DNA of 64,000 nt from Octopus vulgaris (Eukaryota): assembly GCA_951406725.2 (NCBI GenBank), contig OX597819.1:124496001-124560000 (forward strand), in the 5' to 3' direction. Position 1 is the stretch's first letter. Every line of letters starts with the position of its first letter. The notes under the pieces are model-generated. The model saw only the letters and a list, made by a program, of their open reading frames with translations, did no database searches and was not told the origin of the DNA. Positions 1-64,000 of this stretch are shown in pieces. A program made the position numbers and the translations under genes.

Positions 1-216
1 AATAAAACACAAAATAAATAATTTTTTTTTACTCAAAGTAAATAATTTTTGTTAAACAAAGTAAATAAAACACAAAAACACAAAGTAAATAATTTTTTAA
101 ACTAAGTAAATAAAGCACAAAAACACAAAGTAAGGATCGACTAGTCATGACTAGCTAGCGCGAATACGCGAGTACGCGCGTGCGCGCACCGGGACCATTG
201 TTCGCTAGTAGTACCC
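1..216. mobile_element. Right half of a non-autonomous TIR element (same family as 6972-7612)
   Basis: GGATCGACTAGTCATGACTAGCTAGCGCG...GGGACCATTGTTCGCTAGTAGTACCC matches the arms at 6972-7055 (inverted) and 7118-7189 (direct); preceded by the same AT-rich AAAACACAAA subrepeats. Confidence 0.75.
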
Positions 217-510
217 ACAGGTGTACACCCAACCCCAATTTCGTTTCCTCATAACTTCCATAAAAAAAAGAAAACCTATTCTTTCATGGAATTTTCTACA
301 AAAACGCTTCCGATGGTAGAGATTTCAATTATGTCGATATTTGTAGCCAATTTTTTTTCTTTCCCAGGGCGAGGAGAGGAGTTTCGAAAATTTCACACGA
401 ACCAGCATTGTTTTCTCATAGATATCAGAAAAATGGGTATTTTTTAAAGAAAATTTCCACCTGAAATACTTTTCAGATCATGTAGATTACGATTTATATT
501 TTATACCTTT

Positions 511-822
511 TAAGGCGGCAAGCTGGCAGAATCGTTAGCACGCCGGGCGAAATGCGTAGCCGTATTTCGTCTGCCTAAACACTCTACTTGGGTCCTCATC
601 CAGTCCACTCAACCTCTCCTCATAGATCTCGCAACCACCCCCTTTGCATGATTCTTCATGTTATTATACCTCAGTTCTGAGTTCAAATTCCGCCGAGGTC
701 GACTTTGCCTTTCATCCTTTCGGGGTCAATAAATTAAGTACCAGTTACGCACTGGTGTCGATGTAATCGACTTAATCCGTTCGTCTGTCCTTGTTTAGCC
801 TCTTGTGGGCAATAAAGAAATA
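511..822 (+). mobile_element. SINE family B copy with a ~95 bp foreign insert (~576-673)
   Basis: AAGGCGGCRAGCTGGCAGAA head, GAGTTCAAATTCC B-box-like motif, CCTTTCATCCTTTCGGGGTCGATAAATTAAGTACCAG core, TAAAGAAATA end; more than 10 copies in the window. Confidence 0.85.
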
Positions 823-834
823 TATACCTTATAC

Positions 835-1067
835 CTATTTCTTTATTACCCACAAGGGGCTAAACACAGAGGGGACAAACAAGGACAGACATAGGTATTA
901 AGTCGATTTCATCGACCCCAGTGCGTAACTGGTACTTAATTTATCGACCCCGAAAGGATGAAAGACAAAGTCGACCTCGGCGGAATTTGAACTCACAACG
1001 TAACGCAGACGAAATACCGCTAAGCATTTCGCCCAGCGTGCTAACGATTATGCCAGCTCACCGCCTT
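835..1067 (-). mobile_element. SINE family B, full length, with TSD TATATACCTTATACCT
   Basis: Reverse complement of the family B consensus; the duplication flanks both ends. Confidence 0.85.
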
Positions 1068-1953
1068 TATATACCTTATACCTTTTATTTGTTTCAGTCA
1101 TTAGACTGCGGCCATGCTGGAGCACCGCCTACTCGACTCCGGTAGTTATTGTCTTTTTAAGCCTGGTACTTATTCTATTTGTTGTCAAGCGGTGGTGGGG
1201 ACAAACACAAAGACACACACATACGACGGGCTTCTTTCAGTTTCCGTCAACCAAATCCACTCACAAGGCATTGGTCAGCTTGAAGCTATAGTAGAAGACA
1301 GGAATTTCTTTTGACCTGAAGAGCTAGCTTAGTACTTACATTAAGTTAAAGATTGTATATATATATATATATATTAATGCAGACATATTAATTATGTATA
1401 TATATATTAAAGGTTGTATATCATCATCATCATCATCATCATTTAGCGTCCGTTTTCCATGCTAGCATGGGTTGGACGGTTCAACTGGCAGTGTTTCTAC
1501 GGCTGGATGCCCTTCCTAACGCCATATATATATATATCAATAAATGTTTATTAAGCCGTGGAACAATTAATTGTCATATAAGAATTTCCAGTGGTAGAAT
1601 AAATTTTATCTAAGTATATTTCTTATTATATATAATTTTATACACTCCTTATATTCTCTTTTGCATTGTACTATGTATTCTACATTTTGTAGAATGATAT
1701 GTTGAGGAGGTTTTTTTATGAGTACCATTGGATTAGTTGAATCCCATCAGATTGTGGCCGTTTGCCAGCCTCGTCTGGCACCTGTGCCGGTGGCATGCAA
1801 AAGCACCCACTACACTCACGGAGTGGTTGGCGTTAGGAAGGGCATCCAGCCGTAGAAACATTGCCAGATCAGACTGGGCCTGGTGCAGCCTTCTGGCTTC
1901 CCAGACCCCAGTTGAACCGTCCAACCCATGCTAGCATGGAAAGCGGATGCTAA

Positions 1954-1985
<32 letters not shown>

Positions 1986-2065
1986 AGATTCAGATGAATA
2001 TGATACTTAATTTAAAGGCACCAGAATTTGGTATGGTATTATCCATATAAATGAAATGGGGTGAT

Positions 2066-2265
2066 TATAATCAAAATAAGCAACAAGGATATCCGAGGTA
2101 GTGTAGTACAATTGTTTCATGCTACTTCATTTTATTAAACACTGTAAGTATTACATCAGTTTTAAAATGTCGAGCAATCTTCAGCCATGTGTTTAATAAA
2201 ATGAAGTAGCATGAAACAATTGTACTACACTATCTTGGATATCCTTGTTGCTTATTTTGATTATA
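2066..2265. repeat. Inverted repeat, ~77 bp arms, ~46 nt loop
   Basis: 2066-2142 is the reverse complement of 2189-2265 with 2 mismatches. Confidence 0.9.
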
Positions 2266-2488
2266 TATATATACAAACAACTTGTTTGAAATCTCTGAGT
2301 GAGAGATATAAAGTAACAGTACTGAATACTGAAGTTTATATCCCAACAGAATGTGGCAGTCCTATAAAGGATGATGTTACTGTTGTTTTAGTCCCAGGAA
2401 AACATCTTTTCCAGCCGGCCATCGATACACAGTCTGTGTCCGTATAGCATTTGCAAGGAAGGTTATTGCTCCCATCTCTTACGTGATA

Positions 2489-2533
2489 CTCACAGACCCA
2501 GGTTTCTGAGTGGTTACCTATCCTCAGTGTGAG
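2489..2533 (-). ncRNA. Minimal type I hammerhead ribozyme motif (one stem II mismatch)
   Basis: Reverse complement reads CTCACA-CTGAGGA-TAGGT aacc ACTCA-GAAAC ctgg GTC-TGTGAG. Confidence 0.7.
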
Positions 2534-2940
2534 AAAACCACAAGCTAGCAGCAAAAGCTCTCTCCACCACTTCCAAATACTATATATTCTTTAAGCAACA
2601 CACAGTCGCTGATCTCCTATAGAGAAAAACAATTTGTTTTAAATCTCTGAGTGAGAGATATACACTAACAGTACCGAACAGTAAAGTTTATATGCCAGCA
2701 GAATGTTGCAGTCCTATAAAGATGTTTTCCTGGAGTAAAACAACAGTAACATTGTTTTTCATAAGACTGCAACATCCTGTTGGCATATAAATTTTACTAT
2801 TCGGTACTTTTAGTGTATATCTCTTGTTCTGAGTTTTAAACAAATTGTTTTTCTCTATAAGAGATCAGCGACTGTGGGTTGCTTAAAGAATATATAGTAT
2901 TTGCAAGTGGAGAGAGCTTTCATCGTTAGCTTGTGGTTTT

Positions 2941-2985
2941 CTCACACTGAGGATGGGTAACCACTCAGAAACCTGGGTCTGTGAG
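2941..2985 (+). ncRNA. Minimal type I hammerhead ribozyme motif
   Basis: Stem I CTCACA/TGTGAG, core CTGAGGA, stem II TGGGT-aacc-ACTCA, GAAAC, short stem III, GTC cleavage triplet. Confidence 0.8.
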
Positions 2986-3165
2986 TATCACGTAAGAGAT
3001 GGGAGCAATAACCTCCCTTGCAAATGCTATACGGACACAGACTGTGTATCGATGGCCAGCTGGAAAAGATGTTTTCCTGGGACTAAAACAACAGTAACAT
3101 CATCCTTTATAGGACTGCCACATTCTGTTGGCATATAAACTTTACTATATATATATATATATATA

Positions 3166-4646
3166 GCAGCATAATAGTCAATGACTACAAAGGTAAAGGT
3201 GACGCTTTAGATACAAATAATTACAGAGGTATCAAGCTGTTGGATCAGGTAATGAAGGTCACGGAGAGGGTCATAGCCCAACTAATTAGGGAGAGAGTCA
3301 GTTTGGATGAGATGCAGTTTGGTTTCGTGCCAGGGAAAAGCACTACTGATGCTATATTCCTGGTAAGACAGCTGCAGGAGAAATACCTAGCCAAAGATAA
3401 GCCCCTGTACCTGGCTTTTGTTGACATGGAGAAAGCCTTTGACAGGGTTCCCCGATCCCTTATCTGTTGGTGAATGAGGAAACTAGGGATAGATAAATAG
3501 TTAGTGAGAGCCGTGCAAACCATGTACAGGGACACTGTGAGTAAAGTGAGGGTTGGTAACGTGTACACTGAAGAATTCCGGGTAGAGGTAGGGGTCCACC
3601 AAGGCTCAGTCCTCAGCCCCCTCCTATTTATCATAGTCCTCCAGGCAATAACGGAGGAATTCAAGACAGGATGCCCCTGGGAGCTCCTCTATGCTGATGA
3701 CCTTGCTCTAATTGCTGAGTCACTATCAGAACTAGAGGAGAAGTTTCAAGTGTGGAAACAAGGATTAGAATCGAAGGGCCTTAGAATCAGCCTAGCTAAA
3801 ACCAAAGTCCTAATAAGAAGGAAGGCAGGCAAACCACAAATCCCTTCAGGTAGATGGCCCTGCTCGATCTGTGGTAGAGGCGTAGGTAGAAACTCTATAA
3901 GATGTAGCCATTGTAAGCTAAGGACACATAAGAGGTGCAGCAATATCAAAGGAAGGCTAACTGGGAGGATAGTTTTTGTATGTGGCAGATGCTCAGGAGC
4001 GATAAACACTGAAAATGCTCAGAGAACAACTTCCACCACATTCCAGGGAGAAAAACTAGAAGTAGTTGATAGCTTCCATTACCTAGGTGACCAAGTGAGT
4101 AGCAGGGGAGGGTGCACTGAAAGTGTAGCTGCTAGAATAAGAATAGCCTGGGCAAAGTTCAGAGAGCTCTTACCCCTACTGGTGACAAAGGGCCTCTCAC
4201 TCAGAGTAAAAAGTAGACTGTATGATGCATGTGTACGAACAGCCATGCTACATGGCAGTGAAACATGGGCTGTGACTGCTGGGAACATGCGTAAGTTCGC
4301 AAGGAATGAAGCCAGTATGATCTGATGGATGTGTAATGTCAGTGTGCATACTCGACAGAGTGTAAGTACCTTGAGAGAAAAGTTGGACCTAAGAAGCATC
4401 AGATGTGGTGTGCAAGAGAGACGACTACGCTGGTATGGTCATGTGACGAGAATGGATGAGGATAGCTGTGTAAAAAAGTGCCACACCCTGGCGGTTGAGG
4501 GAACCTGTGGAAGAGGTAGATCTAGGAAGACTTGGGATGAAGTAGTGAAGCACGACCTTCGAACATTAGGCCTCACCAAGGAAATGACTAGCGACCGAGA
4601 CTTTTGGAAATATGCTGTGCTTGAGAAGACTTGGCAACCCAAATAA
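3166..4646 (+). pseudogene. RTE reverse transcriptase ORF with 3 premature stops and an internal Cys/His PHD-like finger
   Basis: ORFs 3240-3473, 3504-4325 and 4329-4646 share a frame; stops at 3471, 3498 and 4323. Confidence 0.9.
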
Positions 4647-5308
4647 AACCATAACCTTGTGGCCTATGCCAGGGGCATAACTAGCCCACTTATGCGTACC
4701 TTTTCCTTCTTCGGACACTAAACTCTGCTCGCGAAGACCTGTTGAGGCAAGTGAAATCAAATTCGATGACTGGCATCCGTACTAGCGGGCTGCAAAGAGC
4801 ATCATACGAGTGTGATCATTGACAGAGCAGCTAACTGGCTTCAGTGCCAGTGGCACATAAAAGTTACCATTTGAGTGTGATCGTTACCAGCGTTGCCTTA
4901 CTGGCACTTGAGCCATGTGCTAGTAGGATGCTAAGAGCACCATCCAAGTGTGATCATTACCAGAGCTGCTAACTGGCTTCCATGCCGGTGGCATGTAAAA
5001 CACCATTTGAGCGTGATTGTCACCAGCATTGTCTTATTGGCACCTGTGCCGGTGGAATGTGTAAAAAGATTCGAGCGAGGTCATTGCCAGTACTGCCTGA
5101 CTGGCCCCCGTGCCGGTGGCATGTAAAAAGCACCCACTACACTCTCAGAGTGGTTGGCTTTAGGAAGGGCATCCAGCTGTAGAAACTCTGCCAGATCAAG
5201 ACTGGAGCCTGGTGCAGCCATCTGGTTCGCCAGCCCTCAGTCAAATCGTCCAACCTATGCTAGCATGGAAAGCGGATGTTAAACGATGATGATGATGATG
5301 ATGATGAT
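3166..5308 (+). mobile_element. 5'-truncated RTE-clade LINE (RT region, 3'UTR, (GAT)n tail)
   Basis: One frame with NYRGIKL, QFGF, AFVDMEKAFDRV, GVHQGSVLSPLLF, LLYADD, LRWYGHV..M, RGRSRKTW; UTR with GTGCCGGTGGCAYGTAAAAAGCACC subrepeats. Confidence 0.93.
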
Positions 5309-5325
5309 CTAAATATATATATATA

Positions 5326-5703
5326 TATAATACAAATAAGAAAATGGAGAAACAAATTCACTTTGTTCATCAACTTTCGGATATCATAATGTTAGATTAT
5401 TTATTCATTTTACAAATGAGAACATCAAAAGCAAACAAAAATATTATATAAATCAATAGATAAGATAATAATACAAATACAGATTTTAAAAGTCATATTA
5501 TAAGTTAATGAAATCCTTCATTAATTTATAATATGACTTTTAAAATCTGTATTTGTATTATTATCTTATCTATTGATTTATATAATGTTTTTGTTTGCTT
5601 TTGATGTTCTCATTTGTAAAATGAATAAATAATCTAACATTATGATATCCGAAAGTTGATGAACAAAGTGAATTTGTTTCTCCATTTTCCTATTTGTATT
5701 ATA
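5326..5703. repeat. Near-perfect palindrome, ~187 bp arms, 4-nt loop (5513-5516)
   Basis: Arms are reverse complements with about 3 mismatches. Confidence 0.93.
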
Positions 5704-5872
5704 AATTTACAGTAAAAATATTTCTTTACCTTCACCCGTTTAATACAATAAATCAATTAATTGCATTGCAATTTAAAACATTTATGTATTAAGAATTTGG
5801 GTACTTTACCAACAGTATATTGGATAAATGATATCTCATAGTGTGTTACACCCATAACCCCTATCTGACTTT

Positions 5873-6045
<173 letters not shown>

Positions 6046-6469
6046 TTAAGTAAGTAATCTTATTTATTTACTTATTTATACTTATATACTTGTAATTTAT
6101 TTTGACAAACATTGTGATATATAAGGAGTAGCTATATTTATAAATGGGGGAAAGTAGACCTGAGGATTGGGAGTGTGTAAACAGAATGCATTTTTGAATG
6201 AGACTTTATGTCTTAATACCATACGTACCCTCATGAAACACATGTAGTCCGTATTATGGAAAATTTGGGGATTATGAATATAAATAGTAACTATATTATT
6301 TGACATTTTATGGCTTGGTTGAATTAAATTCGTTGTTGATGAAGTTGTGGGTGTTTCTATCTCTTACAATATTTTGATATATATGAATTATTGAGAGTAA
6401 TTCAATTAGATAATTTAAATTTGAATGTCTCATTCATATTATATATATATATATATACGTTTATATAGT

Positions 6470-6600
6470 TAATCCAAACAAGAAAATAAAAAAAAACACA
6501 ACAACGCGAGGACGTGGAACAAATATAGTATTATTGGACGCTCAGGAAAGAAGGAAAGAAGGAGGGTTTAACGTTTCGAGCGGAGCTCTTCGTCGGAAAC
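6470..6600 (-). mobile_element. Penelope-type pLTR remnant in (TA)n with a variant hammerhead-like motif
   Basis: Reverse complement GTTT-CCGACGA-a-GAGC tcc GCTC-GAAACGTT-AAAC; related to 38561-38690. Confidence 0.5.
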
Positions 6601-6617
6601 ATAATATATATATATAT

Positions 6618-6683
<66 letters not shown>

Positions 6684-6864
6684 CAGCAGCACAATGGGGT
6701 GAGAGGATGGGGCTGCTGAGGGGAAGGCCACATTGCTACTAAAACTATGACACACACACACGCACACAAACAAGGACACAAACTCACGCGTACATAAGGA
6801 TACACACATTAGATGAACAGAATGGAGTAAGTGGAGGAAGAAAAACACGTACGAAAACGAAAAG

Positions 6865-6909
6865 TGTCGCTGAAGAGGTCACAGATGTGTGACGAAAGAT
6901 TTCCGTACA
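6865..6909 (+). ncRNA. Minimal hammerhead-like motif
   Basis: TGTCG-CTGAAGA-g-GTCACA gatg TGTGAC-GAAA gat TTC-CGtACA; AATAAA about 30 nt downstream. Confidence 0.55.
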
Positions 6910-6971
6910 GTGGACATGAGTTAAAATTTTTTAAAAAAGTAATAAACGAGTGAAGAAAAAACATATAGTGC

Positions 6972-7612
6972 GGGTACTACTTGAGAACAGCGGTCCCGGT
7001 GCGGGCGCTCGCCTAGTCGCGCATCCGCGCTAGCTAGTCATGACTAGTCGATCCTTACTTTGTGTTTTTGTGTTTTATTTATTTTGTGTTTTATTTACTT
7101 TGCTAGGTAGTCGTTGTAGGATCGACTAGTCACGACTATCTAGCGCGAATGCGCGACTGCGCGCACCGGGACCACTGTTCGCTAGTAGTGGATCTTTTCG
7201 TTTTGAATGACAGTTTTTTAAAAATAATTTCCACGTAACTAAACACTTTTAAACTTCGTATACTAGTAGAATGTGTTTATAAAACATCTTTTTTTCTTGG
7301 CTTTATTGAGAAAATTCTATGGTTTGTAAGATATTTGTTGCTTTTTTTCTTCAATTTCTGCAATTTCAACCAATCAGTGACGTCTATTGAGGTGAAAACA
7401 TTCTGTGTCGTATGAATATGTCCCTCGTTTAAGAAACAGATTGGGTTTATTTACATTTCTGAAGAAAAAAAGATACCCTTCCCTCCATCCCTAACCCTAA
7501 AACAGATTGAGATGCAATAGATCGATACTAGGGTCATAATTATGGGTGACAATTTCATATGACACCGCTAGAAAAAACTACCGTTCAAACCGAAAAGATC
7601 CCAAGGAGTACC
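6972..7612. mobile_element. Non-autonomous TIR element with 8-bp TSD (hAT-like), interrupted by a MITE
   Basis: TSD TATAGTGC at 6964-6971 and 7613-7620; ends GGGTACTACTTG / CAAGGAGTACC; long internal inverted arms. Confidence 0.75.
7190..7601. mobile_element. MITE (~410 bp) with GGATCTTTTCGGTTTGAACGG TIRs
   Basis: ~29 bp TIRs at both ends; internal TAACCC repeats; second copy at 7958. Confidence 0.88.
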
Positions 7613-7957
7613 TATAGTGCGTGTGTTTATCTGGCAAAAAAAAAAAAAAAAGACCGTCCCGAAGTACAAGAATATCGGTTTCAACACCTGATTTCACATC
7701 AGGAATATTACAACACAAATTGATAATCGTATTTAGGAATTGTTTTCTTGAAATGTGCAGGTCTAAGGTTTTTTTACTATTGAAGGCGACAAGATTGGTT
7801 TGGTCACATTAAAGGACGTTTCTGTAGTCTCCATAGAATCTGTGTAGGTTTGATGTGTGATGTCTAGGTTGCATTATAGAAAAACGAAAGGTAGTATCAT
7901 CATCCCTGGTGCTGTCCCAAACCGATCACTGCCTTGTGAGTGAATTTAGCAGATGGC

Positions 7958-8487
7958 GGATCTTTTCGGTTTGAACGGCAGTTTTTTAAAATAATTTCCA
8001 CGTAACTAAACACTTTTAAACTTCGTATACTGGTAGACTGTGTTTATAAAACATCTTTTTCTCTTGGCTTTATTGAGAAAAGTCTATGGTTTGTAAGATA
8101 TTTGTTGGTTTTTTTCAATTTCTGAAATTTCAACCAATCAATGACGTCTATTGAGGTGAAAACATTCTGTGCCGTATGAATATGTCCCTCGTTTAAGAAA
8201 CAGATTGGGTTTATTTACATTTCTGAAGAAAAAAAGATACCCTTCCCTCCACTCCTAACCCTAACCCTAACTCTAACCCTAAAACAAATTGAAATGCAAT
8301 AGATCGATACTAGGGTTATAATTATGGGTGACAATTTCATATGACACCGCTAGAAAAAACTGCTGTTCAAACCGAAAAGATCAAAAAAAAAAAGCAACAA
8401 ATATCTTACAAACCATATACGAAGTTTAAAAGTGTTTAGTTACGTGGAAATTATTTAAAAAAACTGCCGTTCAAACCGAAAAGATCC
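7958..8487. mobile_element. Second GGATC-MITE (7958-8382) plus an inverted partial copy (8383-8487)
   Basis: High identity to 7190-7601; the composite is flanked by a 44-bp direct repeat. Confidence 0.85.
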
Positions 8488-9154
8488 GTAGTCCCAAACC
8501 GATCACTGCCTTGTGAGTGAATTTAGCAGATGGCAACTGCACGGAAGTTCGTCGTGTGTGTACATGCATCCTTGCGTTTATCTCTCACAGATTGATAACC
8601 AGTATTGGAAAAAAATTGGTAAAAAGAGACCAGTAGAATAAGTACAAACTTAACCTAAATCCTGGGGTCAATTTGATCAATCAAAACCTTCAAGACAGTG
8701 CTGCAACATGGCCGCAGTCCAATGACTGAAACAGAATAAAAGAAAGAATTCGAACAAACTGGAATACTTGCTGATATTTTTTTGTCCAAAAATTTTAGTC
8801 TTCTCTGAAAGCTAAGATTATGAACTGCTGCTCATATGCGTATCATTGAAATTACACTCAAACATGCAGCTGCAATCAGTACCTTTGGTCTATTCGGCCT
8901 TGAGTCTTAAGGTTAAACCACGCTCTCTTGCGAGAAAAGTTCTCTGATCTTCAAAATTTTCTTGCCTTTGAATTACAGTGAGATTTTCGTTAACATCCCC
9001 ACCAGAACTAGTACTGCAGTTGATGTTGGAAAAAGGAAAGCCTGTGAATAATGCAGTAAACAGAACTAGATTTTGAGTCCTCTATCTATTCCCGACCGTA
9101 TACTTCAATTACTTTTCTGGACTGTGAAAAGACCCTTTGAACGATATATCTATA

Positions 9155-9540
9155 TTACTCTTTTACTTGTTTCAGTCATTTGACTGCAGCCATGCTGGAG
9201 CACCGCCTTTAGTCGAGCAAATCGACCCCGGGACTTATTCTTTGTAAGCCCAGTACTTATTCTATCGTTCTCTTTTGCTGAACCGCTAAGTGACAGGGAC
9301 GTAAACATACCAGCATCGGTTGTCAAGCAATGCTAGGGGGACAAACATACAAACACACATACATATACATATATACGACAGGCTTCTTTCAGTTTCCGTC
9401 TACCAAATCCACTCACAAGGCATTGGTCGGCCCGGGGCTATAGCAGAAGACACTTGCCCAAGATGCCACGCAGTGGGACTGAACCCGGAACCATGTGGTT
9501 GGTTAGCAAGCTACTTACCACACAGCCACTCCTGCGCCTG
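9155..9540 (-). mobile_element. tRNA-derived SINE family A
   Basis: Head GGCGCAGGAGTGGCTGTGTGGTAAG (A box), GGTTCAGTCCC (B box), central (TA)/(TG) tract, tail GGCGGTGCTCCAGCATGGCCGCAGTC..GACTGAAAC(AAGTAAAAGAG)n. Other copies: 1085-1300-, 8491-8745+, 16657-17022-, 22339-22790+, 28620-29028+, 31130-31515+, 33662-34105+, 40068-40610+, 41070-41270-, 50630-50830-, 51117-51523-, 58681-59045-. Confidence 0.9.
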
Positions 9541-9697
9541 TATATTGTATACTGTTTTAATGTGGACACTCTGAAAGACCTTTAAGGATCCAATGTAGGA
9601 GTTCATCCTTGGTCGAAGTGAACCATTGACGAAGATCATTGAGTTTTGTCATTCCTGTGATTCCCGCATCCGAAAATTCATATACTGTTGCTTCAGT

Positions 9698-10035
9698 CTG
9701 ATACGATACGTCCGAAACGTGGTCCTTTGCTATTCGTAAGACCCGCAGAAGAGAAAGCAGGTGAACCCCCGACACCGAGAGCACCGATGGATGGATGAAT
9801 GCGCATCCAGGCTCAGCGGTTGCGTAGGAAGTCGGGGACAAGAAACAGGAAGAAAGAGTGAGAGAAAGTTGGGGCGGAAAGAGTACAACAGGGGTCGCCA
9901 CCACCCCCTGCCGGAGCCTCGTGGAGCTTTAGGTGTTTTCGCTCAATAAACATACACAACGCCCGGTCTGGGAATCGAAACCGCGATCCTACGACCGCGA
10001 GTCCGCTGCCCTAACCACCGGGCCATTGCGCCTTC
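9698..10035 (-). mobile_element. tRNA-derived SINE family C (tail type 1), TSD ACTGTTGCTTCAGT
   Basis: Head GGCGCAATGGCCCGGTGGTTAGGGCAGCGGACTCGCGG..GGTTTCGATTCCC; 14-bp TSD at 9684-9697 and 10036-10049. Confidence 0.88.
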
Positions 10036-10251
10036 ACTGTTGCTTCAGTAGCAGGGCTGCTGAGCTATAATTTTCTGATCACCTTCGATTTCTAGAACCT
10101 TATTTTGAAGTTGTTCTCCAAGCTCCTACTTACCGTTTCTTTTCTAACGTCTGCTCTGAGATGTTCAATTTATTGTTAGTCAAGAATTAGATAAAATTTA
10201 TGCGTAAAAAGATTTCTTATTATCCATCATAAACTGCGAGCAGGGTACAAA

Positions 10252-11100
10252 TTGTTGTCCTTAAATGCTCGCAGTTTATGCAACAAAATACATTTGTTCA
10301 ACGCCTACGTCAGAAGTGTTGACCCTGACTTCATCACTGTCACGGAAACATGGGCGCATTCCTTACTCTGTGATGGGGTTTTCAACATTACGGGGTACAA
10401 CCTCTTCCGTAAGGACCGCACTAACCGCCGTGGTGGTGGTGTGATGGTCTACATTCGTTCAAATTTTTTGGTAATTCCTTGTGCCGATTTGAACGAATCA
10501 CAAGAAGAAGTTTTTTTCTGTGACGTGCGTATGACCATGTCAACACTCCTGCTTGGCGTTGTTTATCGTCCCCCAAGTTACCATCGGGACACACAGCTTT
10601 GCAATGTCCTCCGAGCTGCTGCCAGGAAAACAGCCACTTATGTGTTTATTGCAGGCGATTTCAATCATCCTGAGATCGATTGGGAGACCTTCCATTGGCC
10701 ACAGAGTGCAAACGATTTTGTTGAGCTTGTGCTGGACTCAAACTGGTCACAAGTAGTCACCTCTCCAACAAGGGGCGACAACACCTTGGACCTGCTCTTC
10801 ACCACAACTCCTGAAGCGGTTATCAACTGCACTACGGAGGAACCTCTAGGTGACTCTGATCATGCTATGATCATCGCCAATCTGGCTCTTGCGGGCAACA
10901 AAAACCTGAACCATCTCCAATCTGCTTCCTTCGATTGGAAGAGAGCAGATTGGAACCTGTACCACACTGAACTACAGCACCCAAACTGGCGTGAACTCTA
11001 CAACTCTGGAGATGTGAATACTATACTCCAGAGTATCCTGGACTCAATATGGGCAGCATGTGCAGCATCAGTGCCACGTAAACAAAAAAGAAGAACCGCC
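10252..11100 (+). CDS. APE-type endonuclease domain of LINE ORF2
   Basis: LNARSL, VTETW, RKDR..RRGGGV, VYRPP, GDFNHP.IDW, PTRG..TLDL, LGDSDH motifs. Confidence 0.92.
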
Positions 11101-13016
11101 CCAAAAGGGCAATTTGGGAAACTTCAGCGGTCCGACTTGCCAGGAGGGAACGTCGGACTGCTGAACGGGAATACAGGTTGCATAAATCAGACACCAACAG
11201 GAAGAAGCGGAATAAATCCTCCAACCATCTCAAGCAAGTGACAAAAAAAGCAGTGCTTGAATTTGAACAGTGCATAGCAGCCAATCCTGACAGCAAGGTT
11301 TTCTGGAAATATGTGCACTCAAAGCAGAGACCTCACTCTCCAGTGGGCCCTCTTCGCAACCCTCACACAAACCAGATCACTGACGACCCCAAGGAATGCG
11401 CAGAACTCATTGCCGAGTGCTATGCAAACATATTCACTGTTGAAAGTCAAAATGTACCATCTTCACCATCACTAACAGCAAACTCCATAACAACTATGGA
11501 ATTTACACCTGCAATGCTGCGACGTCACCTTCAAAATAAGCGCAACTATGCCTCCCCTGGTCTCGATGGAGTTACATACCTGCTTCTCAAACGTGGCAGG
11601 CACTTCCTTTTACACCAGCTTTCTATTTTCTTCCAGTACTGTCTCAACAATGGTGCTACTCCGGAGCAGTGGAAAACTGCCAGTGTCATTCCTCTGTTCA
11701 AAAAGGGCGACCGCACATCACCTGTCAACTATCGCCCAGTCAGTCTCACTAGCTGTATTGCAAAACTGATGGAATCGTGTGTCAGAGAAACACTCTGGAA
11801 CTTCTGGAGCTCTCACAGTCTCATCCGACCCTCACAATATGGATTTGTCCCTAACTCCAGCTGCAGTGACCAGCTTGTCGAGTTCCTTGAGGACATTACT
11901 CAGATTACTGACAGTGGCTCATGGGTGGATGTTGTCTACCTTGACTTTGCTAAGGCTTTCAACTCTGTGCCACACAAAAGGCTTATGGTGAAACTCTCTG
12001 CAATGGGTGTGGGGGATGACCTTTTTAACTGGTTGAAATCCTTCATCCTCAGCCGAAAGGAGGTAGTCACAGTTCTAGGACAGCACTCTACACCATATGA
12101 GATGTCATCGGGTGTACCACAGGGATCTGTCCTTGGCCCCCTCTTGTTTGTGGCATACATTAACGACATAGATGCCAATTTAAAGAATGCCACAGTATTG
12201 AAATATGCAGACGACATCAAGCTGTACCTTGAAATCAAGAGGACAGATCCTGATGTCTACAACTCTTTCCTGCAATCAGACCTAGACACAATGCAGCAAT
12301 GGATCACAGACTGGCAACTGAAACTGGCTGTGGACAAGTGTACCACCATGCATTTTGGGAGAAAAAACCCTGCGTTCACATACTCCCTCCACAACACTGA
12401 TATCAAGAAATGCTCTTGCGAGCGTGACCTAGGCATCACTGTCAGCAGTGATCTGCGTTGGTCAAAGCATATCTCTAAGATTGTCAGGAAGGCCGAGGGT
12501 GTCTTGGCATCACTCAGCAGGTCTTTTGTTAGCCGCTCTCCAGCCATCTATTTAAAACTGTATACAGCTATGGTACGACCACACTTGGAATTCGCATCAT
12601 CAGTTTGGAACCCCTATCTTGCACAGAACATTGACCTCCTGGAATCTGTCCAGAGACGTGCAACCAAACGCATACCCTCCATCAGACACCTACCATATTC
12701 TGAGCGCCTTGTTTCCCTGGGCATGGATTCACTGAAGCTCCGGCGTTTGGCGACGGACTTGGTAAACACCCACAAAGTTATCAACCACCTCACCAACAAC
12801 AACACTGAACACCTTTTTGATCTCCATGTGTCTAACACACGTGGACATGCCTACAAAGTCAGAAAACAATACAGCTCCCATGACTTTCGGAAACATTTTT
12901 TCACGCTCAGAGTTGCTGAAGCATGGAATAAACTGCCTGCGTCAGTTGTTGACTGCCATGACACTGCATCTTTTAAGGCCCTCATGCTTTCCGAAATCCG
13001 CCGAAACTTCACCTGA
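11082..13016 (+). CDS. Reverse transcriptase portion of LINE ORF2 (joined to the endonuclease by one frameshift near 11081-11108)
   Basis: SPGLDG, NYRPVSLTS, QYGF, YLDFAKAF, GVPQGSVLGPLLF, YADD; more than 600 aa without a stop. Confidence 0.93.
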   Translation, partial: TKKKNRPKRAIWETSAVRLARRERRTAEREYRLHKSDTNRKKRNKSSNHLKQVTKKAVLEFEQCIAANPDSKVFWKYVHSKQRPHSPVGPLRNPHTNQITDDPKECAELIAECYANIFTVESQNVPSSPSLTANSITTMEFTPAMLRRHLQNKRNYASPGLDGVTYLLLKRGRHFLLHQLSIFFQYCLNNGATPEQWKTASVIPLFKKGDRTSPVNYRPVSLTSCIAKLMESCVRETLWNFWSSHSLIRPSQYGFVPNSSCSDQLVEFLEDITQITDSGSWVDVVYLDFAKAFNSVPHKRLMVKLSAMGVGDDLFNWLKSFILSRKEVVTVLGQHSTPYEMSSGVPQGSVLGPLLFVAYINDIDANLKNATVLKYADDIKLYLEIKRTDPDVYNSFLQSDLDTMQQWITDWQLKLAVDKCTTMHFGRKNPAFTYSLHNTDIKKCSCERDLGITVSSDLRWSKHISKIVRKAEGVLASLSRSFVSRSPAIYLKLYTAMVRPHLEFASSVWNPYLAQNIDLLESVQRRATKRIPSIRHLPYSERLVSLGMDSLKLRRLATDLVNTHKVINHLTNNNTEHLFDLHVSNTRGHAYKVRKQYSSHDFRKHFFTLRVAEAWNKLPASVVDCHDTASFKALMLSEIRRNFT

Positions 13017-14156
13017 TTATATATACACTTTAGATGAGTTGTAGTGCACCTGAGCACTGTACACAATTGTTATTATTATTATTATTATTATTTAATATTT
13101 TAGTTTTTCTTGCAATCTTTTAGAATAGCATTTGTAAAAGAAAGCTAAATAAATACTAAATGGAAATTATTTACTGTATTAGTAAAATAATGGAAATAAA
13201 CGGGCGTCATTGTTATCAGATGTGACATGGTTTTTTAGATCTACTCCTACCGACAAATTACAATTAAAAATCTGGATGTCTCTTAAAAGGACACCGCCGT
13301 AGAGTTAATAGAGTTTTTGTCACGAAAGTCTCCTTGCTCATAGCTCATAGTTCTTTAGCCTTCACTGGCACATTTTTGTGTTTTCTTACATTAAAAGAAA
13401 AAGCTTAAAAAAAAAAAGCTTGTTTAGTTGTTTAAATAACACGACATTGCCCCATGAGAAGTCGACTTGCTAGAAATAGCTGTCAAATCTACCGTCTTAA
13501 ATAAAGGATACAGCGCACAATGTAGTTCCAGATATACAAAAAAAAGGAAAAAATAAAAATAAACAAAAAACAGGGTGGTTATCGATTGTGTATGCGAATT
13601 AAGGGAACATACATACAGACAGATGCAGGTCTGTGTATACACTTGACAATAGGTGACTATACTAAAAATACTTACAAGCATTTGGGGACTTAATGAGAGA
13701 ACATTTATACGTACACTTGTATTTAATACGATAACACACACACATTCGCTTAAGAATGGGGATTAATAAGTAATAAAGCTGCTTAAATAATTAAGGTTTC
13801 CACATGACATAAACTAACAAATTTGGTAGATATTAAGGGATTCCTTAACGGCAGTATGTATAACACACTGAGATAAACGAACCTGCTAGAAATAGCGGCC
13901 AGATCTTCCTCAAATGACACTCTACTGATATAAAAAGAAGACCGTGTATATCATCCACTTCTTGTATGGGGAATGCCTTTGATCATAGCCTCTGTTGGAT
14001 CTGGGTCGATTTGGGGTTTATCAGCAACGTATCAAGAGAGATTAATACAAAACACGGTGACATACATACACTTTTATTTTACACACCTATCTAGTTACGC
14101 CTACATAGGCATTCTTTCGGCCTCTCTCCCTGTCCATATATTTTATATAAATCATA

Positions 14157-14217
<61 letters not shown>

Positions 14218-14226
14218 CTATCTATC

Positions 14227-14294
<68 letters not shown>

Positions 14295-14330
14295 GTCATC
14301 TGTCTGTCTGTCTGTCTGTCTGTCTGTATA
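14157..14330. repeat. (TCTA)n/(TCTG)n microsatellite
   Basis: Direct reading. Confidence 0.95.
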
Positions 14331-14816
14331 TATATAAATTCTTAGTGGTTGAGACCATAGCGGATCTTCTTCTAGCATAAGGGTTTCCACATAGTGGTTA
14401 AAAAATCCCTCTTATATTTATGTATAAATACTATTTACTGAATCTCAGTTTTTTTTTTAATATTCTAGACCACTGGTGTTAAAATTGATGTTGTCAAATT
14501 AATATTCAATTTTTCACCCTCATTTTGATTTTAATTTATATATATATATTTATATATATATAATGCGCGCACACACGCACAAACACGCACGCACATGGTC
14601 AGGCAGATTGACTTGTACACACGGAAATGTTTGTGAATATATACTCAATACATGTCTAAGAGAAAGAAGATAGAAGCAGTGTTGTATTGTTCAATTAGTA
14701 GGAAGTGTGCTGCAAAAAAGGGTCAGGTTTGCAAATGTGTATTGAAAGACTGACAGCTCAAAAAGTTCCGTGGGGGTCAGACGGAGTTGGAATTTAATAA
14801 ACACTTGAAAGGAAGA

Positions 14817-14832
14817 AGAGAGAGAGAGAGAC

Positions 14833-14888
<56 letters not shown>

Positions 14889-14892
14889 TGTG
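14817..14892. repeat. (GA)n microsatellite
   Basis: Direct reading. Confidence 0.95.
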
Positions 14893-15451
14893 TAAATTTC
14901 GCCGCGTGCGTGTGTGTATTTATATACAATCCAATTATAGATGTTTATGTTTTATAATTTTAAGTTGTATTAAAAAAGGCTGTTTTAAAAAAATCCTTTA
15001 AAGAATACTGTCGTTGAATGGCTTAACATTAATCGTTAAGGGAATCAGTTAATAAGTATTGCTGTATCGAACTAAAATGTCTTTCTTCTCATCCAGTTCG
15101 ATCTGTTTGATCATACCTACACGCAATACAATTTCCTTCCACAAGAAAGAACAGTTGTTTGTGTGATCTGGTTGTTAGTAATAACTGCGGTAGAATTAAC
15201 ATGTATAATTAAGGTGAGGCTTACATGTTATATTTACATCTTGTATATTTTTGGTTCGATATCTATCTGTCCGTTTGTCCATTTGTCCGTCTTTCTGTTA
15301 TCTTTGTATTTCCCCGCCTCTTTCGATTCCGTTTTACATTTATTTTATTTTCCTCGTAGAATCTTTCAAAATAAACTTAATTCGCCTTCAATAACACATT
15401 AAGTAAATGTTTAGTTTTCTCACACTTTAGTTTCTATTTTTTCTCTTTCCT

Positions 15452-15887
<436 letters not shown>

Positions 15888-16349
15888 CAAGTCCACGCGT
15901 ATCCGCGCGTGTTCTGTCACAAGCATGATAGATGTAAACATTTAAATAAACGAACCTTCTTCATGCACGCACTTGTGTGTGTGCGCGTGTGTGCGTGTGC
16001 ACGCACATAAACATGCATCTTGTTAACAGCAGGAGCACTGTAAACACAGTCACTTGCATTCAATCGGATGCACATATACACATACGCAACCTAAAACCTC
16101 TTTCCAGATACACTCACATAGGCATATAACAATCGTTATGCCATGTAATGTCTCTCCTCTGTCTTGTTAAGCGAGAGTAGGTGATTCACCATGCATTCAT
16201 CCGTGCAAGAGGAGCACTGGACAAGGATTAAATTCAATTCACCGAAATAAGAATAGATGTTGGATGCTGGCATTGTTCTCATTTTGGTGTCCTTTTGCTG
16301 TTAGTCAACGATCCTACTAATTAATGGTCGTTGGTCATTTCATTGTGAC

Positions 16350-16358
16350 CAGGTAAGT
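16350..16358 (+). other. Consensus splice donor CAG|GTAAGT ending a non-repetitive stretch (possible 5' exon)
   Basis: Perfect U2 donor followed by T-rich intron-like sequence; no transcript evidence. Confidence 0.3.
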
Positions 16359-17021
16359 CCTGATTATTTTGGAGCTTCGCTTATTTTTACTAACAAATCT
16401 TACGTTTTCAATTTTCTACACACATTTATTTTTAACTGATGTATTGAATATTGAAACGTATGTAATTTCGAGTTTGTTTTGGTTTAGCTTCTTGTTAATA
16501 ATCTCTATATAAACCTAGCCATCAATGTATCTACTTACATGCAATTCTCTTTCCATCACTCGCACTCCTTTATGAGTTCAAAATGCAGTTTTGCCTAATT
16601 TTACATCAGAATATCGATATGAAAACGATATATATATAAAAGAGTCAGTCATATATACTTGTTTCAGTCATTTGACTGCGGCCATGCTGGAGCACCGCCT
16701 TTAGTCGAGGAAATCGACCCCCAGGACTTATTCTTTGTTAGCCGGTCTTATTCTACCGGTCACTTTTGCCTAACCGCTAAGTTACGGGGACGTAAAGACA
16801 CCAGCATTGGTTGTCAAGCGATGTTGGAGGGACACAGACACACAAACACACACATATATACGACGGGCTTCTTTTAGTTTCCGTCTACCAAATCCACTCA
16901 CAAGGCTTTGGTCGGCCCGAAGCTATAGTAGAAGACATTTGCCCAAGGTGCCACGCAGTGGGACTGAACCCGGAACCATGTGGTTGGTAAGCAAGCAATT
17001 TGCCACAGAGCCACTCCTGCA

Positions 17022-17350
<329 letters not shown>

Positions 17351-17353
17351 GTA

Positions 17354-17384
<31 letters not shown>

Positions 17385-17559
17385 AGTGTGAGTGAGTGTG
17401 AGTGTGTGTGTGTGTGTGTGTGTGAGTGTATGTTTGTGTGTGAGTGAGTGTGTGTGTGTGAGTGAGTGAGTGTGTGAATGTGTGTTTGTGTGTGTGTGTG
17501 TGTGAGTGAGTATGTGTGTGTGTGAGTGTGTGTGTGTCCGTGTGTGTGTGTGTGTCCGT

Positions 17560-18960
17560 GTATGATGATGTAGATTCCGATTACATCGGAATTTGTTGTT
17601 AAAGATCTTTTCAAGGGTGGGGGAAAGGAGTTTCGGCAAATTTACACGAATCGGCTTTGTTTCCTCATAACTTTGAGAAAAACATGGATGTTGTTTTAGG
17701 GAATTTTCTACAAATACCTATCAGATGGTGTCGATTACCACTGTATCGGAATTTAATGGGGAAAATAAAAATTGTTGTGCATACACACGTGCATACAGAC
17801 ATACATGACAATTTTTTCCCCGAAATTTCAAGTTTCGGTTTGTGTCAGTATGTATACCCCCACCGACTTTGTTGCCTCATAACTTCCAGAAAAATGGATA
17901 GTTTTTAACGAAACTTTCAACAAATAATCGCTTAGATCCTATAGATTGAGTGTATGTAAAGATTTGCTGGAAAAAAATTTTCCGATGGCTTGAGAGGATT
18001 TCCGGAAAAATTCACACAACCCAATATTTCTCCCCTCACAACTTTCAGGAAAATTGGTATTTTTTAATGAAATTTTATACAAATTCCTTTCAAACGGTGT
18101 AGATTACGATTACAAAGAAATCTGTTAGTCAAATTTTTGGGTAAATTTTTACAAGTGCACCCCCACGCTTTTTAAAAAAAAAAAAAAAAAAAAATCGGAT
18201 TTTTCGCGTGGAATCAAGTTCCCTGAGCTACTATGCCGCAAATCCGGGAAAGACTTCCTCCTGTGCCCTCCCCATTTTCTCGCAAATTAATGTTTAAAAA
18301 AAATTTTTTTTTTGCCAAAAAACCACGTTTCGGATACGGAGATTCCAGAAAATTGCCAAAAAATCGGAATTTTGAAATTTTTTGCACTCCCTTAATCCCT
18401 CCTCCCCAATTTCTTCATTTTTCACTTTTTTCCATAACCCTAACCCTAAAACCCCAACCCTAACCGTAGCCCTAAAACCCTAACCCTAACTCTAAGTAGA
18501 AAAATGTTTGGAAATTTTTTTCATAATCATAATCTCCGTATTTTCCCGAATATTTTGAAAAAAAAAAAAATTCCGGAAAAGTTAAAAAGGAAGAATTTAA
18601 GGGGGCGGGGTGTAATTTCAAAATGCCGATTTTTGCCAATTTTTTTGCAGATTCATATTCTCTTGCTGAAAACTGGAGTTTGTGTAGAAAAAAAAAATTA
18701 AATAAAAAAAAGAGGGGTGTTTTTGGTGAGGTATAAAAGGAAGTCTTGTCCAAATCCCTCATTTTGGTGGTTCAGAAAAGCATCCCCCGGGGAAATTTCC
18801 GAGGGTTTCACTCCACCCCCACCCTCTGTTTTCCGGACAAAAAAGTGTTTTGTGGCATATTAGGTAGGAGGTCACCATAATTCATTCAATGAAATAAAAG
18901 CATTTTCCAATGATTGTGGGAAGTGGGGGGGGGGGTCACTTGGTTTCGAGTAAAAATATA
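17560..18960. mobile_element. Unclassified AT-rich DNA-type repeat with internal subrepeats, inverted segments and TAACCC tracts
   Basis: CCTCATAACTT..GAAAAA subrepeats shared with 240-500; 18290-18430 is inverted at 18540-18700; related to 55900-56310 and 57190-57440. Confidence 0.5.
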
Positions 18961-19949
18961 AATGACCATTTATTTCTTTGCTTATATCCCAGGAATGGAC
19001 TATGTGTGAGTTACTTTGGCATTATCATTCTATAATATGTGTTTATGGGGAGAAAAATATTTTTTTCTACTCTAGGCACAAGGCCCGAAATTTTTTTTTT
19101 GGGGGGGGTCAGCTGATTACATTGACCTCTGCGCAACTGGTACTTAATTTATCGACCCCCGAGAGGATGAAAGGCAAAGTTGACTTCGGTGGAATTTGAA
19201 CTTAGAACGTAAAGACAGACGAAATACCTATTACTTTACTACCCACAAGGGGCTACACACAAAGGAGACAAACAAGGACAGACAAACGGATTAAGTCGAT
19301 TGTATCGACCCCAGTGCATAACTGGTACTTATTTAATCGACCCTGAAAGGATGAAAGGCAAAGTCGACCTCGGTGGAATTTGAACTCAGAACGTAAAGAC
19401 AGACGAAATACCGCTAAGCATTTTGCTCAGCATGCTAACATTTCTGCCAGCTCGCCGACTTTGGGGAGAAAAATATTGAAAAACATCAATAGATGTGAGA
19501 GTGAGAAAGAAATGAGAGGGGAGGTCTTGGGATGTGCTAGAAACAACAGCCATATCTCCCTTAGATGACACATTTTCCTCTGAAATTATTAACAATTTTT
19601 TTTTCCATCAAAAATGTTTCTCTCACGGGTCTTAAGTGCGTAGGGAAAACAAAAAATGTTGGCCTAAAAAACAGCATAGATTTTCAAAAGTTTTTTTCCC
19701 TTTTTTTGTGAAAAGATGCCTCCCATCATTCTGAAGACTGCTGGAAAAGAATTGGAAAATATCCTTGTCAAAATGGAGAAATTCCAACTTATGTGGGCTG
19801 TGTGATCCAAAACTCCGTTTTCCGGAAACTCTTTCCCCTACCCCTTTCCAAAAAAATTTTGGTAAACTTTTACACCTGCCTTTTCTTCCTTTCCTATAAT
19901 TTAGTGTTTATCAAATTTCTTGGTGCTTAAGCAAAATTATGAAAAGAAA

Positions 19950-20489
19950 ACTGCCTGTGCTAGTAGGGTGCCAAGAGCACCATTCAAGTGTGATTGTTGC
20001 CAGAGCAGCCAACTGGCTTCCATGCCAGTGGCATGTAAAAGGGCGCCATTTGAATATGATCGTTACCAGCATCACCTTACTGGCACTTGTGCCCGTGCTA
20101 GTAGGGTGCCAAGAGTACCATCCGAGTGTGATCGTTGCCAGAGCAGCCAACTGGCTTCTGTGCCGGTGGCATGTAAAAGGGCACCATTCGAGCATGATCG
20201 TTACCAACGTCGCTTCACTGGCACCTGTGCCAGTGGAATGTGTAAAAATATTCGAGTGAGGTCATTGCCAGTACCGCCTGACTGGCCCCCATGCTGGTGG
20301 CTCATAAAAAGCACCCACTATGCTCTCGGAGTGGTTGGCATCAGGAAGGGCATCCAGCTGTAGAACCTTCGCCAGATCAAGATTGGACCTGGTGCGTCTG
20401 TCTGGTTCGCCAGCCCTCAGTCAAAATTGTTCAACTCATGCTAGCATGGAAAGCGGACGTTAAACGATGATGATGATGATGATGATGAT
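19950..20489 (+). mobile_element. Isolated RTE 3'UTR copy with (GAT)n tail
   Basis: Matches 4760-5308. Others: 1421-1522-, 1745-1984+, 23385-23843+, 24515-24567+, 25240-25562-, 27340-27635-, 28059-28601+, 30436-30688+, 40672-40960-, 45072-45357-, 49571-49775-, 56975-57190+, 57927-58317+. Confidence 0.88.
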
Positions 20490-21001
20490 ATCTGGGGTTC
20501 ACCAGGGTTGTGTCTTAGTTCCCACTATGTTCAATGCCTGCATGGATTGGATATTTGACTGAATGGTGCCTCAATTGAGTTGTGGTGCACATCATTGTTG
20601 AAACTAGGATTATAGACCTAGATTTTTCATTTTTAAGGATAATTTACTTTCACTATTTTACTGCATGTTAATCACCTTTCATTTGTGATCTCAAGCTCAA
20701 AGTGGACATGTCAACACGACTGGGCAATGTCCAAATTTCTTCAGAAAGATTTTTTATTACAATCAAAAGAAAATGTTTCAAGGTTTTTAACCCCATTCCC
20801 TTTTTCCTTTCTGTGATTTCATGTGTAAAAATATGGACATTGCTTATGATTCTGAAATGATTTTCTCTACAATTACATCTTTTTTCTCAAAAGTTTCATT
20901 GCTAATAGTTTACAAAAATATTCCACTTTCAGTTTGTGATTGTAAACCGAATCTTATATTTACAAGGAGTTTCTTTGTACCTCTTCAATCTTTTTGTGGT
21001 G

Positions 21002-21481
21002 AAGGAGGAATTACAACCGTGTTTCGTGGTCTGCTACCACAACAGCTCCTTTATAGGATCCAGTTAGCTCAAGACATCATCAGGAGGAACCATGTCCGGT
21101 TTTGGCCCCTACTCCTCTACCGTTTTGATGTGGCGGGGACCCCCCCACTTTCAGAGGTGTCTTCAGCTCTGGTGTTGGGTGTATGTCTTCTTTCTTCTTC
21201 TTTCTTCTGTTTCCTGGCCTCTTCGATGTATCGTCAGTGAGTGTCAGCCAGTGACTGACTGACTTGTCAAATTTTTCCCTTTAAATACCTGCTGCTAGGC
21301 TCCAGCAGGCAGCCCCAGCAAGTTGTCCCATGACACTGTCTCACCTTAACTGACTAGTGAAGGCGCATAGTCTTAGCCTGTGCATTCTCTAAACAACTGT
21401 CACCTGTCAGTTGGCGAAGCTGATTCAGTGTCAGCTTGTCTCACCTAGTGATGTTATTTCCCACCGGCATGTTATGACTTT
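21002..21481 (-). mobile_element. ~480 bp interspersed repeat, possibly a solo pLTR
   Basis: Near-identical copy at 52663-53110 with the same termini; truncated copy at 36343-36541; strand inferred from the truncation and from CTGATGA..GAAAC. Confidence 0.6.
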
Positions 21482-22508
21482 CAAGCCATTTTTGGTCTTC
21501 CTGCTTCAGCCATTAATATGGTTCTGAGAAAGATTTTTCCATGCAGGAAAAAACATTTTGCAATAAGTCTGATGTGTAAAAACACCCAGTCTCCTTGTAT
21601 ATTTGTGGGGAGTGCAGTGGCTATCAGAATAAACATAAGAGAAAGCAATTTTGACTGTATGCAAGCAGAACCTTTGACTTGACAAACCTGAGAGTGCATA
21701 AGTGCTGTTCATTAAGACTTGTCCTATTTGAGAAAGGGTGGACAGAACAAACATCTCATAGAAAGGAATATTTTTTTCTCCTGAGACAGCTGAATGTAAA
21801 TAATGTCAAAGGAAGTGAAAGAAGCTATTTTTTTTCACATTTCACAAACAATGAATAGAAACTACCTATCCCACACCTTTTGGCTTTGTGTTATCAATGA
21901 AAGGATACATCTGTTTGTAGATAACTTCTTTTTGTACCAAATAATATCAAGGGTGTGTTCTGAATGCAAATGGCTGTACTTTAATGGTGGTAGTGGGGGG
22001 AATCTTTTGACACTCTCCATTTTCTGTTTTTTATTTTCTATTTTTATGGGGTGGGTTATATATTTATCAGAGGCCTCATTTAATTAATGTTTCTAGGACT
22101 TCCTAGCTCATCAGCATCACCACCACCACCACTGCTGCCGCTGCCACCTATACTGCTCTCAGGTGATAGAGGAAGTAATGGGTGTTAGATGATGAAATGT
22201 AGGGGCCAAGAAAAAATCTTTAAAAAATACTTGTATGAATTAAAATACAAAAAAAATTTCAGTCTGATACAAACGCAAACTATTTCAATTTATATATTTT
22301 TGGAAAATAGACATGAATGTTCTCAAAGACTTTATAACAGGAGTGACCGTGTGGTAAGTAGCTTGCTTCCCAACCACATGGTGTCAGGTTCAGTCCTCTG
22401 TGTGTGTGGCACCTTGGGCAAGTGTCTTCTACTATAGCCTCAAGTCAACCTTGTGATTGGATTTGGTAGACGGAAACTGAAGGAAGCCTGCCGTATATAT
22501 GTGTATGT

Positions 22509-22564
<56 letters not shown>

Positions 22565-25500
22565 TTGTGTGTCTGTGTTTGTCTCCCCCACCCCAACATC
22601 ACTTGACAACCGAAGCTGGTGTATTTATGTTCCCTGTAACTTAGCGGTTTGACAAAAAAGACCAATAGAATAAGTACTAGGCTTACAAAGAATAAGTCCT
22701 GGGCTTGATTTGCTTGACTAAAGGCGGTGCTCCAGCATGGCTACAATCAAATGACTGAAACAAGTAAAGGAATAAAAGAATAAAAGAACAGTTGAAAAAG
22801 CCTTTTTTTTAATTCTATATTTCATTGTTAGCTGTTGCAATATTTTGATTGGTTAGATAATAGTACAGTTCGAACTATAAAGTCAGAATACCTAAGATGC
22901 AAAACCTGAGGAATTTCTTACCTTTCTCTGAAATCACAAATTTGAGTAAAAAATAGTACTTAGCAAAATGTAAAAGTTCGATCACAAACTAGTTACAACT
23001 GAAGAATTGAGATGCTTGGTGACAGTGGGCAAACAATATCTGTATCCATATATATATGTATAAAACTTATGTATAAAACGTACAAAAGGAGACAAGAACG
23101 CAAACTACACAAAGAGACGACACAAAAAAACAGACAGGTCATTCGAAGCCTCTAATCTTCAGTCAGGAACCGGATCATCTTAGCAATTTCGGCTGATTAA
23201 TCCTGATATTGCTCCAATCTGGCCAGCCCCAAGGAAAAACTAAGCTCCGAGCATTAGATTTCTTGGAAAAAATATCGAATGTAAACGAAACAAGGACAGA
23301 AAAACGGACGATGCCACGCCAATATAAATACAAGAAACAAAAATAAAAATAAAAATAAAAAACAAGAATAGTAATATCAAACTCAGTGACTGGCATCCGT
23401 TGCTAGTGGAGTACTAAGAGTACCATACGAGAGAGATCGTTGCCGGAGCAACAAGCTGGCACGTTAAGCACACCATTCGAGTGTGATCATTACTGTGTCG
23501 CCTTACTAGCACTTGTGCTGGTGGCACATGAAACATTCAAGCGAGGTCGTCACCAGTGCCGCTGGACTGGCTCCTGTGCAGGTGGCACATAAAAAGCACC
23601 ATTTGGGTGTGGCTGTTGCTAGTACCACCAAACTGGCCCTCGTGCCGGTGGCAGGTAAAAGCACCCACTACACTCTCAGAGTGGTTGGCGTTAGGAAGGG
23701 CATCCAGCTGTAGAAACTCTGCCAGATCAGATTGGAGCCTGGTGCAGCCATCTGGTTCGCCAGACCTCAGTCAAATCGTCCAACCCATGCTAGCATGGAA
23801 AGCGGACGTTAAATGATGATGATGATGATGATGATAATGATGATAGATATATATATACATAGATAGACACATATACATACACACACACACACAAACTTCT
23901 GTGTGTGTGTGTATGTGTGTGAGTGCGCGTATGCCTTCCCACATCTTGTTTTTGGTACAGAAAGAATTTTGTCATCAATTTTTATTGCCTTAGGAGGTTG
24001 AAGGCCATTGATCTGGGTACAAAGTGACCAGCTTTACACAGAGAGAGAGAGAAAGATGTGTGTTTGGTACACGACTATCTATCACTTACCAGCCGTGTGT
24101 GTGTGCATATACCCTCTGTGTGTGTGTATTTTTGTATGTATGTATAAGCAGACATCCCCACCTTTCACTGTTGCTTCTTTTTCTTGTTTTTTTTGGGGGG
24201 TGGGGGTTGAAGTTGAACTTTTTGGATTTCTCTCATTCTTCTTTTATCTCCCTAGGGAATTCGTTGACAAGCTTTTTCCATTTACCTTTTTTTGTTTCTT
24301 TTAAATTTATTTACAGTACACCCTTGTATTTTTCTCTCATCTGACTTGAAATTTTCAGTTAACTTTTTAACCAAAATAAATAGATGATTTATCTATGTAC
24401 TTTGATCTTAAAATGGACCCCCCCCCCCCTTGCAACTGTGGAGGCCCCTTGCGGTCGCAGGGGTTGCAGTGGCTTAGCCATGGCCCTGTGGCTATCTGTC
24501 TATTCTAGCACATAACCCATGCTAGCATGGAAAACGGACGCTAAACGACGATGATGATGATGATGATTACCCCTAATAAACACTTTGTTTGCTCTTAAGA
24601 CCACCTTCTACTTTGAAAGACTTCATCATTTTCACACGGCTGTGTAATTTGATGCTCAAAGTGGCTGCAGTTTCATTTAGAAGTGTTTATTTAATGAATA
24701 TAAAATCATATTGACTATATATCAGCAGGTTTTTTTTTTATCCACAGAAGAATTCTTACAAATAAATAAGCAAACAATTCCTGTACTTGTTAGGGTGAAA
24801 CGTATTTAATTTTTTGTAAACATACTAATTGTATGAAACTATTAATTAATTGTGCTTTATGATTTTTATTTGTTTAGAAACTAACAACAAAAACCATTTT
24901 AAAGGGAATATTAAATCCTGCTCAAATCAAAGATGTACATCTCAGATTTGCTTCTCTTTGACAGCTTTGTCTTGGCCCCCCAAGGCCACCTCAGAAGAGG
25001 CAATTATTATAGCTATGGTTGTGTCGGTTGTTGTTATTGGATAGCTCAAAAAAAATCTGGCAAATACATTAAACTTGTGAGCCACCCACAGACTTTAAAT
25101 GTGAAATGAGCGAGGGGATTATTTGCAGTTTTATTGTAATTTTGTGCAAAAAGATTTATTCCATACTTAAGTGGGGGATATCGTACTTAATGTAGTAAGC
25201 CAAGAAAAAAAATTTGAATTAATTAAAGTTGTATCCTTTCATCATCATCATCGTTTAACGTCCGTTTTCCGCGCTAGCACGGGTTGGACCGTTTGACCGG
25301 GGTCTGGGAAGCCAGGGGCTGCACCAGGTTCCGGTCTTATCTGGCAGAGTTTCTACAGCTGGATGCCCTTCCTAACGCCGACCACTCCGCGAGTGTAGTG
25401 GGTGCTTTTTACGTGCCACCTACACAGGTGCCAGGGGGGTCCGGCATCGGCCACGATCGGTTGGAGCTTTTAATGTGCCACGGGCACGGAAGCCAGCCAA

Positions 25501-26214
25501 GGCGGCGCTGGCAACGGCCACGTTCGGATGGTACTTTTTATGTGCTACCGGCACAGAAGCCATGAAAAGAAATATCAGTTTTAATGATAATTCTTGTCAA
25601 ATCAAAGGAGATAGTCTTGAAATTAAAATTGATTAAAAGTTGAATGTATGGATGGGTGAGCATGCGGTGGGAAGGAGTTTGATACTTAGTAAGTATGGTC
25701 AACTCAACAGATTTGTTCCAGTCTTATTAGAACTCCTCTACACCAGTTTATCTGGGTTTACAATGATTGTAGAAATATATAGAATTTTAGGGGAAAAAAA
25801 CAATTTAAAATAATAACACTAGAAACCTTCTCAAGAACCTATAGTTATGTGAGGTCTAACATACTTAATCAATGTACTGAATAAATTTATTCTGTATATT
25901 GCCTCCGTTCATCTACTTACTAGGAATAGGGACTAAATCATCTGAAAATATTACCTGGTCTCTGGGAGATTCAGGACATAGCAGTGATGATGAGAGACAA
26001 GGACCGCTGGAGAGAACTCCTCCATAGACCTCGGGAATTTTACCTGCCCTAGATAGATACTACCTGCGATAGATTGGCATCATATACAAGAGGAAATTTA
26101 TCTTGCCCACTTTGTGCTTTGAAAGTAGGACTAAGCGGTAGCTAAAGAGCACTCCCATCACCAACTCAAGCTAAATACATATCATTATTAGCTCACAGAT
26201 TGAGCACCTCAAGC

Positions 26215-26577
26215 ACGCGGTTGGAGGATCACGGTTTCAATTCCCAAACCGGGCGTTGTGTGTGTTTATTGAGCAAAAACACCTAAAGCTCCACGAGGAT
26301 CCGGCAGGGGGTGGTTGCAACCCCTGTTGTACTCTTTCGCTCCAACTTTCTCTCACTCTTTCTTCCTGTTTCTTGTCCCCGACTTCCTACGCAACCGCTG
26401 AGCCTGGATGAACATTCATCCATCCATCGATGCTCTCGGTGTCGGGGGTTGACCTACTTTCTCTTCTGCGGGTCTTACGAATAGCAAAGGACCACGTTTC
26501 GGACTTCTCCCACTACAGAGGCGCAATCTTGCGAGCTCTGGGATGAAGACCGCTTCGCTCAACAAACAAACAAACAA
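26215..26577 (+). mobile_element. SINE family C, tail type 1 ending in (CAAA)n
   Basis: Matches 9698-10035 and 59113-59495. Confidence 0.85.
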
Positions 26578-27662
26578 GCACCTCAAGCACATTAGTTGGT
26601 ATATTGATTTGGGTCAAATTTGAATGTACTAGCTATGGCCCATCCAGTTCTTATATGTTGCTATAATGTTTAAGATTTGAAACATATGGTTGTATCTTTA
26701 AGTTTGGTAAGAATTTCATTGAAGGAAATCTGACTTATTTGCTTGTGTTGCAAATTTGGTTGAAACTACAGATGTAGTTCTTGCTTGAGTACTGAATGAT
26801 ATTCTTTGGTTTGGGTGTGATCTACATTTTCCAGGCTCCAATGTCTCATCCTCTTTCTCTTAATCTCTTTTAGAGTTCATGCCTGTAAGTGGATTGACTG
26901 TTAAAAATTTCCTTTATATTTATGCTGACAATTTTCATGCTAGACTTTCACACATTCTTATACTCTAGCCGTTGGCAGCCAATTGTTCTGTAACCATCCT
27001 TTGGGTTTTTTTTACTATCATTGAATTTTATCCTATTACAGTCACCATTGAAGTCTGTCTTTTAGATTTATAAAATTAATATTTCGAGTGGGTGGATTAG
27101 ATAAATAGTCAGATGTGAAGTTAAGCTAAAAGTAAAGTTTGCGAGTTCTGTTGCAACTTATGTTACTGTGTTTCATGACCATCCAACTTCTCTTTCGGAT
27201 ATATGATTTACTGACAGTATATATATAATCAATTCAAAGATGTTAGATCCACATTAGGGATTATGTAATCCCGAAAATTCCACTGGTTAATCACTGCCAT
27301 ATAAGGAGAAAATCTCGAAAATATGTTAGGGATTATTGTCATCATCATTATCATTTAACATCTGCTTTCCATGCTAGCATGGGTTGGATGATTTGACTGA
27401 GGTCTGGCGAACCAGACTCCAAGCTGATCTGGCAGAGTTTCTACAGCTTGATGCCCTTCCTAATGCCAACCACTCCGAGAGTGTAGTGGGTGCTTTTATG
27501 TGCCACCAGCACAAGGGCCAGTTTGGTGGTACTGGCAATGGCCATGCCCAAATGGTGCTTTTTATGTGCCACCTGCACAGGAGCCAGCCCAGCGGCACTG
27601 GCGACGACCTCGCTCGAATGTTTCACGTGCCACCATTGAAAGAAAGAAAATGGAGAAATATG

Positions 27663-28060
27663 GATGTATGAATAATTTATTTGTTTGCTATTAAGATGTT
27701 GAAATTTTTTATACTAACAATAGAAATAAATTATAAGTTGTACAGCTCAAAAAGAAATGGCAGATGTGAAAAACCTACATACATGTTTCAGCTCATTCCC
27801 CTAGTTGATACGTAATTCTAAGCATTTGGTTAGAATGCAGATTCTAAGCATATACTAAGAATTTGGTTATATGTTAAGAATTATGTTCCTAGCGTGTAAC
27901 AAAATACTTAGAATTAAGTATCAACTAAGGGGCATCAACTGAAACATATATGTAGGCTGTTCACATCTGCCATTTCTTTTTGAGCTTTACAAATAATTTG
28001 TATTGTTATCATAAAAAAATTCCACATCTTTATTTCATACAAATAAATTATTCATACATC
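27663..28060. mobile_element. Diverged foldback element or MITE with ~165 bp inverted arms
   Basis: GATGTATGAATAATTTATTTG... versus ...CAAATAAATTATTCATACATC. Confidence 0.75.
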
Positions 28061-29564
28061 AAATTCGATGACTAGCGTCCGTGCTAGCGGGGTACAAAGA
28101 GCACCATACAAGTGTGATTGTTGACAGAGTGGCTAACTGGCTTCCATGCCAGTGGCACTTAAAAGGCACCATTCGAGCGTGATCATTACCAGTGTCACCT
28201 TACTGGCACTCGAGCCCTGTGCTAGTAGGGTGCCAAGAGCAACATCCGAGCATGATCGTTGCCAGAGTAGCCAACTGGCTCCATGCTGGTGGCACGTAAA
28301 AGGGTACCATTCGAGTGTGATCGTTATCAACGTCGCCTTACTGGCACCTGTGCTGGTGGCATGTGTAAAAAGATTCGATTGAGGTCATTGCCAGTACCGC
28401 CTGACTGGCCCCCATGCCGGTGGCATGTAAAAAGCACCCACTACACTTTCGGAGTGGTTGACGTTAGGAAGGGCAACCAACTGTAGAAACTCTGCCAAAT
28501 CAAAATTGGAGCCTGGTGCAGCCATCTGGTTCGCCAGTCCTCAGTCAAAATCGTCCAACCCATGCCAGCATGGAAAGTGGACATTAAACGATGATGATGA
28601 TATATATATATATATATATAGGCGCAGGAGTGGCTGTGTGGTAAGTAGCTTGCTTACCAACCACATGGTTCTGGGTTCAGTCCCACTGTGTGGCATCTTG
28701 GGCAAGTGTCTTCTGCTATAGCCGACCAATGCCTTGTGAGTGGATTTGGTAGACGGAAACTGAAAGAAGCCTGTCGTATATATGTATATATATATGTATG
28801 TGTGTGTATGTCTGTGTGTCTGTGTTTGTCCCCCTAGCATTGCTTGACAACCGATGTTGGTGTGTTTACGTCCCCGTCACTTAGTGGTTCGGCAAAAGAG
28901 ACCGATAGAATAAGTACTGGGCTTACAAAGAATAAGTCCCGGGGTCGAGTTGCTCGACTAAAGGCAGTGCTCCAGCATGGCCGCAGTCAAATGACTGAAA
29001 CAAGTAAAAGAGTAAAAGAGTAAAGAGTATGATGTCTAAGTACAGTTAAGTGTGTCTGTCTGCTTAATGATAAAAGTATAAATGTTATTGTTCATGTGAT
29101 AAATAACTTCTCTAACAACTCTTTGTAATTGGCAACATGATTAATTAAACACCACTGAATTTATTGTTAAAATTGTTTTTCATATCTCTATTTCAACTGA
29201 TTTTCATTATTGTCTCTCACATGGTTTGTGTAACCCACTGATCTTTCATAACTTTGCTCATTGGCTTTGTACATTTTTTTTGTCTAGCTTCTGCATTCCA
29301 CAGCATTGTGTTTTAAATATAATAATAGATTACAAAGGAGAGCTGCTCTCCCACGTTTGCATTCTTGACTCAGTTTGTCATGACTACATTAATATAACTG
29401 ATAATGGTGCATGTGTTTTGGGTGAAGTGCTAAAATATGATGGTCACACATTTTCAATAAAGTGAGTCCACAAGTTAAAAAGTGTGGTTCTGTATGGCTG
29501 CTAGACTTGCAAGACTTGCTAGAAATAGCAGCAACATCTCTCATATTACACCCTACTGTTTTAA

Positions 29565-29789
29565 CCCTTTAGCATTTAAACCGGCCATATCCGGCCAAAA
29601 GTATTCTGCCTGTTTTATGTTCAAACTGGCCAGATCTGGTCTCTCACACCAACCCTACAATATCATTTAAAAAATCAACAGCTACCTCATCAAAATCTCA
29701 TAGCTACAAACAAGATAATGCATGATTAGTTGAAAACAAAGTGGATGAAGAAGCATTAATTTTGGCAGAATAATGTGAACACTAAAGGG
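29565..29789. mobile_element. piggyBac-like MITE
   Basis: TTAA|CCCTTTAG ... CTAAAGGG|CTAA (TTAA TSD with one change). Confidence 0.7.
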
Positions 29790-31894
29790 CTAAATATGTA
29801 AATATGGGATGGTTGCAACTGGAAAGGCTTTCATCAAAGGACTGACCATTTCAAGACTGACTTAGGAACAATCGACAACAAACTCTGCCCACGGAATGAC
29901 TTTCATTTCTGTTTTTTTTTTCTTGTTTTTTAAATTGTTTTCCAGTCAGGAGGGGTAGCGCCTATGACATTTGCATCTCACCTTAGACAGGTGAAAGTGA
30001 TGAAGTAGATATTCAATTTGAATCACAGCAGGTTGATGTCATTAGCGAAAACCATTTTAATACTGGACACAGAAAATATGATTCTAGATGTCCTGGTGAT
30101 GGAAGAAAAAAGAAAAAAAAAAAAAGAAATGAGCCAACCCCAAACAAATTATTATGGTTTGAATGTCTACAATCAAATTTTGCTGAAATACAGTTAATAG
30201 GGAGCTAAGCAAGAATAATGCTAACAGAGAGAGAGTTATAGACAGTTGCCATTCTGGGGTTAAAGATTTGATTGAAGCATCTGATGCAGTTTTAGGTTGG
30301 ATAAAAGGATGACAAAAGAATATTTGTTAGTTCAGAAGTGAAGAAACTATTATGGATATTTCGGGATCAGTAAAAATAGATGGAGAATACAAAGGGATCA
30401 ATAACAAAAGATAGAGAATATAGTGGAATTGGTAGGCACGTAAAAAGCACCATCCGTCCGTGGCCGTTTGCCAGCTCCGTCTGGCACCTGTGCGGGTGGC
30501 ACGTAAAAAGCACCCACTACACTCGCGGAGTGGTTGGCGTTAGGAAGGGCATCCAGCCGTAGAAACACTGCCAGATCAAGACTGGGCCTGATGCAGCCTT
30601 CTGGCTTCCCAGACCCTAGTTGAACCGTCCAACCCATGCTAGCATGGAAAGCGGACGTTAAACGATGATGGTGATGATGATGATGATGTGTGATTTAGTG
30701 ATCATAGATGGAGGATATAGGGGCTGGTGGATGCAAACTGATCACTAACAACAGGTAGAGAATATAAAGGGATCAGTAACAATAGATGAAGGATATAGGG
30801 CTTTACTAACAGAACTCAAAGGCACATCAGACTTAATGGAATATAGCTTTGAGAGGTTACTGTGGATACATGCTGTCATAGAACAATCTGATAAGAAACA
30901 TCCAAGAGAAGACGCAATAGATCAGGGGAGCTCTTATATGGGAAATTTTGCTGCCATGTTCTCATACTTGATCTGTCTAAAGGCATTACTGATATCAAGG
31001 GTCAACATCACATACGGAAATTATCAGGGATATGAGACGGATGTATGAAGAACTGGAAACTGTATTGGAGGTTGCTGTGGAAGGAAGTTTCCCACATCAT
31101 CAGAGAACAACAAAAAATAAAAAATAAAAGTGTCTGTGTGGTAAGTTGCTTGCTTACGAGCCACATGGTTCCAGGTTCAGTCCCACTGCGTGGCACCTTG
31201 GGCAAATGTCTTCTACTATAGCCTCAGGCTGACCAAAGCCTTCTGAGTGGATTTGATAAACGGAAACTGAAAGAAGCCCGTCGTATATATGTATATATAT
31301 GTATGTGTGTGTTTGTCCCCCCAACATTGCTTGACAACCGATGCTGATGTGTTTACGTCCCCGTAACTTAGCAGTTCGGTAAAAGGAGCCCGATAGAATA
31401 AGTACTAGGCTTACAATGAATAAGTCCTGGGGTCGATTTGCTCGACTAAAAGGCGGTGCTCCAGCATGGCCGCAGTCAAATGACTGAAACAAGTAAAAGA
31501 GTAAAGAGTAAGAGAGAGTTTCATTTTCTCTCTCATATGGCATAAATATAGTTTATGAACCGACTGGTGCATCTATGCATATACAAGGAAAAGCTAATTT
31601 TATGTATGTGGTGGTGTAGTTCCATAATGACAGTCAAATGGTTTTGATGTTTACCAAAACATTTGCTTCACTCTCTTCCAAAAGAATATGAAATGCCAAA
31701 AATATAATAACAGATCTATCCTCCTGTACTATTTAGGTTTATATGCTATTACTAGAGATGGCAAGATTAGTTGGTTGAGCTATTGCACCTGTTTTTTTAG
31801 AATTTTAACATATTCAGGTGCTATATATCCCCTAAATACATACATTTTACTTGTGAGCTAGAATTGAACATATGCATGCACATACGTGCACACA

Positions 31895-31945
<51 letters not shown>

Positions 31946-33829
31946 TCAAACACACACACACATACACACACACACACACACACACATTCAAACACACACA
32001 CACTGTTGTTTTTGTTTTTGTTTTTAGGTTCATGGGTTTAGACATGATGTTGGTAGAGTAAGTGCTGGCATTACTTTGGTGTCAGACTGCAGCATAATGT
32101 ATTCATCGACATCAGTTCCTTGCATAGGTTACCATTCATGGTAGGTTGGGATGTTGGCATGAGTCAGTGTCCATCCATCCATCCGTCTGTCCGTCCGTCT
32201 GTCTGTCCGTCAGTCTGTCAGTCAATCAATCAGCACAGGTAAGGCTGTATGGATATGGTGTTCACTTTGTAACCTTGTAGCTTCAGGCCCTGTGCCACTA
32301 TATGGCACAGCCGTGTAATGGCATAGGGCACAATGTGAGTGAAGTTGGTCGATGGAAATAATATAGAAGCTCATTGTATGTATGTGTCTATGCAAAGAAG
32401 GTACCAGATTTTCTGATATGGTCCAGTTAAGGTTATTACCCATTGAGTGTTCCATAGATATGAATTCCTAATTTGAAACTTAAATTCAAAATAAAATCTA
32501 GTCCCTCTTTCCTATTTTGATTTTTATTTAAACAGAAAATATATGAAATGTTCATTTACTTCATTTGAAAATGTACTGAGATCTACAATATTTTTCTTTA
32601 AAGCAAATGGGAGCATTGCTGTTTTAGAATTTATTTTTTATCACTAGAAAAAAACTTGGTAAGGGTTAAAAGTATATCAGAAGCATATTGTGTAATAGGA
32701 GAACTTTATTCAGCTTTGATAGTCTGAAATAATTGGAAGACATCATCGTTTGTACATGAACAGCAGTCTGTTGCTCTGCAAGCTAATAGTAAAACACATT
32801 TCAGTTAGTTATTTGGTATTCGGTAACTAAGGCTGAGTTTTGCTAATGGTAAAAATATGCTCTGAATAAGAAGAACTGAGAGGCTTGAAAAGTAACAAGG
32901 ACCGAAGTCAACCAAAGAAGGAGGCTGTACACATTCCTCAACTGCCAAAATTTCCTTCAAAGATCCTACCATCTTGAAAAGAAAAACACTGAAATAATGT
33001 GGTCATAGATACACTACGTTGAAATAAGTATGGGTTGGTCACAGTTGGAATGTCTTTGATTATAGGGCTTATTCATTGCTGATTTGAGGTTAAACAAAGG
33101 CAGCAATGCATTTTCAATTAAAACAATTTACTCGGTCATTTGTACTCTCATAACAATTCCTAAGTAAATGGTAAAACAAAAGAAGGAGATTTATTCATTA
33201 TACTATTCTGAGTGCATGACCAAAGTAAAGAAAGCAGCTCTCAAAGCCTGTAGTAGGAACAATTAAATGTTCATGAAACTATCAAAATCTTCTCTTTTTT
33301 TGTTTGTTATATATTTTGCATTCTTACTACTTTTACTCAAAAACAGATAAATATGATAAAAAAGAAGAAAAATAATTAGGACTTCACCATTAATTGCCTC
33401 TGTTTTCCATCATGTAGAAATAGAGTATCAAGGTAGTTGTCTAGAGGCTCAGATAGTTGAATTGGCACACATTACTATGTTTAAGATATTTATCTGTTCA
33501 CATAGAAGCTAAATGAAAAAGAGCAATCTGTGATGTATTATCAGCATTCTGAGAATTTTCCTGGTTTTTGCTTCTGTTGTGTTCCTTACCTGTCTACTTC
33601 CAGATTGTTTCACTTGTATTCCCTACCACTCTACCTGTTTTTAAATTTTCTTGAATAAGAAAGGAGTGGCTGTGTGGTAAGTAGCTTGCTTACCAACCAC
33701 ATGGTTCCGGGTTCAGTCCCACTGCGTGACATCTTGGGCAAGTGTCTTCTGCTATAGCCCTGGGCCGACCAATGCCTTGTGAGTGGATTTGGTAGACGGA
33801 AACTGAAAGAAGCCTGTGTCGTATATATG

Positions 33830-33872
<43 letters not shown>

Positions 33873-34301
33873 GTGTGTATGTGTTTGCGTGTCTGTGTTT
33901 GTCTCCTTAGCATTGCTTGACAACTGATGCTGGTGTGTTTACGTCCCCGTCACTTAGCGGTTCGGCAAAAGAGACCGATAGAATAAGTACAGGGCTTACA
34001 AAGAATAAGTCCCGGTGTCGATTTGCTCGACTAAAGGCGGTGCTCCAGCATGGCTGCAGTCAAATGACTGAAACAAGTAAAAGAGTAAAAGGAGTAAAGA
34101 GAGTAAGAATCACTAGACAGTCGACATGACACTATATAGTTTTAAATATCATGTTTGTTAATACACATTTACCCAGTCTCTCTCTCCTCTTTTTTTCTCT
34201 AACACACATCACAACTTGCTACTATATACATATATACACAAATACAATGCACTTGCAACAGTATGTACACACAGGATAGTCACATAGACACATAGAAATT
34301 G

Positions 34302-34940
34302 TCGGTGGCACGTAAAAAGCACCATCCAAACGTGGCCGATGCCAGCGCCGCCTTGACTGGCTTCTGTGCCAGCGGAATATAAAATGCACCATCCGAATGT
34401 GACCGATGCCAGCGCCGCCTTGACTGGCTTCCGTGCCAGGGGCATGTAAAAAGCACCAATCCGATCATGGCCGTTGCCAGCCTCGCCTGGCACCTGTGCC
34501 GGTGGCACGTAAAAAGCACCATCCGAACGTGGCCAATGCCAGCGCCGCTTTGACTGGCTTCCGTGCCGGTGGCTTGTAAAAAGCACCAATCCGATCATGG
34601 CCATTGCCAGCCTCGCCTGGCACCTGTGCCGGTGGCATGTAAAAAGCACCATCCGAATGTGGCCGATGCCAGCGCCGCCTTGACTGGCTTCCGTCCCGGT
34701 GGCATGTAAAAAGCACCAATCCGATTGTGGTCGTTGCCAGCCTCGCCTGGCACCTGTGCCGGTGGCATGTAAAAAGCACCCACTACACTCTTGGAGTGGT
34801 TGGCGTTAGGAAGGGCATCCAGCTGTAGAAACTCTGCCAAATCAGACTGGAGCCTGGTGCAGCCATCTGGCTTCCCAGGTCCCCCGTTGAATCGTCCAAC
34901 CCATGCTAGCATGGAGGACGGACGTTAAATGATGATGATG
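34302..34940 (+). mobile_element. RTE 3'UTR copy with an expanded 8-unit repeat-spacer array
   Basis: Eight GTGCCGGTGGCAYGTAAAAAGCACC-like units, then the standard tail. Confidence 0.88.
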
Positions 34941-36559
34941 AACATATACATGTATATGAATCATTAAGCCCATATGAAGTAGAACACTGATATCTGTTGA
35001 GATTTTTGTTAAGCAAAATATTACTAAGAAAAATGTTACTATGAATGACAAAATGGTTACTAGTGTGTTAACTGGAAGTTGTGTCAGATTCATTTCCCAT
35101 AACACTTTATATAAGAAGAAACTATCCTCCCCCTTTTTTTCTTTTCCACAATCATCTAATTAATGGCATCAATTGACACAATGATGATGGAAATTACTGT
35201 AGAGACATTGCTATCAAGTGAGCAACATTTTCCTGTTTAGATCACTTTGTTGCTTAGTCATTCACTAATGACATGCTTAATTTTTCCTCTGTTCTACTTG
35301 ACCAGAGTTGTCCTTTTTATATATTCTTAACCACGAGTAGTAAGCCGTGTCAAGGGGATCGTTATTAGACACACTAACTGCCTTTATTAATATTTCCGGT
35401 TGAGATGAACGACAACAAAGCATTCTGCTTGGAATATATTAACATAGAATATAGGTAAAAAATACTTTTGCTGTAGATGTTAGCTGCTTAAACATACAGC
35501 TAGCTTGTTTAAGACAATGGAAATCTCTATAACTTTGCCGAATGGTCCATTTGTGGTGTTCTGCTGTTGTCTTTTGATGTAAGATATCTCATATGAAATG
35601 TTTATCTCAGCTGGAAACTTTTAAGAAAGATTAAACCCAAACATTGGGAACAATATGTGAGTTGTTAAATATATTTTTTTTTAATGTTTTTGACCTTATT
35701 TAGGTTTGCGTGGACATAAAAACTCTTCAGAGATAAATTATATATAGTTAGAAGCTAATGTTTTAATCTTCAATTGTACAACTGATATCAGCCAAGTTAT
35801 TTTGCTCCTTGATAGACACTAATTTTTGAATACAGTAGTTCTTTATTTTCATATTCAGTGCACATGGAGGTAATTAAGTCTTCTATAATTCCTTTTTGTT
35901 TTGGGTATAAATACCCTTTTTGCTTTGGGTATAATAAAAATAAAACACATAACAACAAAATTTTTTGTTGCTCTGCTTATTAGTTATAAGTACTTTAGTA
36001 AAGAGAAGCAGCTGTATGATACTAATAACTGCCAGTGTAATCGTATTGATGATAGTATGTTTATATAAGCTGCAGGTATTCTTTTCATGAATCATAATTG
36101 ATAAGAGATAAATGAGTGATGGAACAGCCTGTCATGTTGGAATGAGTAACCTAAGATACAACATTGTATTACTCAGAACTTCCTGTTGCACATTGACTAA
36201 CCTAGCAAACTCTGCAGTGTACTTTACAATGGAGAGACAGGCCGACACCTTTCTGGTTGCCCTCAGGAACATATTTCAGGCATCCTGCTAAGTATGCTTG
36301 GCCAACCTGTCCTGCCCACTTCAACACACTACAGGCTATTCCAGGAGGAATTACAACCATGTTTCGTAGTAGCAGACCACAACAGCTCCTTTACAGGATC
36401 CAGTTAGCTCAAGACATCATCAGGAGGAACCACGTCTGGTTTTGGCCCCTACTCCTCTACCGTTTTGACGTGGCGGCCCCCCCCCCTACTTTCGGAGGTG
36501 TCTTCAGCTCTGGTGTTGGGTGCATGTCTTCTTTCTTCTTTCACACCTATCAGTGTGTG

Positions 36560-36905
36560 GCATGGAGTCACATTTACAAAATCAGAAAACAGCACAGCTC
36601 CCATGACTTCAGGAAACATTTTTTCACGCTGAGAGTTGCTGAAGCGTGGAACAAACTGCCGGCATCAGTTGTTAGTTGTCGGAGCACTGCATCCTTCAAA
36701 ACTTCCATGTTTCCTGAGATTCGCCAACACTACACCTGATTTTCTCCCCTCCATACACACACAAGCATGTATCTGACTCATACATTGTTTGCTTTCCAAA
36801 CATTTTTACATTACTGCATATACTCTATACGCACTTTCTGACAAGTTGTGGTGCACCTGAGCACTGTATATAATAATTTCATTATTATTATTATTATTAT
36901 TTATT
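36560..36905 (+). mobile_element. 3' end of the CR1-like LINE with (ATT)n tail
   Basis: YKIRKQHSSHDFRKHFFTLRVAEAWNKLP; close to 12840-13092. Confidence 0.9.
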
Positions 36906-37179
36906 CTTAAGTAAACAGATGGAGCAACATTTCATATTTGAACTTGGCACCCTATCACCATATGTATAAATGAACGGCTTTTCCTTTTACTTGTACACCT
37001 CCTTTAATTCCTGAAACCATTTCTCATCTTTCATCTCCCTTCTCTTTTGAACTTTTCTTTTCATGTCACTTGATTTTGCCTGCTTTTCTTCATTCCATTA
37101 TTCTTTCCTTCTGGCATTGTTTCTCTTCTTGTTCACATAAGAAGCTCATGTGGTCTTGCAGCCCTTATCAATTATAGCC

Positions 37180-37492
37180 TATTTCTTTACTACCCACAAG
37201 GGGCTAAACACGGAAGAGACAAACAAGGACAGACAGACGGATTAAGCCGATTATATCTACCCCAGTGCGTTACTGGTACTTAATTTATCGACCCCGAAAG
37301 GATGAAAGGCAAAGTCGACCTCGGCGGAATTTGAACTCAGAACGTAACGGCAGACGAAATGCCGTTAAACATTTTGCCCGGCATGCTAACGATTCTGCCA
37401 GCTCGCCACCTTTTCTGCCAGCTCGCCACCTTTTCTGCCAGCTCGCCACCTTTTCTGCCAGCTCGCCACCTTTTCTGCCAGCTCGCCACCTT
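37180..37492 (-). mobile_element. SINE family B with five tandem copies of its first 20 nt; TSD CCTTATCAATTATAGCC
   Basis: (TTCTGCCAGCTCGCCACCTT)x5 at 37393-37492; TSD at 37163-37179 and 37489-37505. Confidence 0.9.
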
Positions 37493-37657
37493 ATCAATTA
37501 TAGCCAGCTACTTTTAACTTAGGGATGTAAAACTCTGCTGCCTCTTATTAATTTCTCTCCTTTCTACTTTACCCCTGAAGAAGGACTGTGTGGAATGTTG
37601 GATTTTCCACTCCTCATGGCAAGTTCACTGCACACTTTTTATCAATTTTATACTATA

Positions 37658-38037
37658 CTAGCACTATGACCCAGCAATGCCAGGTCATAGTGCTAGTGCA
37701 TGCATATACAGCTGCGTGCGTGTGCACATACACGCGAGTACTGTCCAAATCTCCGACCAATCACATACAGCTAGCTGGCATTCAATTGGCGTATCAAGTT
37801 TCGGGCATTTTGACTGGGTTTTGGATAGAAAATTCACAAAAAAGTCACTTCTTTTGATTTTTTAATAGCTTTGTGGGGTGACTGGGGAAATGTAAAGATG
37901 TGCACGACCACCCTTGGACGGTTTTGAATGACCATAGAAAGTGCGAGCCCTCTAACTGAAAAATTATGGATTTGTATAAAGGACACACACACACACACTC
38001 GCACGCACACATTTTGCCATTTATATATATAGAGAGA
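37658..38037 (-). mobile_element. Non-autonomous Helitron
   Basis: Minus strand A|TC...hairpin-CTAG|T, internal (TG)n, no TSD; second copy at 48731-49130. Confidence 0.8.
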
Positions 38038-38305
38038 TTTATATTTGTATGGAAAGAAATTGTCCTTTCCTAGGGATAAATTTTCCAAGCATATACCAGT
38101 TTAACTCTATACCAATTAATGATATTGGAAGTTCTATAGAAGTCAATTTGCTTTGAGGTTTTTTTCTTTCAACTTCAAAATGCACTTTAAATGAACAACT
38201 TTGAATGGAGCAACAAACTGAAACGCCATGAAGGCAATATCAATTGATTATGATAATTAATAAATAAATTGATTATCCTATGTGTATATTCTCCATTTTA
38301 CTTTA

Positions 38306-38363
<58 letters not shown>

Positions 38364-38455
38364 ACTTGATAGATTGCCTTCACCATGGCTTTGTTAAACA
38401 CAGGAGCTCCATCCACTCCTTATCTGTTTATACAAACACACACACATATATAATA

Positions 38456-38504
<49 letters not shown>

Positions 38505-38512
<8 letters not shown>

Positions 38513-38690
38513 TTCTCTCTCCTTTTTTTCTCTCCTTGTTTCTCTCCTTGTTTTTTCTATGTCCCTTTCTGTAGAAGAGCGTAGGCTCGAAACGTAAAAG
38601 ACTTTTCTATTCCTGAGAGTTATACTAATACATCTGTTTGTTTTGTACACCACCTCTCTTCGTCTTTTGTTTTTTTCGTAACTCTCCCTA
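38505..38690 (+). mobile_element. Penelope-type pLTR remnant in (TA)n with a variant hammerhead-like motif (38561-38602)
   Basis: CTTT-CTGTAGA-a-GAGC gtag GCTC-GAAACGTA-AAAG; the downstream part recurs inverted at 40250-40347. Confidence 0.55.
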
Positions 38691-38711
38691 TATATATATA
38701 TATATATATAT

Positions 38712-39025
38712 GGTGGCGTAATGGCCCAGTTGTTATGGCAGCGGACTCGCGGTTGTAGGATCGCGGTTTCGATTCCCAGACCGGGCGTTGTGAGTGTTTA
38801 TTGAGTGAAAACACCTAAAGCTCCACGAGGCTTCGGAAGGGGGTGTGTGTGGCGATCCCTGCTGTACTCTTTCGCCACAACTTTCTCTCACTCTTTCTTC
38901 TGTTGGCCTGCTCACTTAGCCAGCGGGGTGGCGTCATTTGAAGGCTAAAACAATGCGAAGCGCATTGTGACCAGCGATGTGTAGCAACATCTCATAGCCT
39001 GGTCGGTCACGGTGATCACGGTGAT
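38712..39025 (+). mobile_element. SINE family C, tail type 2
   Basis: Same tRNA-like head, tail ending in CACGGTGAT repeats; partial copy at 49287-49436. Confidence 0.85.
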
Positions 39026-39347
39026 ATATATATATATATATATATACATATATATATACATATAAACGAAATAAAAATACAAATATATATATAAAAAATA
39101 TCAATGGGATAAAAAAGGAATCATAAATATGTATAAAACACGTTACATTGGTTGCTCTTGAGCACTACAGGTAACATGTGAATCAGTACAACCAGTTCGA
39201 TGGTTGGATCATCAGCAACTATACTGGTAACCCCCACCAAGCTTGCTTGGTGAGGAGGATGATTGTTGGACACCCTGCAGGACAAAAAATAAGACCAGTC
39301 AAAGGGCAGTAGAACCAATGAGTAGTCAACAGTCATTCAACAATGTA

Positions 39348-39379
<32 letters not shown>

Positions 39380-40210
39380 TGTGTGTGTGTGTTTGCATGC
39401 ATGCATGCGTGCATGTATATATACTGTATATTTTAAAACTTTTTATATTCATATTTTTATATTCCTTTTTTAGATTATATATATACACAAAATACAAAGT
39501 TATATCTTGAGATCGCTAGTGACAACAACACTCAAAATATATATATTAGACTGGAATTGTAGTGCTCCAAATGAGCTATATTCCACTTGTTAATCCGAGG
39601 GGAGACAATGTGAGCAGCAGCTAAAGGAACATTACAAAATCCACAGAAAGATCAAACACATACATATATTCATATATTCATTTATATCTACAGAACAGAT
39701 ATAAGGTCCGACGTTTAAAGATATAATAATATATAAATGAATAAACATCATGTAAAATATTTATAAATATATAAGAATCAGTGTTGCATCTATAACATAT
39801 TGAATTTACGCTCAAAACCATAAAACAGTTGGTAAAAATTTGTTAAATTAAAAATTTTGGGGTAATAAAACATACAATGACTTATTAAAATTCCAGATAA
39901 AATACAGAAAAGATAAATATACAAAATTACAAAATTACAAAAATGTTCATTCGGAGACGCACCAATTGATATGAAACATTTCATATATTTGAAATTGACA
40001 CTCCCCTCGTCAGAATGTTTTTTACACACAATACATAAAACATGGACACAAATATACAATTACATATCAGTTCAGTCCCACTGTGTGGCACCTTGGGCAA
40101 GTGTCTTCTGCTATAGCTTCGGGCCGACCAAAACCTTGTGAGTGGATTTGGTAGACAGAAACTGAAAGAAGCCCATCGTATATATGTATATATATCATCA
40201 TCATCATCAT

Positions 40211-40252
<42 letters not shown>

Positions 40253-40351
40253 GGAAAGTTTACGAAAATAAACAAAAGACGAAGGCAGGTGGAGTACAAA
40301 CAAACAAATGTATTAGTATAGCGCTCAGGAATAGAAAAAGTCTTTTATATA

Positions 40352-40384
<33 letters not shown>

Positions 40385-41852
40385 GTGTGTGTGTGTGCAT
40401 GTGTTTGTGTGTTTGTGTTTGTCCCCCCCAACATCGCTTGACAACCGATGCTGATGTGTTTACATCCCTGTAACTTAGCGGTTCGGCAAAAGTGACCGAT
40501 AGAATAATAGGCTTACAAAGAATAAGTCCTGGGGTCAATTTGCTCGACGAAAAGGCGGTGCTCCAGCATGGCCACAGTCAAATGACTGAAACAAGTAAAA
40601 GAGTAAAGAGTATGTATGTATATATGTACATATATGCATATTTATATGTTTGTATATATGTCGTCATCAACATCATCATCATCATTTAATGCCTGTTTTC
40701 CATGCTGGCATAGGTTGGATGGTTTGACAGGAGCTGGTATGTCCAGCAGCCACACCAGGCCCCATTGTCTGTTTTGGCAGAGTTCCTACAGCTGGATGCT
40801 CTTCCTAATACCAATCACTTTTCAGAGTGCACTGGGTACTTTTCATGTAGCACCAGCATCAATGCTTTCAACGTGGCACCGGCACCAGTCCTGCTTATGT
40901 GGCACCAGCACCAGTGCTTTCTATATGGCACCAGCACCAGTGCTTTCTATATGGCACCTACACTGCTATCAGTTCTACTATGGGGGACAGGTTTTACTAC
41001 TACAGACTACATTATATATTTGAATATATTGACTTATATAAATATGCATATATGTACATATATACATACATACTCTTTACTCTTTTACTTGTTTCAGTCA
41101 TCTGACTGTGGCCATGCTGGAGCACCGCCTTTTAGTCGAGCAAATCGACCCCAGGACTTATTCTTTGTAAGCCTATTACTTATTCTATCGGTGTCTTTTG
41201 CTGAACTGCTAAGTTACGGGGACGTAAACACATCAGCATCAGTTGTCAAGCGATGTTGGGGGGACAAACACCAAAGCATTGGTATTGTCTTTTTTTGGTT
41301 TGGTTTGGTACTTGTAGTAGATAATAGTATTCTAACACTAACATTTGATTTTGTGGAGGTTCATAAAAATAATAATGTAAATTTCTTTTCATTTTGTCTC
41401 TTCTCTTTGCTTTTATGTATAATCTGTCATGTTAAGTCTCCTTTCTTCTCACAATGGTATTTCAGATAATGGATGTACCCGTCAAATGATGCAAATTCTC
41501 TGAACATTTCTTGTAAACTGCCTACAATTTTGGTTGGTTCATGGTTTACTAACTCACTTTCATATTTGAAACTGAGGTATGTATTTTTGTTTTGAGTTTT
41601 ACATCTTTTACAATCTTCAGCTTCATAACATATCGATATTTGACTCTCAATTATGGTATAACCTGATGACCTGGGAGAAATATGATACAATGTATTGCAT
41701 TTCTTATGAAGTTTGCCTGTTAATGTATGCCTTCTTGTGTATTGAGATTTTTCATGTATATTTGTGTTTGAGAAAGAGAATAAGAGAGAAGAGGGAAGAG
41801 AGTAGGGGTGAAGAGATGTAGGAGTGAAGAGAAGTAGGAGTCGGGGAGGAGG

Positions 41853-42456
41853 TTAGATGAAAAGGGGAGGAGAGTTGAGCCCAAATGGCGTAAAAGAGTG
41901 AAGAGAGAAGATTAATCCCTGTTCACAGCGCAAATGGGAGTCTGGATGGCCTCTGTGCAAGGACAATCCGAACACAGACAGGTGTTGTAAGGAGTGATCG
42001 GTGGAGCGAAAATGGCGTGAGACTGTGGTGTCATTGCTGAGGCGGATGTCTCGGAGGTGTTCCGCGAACCGGTCAGCCAAGCGGCGTCCCGTTTGTCCGA
42101 TGTACAGGGAATGGCAGAGAGAGCAGGAGATGCAATAGATGATATTGCTGGAGGTGCAGGTGAAGGAGTTGGTCATGCGATAGGGTCGATGATGGGTGCC
42201 GGTGAGGAGGGTGGTGTTGGAGAGGTAAGGGCAAGTGCGGCAGCGTGGGCGGGAGCAGGGGAATGAGCCAGGTTGGGAGGTAGGGTTGGGGAAGAAGCTG
42301 TGGACCAAGAGGTCTCGTAGGTTGTGGGCTCGTTTGAAGGAGAGGAGGGGTTAGTTAGGGAAGATGTGTGAAGTGGACAGGTTGGACTGGAGATGCCGGA
42401 AAACTTGGAGAATGGTGCATTGGAGTGGTAGGGTGGTGGGGTGGTAGGTGAGGGGA
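41853..42456 (-). pseudogene. Penelope-like element C-terminus: Cys-rich linker plus GIY-YIG endonuclease (Neptune-like)
   Basis: PCSRPRCRTCP..FTCTSSNIIYCISC..C..LYIGQTGRRLADRFAEH..VSRHF..E..PFGLN. Confidence 0.9.
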
Positions 42457-42617
42457 AAAATATATATAGCGCTGAATAGCGATTGTGAAACCGGTCGATA
42501 CATTAAAAATTATATTATAACCATGTAAGTGTGCGTATTTTTCTTTTTTAATTTCTTATATACATTACAATCCACCATGTGGGGTCAACCCAAATTCCTC
42601 TTTTCTGTTACTACTAC

Positions 42618-42656
<39 letters not shown>

Positions 42657-43972
42657 ATTTTTTTCTGTAGAAAATCTTCATCCTATATTAGTAGTAGACT
42701 TATTACTATTCACTATAGGGACTGGTAACCACTATAAGCTGTAGTGGAGAACAGTTCACACGTGTGCTGAGGCTAACCAAAGGATTTTATACTTAGATAT
42801 ATCTGGTGTACTTATAGGTACTCCTGACTTTTGCTTCGGCTTTTTTTCCATGGGCGCATGTAAGTATTTCATTTATTTCTATTCGTATTTTCTACTGAAG
42901 AGGAAAAAATCTATTATGAGATTAATTCCGAAATTGATTCAATATAGAAATAACGAACTTTTTAAAAAATTCTGTTGGCTAGCTTTCCTTGATTTCAACA
43001 CAGCGTATTTCTGTAGTGGGTGTATAATAATATGTGGAAATTGACGAATTAAAAAGTCTGTTATCAGCATATTGGCATAGAAATAATTTTCTTTTGCCCT
43101 TGTTTATAATTTTAACCTATAAAGGTATTTTAATATGCTGCCACTTTTTTGATGAAATTTTTTTCTGTAGAAAAACTTCATCCTACATTAGTAGTATATA
43201 TATGTATGGATGTATGGCTGTCTGTCTGTCTGTCTGTATGTATGTATGTATGTATGTATGTTATTTCCTTGCAGCTTTGCTTGGAAATTTCAATGTATAT
43301 ATAAGTAAAAGTAGTCTGGTATATCCTTCACATGGATAAACATACATAAATTTTTCTTTTTAAATATGCAGTATTGTAGTCTCTGTGTATTGTTTATGTT
43401 TTCTTGAAAATCTGTTGTATTTTATTCTCTATGAAACTATTTTTATTTTCTATTCAGTTTAATTTCTGTCTGCTTTTCCTCTGTCGGTGCTTATATTTAA
43501 CCCAACCTCCATCAGACCCTACCTTGGGTTACTCAATGTACAACACCTGCCTTGCTGTACTACTGTTTTAATGTTGCATAGATGCTACTTGTATGGAAAT
43601 ATTAATCATAAATGACTCTCTCTGTCTCTCTCTCTCACTCTCTCTCTCTCTTTGCTGTCTGTCTGTGTTTTTTTTTATATTTCTTCGCTTCATTCAGTCA
43701 ATTGTCTGCAGTAATTATATAAAAGAAGTATATATATCTTAGACTGTTTCAAATTCTAAGTATTAACTTATGAACATATGCCATCCTAACTATTTGTAAG
43801 TTCTAGGAAGACTTGGAAATCCAATGTCTTAAATGTTTTATTATTGAATATAATAACAAGACTCCTATCAAAGAGAAGTACTGAACTGGATTTTCTGGAA
43901 ATAGCAGTCATTCACACAATTTTTATGAAACACATTTAATGAAATATATAACAGAATGATTTACTATTGGAG

Positions 43973-43973
<1 letters not shown>

Positions 43974-44054
<81 letters not shown>
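43974..44054. repeat. (CA)n microsatellite
   Basis: Direct reading. Confidence 0.95.
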
Positions 44055-44056
<2 letters not shown>

Positions 44057-44087
44057 TACACTTTGATCACTCACATACACATATATT

Positions 44088-44682
44088 TATGAGGGGGTAC
44101 CCCAGAAACATTCTCTGTGGGAAAGCCTATTGTAGTTCAGGCTTCTGGCACTAGAAGCCACTTGATGTGATCCTCAGGTATCAGTCTGCCAACCACTGGC
44201 ATTGAGGGAAGTTGTACTGCCACATGGTGTATCCTGGAGCTCTTGCGAATGAGTTTTGAGCAAGGAATTGTGAATGGAAAGAGTTGCAGCGAAATTTGTG
44301 CCTTGCTTTTTTCCATCACAGAAGATCGAACGAGGTCATGATTGAATGCATATGGTGAACTGAAAGAACAGTTGGAAGTTGATCGGAACCTTCTCTCGAA
44401 GGTTGTTACTGGTGATGAAAGCTGGTGCTATGGCTACGACCTGGAAATGAAGCAGCAATCAAGTCAATGGAAGCATTTAGTGTCAACCTGCACCCCCTCT
44501 CCCATAAGCATGTCAAGTGAAATCCAATGTCAAGACGAGGCTGATTTGTTTCATCAATGCGAAAGGATCTGTCCACACAGAATTTGTTCCTTTTGTTTAA
44601 ACTGCTAACCAGGCATTTTACTCGGCAGTTCTGAAGCATTTGTGAGATGCAGTGAGACAAAAATGCCCTGACCTGTGGCAAA
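44088..44682 (+). mobile_element. Degenerate mariner transposon fragment
   Basis: LLSKVVTGDESWCYGYDLEMKQQSSQWK (first catalytic D motif); TA-TGAGGGGG TIR-like start; frameshifted. Confidence 0.85.
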
Positions 44683-45619
44683 GTGCTTAGCTCCAAGAGG
44701 CCATCGCCTCTAGCTAGCTATATGGCACACGAACCTGTGTCCATTGTAACCTTCGAACAGGGGAGGTCAGCCACTTTCCCTTACTGGTCAGGCATCTGCA
44801 GTCATGTTTCAGAGTATTGTTCCTGGTGTGATGAAATTCCATGTGAGAAAAAAATGGTTGATTGTATTGGAATTTCAGGAAAAGTTTGTCAGATAACATT
44901 TGTTACCTAAAGTTACCTAAACAGTCAGGTGTCTAATGAAAATCATAATGTAGATTACAGCTTTTGCATTTTATTGATTCTTGCAGCTGGCTTGTCAGCA
45001 TTGTTAGTTTCACTAGACTCCAGTGTTGTGTCCAATCCTGGGTCAATGGATTTTGTACCATTCAAATACGAATCATCATCATCATCGTTTAACATCCGCT
45101 TTCCATGCTAGCATGGGTTGGACGGTTCGACTGGGGTCTGGGAAGCCAGGAGGCTGCACCAGGCCCAGTCTGATCTGGCAGTGTTTCTACAGCTGGACGT
45201 CCTTCCTAACGCCAACCACTCAGTGAGTGTAGTGGGTGCTTTTTACGTGCCAGGTGAGGCTGGCAATGGCCACAATTGGTTGGTACTTTTTACGTGCCAC
45301 TGACACGGAGGCCATTTGGGGCGGTGCTGGCAACGGCCACATTCAGATGGTTCTTTTGAATATGAGAAATCAACGTTTATATCAGTTAAAAAATTTTATC
45401 CTTTCTGTGCTAAAATCAAAAGCCAGTTATCATTTCTGGAAACATGCAAACTTGAAAGAATTATATCAAATATTCCAATGTGTGCCTGACGATTTATTGC
45501 TTCAAAGTTTAAATTGATTGGTGAGAGCAATTCATAATGAAAATTATTATTGAACACTATCATTGAAAATTAGTATTGCTTGGTGCAGGCATTAAAGAGA
45601 TTTTGAGTGTTCACCAACC

Positions 45620-46200
45620 AGAGTCAAATAAATCTCAGAACTTGAGGCAATCCAACGAAGCTACTCGAAGAAGATAGCCTCTGTGCAGCATATAAGTTAT
45701 TGGGAAAGACTCAAGAGATTAAGACTCTATTCTTTAGTTCGTAGGCGAGAAAGATATGCCATAATATACATCTGGAAGATCCTAGAAGGACTTGTCCCAA
45801 ACTTTGGCATCGAGAGTTACACAAATACTAGAACTGGGCGCCACTGCATAGTTCCAAGGACTCCAAATTTGCCACCAAGATGTAGGACAAGATACTGCAA
45901 TAATCTGGGCTTCAGAGGTCCACAGCTCTTCAATATCCTCCTGAAGGACCTGAGAGACCTGCATGGGGTGGATGCAGGTGTCTTTAAAATAAAGCTGGAA
46001 CTCTTCCTGTCAGGTGTCCCAGATGAACCAACTTCACGGCAGGAGGTGCAGATGAGGGCAGCTGCATCGAACTCTCTCATGCACCAAATGGCAGTTGCTA
46101 AAAAGCATTCGTGAAGTAAAATCATGTAGCAACATCGAATGGCGGTGCCCCAGCATGGCCACAGCTTGTGAGCTGAAACTAGATGAAATGAAATGAAAAC
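45620..46200 (+). mobile_element. 3' end of a second CR1/L2-group LINE with (GAAAT)n tail
   Basis: LEAIQR..SYWERLKRLRLYSLVRRRERY.IIYIWKILEGLVPN..FKIKLELFLSGVPDEP..SNSL. Confidence 0.85.
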
Positions 46201-46599
46201 AAGAAAAATGTTCATGAACAGGTATGTTCTTCTAAAAATTGCTTCAGCTACTTGTGTAATTGTTTGATGAACTTTGAAAAAAAGAAAATTTCATCCCTAA
46301 AAACAAAAAGACTAAAAGAAGCTGAGAAAGCTGATTCCCTATCCCTCTGAGCCAGTGGGCAAGGGAACATTTTGGTTGAGAACATTTGCTTTTAAATATG
46401 TCGATCTTACTTTTGGAATGAATGTTATGTGACAAATATATTGATGCCGGGTTGAAAATCATAGTGGAAAATTTTCCTGAAATTCCAATACAACCAAACC
46501 ATTTCTCCTCACATGGGAATTTTTGATATACAGTCCCCACCACACACTGTTCATTCATCACACCAGAAACAATTCTTTTGTTTTGTCGACCAATTTTTT

Positions 46600-46865
46600 T
46601 TATGTTTGACTGTTTGAACTTACCAGTACCACAGGAACTAACAACACAAATAACAATGCTGTACCCACCACAAACAAATATAATTCCTGCAGTTCAACAA
46701 GTGCATATTACTAACCCCCAAGTTGGCACACATGATTGTGGTCTTTTTGCCCTAGTGTACACATGTGAACTGGTCATTGGAAATGCTCCAGAGAGGTTTT
46801 TACTTCATCAATCAAAAATGTGAATACATTTAGGATTTTGCTCGAAAACAATAAATTCGTTCCTT
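46600..46865 (+). pseudogene. Ulp1/C48-like cysteine protease C-terminal relic, probably transposon-borne
   Basis: PQVGTHDCGLFALVY..EL..G..P..LHQSKM*IHL resembles the Q-x-G-x-x-DCGLFA catalytic Cys motif. Confidence 0.55.
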
Positions 46866-46904
46866 TCTTTTCAAATGCCTACAAAAACGACACTCACCCA
46901 GAAA

Positions 46905-47150
46905 TGGATTACTTAGATAACTTAGATATGTTTCGACCAAAGATTGGTCCAGGCCATGTCTAACTTAATAGCACCACCTGATAGGATTATTCGAATCCTG
47001 TTTAAGTCAAGTTTTGTTTAAGTCAAGTTTTGTTTAAGTCAAGTTTTGTTCAAGTAGTGAGTTCTTGTTGGGTGAGTTGTATCCAATTATGGGTGGCTTA
47101 TCTGGTATTCTTTGAAGGAATCTATCCAGACTCCGTTTAAAGTTGCTCTT
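46905..47150 (-). mobile_element. 3' end of a third CR1/L2-group LINE
   Basis: Reverse complement encodes FKRSLDRFLQRIPDKP..GY..NKNSL; 16-bp tandem in the UTR; tail GGTGGTGC..CATGGCC..GAAAC plus short repeats. Confidence 0.65.
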
Positions 47151-48730
47151 AGAAAGATGACTAAAAATTAAGATTACCAACATTAAGATTACTAGAAACA
47201 TCTGAGATCAGTCAGCCTTTGATATACAATATATAACCGGAATTAGTAAAAAAATGTTCCTGTATTCCATTTAGGTGATGTAGTTGCTACTATAAATGCT
47301 GATAGTTTGTTTTGAAATGACAGGGTAGACAGAGTCTGAGTGACTGAACATTGGCTTTCACTTCTCCCTCGAGGTAGGACTGGATTGTCATGTTTCAGCT
47401 GTGATTATGATTGGTATATATTTTATCAATCCCAGAAGGTTTACAAACCTAAATTAATTGTAACAATGCTTGAATGTGAGATCTGGAATTTGTTTTGCTT
47501 CTATAATATTATTAAAATGTTTTTTTTCAACCCAGGAAAGATAAAAAAAAAAAAACTTAAGTGATTCTGATAATGCCTAAATTTGTAGCCCTTAGCTCTG
47601 AATTAGTCGTTCTATTTAAACTTATTCCCCAATGACTGAGAAATTATTATTGGCTCGTTTTACAATGGTTTTGAGTGACAATAATTTTGTCAAAATATGT
47701 TAATATTACTCTTTATTTGAGTACTTATCTTCCTATGTAGTTATTCTATGAATTTCTAACTATGAAAGGAAATAATGTTACAGTTGTAAAGATATTTGAA
47801 CCTTCTTTTTACTAAACGATGTATTTCAATTACTGTATATGTTATCATAAATCAAAACTACAGAGAAAGAGAGAGAGAAAACTATTTAAGCCTTTAACAC
47901 GTTTTTTCAATCTGATAAAATCTACTTTCTCTCCTTTATACTTTATGGTTTATGTTTCTTTTGGATTGTATTGACCTTATGGCACTGTAGCTTGAGTCAA
48001 ATTACCAGTAATAGTTGTAATAATAGTAAGAGTGGTAGTACAGGGGACACTGAATTATACTTTAAATTCCAGTATTGAAAGCATATCTTTTATGTGAAGA
48101 ACAGTGATGTCCCATTTTTTTGTCTTTACCTCCATACCTATTTCCTTACTACCCACAAGGGGCTAAACACAGAGAGGACAAACAAGGACAAATGGATTGA
48201 GTTGATTATATCGACCCCAGTGCGTAACTGGTACTTATTTAATCGACCCCGAAAGGATGAAAGGCAAAGTCGACTTCGGTGGAATTTGAACTCAGAATGA
48301 AATACCTATTTCTTTACTACCCACAAGGGGCTAAAGACATTTTCTAACCAGTCAAATTGAAATTTTCCATCCTCTTACCAACCTTTCTTCTGATTTCACT
48401 CACAGTAAATCTGGCAACATATGAAATATGGAAGCGATATTTTGTATGAAAGAATTTACCTCTACTCTTCAGTGCATGCATTATTGATTTCTTTGATTGG
48501 CACATGTTCATAAATTTATTGAGGACAAGGTAGTTGATTGAATCAATACTAGTGCATGATATATACTTATTTCATCAACCCTGACTGGGTCAAAGGTAAA
48601 GTTGGCTACAAATAGATTTAAACTAATTCTGCATTTGGAGATGGTGTACAGAAGCACAAGAAAGACATTTCTTTTCAGGTTTTCTATTCCTACTATTTCA
48701 TTGACTTCATAGCATTTAAATTATTAATGA

Positions 48731-49053
48731 CTAGCACTACAACCCAGCAACACCAGGTCATGGTGCTAGTGCATGCATATACAGCTGCGTGCATGCACAC
48801 ATACACACGAGTACTGTCCAAATCCCCGACCAGTCACATACAGCTAGCTGGCATTCAATTGGCGAATCAAGTTTCGGGCATTTTGATTGGGTTTTGGATA
48901 GAAAATTCACAAAAAAGTCACTTCTATTGATTTTTTAATGGCTTTGCTGGGTGACTGGGGAAATGTAAAGATATGTACGACCACCCTTGGACGGGTTTGA
49001 ATGACCATAGAAAGTGCGAGCCCTCTAACTGAAAAACTGTGGATTTGTATAAA

Positions 49054-49100
<47 letters not shown>

Positions 49101-49130
49101 TAGACATTTTGCCGTTTATATATAGAGAGA
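48731..49130 (-). mobile_element. Non-autonomous Helitron, second copy
   Basis: Same termini and body as 37658-38037. Confidence 0.8.
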
Positions 49131-49862
49131 TGTATCCATTAATGCATGATTAGCTTAGTAATTTGTGGATGAGATCAGAAGTTAGTAAAGTGCTGGCTGC
49201 ATTTAAAAAAGGAGTTGCAATTAGTACTGACAGTTAATCCCTTACTATTAATCACTCTACTCTGAAGTAGGGTTTAGAACAAGTTTCACCACAACTTTCT
49301 CTCACACTTTCTTCTGTTGGCCTGCTTGCTTAGCCAGCGGGGTAGCGTCATTTGAACGCTAAAGCAATGCGAAGCACATTGTGATCAGCGATGTGTAGCA
49401 ACATCTGAGAGCCTGGTCGGTCACGTGATCACGTGATATATATATATTGAAATATATATTGAAATGAGTTACATGTTTCTAATGGTAACTGTACCAAAGA
49501 AGTAATGGTAACGTGTGCTAAGAATTTTGTTCCCACAAAAGACTTTGTTCAAAGAATACTGTTTTTTTTATCATCATCATCATCATCATCATCGTTTAAC
49601 GTCCATTTTCCATGCTAGCATGGGTTGGACGGTTCGACTGGGGTCTGGGAAGCCAGGAGGCTGCACCAGGCTGCAGTCTGATCTGGCAGTTTTTCTACAG
49701 CTGGATGCCCTTCCTAACGCCAACCACTCCATGAATGTAGTGACTGCTTTTTATGTGCCACCGGCACAGGTGCCTTGTATACTAGTAAGCATTATTATTA
49801 CTAAACTTACTACTATTACTATTATTACTAAAATTACTATTATTATTGCATTATTAGAAACA

Positions 49863-49941
<79 letters not shown>
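49863..49941. repeat. (ATT)n microsatellite
   Basis: Direct reading; similar tract at 55571-55640. Confidence 0.95.
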
Positions 49942-49942
<1 letters not shown>

Positions 49943-50474
49943 CTCTCTGATATTTGTATAATTTACTGATTTATAATGAATAAAGGGGCTAAACAGAAAT
50001 CATTGTCTTGGAACAAATGCCATTTTTCTACTTTAAGAGTTTAAAGCTTACCATTTCACCCTCTGTTATTTTTTTTAAGTAGGTACTATGCCAGTTTCAT
50101 ATACTATTATTAATTTACTTAAATATATTCTTTCCTAACAAACTTAAAATCCTGTGTTGGCCAGAAATTTAGAATCTACCTTTATTATTAATATTAAAAT
50201 AAAGAAAACAATATTATTTTTGTTCTTGTTTCCTTCTGAAAATTTTTATTCAATTTTCATATGATACTAACTGTTTTTCAAGTTAATGTTGAACATGTGT
50301 GCCGAGACTTTTCCCTTTGAGATTTGGAAATCTTTAACTTGAGAGCAAATGGAAAATTTCACAAAACTAAATCTGTTTCTTTTTTTTTTCTGTATTTTTA
50401 CAACTCCTTTTTCAAAGGACACACAATTTGCAAAGTATCACTATATGTTTGCTTTCCTGCTACTAAGTCAACAC

Positions 50475-50509
<35 letters not shown>

Positions 50510-52662
50510 CACGCACACACACACACACACTATTGGCACTTTGTGTGAATAAATAATATGATTTCATATAGTTCATACGTAAGAATATGTTTACATGTAT
50601 GTATATGTATAAGAACTAGTATTCTTTTATTCATTTATTTTGTTTCAGTCATTTGAATGCAGCCATGCTGGAGCACCGCCTTTAGTCGAACAAATTGACT
50701 CCAGGACTTATTCTTTGTAAACCTAGTACTTATTCCATTGGTCTCTTTTGCCAAACCACTAAGTTATGGGGGCATAAACACACCAGCATCAGTTGCCAAG
50801 TGATGTTGGGGAGACAAACACAAACACACAAATACATACATGGGAATGTCTGCAAATGGTTTGGCCACATGTTCCAAATATCGGTAACATACTTGTAATT
50901 CTAGATTACAACATGGATTGAGTCATTCTTGTGTCTTGTGTCCTAAGAACCAAGAAAATCAGAACACTGTAAGTGTGAAAGACCAAAATTTCAGGGTATT
51001 GAAAGATCAAAACTGCAGATTTTGAAATATTTTAGGGCAAAATAATAAGAAAAATGGTTTTAAAAGATATATTTACAGTTTTAAAAGGTTGTGTATCTGA
51101 GAAACATAATATTTATACTCTCTACTCTTTTACTTGTTTCAGTCATTTGACTGCGGCCATGCTGGAGCACCACCTTTAGTCGAGCAACTTGACCCTGGGA
51201 CTTATTCTTTTTGTAAGCCCAGTACTTATTCTATCGGTCTCTTTTTGCCGAACCGCTAAGTGACGGGGACGTAAACACACCAGCAACGGTTGTCAAGCAA
51301 TGCTAGGGGAACAAACACAAACACATACACATACATATATATATATATATACATATATACGACAGGCTTCTTTCAGTTTCCGTCTACCAAATCCACTCAC
51401 AAGGCATTGGTTGGCCCGGGGCTATAGCAGAAGACACTTGCCCAAGATGCCACGCAGTGGGACTGAACCCGGAACTATGTGGTTGGTTAGCAAGCTACTT
51501 ACCACACCACCACTCCTGCGCCTATATATGTTTTTTTATTATTCTTTCTCTGAATAACAAAAGCACGCATGATATAGTGAATATATTTAGAAAAGAAAAT
51601 TGCATTGCAAGAATATAGTATCAGATACAAAGACAAAAGTTTTAATTCTTAAAATTTTTTTCCTTATTGAATATTTTCCTTTTCTTTCGGTATAAACATA
51701 AACCTACTCAACATGCCCTAGATTGATAATTTTTTTTATCAACCTTGAAAAAATAAAAGGCATAATTGGCCCCCCTTAACTTGGACTCAGAGTGCAGAGT
51801 TTCTAGCCAAATTCAGATTGGAACCTGGTGCAGCATGGTTTAATGAATCTGCCAATTTACCGTATATTTATAGACATGTATTTGTCTGTCTGTCAGCCTG
51901 CCTGCTCCAATATTTGTGTAACAAGCTCCACGTAATCATTGCAGATTCATATGTATATGTTGAAAAAAAAAAAATTCTTCTTCCCCCAACACACATTTGA
52001 ATGTGTGAGACAAAAAGAGAGCTAATGTTACATTGTGTACAAACCATCAAACGATGACATTTAAGTAGCAACAGATTGAAGTTGTGTGTTTCACATGATA
52101 ATTTAATAATTGCCGTCAATTAGTTCCACTTATTTTGTCATATATATCATGTTCCACTATCAGTACTGCATATGTAATAAATATTGTTATCCTATCTATG
52201 TCCATTTAATGGGGAGAGGGAGTGAATAAGCTGCTAAAATTTCATCTAATTGTTTCAACATTTACTGCCACATCATAGCAGTCTTATGTTCTTGGGAAAT
52301 TTTCTTTGATGTTTGAATTAATTTTTATCATTATTTACCATGTCATCTCCTAAGAACTTCACTCAAAGTCTTCGTGAGTTGATAGATTACCACCCTGCTG
52401 GCCAAATGGTTGATGGTTCATATCTCATTACTGGAATTGCCAGTAGTTTGCCCTGGGCACAGGCAATGCATTTCACATGTAAATATATAAGTGCCATAGA
52501 TATTAGATTTTGCCGAGTGAGTATCAGGTAGGCACTGTAAAATAGACATGTTGAAGTATTTTATTTGCTCACAGTTTTGAGTTCAAAACCTCCTCTGCTC
52601 TCTGGGAAGTTAATAGAGAAACCGCTTTGCTGTATTTTTTCATGAATCTCTACAGCAAGACA

Positions 52663-53110
52663 AAGGAGGAATTACAACTGTGTTTCGTGGTCTGCTACCA
52701 CAACAGCCCCTTTATAGGATCCAGTTAGCTCAAGACATCATCAGGAGGAACCACGTCCGGTTTCGGCCCCTACTCTTCTACCGTTTTGACGTGGCGGGGC
52801 CCCCCCTTTCAGAGGTGTCTTCAGCTCTGGTGTTGGGTGCATGTCTTCTTTCTTCTGTTCCCTGGCCTCTTTGATGTATCGTCAGCGAGTGTCAGCCGGT
52901 GACTGACTGACTTGTCAAATTTTTTCCTTTAAATACCTGCCACTAGGCTCCAGCAGGCAACCCCAGCAAGTTGTCATGTGACACTGTCTCACCTTAACTG
53001 ACTAGTGAAGGCGCGTAGTTTTAGCCCGCGCTTTTTCTAAACGACCGTCACCTGTCAGTCAGCTTGTCTCACCTAATGGTGTTATTTCCCGTCGGCGTGT
53101 TTATGACTTT
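52663..53110 (-). mobile_element. Second copy of the ~480 bp repeat
   Basis: Matches 21002-21481. Confidence 0.65.
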
Positions 53111-53689
53111 ATAAATCTCATGATTGTAACTCACGATAAGGATAAGGACAACAAAATGAAATGCCAATAACCTGTTTCTTTTGAACTGATACCACAACTT
53201 GACAACAGCACTTACACATTTTTTACATTGAAATAATATGGCTTAGTGAAAGGTGGAAGTGCTGGGTTTCTGAGGGTGCTGAGAGGAAGGGAGGAAGCTA
53301 TCATGACACCAGAGACCTGCACAAATGCTTGCAACAAAGTAAACTCTGCTAAAAAATTACATCCAGGTGATTATATCAAGGCGGCGAGCTGGCAGAAACG
53401 TTGGCATGCCAGGCGAAATGCGTAGCCGTATTTCATCTGCCATTACGTTCTGAGTTCAAATTCCGCTTTGCCTTTCATCCTTTTGGGGTCGATGAATTAA
53501 GTACCAGTTATGCACTGAGGTCGATCCATTTGTCTGTCCTTGTTTGTCCCCTCTGTGTTTAGTCCCTTGTGGGTAGTAAAGAAATATATATCAAACTGGG
53601 TGATGGATTAGACATCTCACTCAAACCTACATTGATTGGCTCAGGTCAGAGGCTGTAAATTAGATCACAATGTTATTTTTATTATCTTA

Positions 53690-54200
53690 TGATTTTTCTA
53701 TGAGTTTCTTATCTTACATCGTGTGGAGCTGAGCTCAAACTATGACTGGAGTTGCTATACACGTCTTGCAAACAACTTGCACATGCAAGTGCTACCAGTC
53801 AAAAACTCCGCATACTGGAAGCCAGCAAGTGTATGGGGTCATCAGGAGAGAATGCGCGCTGTTTTGGGGCCTACCTCTCGACAGCATTAATGCGCACTGG
53901 CCCCTCCTCACTGATATGAGGCCCTGCTTGCTAGATCAGCTGGTTAACAAATGAAGCTCAATATTCTTCTAGCCATCGTTCATCGTCTCTTTTTAACCAA
54001 ATCCAGTGGCTAGCCTTTTCCACTGTGGTTTGGATATCGGTCATGGTGGTATTGACTTTACAATGAGTTAAGCCTAACGATTACAACAGTCATCTCACAC
54101 TGTGTCCAACAAACCTTCTACATCCGACTTTGATTGGAAAAAGTTCTGCTTTCCAGCCTGCGTCTTCACATTCCTCAAGGAGATCATAGTGTTCGCCGTA
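53690..54200 (-). mobile_element. 3' end of a Hero-like RLE non-LTR retrotransposon
   Basis: Manual translation of 54194->53958: EHYDLLEECEDAGWKAELFPIKVGCRRFVGHSVR*LL*SLG..VEKASHWIWLKRDDERW, matching the recalled Hero C-terminal GW..FPVEVGCRGF..ASxWxWLKR pattern. Confidence 0.75.
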
Positions 54201-54539
54201 GTTTGTGACTGTTTTTTGTTAGGCAGTTTTCTGGACTGCATAGATAGCATTTATATGTTGATGGCTATGAAGGCAGCAAGCTGGCAGAAACGTTAGCATG
54301 CTGGGCGAAATGCTTAGCGGTATTTTGTCTGTCATTACGTTCTGAGTTCAAATTCTGCCGGGGTTGACTTTGCCTTTCATCCTTTCGGGGTCGATAAATA
54401 AAGTACCAGTTACACACTGGGGTTGATGTAATCGACTTAATCCTTTTGTCTGTCCTTGTTTGACCCCTCTATGTTTAGCCCCTTGTGGGCAATAAAGAAA
54501 TATATATGTTGGTGGCTATGCACTTCTAACCCTTGATAA

Positions 54540-55270
54540 TGATCTCATACTTGTTGATTAGTTTAGACAGGTGTGTTTCAGAGGATGATAACTTCATTTT
54601 TGCCAATGGTTGTGTTTGGTTGACATTCATATTACTGCTTAATCATCATGATCTTGTAAGTTCTGCCTTTTCTCTGGTGCAGGTATGCTACTGCCTTGTT
54701 ATGCCTGTGAATCTGTTTGGTCTCTGCCTGTTCTAGGAATCCAGAGACATATGTGGTCAATGATTTCCTTTGTATTTTCTGCATATCAAGGACTGTGAGT
54801 CTGTTCCATCCTTGATTATGCAATGGTGGTGGTATCTGGTTGGATGACTCTGAAATTATCTGATCCTCTGTTTTCAATATGCTACTCCTTAGTCATTGGT
54901 CCACATCTGCTTTTTGCAGTTGCTTTTTTGGTACATCTTGTGCATTACTTTGTATTCACAGGTTTTCTGTAATCGCAGCTGGGGATAGTCATTTGGTGTA
55001 GATGGTAGTCACCTTGTTTCTTGTTGGGATTATTGGAACATCTTTTTTTGAATAATGCAGCTTCTTTCTTGGTTGAGTAGATCTGAGGAGAGGGCAATCT
55101 GTTTTTGTGAGGCATATGTCCTGTTCAATTTATTTTGTTCTGGGCCTCTTCTTTCTAAAGCTCTTGGTTGGTGTAAGTATCAGTATCTGCTTCCAAGTAG
55201 TGCATCTTCTCTGTAGTCAGTATCTTTCTTGTCTTGGTACTCAGTCTCTTGATGCCATTCAGTTTCCAGT
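54540..55270 (-). mobile_element. Heavily decayed Dong/R4-like RLE LINE fragment
   Basis: Frameshifted KTE..II, VSG..L.QAE..HRHNKAVAYLH, YE.QP..KNEVIIL resemble the zinc-knuckle/RLE region. Confidence 0.5.
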
Positions 55271-55576
55271 TAATGGTATTGCAGAATAAGGCGGCGAGCT
55301 GGCAGAAATGTTAGCACACCGGGCGAAATGCGTAGCCGTATTTCGTCTGCCATTACATTCTGAGTTCAAATTCTGCCGAGGTTGACTTTGCCTTTCATCC
55401 CTTCGGGGTTGATAAATTAAGTACCAGTTACACACTGGGGGTCAATAAATTAAGTACCAGCAACGCACTGGGGTCGATATAATCTACTTAATCCGTTTGT
55501 CTGTCCTTGTTTGTCCTCTCTGTGTTTAGCCCCTTGTGGGTAGTAAAGAAATAGGTATTGCAGAAGTACATTATTA

Positions 55577-55641
<65 letters not shown>

Positions 55642-56680
55642 TTGTATTATAAATTCAGATTTGATTTCTCAATTAAAGAATAGATTGTATCCCAATTGAA
55701 GAATAAATTGAATTTAGAATAACAATTTTCTATACAACATATTTTGCTTTTTCTTCCAATATATAAGGAAAAATTTCATTCGCGAGCAATGCTGGGTGCC
55801 TCTGCTAGTTAATTATAAATGGTGATCAACCAACACCGAAATTACCTGATTTGCGAAGCTACAACAAGAAATTCACGAGACAATTTCAGGTTAATTTGTA
55901 TAAAAAGAAAAAGGCGCACATGGTGGAAACATAACCCAACTCCTCCCCACCTTTAAAATTTTTTTTTTAATGGAAATCCACATTTTCAGCTATGGAGATT
56001 CCAATTCTGAAAACAAAGTTGGCAAAAATCGTAACTTCAAAATTTCAATCCCCCGCCCATTTCTTCATTTTCTCCTTTTTCAGAAATTTTTTTTGTTGGA
56101 GGAAATATGTAAAGATTAGGATTCTGAAAAAAGATTGTTTGCAAAATTTCAATTTTACAAAAAAAAAAAAAAAAAGAAATTACCTCAACCCCCTCTCCTC
56201 CCAATTCTATGGCCTTCAAGCAGGCTATCCACATGCTAAAAATAACAACCAAATCTCACAGGAATTTGTTGGGTGAAAAAAACTGCAATAAAATAATGAA
56301 AGAAATATGTAATCACTCTACTCACCTTTCTGTGGAGGCACATGGCCTAGTGGTTAGAGCAGCGGACTCAAGGCTGAGGGATTGCAGGTTCAAATCTCAG
56401 ACTGGGTGATGTGTGTGTTTATGAGTGAAACACCTAAGCTCCATGCGGCTCCGGTAGAAAGTAATGGCGAACTTCTGCTAACCCTTTCGCCACAACTTTC
56501 TCTCACTCTTTCCTCCTCATTTTTCTTTGTAACTAGGATGGGAAAGAATCCTGGGGTCAATTTGTATACATACTCTTACTCTTTTACTTGTTTCAGTCAT
56601 TTGACTGTGGCCATGCTGCAGTACCAAGGAAACTGGGAAACCAGCCCTTATGAGCCAGGCATGGCTCGAGAAGGAAAGAA

Positions 56681-56944
56681 CTCACCTTTCTGCAAAGATT
56701 TCTTTCAGAGAAATTTCCTGCAGTAATTTGAGGTATGCTGTGAGAAAGTGAAATTAAAGTGTTCATTGTTTTTTTTTTCACAACTGAAAGTGTTTTTTTC
56801 TACCAAATGAATCTTAAAAATTACAAAAAATATGAATGCAGAAATAAGTCAAATCTCCAACAAACTCTTTTTCACAACTTTGTCACAGTATTCCTCATTT
56901 TACTGCAGAAAATTTCTCTAAAAGAAATCTTTGCATAAGGTAAG
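56681..56944. mobile_element. MITE-like element with ~65 bp imperfect TIRs
   Basis: ACCTTTCTGCAAAGATTTCTTTCAGAGAAATTT... versus ...AAATTTCTCTAAAAGAAATCTTTGCATAAGGT. Confidence 0.75.
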
Positions 56945-57599
56945 CAGATTGATTACATAAAAAAAAAAAAAAAATTTGAGCGAGGTCGTTGCCAGTACTA
57001 CCTCACTGGCCCCCGTGCCGGTGGCACATAAAAGCACCCACTACACTCTCGGAGTGGTTGGCGTTAGGAAGGGCATCCAGCTGTAGAAATTCTGCCAGAT
57101 CAGATTGGAGTCTGGTTTGCCAGCCCTCATTCAAAATCGTCCAACCCACGCTAGCATGGAAAGTGGATGTTAAATGATGATGATGATGATTTCTTTCATT
57201 ATTTTATTGCAGATTTCTTCACCCAACAAATTCCTGTGAGATTTGGCTGTTATGTCTAGCATGTAGATAGCCTTCTTGAAGGCTGTAGAATTCGGAGGGG
57301 ATGGGTTGGTTGGGGGAATTGAAATTTTGAAGTTGCAATTTTTACCACTTTGTATTCCAGAATCGGAAACGTGGTTTCCGGAAAAATAAAAATTTTTTAA
57401 AAGGTGGGGAGGGGTTGGGTTACGTCTCCACCCTGTGCGCCAAGTATTTATTGCACGACCAACCTCAGAAGTCACTGCACACCACTGGATTGGATATATA
57501 ATACTGCACACTTCGATCAATATACCCACTCTATTGACAAATATATGAGTGCATATGGGTGCTTTTTACATGCCACTAGCACAGGTACGTGTATGCAGT

Positions 57600-58655
57600 A
57601 TTGGCATGAGTGCATTTCATGCGGCACCAGCACCTGTTAAAGACAAGTCTGTATGCATGGATGACAGCAGTTTTGCTTCACTTAACTCATTTTCTCAAGT
57701 ACAGCAAATTGCCACAACTCCTGGTCCCTTGTCTCTTTTTCTTCAGTCAAGTCCAACGTCAGAAGATCCCTTCTCACAACTTCATCCCATGTCTTCCTGG
57801 GTCTACCCCTTCCACAGATTCCCTCCACAATCTTTTTATGATATCCGGTTTCTTTGTAACTGGGACGGGAAAGAACCCTTAGCACCCTGGTAAATCTGCA
57901 GCCTTCTCCCAATAGCCGTCCCACTTTGGCACTTGTGCCCGTGCTAGTAGGGTGCCAAGAGCACCATCCGAGCGTGATTGTTGCCATAGCAGCCAACTGG
58001 CTTCCATGCCAGTGGCATGTAAAAGGGCACCATTCGAGTGTGATCGTTACCAACGTCGCTTTACTGGCACATGTAAAAAGATTCAAGCGAGGTCATTGCC
58101 AGTACCGCCTGACTGGCTCTCGTGCCGGTGGCACATAAAATCGCCCACTACACTCTTGGAGTGGTTGGCGTTAGGAAGGGCATCCAGCTGTAGAAACTCT
58201 GCCAGATCAAGACTGGAGCCTGGTGCAGCCATCTGGTTCGCCAGTCCCCAGTCAAAATCGTCCAACCCATGCCAGCATGGAAAGCGGACGTTTAAACAAT
58301 GATGATGATGATGATGACAGGAAGTTTCTTCTTCTTCAAACATATCTGCTGTCCTGAGTACATGAAACTCAGTATTTTTTCATGCAGCTGTCCTCATCCA
58401 CATCACATGACCAAACACACTCGGTGCCTCTTGTACCCAGTTTTCTTCTTAAATCATTTACACCCTGTTATGTGTGACACACTGACAATACCCATCCATC
58501 AGAGTATGCCAGCTTCATTTCTTTCAAGCCTTTTGCAAGTCTTCTGTAGTTAAAGCTCATGTTTCACTGCCATGTAGCATAGCTGTACATTCTCAGGCAT
58601 CATGCAATCTGCCATTTCACTGTGAGGAAGAGGCCCTTAGTTACCAACATAAGTA
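57600..58655 (-). mobile_element. Old RTE ORF fragments (57600-57835, 58320-58655) split by a younger plus-strand RTE tail
   Basis: VEGICGRGRPRKTWDEVVRRDL; homology to 4170-4640. Confidence 0.75.
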
Positions 58656-59052
58656 GACAATATGTCTCCATATTATAAAACTGCGGCCATGCTGGAGCAC
58701 CGCCTTTAGTCGAGCAACTGGACCCTGGACTCATTCTTTGTAAGCCCAGTACTTATTCTATCGGTCACTTTTGCCGAACCGCTAAGTGACGGGGACGTAA
58801 ATACACCAGCATCGGTTGTCAAGCAATGCTAGAGGGACAAACACAGACACACAAACATATACACACACATACATATATATACATATATACGACAGGCTTC
58901 TTTCAGTTTCCGTCTACCAAATCCACTCACAAGGCATTGGTCGGCCCGAGGCTATAGCAGAAGGCACTTGCCCAAGATCCCACGCAGTGGGACTGAACCC
59001 AGAACCATGTGGTTGGTTAGCAAGCTACTTATCACACAGCCACATTCTTTCT

Positions 59053-59097
<45 letters not shown>

Positions 59098-59112
59098 AGC
59101 AGCAACAACAAC

Positions 59113-59495
59113 GGAGGCGCAATGGCCCAGTGGTTAGGGCAGCGGACTCGCGGTTGGAGGATCGCGGTTTCGATTCCCAGATCGGGCGTTGTGTGTGTTT
59201 ATTGAGCGAAAACACCTAAAGCTCCATGAGGTTCCGGCAGGGGGTTGGTGGCGACCCCTGTTGTACTTTTTCGCCCCAACTTTCTCTCACTCTTTCTTCC
59301 TGTTTCTTGTCCCCGACTTCCTATGCAACCGCTGAGCCTGGATGCGCATTCATCCATCCGTCGATGCTCTTGGTGTCGGGGGTTGACTTGTTTTCTCTTC
59401 TGCTGGTCTTACGAATAGCGAAGGACCATGTTTCGGACTTCTCCCATCTTGCGAGCTCTGGGACGAATACCGTTCACTCAACAGCAGCAGCAGCA
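59113..59495 (+). mobile_element. SINE family C, tail type 1, full length
   Basis: tRNA-like head with A and B boxes; lies within CAT/CAG/CAA repeats. Confidence 0.88.
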
Positions 59496-59729
59496 GTATT
59501 TTGATGTCCACTTTTCCATACTGGCATGAATCAAATGGAATTTGGAAGTGGATTTTCTGCAGCTGGATGTCCTTCATGTTACCACCTGTTTCATGTAAGG
59601 TAATATTTTCCCATAACCAGACATGTTTTCACAGAAAATTGGAAATGAAGGACACTGCTTGTATAACTAAGACTTGCTTACAATTATCATGCAATATTAA
59701 GGCAAGAAGACAGTAATACACACATAAAA

Positions 59730-59731
59730 TA

Positions 59732-59788
<57 letters not shown>

Positions 59789-60300
59789 TGATGATGAAAT
59801 TATTGTATACAGTGCTCAGGTGCACCACAACTCATTAAAAGTGCGTATAAAGCATATGCAGTACTGTACAAATGTCTGGAAAGCGAACCGTGTATGAGTC
59901 AGATACATGATTGCGTGTGTATGGAGGGGAGAAAATCAGGTGTAGTGTTGGCGAATCTCAGAAAGCATGGAAGTTTTGAAGGATGCAGTGCTCGACAACT
60001 AACAACTGATGCCAGCAGTTTGTTCCATGCTTCAGCAACTCTCAGCATGAAAAAAATGTTTCCTAAAGTCATGGAAGGAGCTGTGCTATTTTCTGACTTT
60101 GTAAACATGTCCATGGGTGTTAGACAGGTGGAGTTTGAAAAGGTGCTCAGAGTTATTGTTTGTAAGATGGTTAATAATCTTATGGGTGTCTACCAAGTCA
60201 GCTGCCAGATGTCGGGGTTTCAATGTATCCATGCCCAGGGAAGTAAGGCGTTCAGAATATGGCAAATGCCTGATGGAGGGTATTCTCTTGGTTGCACCCA
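59730..60300 (-). mobile_element. 3' fragment of the CR1-like LINE
   Basis: ATKRIPSIRHLPYSERL..; (ATT)n tail on the minus strand. Confidence 0.9.
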
Positions 60301-60390
60301 TTCACATATCTCCTCTCTCATACACATACTAACACACACATATACACGATGGGCTTCTTTCAGATTTTATATACCAAATCCACTCAAATG

Positions 60391-60702
60391 TGGAGGCACA
60401 TGGCCTAGTGGTTAGAGCAGCGGACTCACGGTCGAGGGATCATGGGTTCAAATCTCAGACCGGGCATGTGTGTGTTTATGAGTGAAAACACCTAAGCTCT
60501 ACGCGGCTCCGGCAGAAAGTAATGGCGAAACTACTGATGACTCTTTCGCCACAACTTTCTCTCACTCTTTCCTCCTGCATCTTGCAGCTCACCTGTGATG
60601 GACCGGCGTCCCGTCCAGGTGGGGAACCTATATGCCAAGAAACCGGGAAACCAGCCCTTATTAAGCAGGCATGGCTTGAGAAGGAACAAACAACAACAAC
60701 AA
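60391..60702 (+). mobile_element. SINE family C, tail type 3, nested in a decayed family A SINE
   Basis: Related head; tail CCTGTGATGGACCGGCGTCCCGTCCAGG..GAGAAGGAACAAACAAC; flanking CAAATCCACTCAAA duplicated; chimeric copy at 56332-56680. Confidence 0.82.
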
Positions 60703-60855
60703 ATCCACTCAAAAGGCTTTGGTCAACTCAAGGTTGTAGTTGAAGACACTTGCCCAAGGTCCCATGCTGTAGGATTAAATTCAGGATCATGTGGTTGGGT
60801 AGCAAACCCCTTACCAAACAGCCTCACCTGCACCGATTCTTGTGATATATATGAA

Positions 60856-60901
<46 letters not shown>

Positions 60902-62235
60902 CTCCCTGTATCTCTCTTTTACTGTTTCTCTCCTCTGTCTCTATAATGTAAAGTGTGACTAAAGAGTAGTCAGTGAGCCAACATCTATATCAGCTTCTAT
61001 TAAATAGATACACGCCCCAGCATGGCCACAGCTCATTAGCTGAAACTGGAAAAATCAAAATCAAAATCATACACATGTATGTATACACCACACACATATA
61101 CTCACATACAAACATGTGCATCAATGTACCAGAAATCTGTCAGGTTCTCCATTATAAAACATATTTTGATGTTACTTCACCTCTGACACACACGTGGATG
61201 TGTGTGTGCGTTCGTGTTCTGTGTGTGTGTGTTTATGTTTGTATACATACAGATGGTGAATGAAAAGGAAAAACTGTGAAAGATAGAAAGAGAGAGAGAA
61301 GGTAAATAAGAAATAAAGAGAAAGATAGAGAGATGAGAGCATGCTAGGGGGAAATGAGTCTGAAATAGTATTAGATTGTGAGAAAAAAACCCCCAAAAAA
61401 ACTGTGTAAATAAGATAGAAATAAAGATTACTTAGACTGTTTGTATAAGAGTAAGCATGAGGAAGGAAGAGAGAGAGAGAGAGAAAAAGAAAGAGAGGAG
61501 TGTTAGTGAGAGAGAGAAGGGTTACTAATAGTACAGTTCATTCATGAGATTTGCCTAAGTGATTGTTCCTCAGTGTTTTTATGCTGAGACTGTGTTGAAT
61601 TAACTAACAGCTGCTTTGTCACTGCTCTTGAAAAAAACAAAAAAACAAAAACAAAAAAACATTGGACTATCTGAGTCTAATGATTATGGACAAAATTAAG
61701 GCAGCTTCTGTATTTAATTGGCATTTTTTCCTGATGATCTTTACTTCATAAGGTGAGTTGTAGTAATTATTATTGTTGTTGTTATTTTTTCGTGCTCTTG
61801 TTATTAATCAAAAGGATTGTGTTGTCAGAATCACCAGAATTTTAGTCAAAATATCTTGCAGTTCTTAATAACTTAGTTATAGCTTTTTCTTCATGTTCTG
61901 ATTTCGAATATTGCCAAGATCAACTTTGCTTTCCATCTTTCAGGGTTCATAAAATGACATACCAGTCATATTCTGAGTTTGATAAAATCATTTAGACCCC
62001 TCCCACCAAAATATAATGATTTCTGATTTAAGCACAAAGTCTTTGTGCTTAAATCAGAAATCAAAGGCAGTAAAGCTGGCAGAATCACTGGAATGTTGGA
62101 AAGAAATACTGTAGTGTTTCTTTCAGTTCTTTATATTCTGAGTTCAATTCTTGCCTTTCGTTCTTTTGGGTTGACTAATCCCTCCCTTTAAAGTTAAGTA
62201 CCTTGTATTTGTTAGTGATGGTATTTTATTGCTAA

Positions 62236-62939
62236 AGGGTGGTGAGCTGGCAGAAACGTTAGCATGCCGGGCGAAATGCTTAGCGGTATTTCGTCTGCCG
62301 TTGCGTTCTGAGTTCAAATTCCGCCAAGATCGACTTTGCCTTTCATCCTTTCGGGTCGATTAAATAAGTACCAGTTATGCACTGAGGTCGATATAATCGA
62401 CTTAATCCATTTGTCTGTCCTTGTTTGTCCCCTTTGTGTTTAGCCCCTTATGGGTAGTAAAGAAATAGGTATCACAACCCTTTGAATGTACATCAACACA
62501 TTGTCACACATTGGATAGTATTTTGAACTCAGTGATAAGGTGATGAGCTGGCAGAAACGTTAGCACGCCGGGCGAAATGCTTAGCAGTATTTCGTCTGCC
62601 GCTGCGTTCCGAGTTCAAATTCCGCCAAGATCGACTTTGCCTTTCATCCTTTCGGGGTTGATAAATTAAGTACCAGTTACGTACTGGCGTTGATGGAATC
62701 GACTTAATCCGTTTGTCTGTCCTTGTTTGTCCCCTCTGTGTTTAGCCCCTTGTGGGTAGTAAAGAAATAGGTATTTCGTCTGCCGCTGCGTTCTGAGTTC
62801 AAATTCCGCCGAAGTTGACTTTGCCTTTTATCCTTTCGGGGTCGATTAAATAAGTACCAGTTACGCACTGGGGTAGATATAATTGACTTAATCCATTTGT
62901 CTGTCCTTGTTTGTCCCCTATGTGGGTAGTAAAAAAATA
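62236..62939 (+). mobile_element. Cluster of three SINE B units within one 16-bp TSD
   Basis: GGTATTTTATTGCTAA at 62220-62235 and 62940-62955. Confidence 0.85.
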
Positions 62940-63451
62940 GGTATTTTATTGCTAAGGTTAAATTTGCCTTTCATCCTTCTAACACTGATAATATATATAC
63001 CACTCTACTTGTGCTAAACTATTGAGGTTGATATAATTGATTGCCCCTCTCATGAATTTCTAGCCTTGAACAAATGTAAGAAATTGCTATTAAAACCATT
63101 AAAATTGACTTATTATTTAACTAGGGCCGTTAAAAAAGTAATGTGAATACAGTGTCCAGTTAAGAGATAAACAGAAAACAAAAAAAATATTGAGGGTATC
63201 TAATGGAAATGGAGCCCTGATCTCCTGGTAAGTGCCATCAGGAGATTTAAGTTTAAGACAGATTTTATTTTTATTTTGTCTTTCTTTGTTTATATCCTGT
63301 GAAATTTCTTTCATAAAGTCAATATATAGAAATGTATTGTAGTTTTTTTTATGTAATATGTGTACGTGTGTATATATACACATGCACACACACACACACA
63401 TACAGATATGCACACAAATATATATATATATACATAATGTACATAGTCATA

Positions 63452-63523
<72 letters not shown>

Positions 63524-63754
63524 TGTGTATATATATGACAAATGAAAGACAGAAGATGGAATATATGTATATGTATGTATGTACAGTTGCGGCCAAAATG
63601 TCAGAAAAGTAGGTATAAGTTTTTATCTAAGTAGTTTTATATTCTATAATTTTCACAGGCAATAAATACGATATTAATTGTTATTGTCTGAGATTTTGGT
63701 GTAATTTGAGAGGATAATACAAAAGTTATGGATGATTTAGTGATTTACTGCAAA

Positions 63755-63933
63755 AGGGACCGATACAGCTTGGCACCTGTGACGTCGCAACTCATTTCTA
63801 CAGCTGAGTGAACTGGAGCAACGTGAAATAAAGTGTCTTGCTCAAGAACACAACACGCAGCCCGGTCCGGGATTCGAACACAAACCTCACGGTCGTAAGT
63901 TTGACGCTCTAACCATTGAGCCATGTGCCTTCA
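63755..63933 (-). mobile_element. tRNA-derived SINE family D
   Basis: Reverse complement TGGCTCAATGGTTAGAGCG..GTTCGAATCCCG, then CTTGAGCAAGACACTT..CACTCAGCTGTAGAAATGAG core. Confidence 0.75.
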
Positions 63934-64000
63934 CTTTTAAAGAGATATGTTATAATTTTTAATTCATTTTGCAAATATCGTTGTAAAGATTGTTACAGCC

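Follow-up and report, generated by a model that had tools for sequence, protein, structure and literature searches.

A putative hammerhead ribozyme with a split stem II in the 3′ untranslated regions of HERO-type LINE retrotransposons

A HERO-type LINE copy and the element it derives from

The window analyzed here is a stretch of 64,000 nucleotides of the Octopus vulgaris genome (contig OX597819.1, positions 124,496,001 to 124,560,000). Its minus strand holds a short copy of a HERO-type LINE with unrelated repeats on either side and an open reading frame (ORF) remnant that is interrupted by one stop. The initial annotation had placed a permuted, pseudoknotted hammerhead-like motif about 60 nt past the stop codon of a Hero-like element, and both halves of that description hold: the ORF remnant belongs to an RT/restriction-like-endonuclease LINE and stops with TGA at 53960-53958, and the letters described are present on the minus strand at 53897-53835. 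The core is as described, but its limits were drawn too narrowly, as the fold starts ~40 nt earlier, at 53934, and runs on for another 13 nt on its 3′ side, to 53822. The parts of the copy are as follows.

53763..54182, minus strand: 5′-truncated HERO-type LINE copy, about 420 bp, with the last ~75 ORF codons and the entire 3′ untranslated region (UTR)
53958..53960, minus strand: ORF stop codon TGA
53922..53934, minus strand: helix IIa upstream strand (G-run 53925-53922) and distal extension (53934-53927)
53906..53921, minus strand: junction hairpin between helices IIa and IIb, 5 bp with a 6-nt loop
53899..53904, minus strand: helix IIb 5′ strand, its first G in the place of hammerhead G10.1
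53891..53897, minus strand: stem III extension, 5′ strand
53880..53885, minus strand: block S, the stem III 5′ strand and GUC triplet
53874..53879, minus strand: stem I 5′ strand
53866..53871, minus strand: helix IIb 3′ strand, ending in C11.1
53858..53865, minus strand: block G, the GAAA box and stem III 3′ strand (G12, at 53865, is A here)
53853..53857, minus strand: stem III extension, 3′ strand
53846..53851, minus strand: stem I 3′ strand
53839..53845, minus strand: CUGAUGA box, C3 to A9
53822..53838, minus strand: helix IIa 3′ strand (53838-53835) and distal extension (53829-53822)

On the hammerhead model, the cut is predicted between 53880 (C17) and 53879 on the minus strand. Several other features lie close by. 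A perfect palindromic hairpin occurs near the 3′ end of the element (53791-53777), inside which the upstream partial copies at L260, L261 and L267 stop, 94-95 nt 3′ of the predicted site, a possible RT stall. Immediately 3′ of helix IIa, a 14-nt stretch outside the hammerhead core (53820-53806) is near-invariant in the closer lineages (L083, L084, L094, L100) and is a candidate protein-binding site. An abundant short repeat occurs on both sides of the element, with one minus-strand copy at 54260-54400 and the other at 53380-53560.

Long young copies of the family carry open frames of 1,100-1,175 aa. The 1,175-aa protein P0001 matches RVT_1 (E value of 5.7e-19); its best PDB matches are R2 proteins, narrowly above L1, and its C terminus shows, by eye, a CCHC knuckle and a PD..E endonuclease motif. 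Like other restriction-like-endonuclease LINEs of the R2 superfamily, the element has a single ORF, with the RT followed by a zinc knuckle and a restriction-like endonuclease motif, and 5′-truncated copies that share a fixed 3′ end. A guessed start-codon pattern found no match. We tentatively assign the element to HERO on the basis of its motifs and the lack of a fixed target, and we take Zebulon to be the same as HERO. An Octopus-named protein match agrees with the label, as does the described abundance of R2-Hero in cephalopods (PMC10294476). A single ORF with RT, CCHC knuckle and PD..E and no fixed target is likewise described for the HERO/Zebulon clade (PMC4640811, PMC10294476).

Some related loci have peculiarities of their own. 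Distant lineages have repeated GGAAAGAC words in common in their 5′ UTRs (L063:5130-5230; L099, L109, L088, L093, L111). The tandem at L063 is embedded in another long open frame (L063:1-2885 and 8830-9901), and L069 holds rearranged, partly inverted copies. HERO-type sequence also occurs on contigs of two bacterial genome bins (L154, L155), where it is most likely animal host DNA.

Predicted fold of the window family

Read 5′ to 3′, the blocks of the motif come in the order cut site, GAAA, CUGAUGA (S, G, C). As the initial annotation stated, this order fits none of hammerhead types I to III; it does have a precedent, being the order of type-SGC hammerheads (PMC10085705). The same annotation saw no obvious stem II and considered a trans or dimeric fold, neither of which stands, as the partners that close stem II in cis lie upstream of the coordinates it covered. 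In the window family, C-runs both follow A9 and precede G12, so that a direct stem II is impossible. Both C-runs have upstream partners: a G-run that forms helix IIa, then the 5-bp hairpin, then the next G-run, which forms helix IIb. The G-run at 53925-53922 pairs with the C-run 3′ of CUGAUGA, one G having changed to A in the window copy, and the distal extension adds 8 bp between 53934-53927 and 53829-53822. Young and older copies also differ in helix IIa by a U-G/U-A change that affects one side only. In the predicted fold, stem II is thus split into a four-way junction, with two helices inserted between A9 and G10.1. A further helix extends stem III.

An Rfam scan of the motif region returned no hammerhead and no other relevant match. 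The plain nested minimum free energy (MFE) fold of the motif is not unusually stable (z of 0.41), which is expected because the fold is pseudoknotted; in the window copy, this nested fold shows a competing pairing between the G-run and stem I.

Decay in the window copy and conservation among sister copies

In a search of the same genome (G000, 2.8 Gb), there were 2,525 candidates at first look, of which 40 were scored and the best 30 fetched. The 3′ end of the family is common to 29 of these 30, L009 terminating early. The GTC triplet is present in 27 of the best 30 copies, CTGATGA in 25 (with CTGACGA in one more) and GAAA in 25, the remainder at this box being AAAA in four, including the window copy, and GCAA in one. 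The AAAA of the window copy is a G-to-A decay of GAAA, as had been supposed from that copy by itself. Stem III was also correctly paired from it, but its GCT/AGC letters are a decayed form of the CCG/CGG pairing of the family, and we read both changes as CpG-type decay. The window copy itself lacks an intact GAAA box and is predicted to be inactive because its G12 is A.

The genome holds a second HERO-type family (42-65% protein identity), whose 3′ UTR, 400 nt long, shows the same fold despite a different sequence; the strict structure descriptor used below matches 13 of 30 copies of this family. Two of its copies lie in the window, and both carry the same G12-to-A decay.

21003..21519 (approximate), minus strand: 3′ UTR fragment of the second HERO-type family, CUGAUGA at 21083-21077, GAAA changed to AAAA
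36342..36535 (approximate), minus strand: shorter copy of the second HERO-type family, CUGAUGA at 36423-36417, GAAA decayed

The motif is intact in 24 of 26 copies in long young loci, as against 11 of 30 older copies, which points to selection on the element, not on dead copies, as the force that keeps the fold. This difference also bears on the idea that the ribozyme only trims or destabilizes read-through host transcripts, or ends the element mRNA, with the tandem copies described below being unrelated to it. The motif is indeed carried by thousands of truncated copies, judging from the first-look candidates, as such a role might predict. However, the fold appears to be kept for the element itself, and insertions end ~120 nt past the site, meaning that priming does not take place at the cut end; we regard this role as very improbable.

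Covariation and catalytic rules in distant HERO-like loci

Through alignment of the C-terminal protein, 73 related loci were collected from metagenome, viral and genome contigs, of which four (L149, L150, L152, L153) were left out before counting as weak matches; the viral contigs contributed two weak loci, without use. A structure descriptor was run on the sequence 3′ of each ORF. Since 10 of the 69 loci have less than 200 nt of UTR, the strict test covers the 59 UTRs of at least 200 nt, and among these it found 21 full and 25 core matches. Dinucleotide shuffling gave no full and two core matches in 5,900 shuffles, the reverse strand gave none in 59, and elsewhere in 474,670 bases there was no full match; the motif is therefore not a product of chance. 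A relaxed descriptor (U3, A8, a 3-bp IIa and 700 nt allowed) matches 28 of the 69 loci. Conservation in other HERO 3′ UTRs, which the initial annotation had suggested for fish and proposed as a check, is thus borne out, with covariation as set out below.

No descriptor match was obtained in 31 of the 59 UTRs with enough sequence, many of which look decayed or truncated by eye: many retain the layout but for one or two decayed letters and others end early, and one lineage has the motif ~500 nt from the stop. In L110 and L119, the most distant loci, no motif was seen by eye. Motif-bearing rows are spread over most branches of a quick protein tree (54 rows of at least 60 aa), which was not used for the order of events.

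The 30 matching loci (28 distant and the two families of the genome) were grouped into 15 clusters at 80% identity. Six helices located after the ORF co-vary, each with three to five different pair types across the clusters; pairing inside the minimum lengths of the descriptor is partly by construction, whereas the variety of pair types is not. Stems I and III, whose covariation had been put forward as a check, co-vary both across the 15 clusters and in an alignment of six close sequences, and flank the site together with A15.1-U16.1 as in hammerheads. In that MAFFT alignment, which was not fitted to the structure and holds only these six sequences, 11 of the 29 pairs have changes in both partners; none of 500 shuffles was as high, and slid controls gave 0-3. 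The permuted, pseudoknotted hammerhead core first proposed from the window copy is upheld by these matches and co-varying helices. We conclude from them that the fold is an SGC-order hammerhead core conserved in the 3′ UTRs of HERO-type LINEs, of which the window copy would be a decayed version. Three other ways of forming stem II, namely directly, as a hairpin downstream of CUGAUGA, or in a dimer only, were rejected because the upstream partners co-vary in cis.

The letters that vary do so within the rules of hammerhead chemistry. With N17 left free, 29 loci read GUC in 14 cases, GUU in nine and GUA in six; GUG was absent, so that N17 is never G (NUH in 29/29). The pair G16.2-C15.2 is found in 15 of 15 clusters. 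The C3-G8 tertiary pair is replaced by the covariant U3-A8 in L109 and L111 and by U3-G8 in L085 and L086. At the IIb pair adjoining G12, in the position of G10.1, 14 of 15 clusters have G-C, and 13 of 15 form the junction without spare bases. Because the patterns at N17, G16.2-C15.2 and U3-A8 are those of hammerhead chemistry, self-cleavage is likely for intact copies. What counts against the predicted activity is the interruption of block C by two helices between A9 and G10.1, an arrangement without tested precedent: at most one or two inserted bases are known in this block (Eckert et al., PMC10085705), and Penelope hammerheads are described as tolerating one unpaired base before stem II (PMC4209133).

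That interruption also lends weight to the alternative that the fold is derived from a hammerhead but cleaves rarely or not at all, being bound instead by the HERO protein, which would place priming ~120 nt downstream, while tandems would arise by read-through of tandem donors. R2-type proteins bind a 3′ UTR structure near the priming site (PMC3414825), and HERO insertions run through the predicted site. Binding alone, however, would not require that N17 avoid G, that C3-G8 change to U3-A8, or that G12 and G5 be kept across 15 clusters. Linear read-through, moreover, can only shorten the upstream piece of a tandem, yet the junction described below persists from 100% to ~83% identity, and in other lineages as well (L086, L099, L109). 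We hold this alternative to be improbable. The fold may also serve in RT recognition, as the initial annotation suggested.

A direct stem II, with 10.1-11.1 closing A9/G12, is possible in two of the 15 clusters. An uninterrupted block C that pairs with block G as stem II is not found; thus, although the fold would work like an SGC hammerhead, it is not classed as one. Stem I lies within one of the two parts that flank the predicted cut, and four helices join these parts through 18-32 bp (14 cluster representatives).

Partial tandems, a fixed junction and deleted derivatives

Among 19 distinct long loci, seven consist of a ~3,737-bp unit that is repeated in part, head to tail, through the same junction. 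A probe from the ORF start returned 30 loci, 12 of which reach the start of the 5′ UTR; all 12 carry their own tail upstream, 29 nt to >900 nt long and joined at the same junction. All 40 places that were scored contain the junction, at identities as low as 83%, and its position is fixed, ~120 nt past the predicted cut on the 3′ side. In 28 of 30 copies the 3′ end of the insertion lies 0-8 nt inside this junction, again ~120 nt past the cut, and priming is therefore internal to a continuous unit. Read-through from UTR to ORF start is also seen in L086, L099 and L109, where collapsed assembly is possible.

Insertions longer than one unit are observed, and all long young copies carry the predicted site free of indels. 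Of 30 junction loci (two of which may be a segmental duplicate), 23 run through the upstream predicted site, seven stop before it and none stops at it. Insertion 5′ ends do not pile up at the site, with 0/30 in the second round and 1/30 in the first; the single case, L240 among 30 young short copies, starts exactly at the predicted cut, after a T-run. The lack of a 5′-end pile-up equally fits an RNA that is never cut.

Variants are shared between the two halves of some tandems, 11 of 11 in L064 (four of them private), four in L065 and one in L063; none are shared in the other four of the seven tandems, which have few variants. Three of the four private shared variants of L064 are A-to-G changes within ~50 nt and could be edited bases of a single RNA template that was copied twice. 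One study has three contig sets (X1-X3), guessed to be RNA, in which the 3′ end of an internally deleted unit is joined to its 5′ start; a 1,283-nt contig of X1 closes on itself across the junction and the uncut site, a graph that a tandem would also give. A linear tandem template accounts equally for this closed contig and for the variants shared between tandem halves. No places with many ends occur in the contig sets guessed to be RNA. The 5918-to-8402 deletion of the three contig sets was not seen among the 30 + 30 genomic loci checked, nor is it listed for run X15.

Deleted derivatives that keep the junction are common in the genome. Nine loci (L258, L261-L264, L268, L270, L273, L275) are internally deleted to 0.6-1.4 kb and retain the 5′ UTR, junction and ribozyme region, and look like non-autonomous mini-elements. 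The breakpoints of many derivatives lie near unit positions 5770-5940 and 8400-8530, as do those of the deleted contig in X1-X3. None of the ~9 small deleted derivatives (0.6-1.4 kb) holds two full rounds, though rolling-circle copying might yield them. At L263:1305-2095 (minus-oriented), two tandem rounds carry different deletions, the upstream round holding sequence that is skipped downstream, and deletions can therefore arise during reverse transcription.

A proposed circular RNA route

We propose that the RNA of the element likely cleaves itself after GUH, that a unit-length RNA is likely circularized, and that it is copied from an internal start, a reading to which we assign a probability of roughly 60%. 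In the active fold, G12 would stack on helix IIb, whose G-C pair would stand in for G10.1-C11.1, with helix IIa and the hairpin inserted after A9. A partial tandem copy, transcribed by read-through, would yield an RNA with two sites, and cutting at the two successive sites would release one unit. Because four helices span the cut while stem I lies within one part, the ends of the unit RNA would be held in register, and the 18-32 bp that tie them would favor sealing by self-ligation or by a host RtcB-type ligase. The element RT, priming from target DNA at the junction, could then cross the sealed site, copy one round and continue into a short second round, producing a partial tandem and with it the next two-site RNA. 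A circle copied for an extra round would explain why full-length copies have a piece of their own tail ahead of them. The same circle model has been proposed for Penelope elements (PMC4209133) and demonstrated in part for retrozymes (PMC7229834).

The fold could also cleave but leave a linear or nicked template, with the RT jumping across ends held by the four helices or, in a variant of this route, making a homology jump from the cut 5′ end to the redundant 3′ tail (pseudo-LTR route). Such a template shares all the sequence evidence for cleavage, the cross-site pairs would hold a nick without ligation, the start of L240 exactly at the site is as expected, and metazoan retrozyme hammerheads are described as self-ligating poorly, at 1-3% (PMC7229834). 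Long young copies, however, all pass the site without indels, and 5′ ends do not accumulate there. RT jumps across ends usually leave scars, as in R2, which further counts against this route, and we consider it unlikely, if less so than the protein-bound fold discussed above.

Extended to the clade, the circular route would mean that an entire clade of protein-coding, autonomous LINEs replicates through circular RNA made by a four-way-junction, non-circularly permuted hammerhead that clamps its own cut ends for ligation; priming would be internal, copying would continue beyond one round, and such a LINE, much like a coding retrozyme, would spawn deleted mini-circles. We give this wider statement about even odds.

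Relation to known ribozymes and retroelements

The closest relatives in fold are the type-SGC non-circularly permuted hammerheads (HRIMA-1 and variants; Eckert et al. 2023), which cleave in vitro (PMC10085705). They share with the HERO fold the order of cut site, GAAA and CUGANGA, the crossing stems, all core letters and a short linker between stems I and II (1-8 nt in HERO, typically 3 in type SGC). In type SGC, however, stem II pairs blocks G and C directly, which is impossible in 13 of the 15 HERO clusters, where a fourth strand closes the junction. Type-SGC RNAs come from metatranscriptomes, whereas the host of the HERO fold is an animal LINE and its stem III is extended by a helix. That study (PMC10085705) does not contain the word "Hero" and names retrotransposons only in a reference.

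Penelope-like elements (Cervera and de la Peña 2014, PMC4209133) likewise carry hammerheads in the terminal repeat of an autonomous retroelement that forms head-to-tail partial tandems, with U3-A8 covariation in the core. Their hammerheads are type I, minimal or dimeric, and they encode a GIY-YIG endonuclease and telomerase-like RT, unlike HERO with its R2-like RT and C-terminal restriction-like endonuclease. In retrozymes, hammerhead self-processing to unit RNAs, circles, RtcB-type ligation and tandem cDNA are described (PMC7229834; see also PMC4918200), and RtcB outdoes self-ligation (PMC7229834). The deleted HERO derivatives of 0.6-1.4 kb resemble retrozymes, which, unlike HERO, are non-coding, 170-400 nt long in animals and equipped with canonical type I or III hammerheads (PMC7229834). 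The HDV-like ribozymes at the 5′ ends of R2 and L1Tc are also self-cleaving RNAs that process a LINE transcript, as cleavage is predicted to do here. They adopt an HDV fold at the 5′ end and free a linear RNA from a co-transcript, whereas in HERO the hammerhead fold belongs to the 3′ UTR and precedes the priming site.

In the openly accessible literature that was searched, no HERO ribozyme, HERO circular intermediate or four-way-junction hammerhead was described. The SGC order alone is already published; the predicted split stem II and its LINE setting were not found described, and a replication route via a circle is possibly new for LINEs.

If the fold is what we propose, it would be a hammerhead architecture that breaks the rule of an uninterrupted CUGANGA block, and non-circular RNA permutation would extend from viroid-like RNAs into animal genomes, in thousands of copies. 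A predicted ribozyme whose cut ends are tied by 18-32 bp would also be a candidate tool for making large circular RNAs. Bouneau et al. reportedly named a tandem structure in the title of their 2003 paper on a fish element, and the route proposed here would, if true, supply a testable mechanism for it. It would also overturn the textbook view that LINE reverse transcription always proceeds from the 3′ end of a linear RNA.
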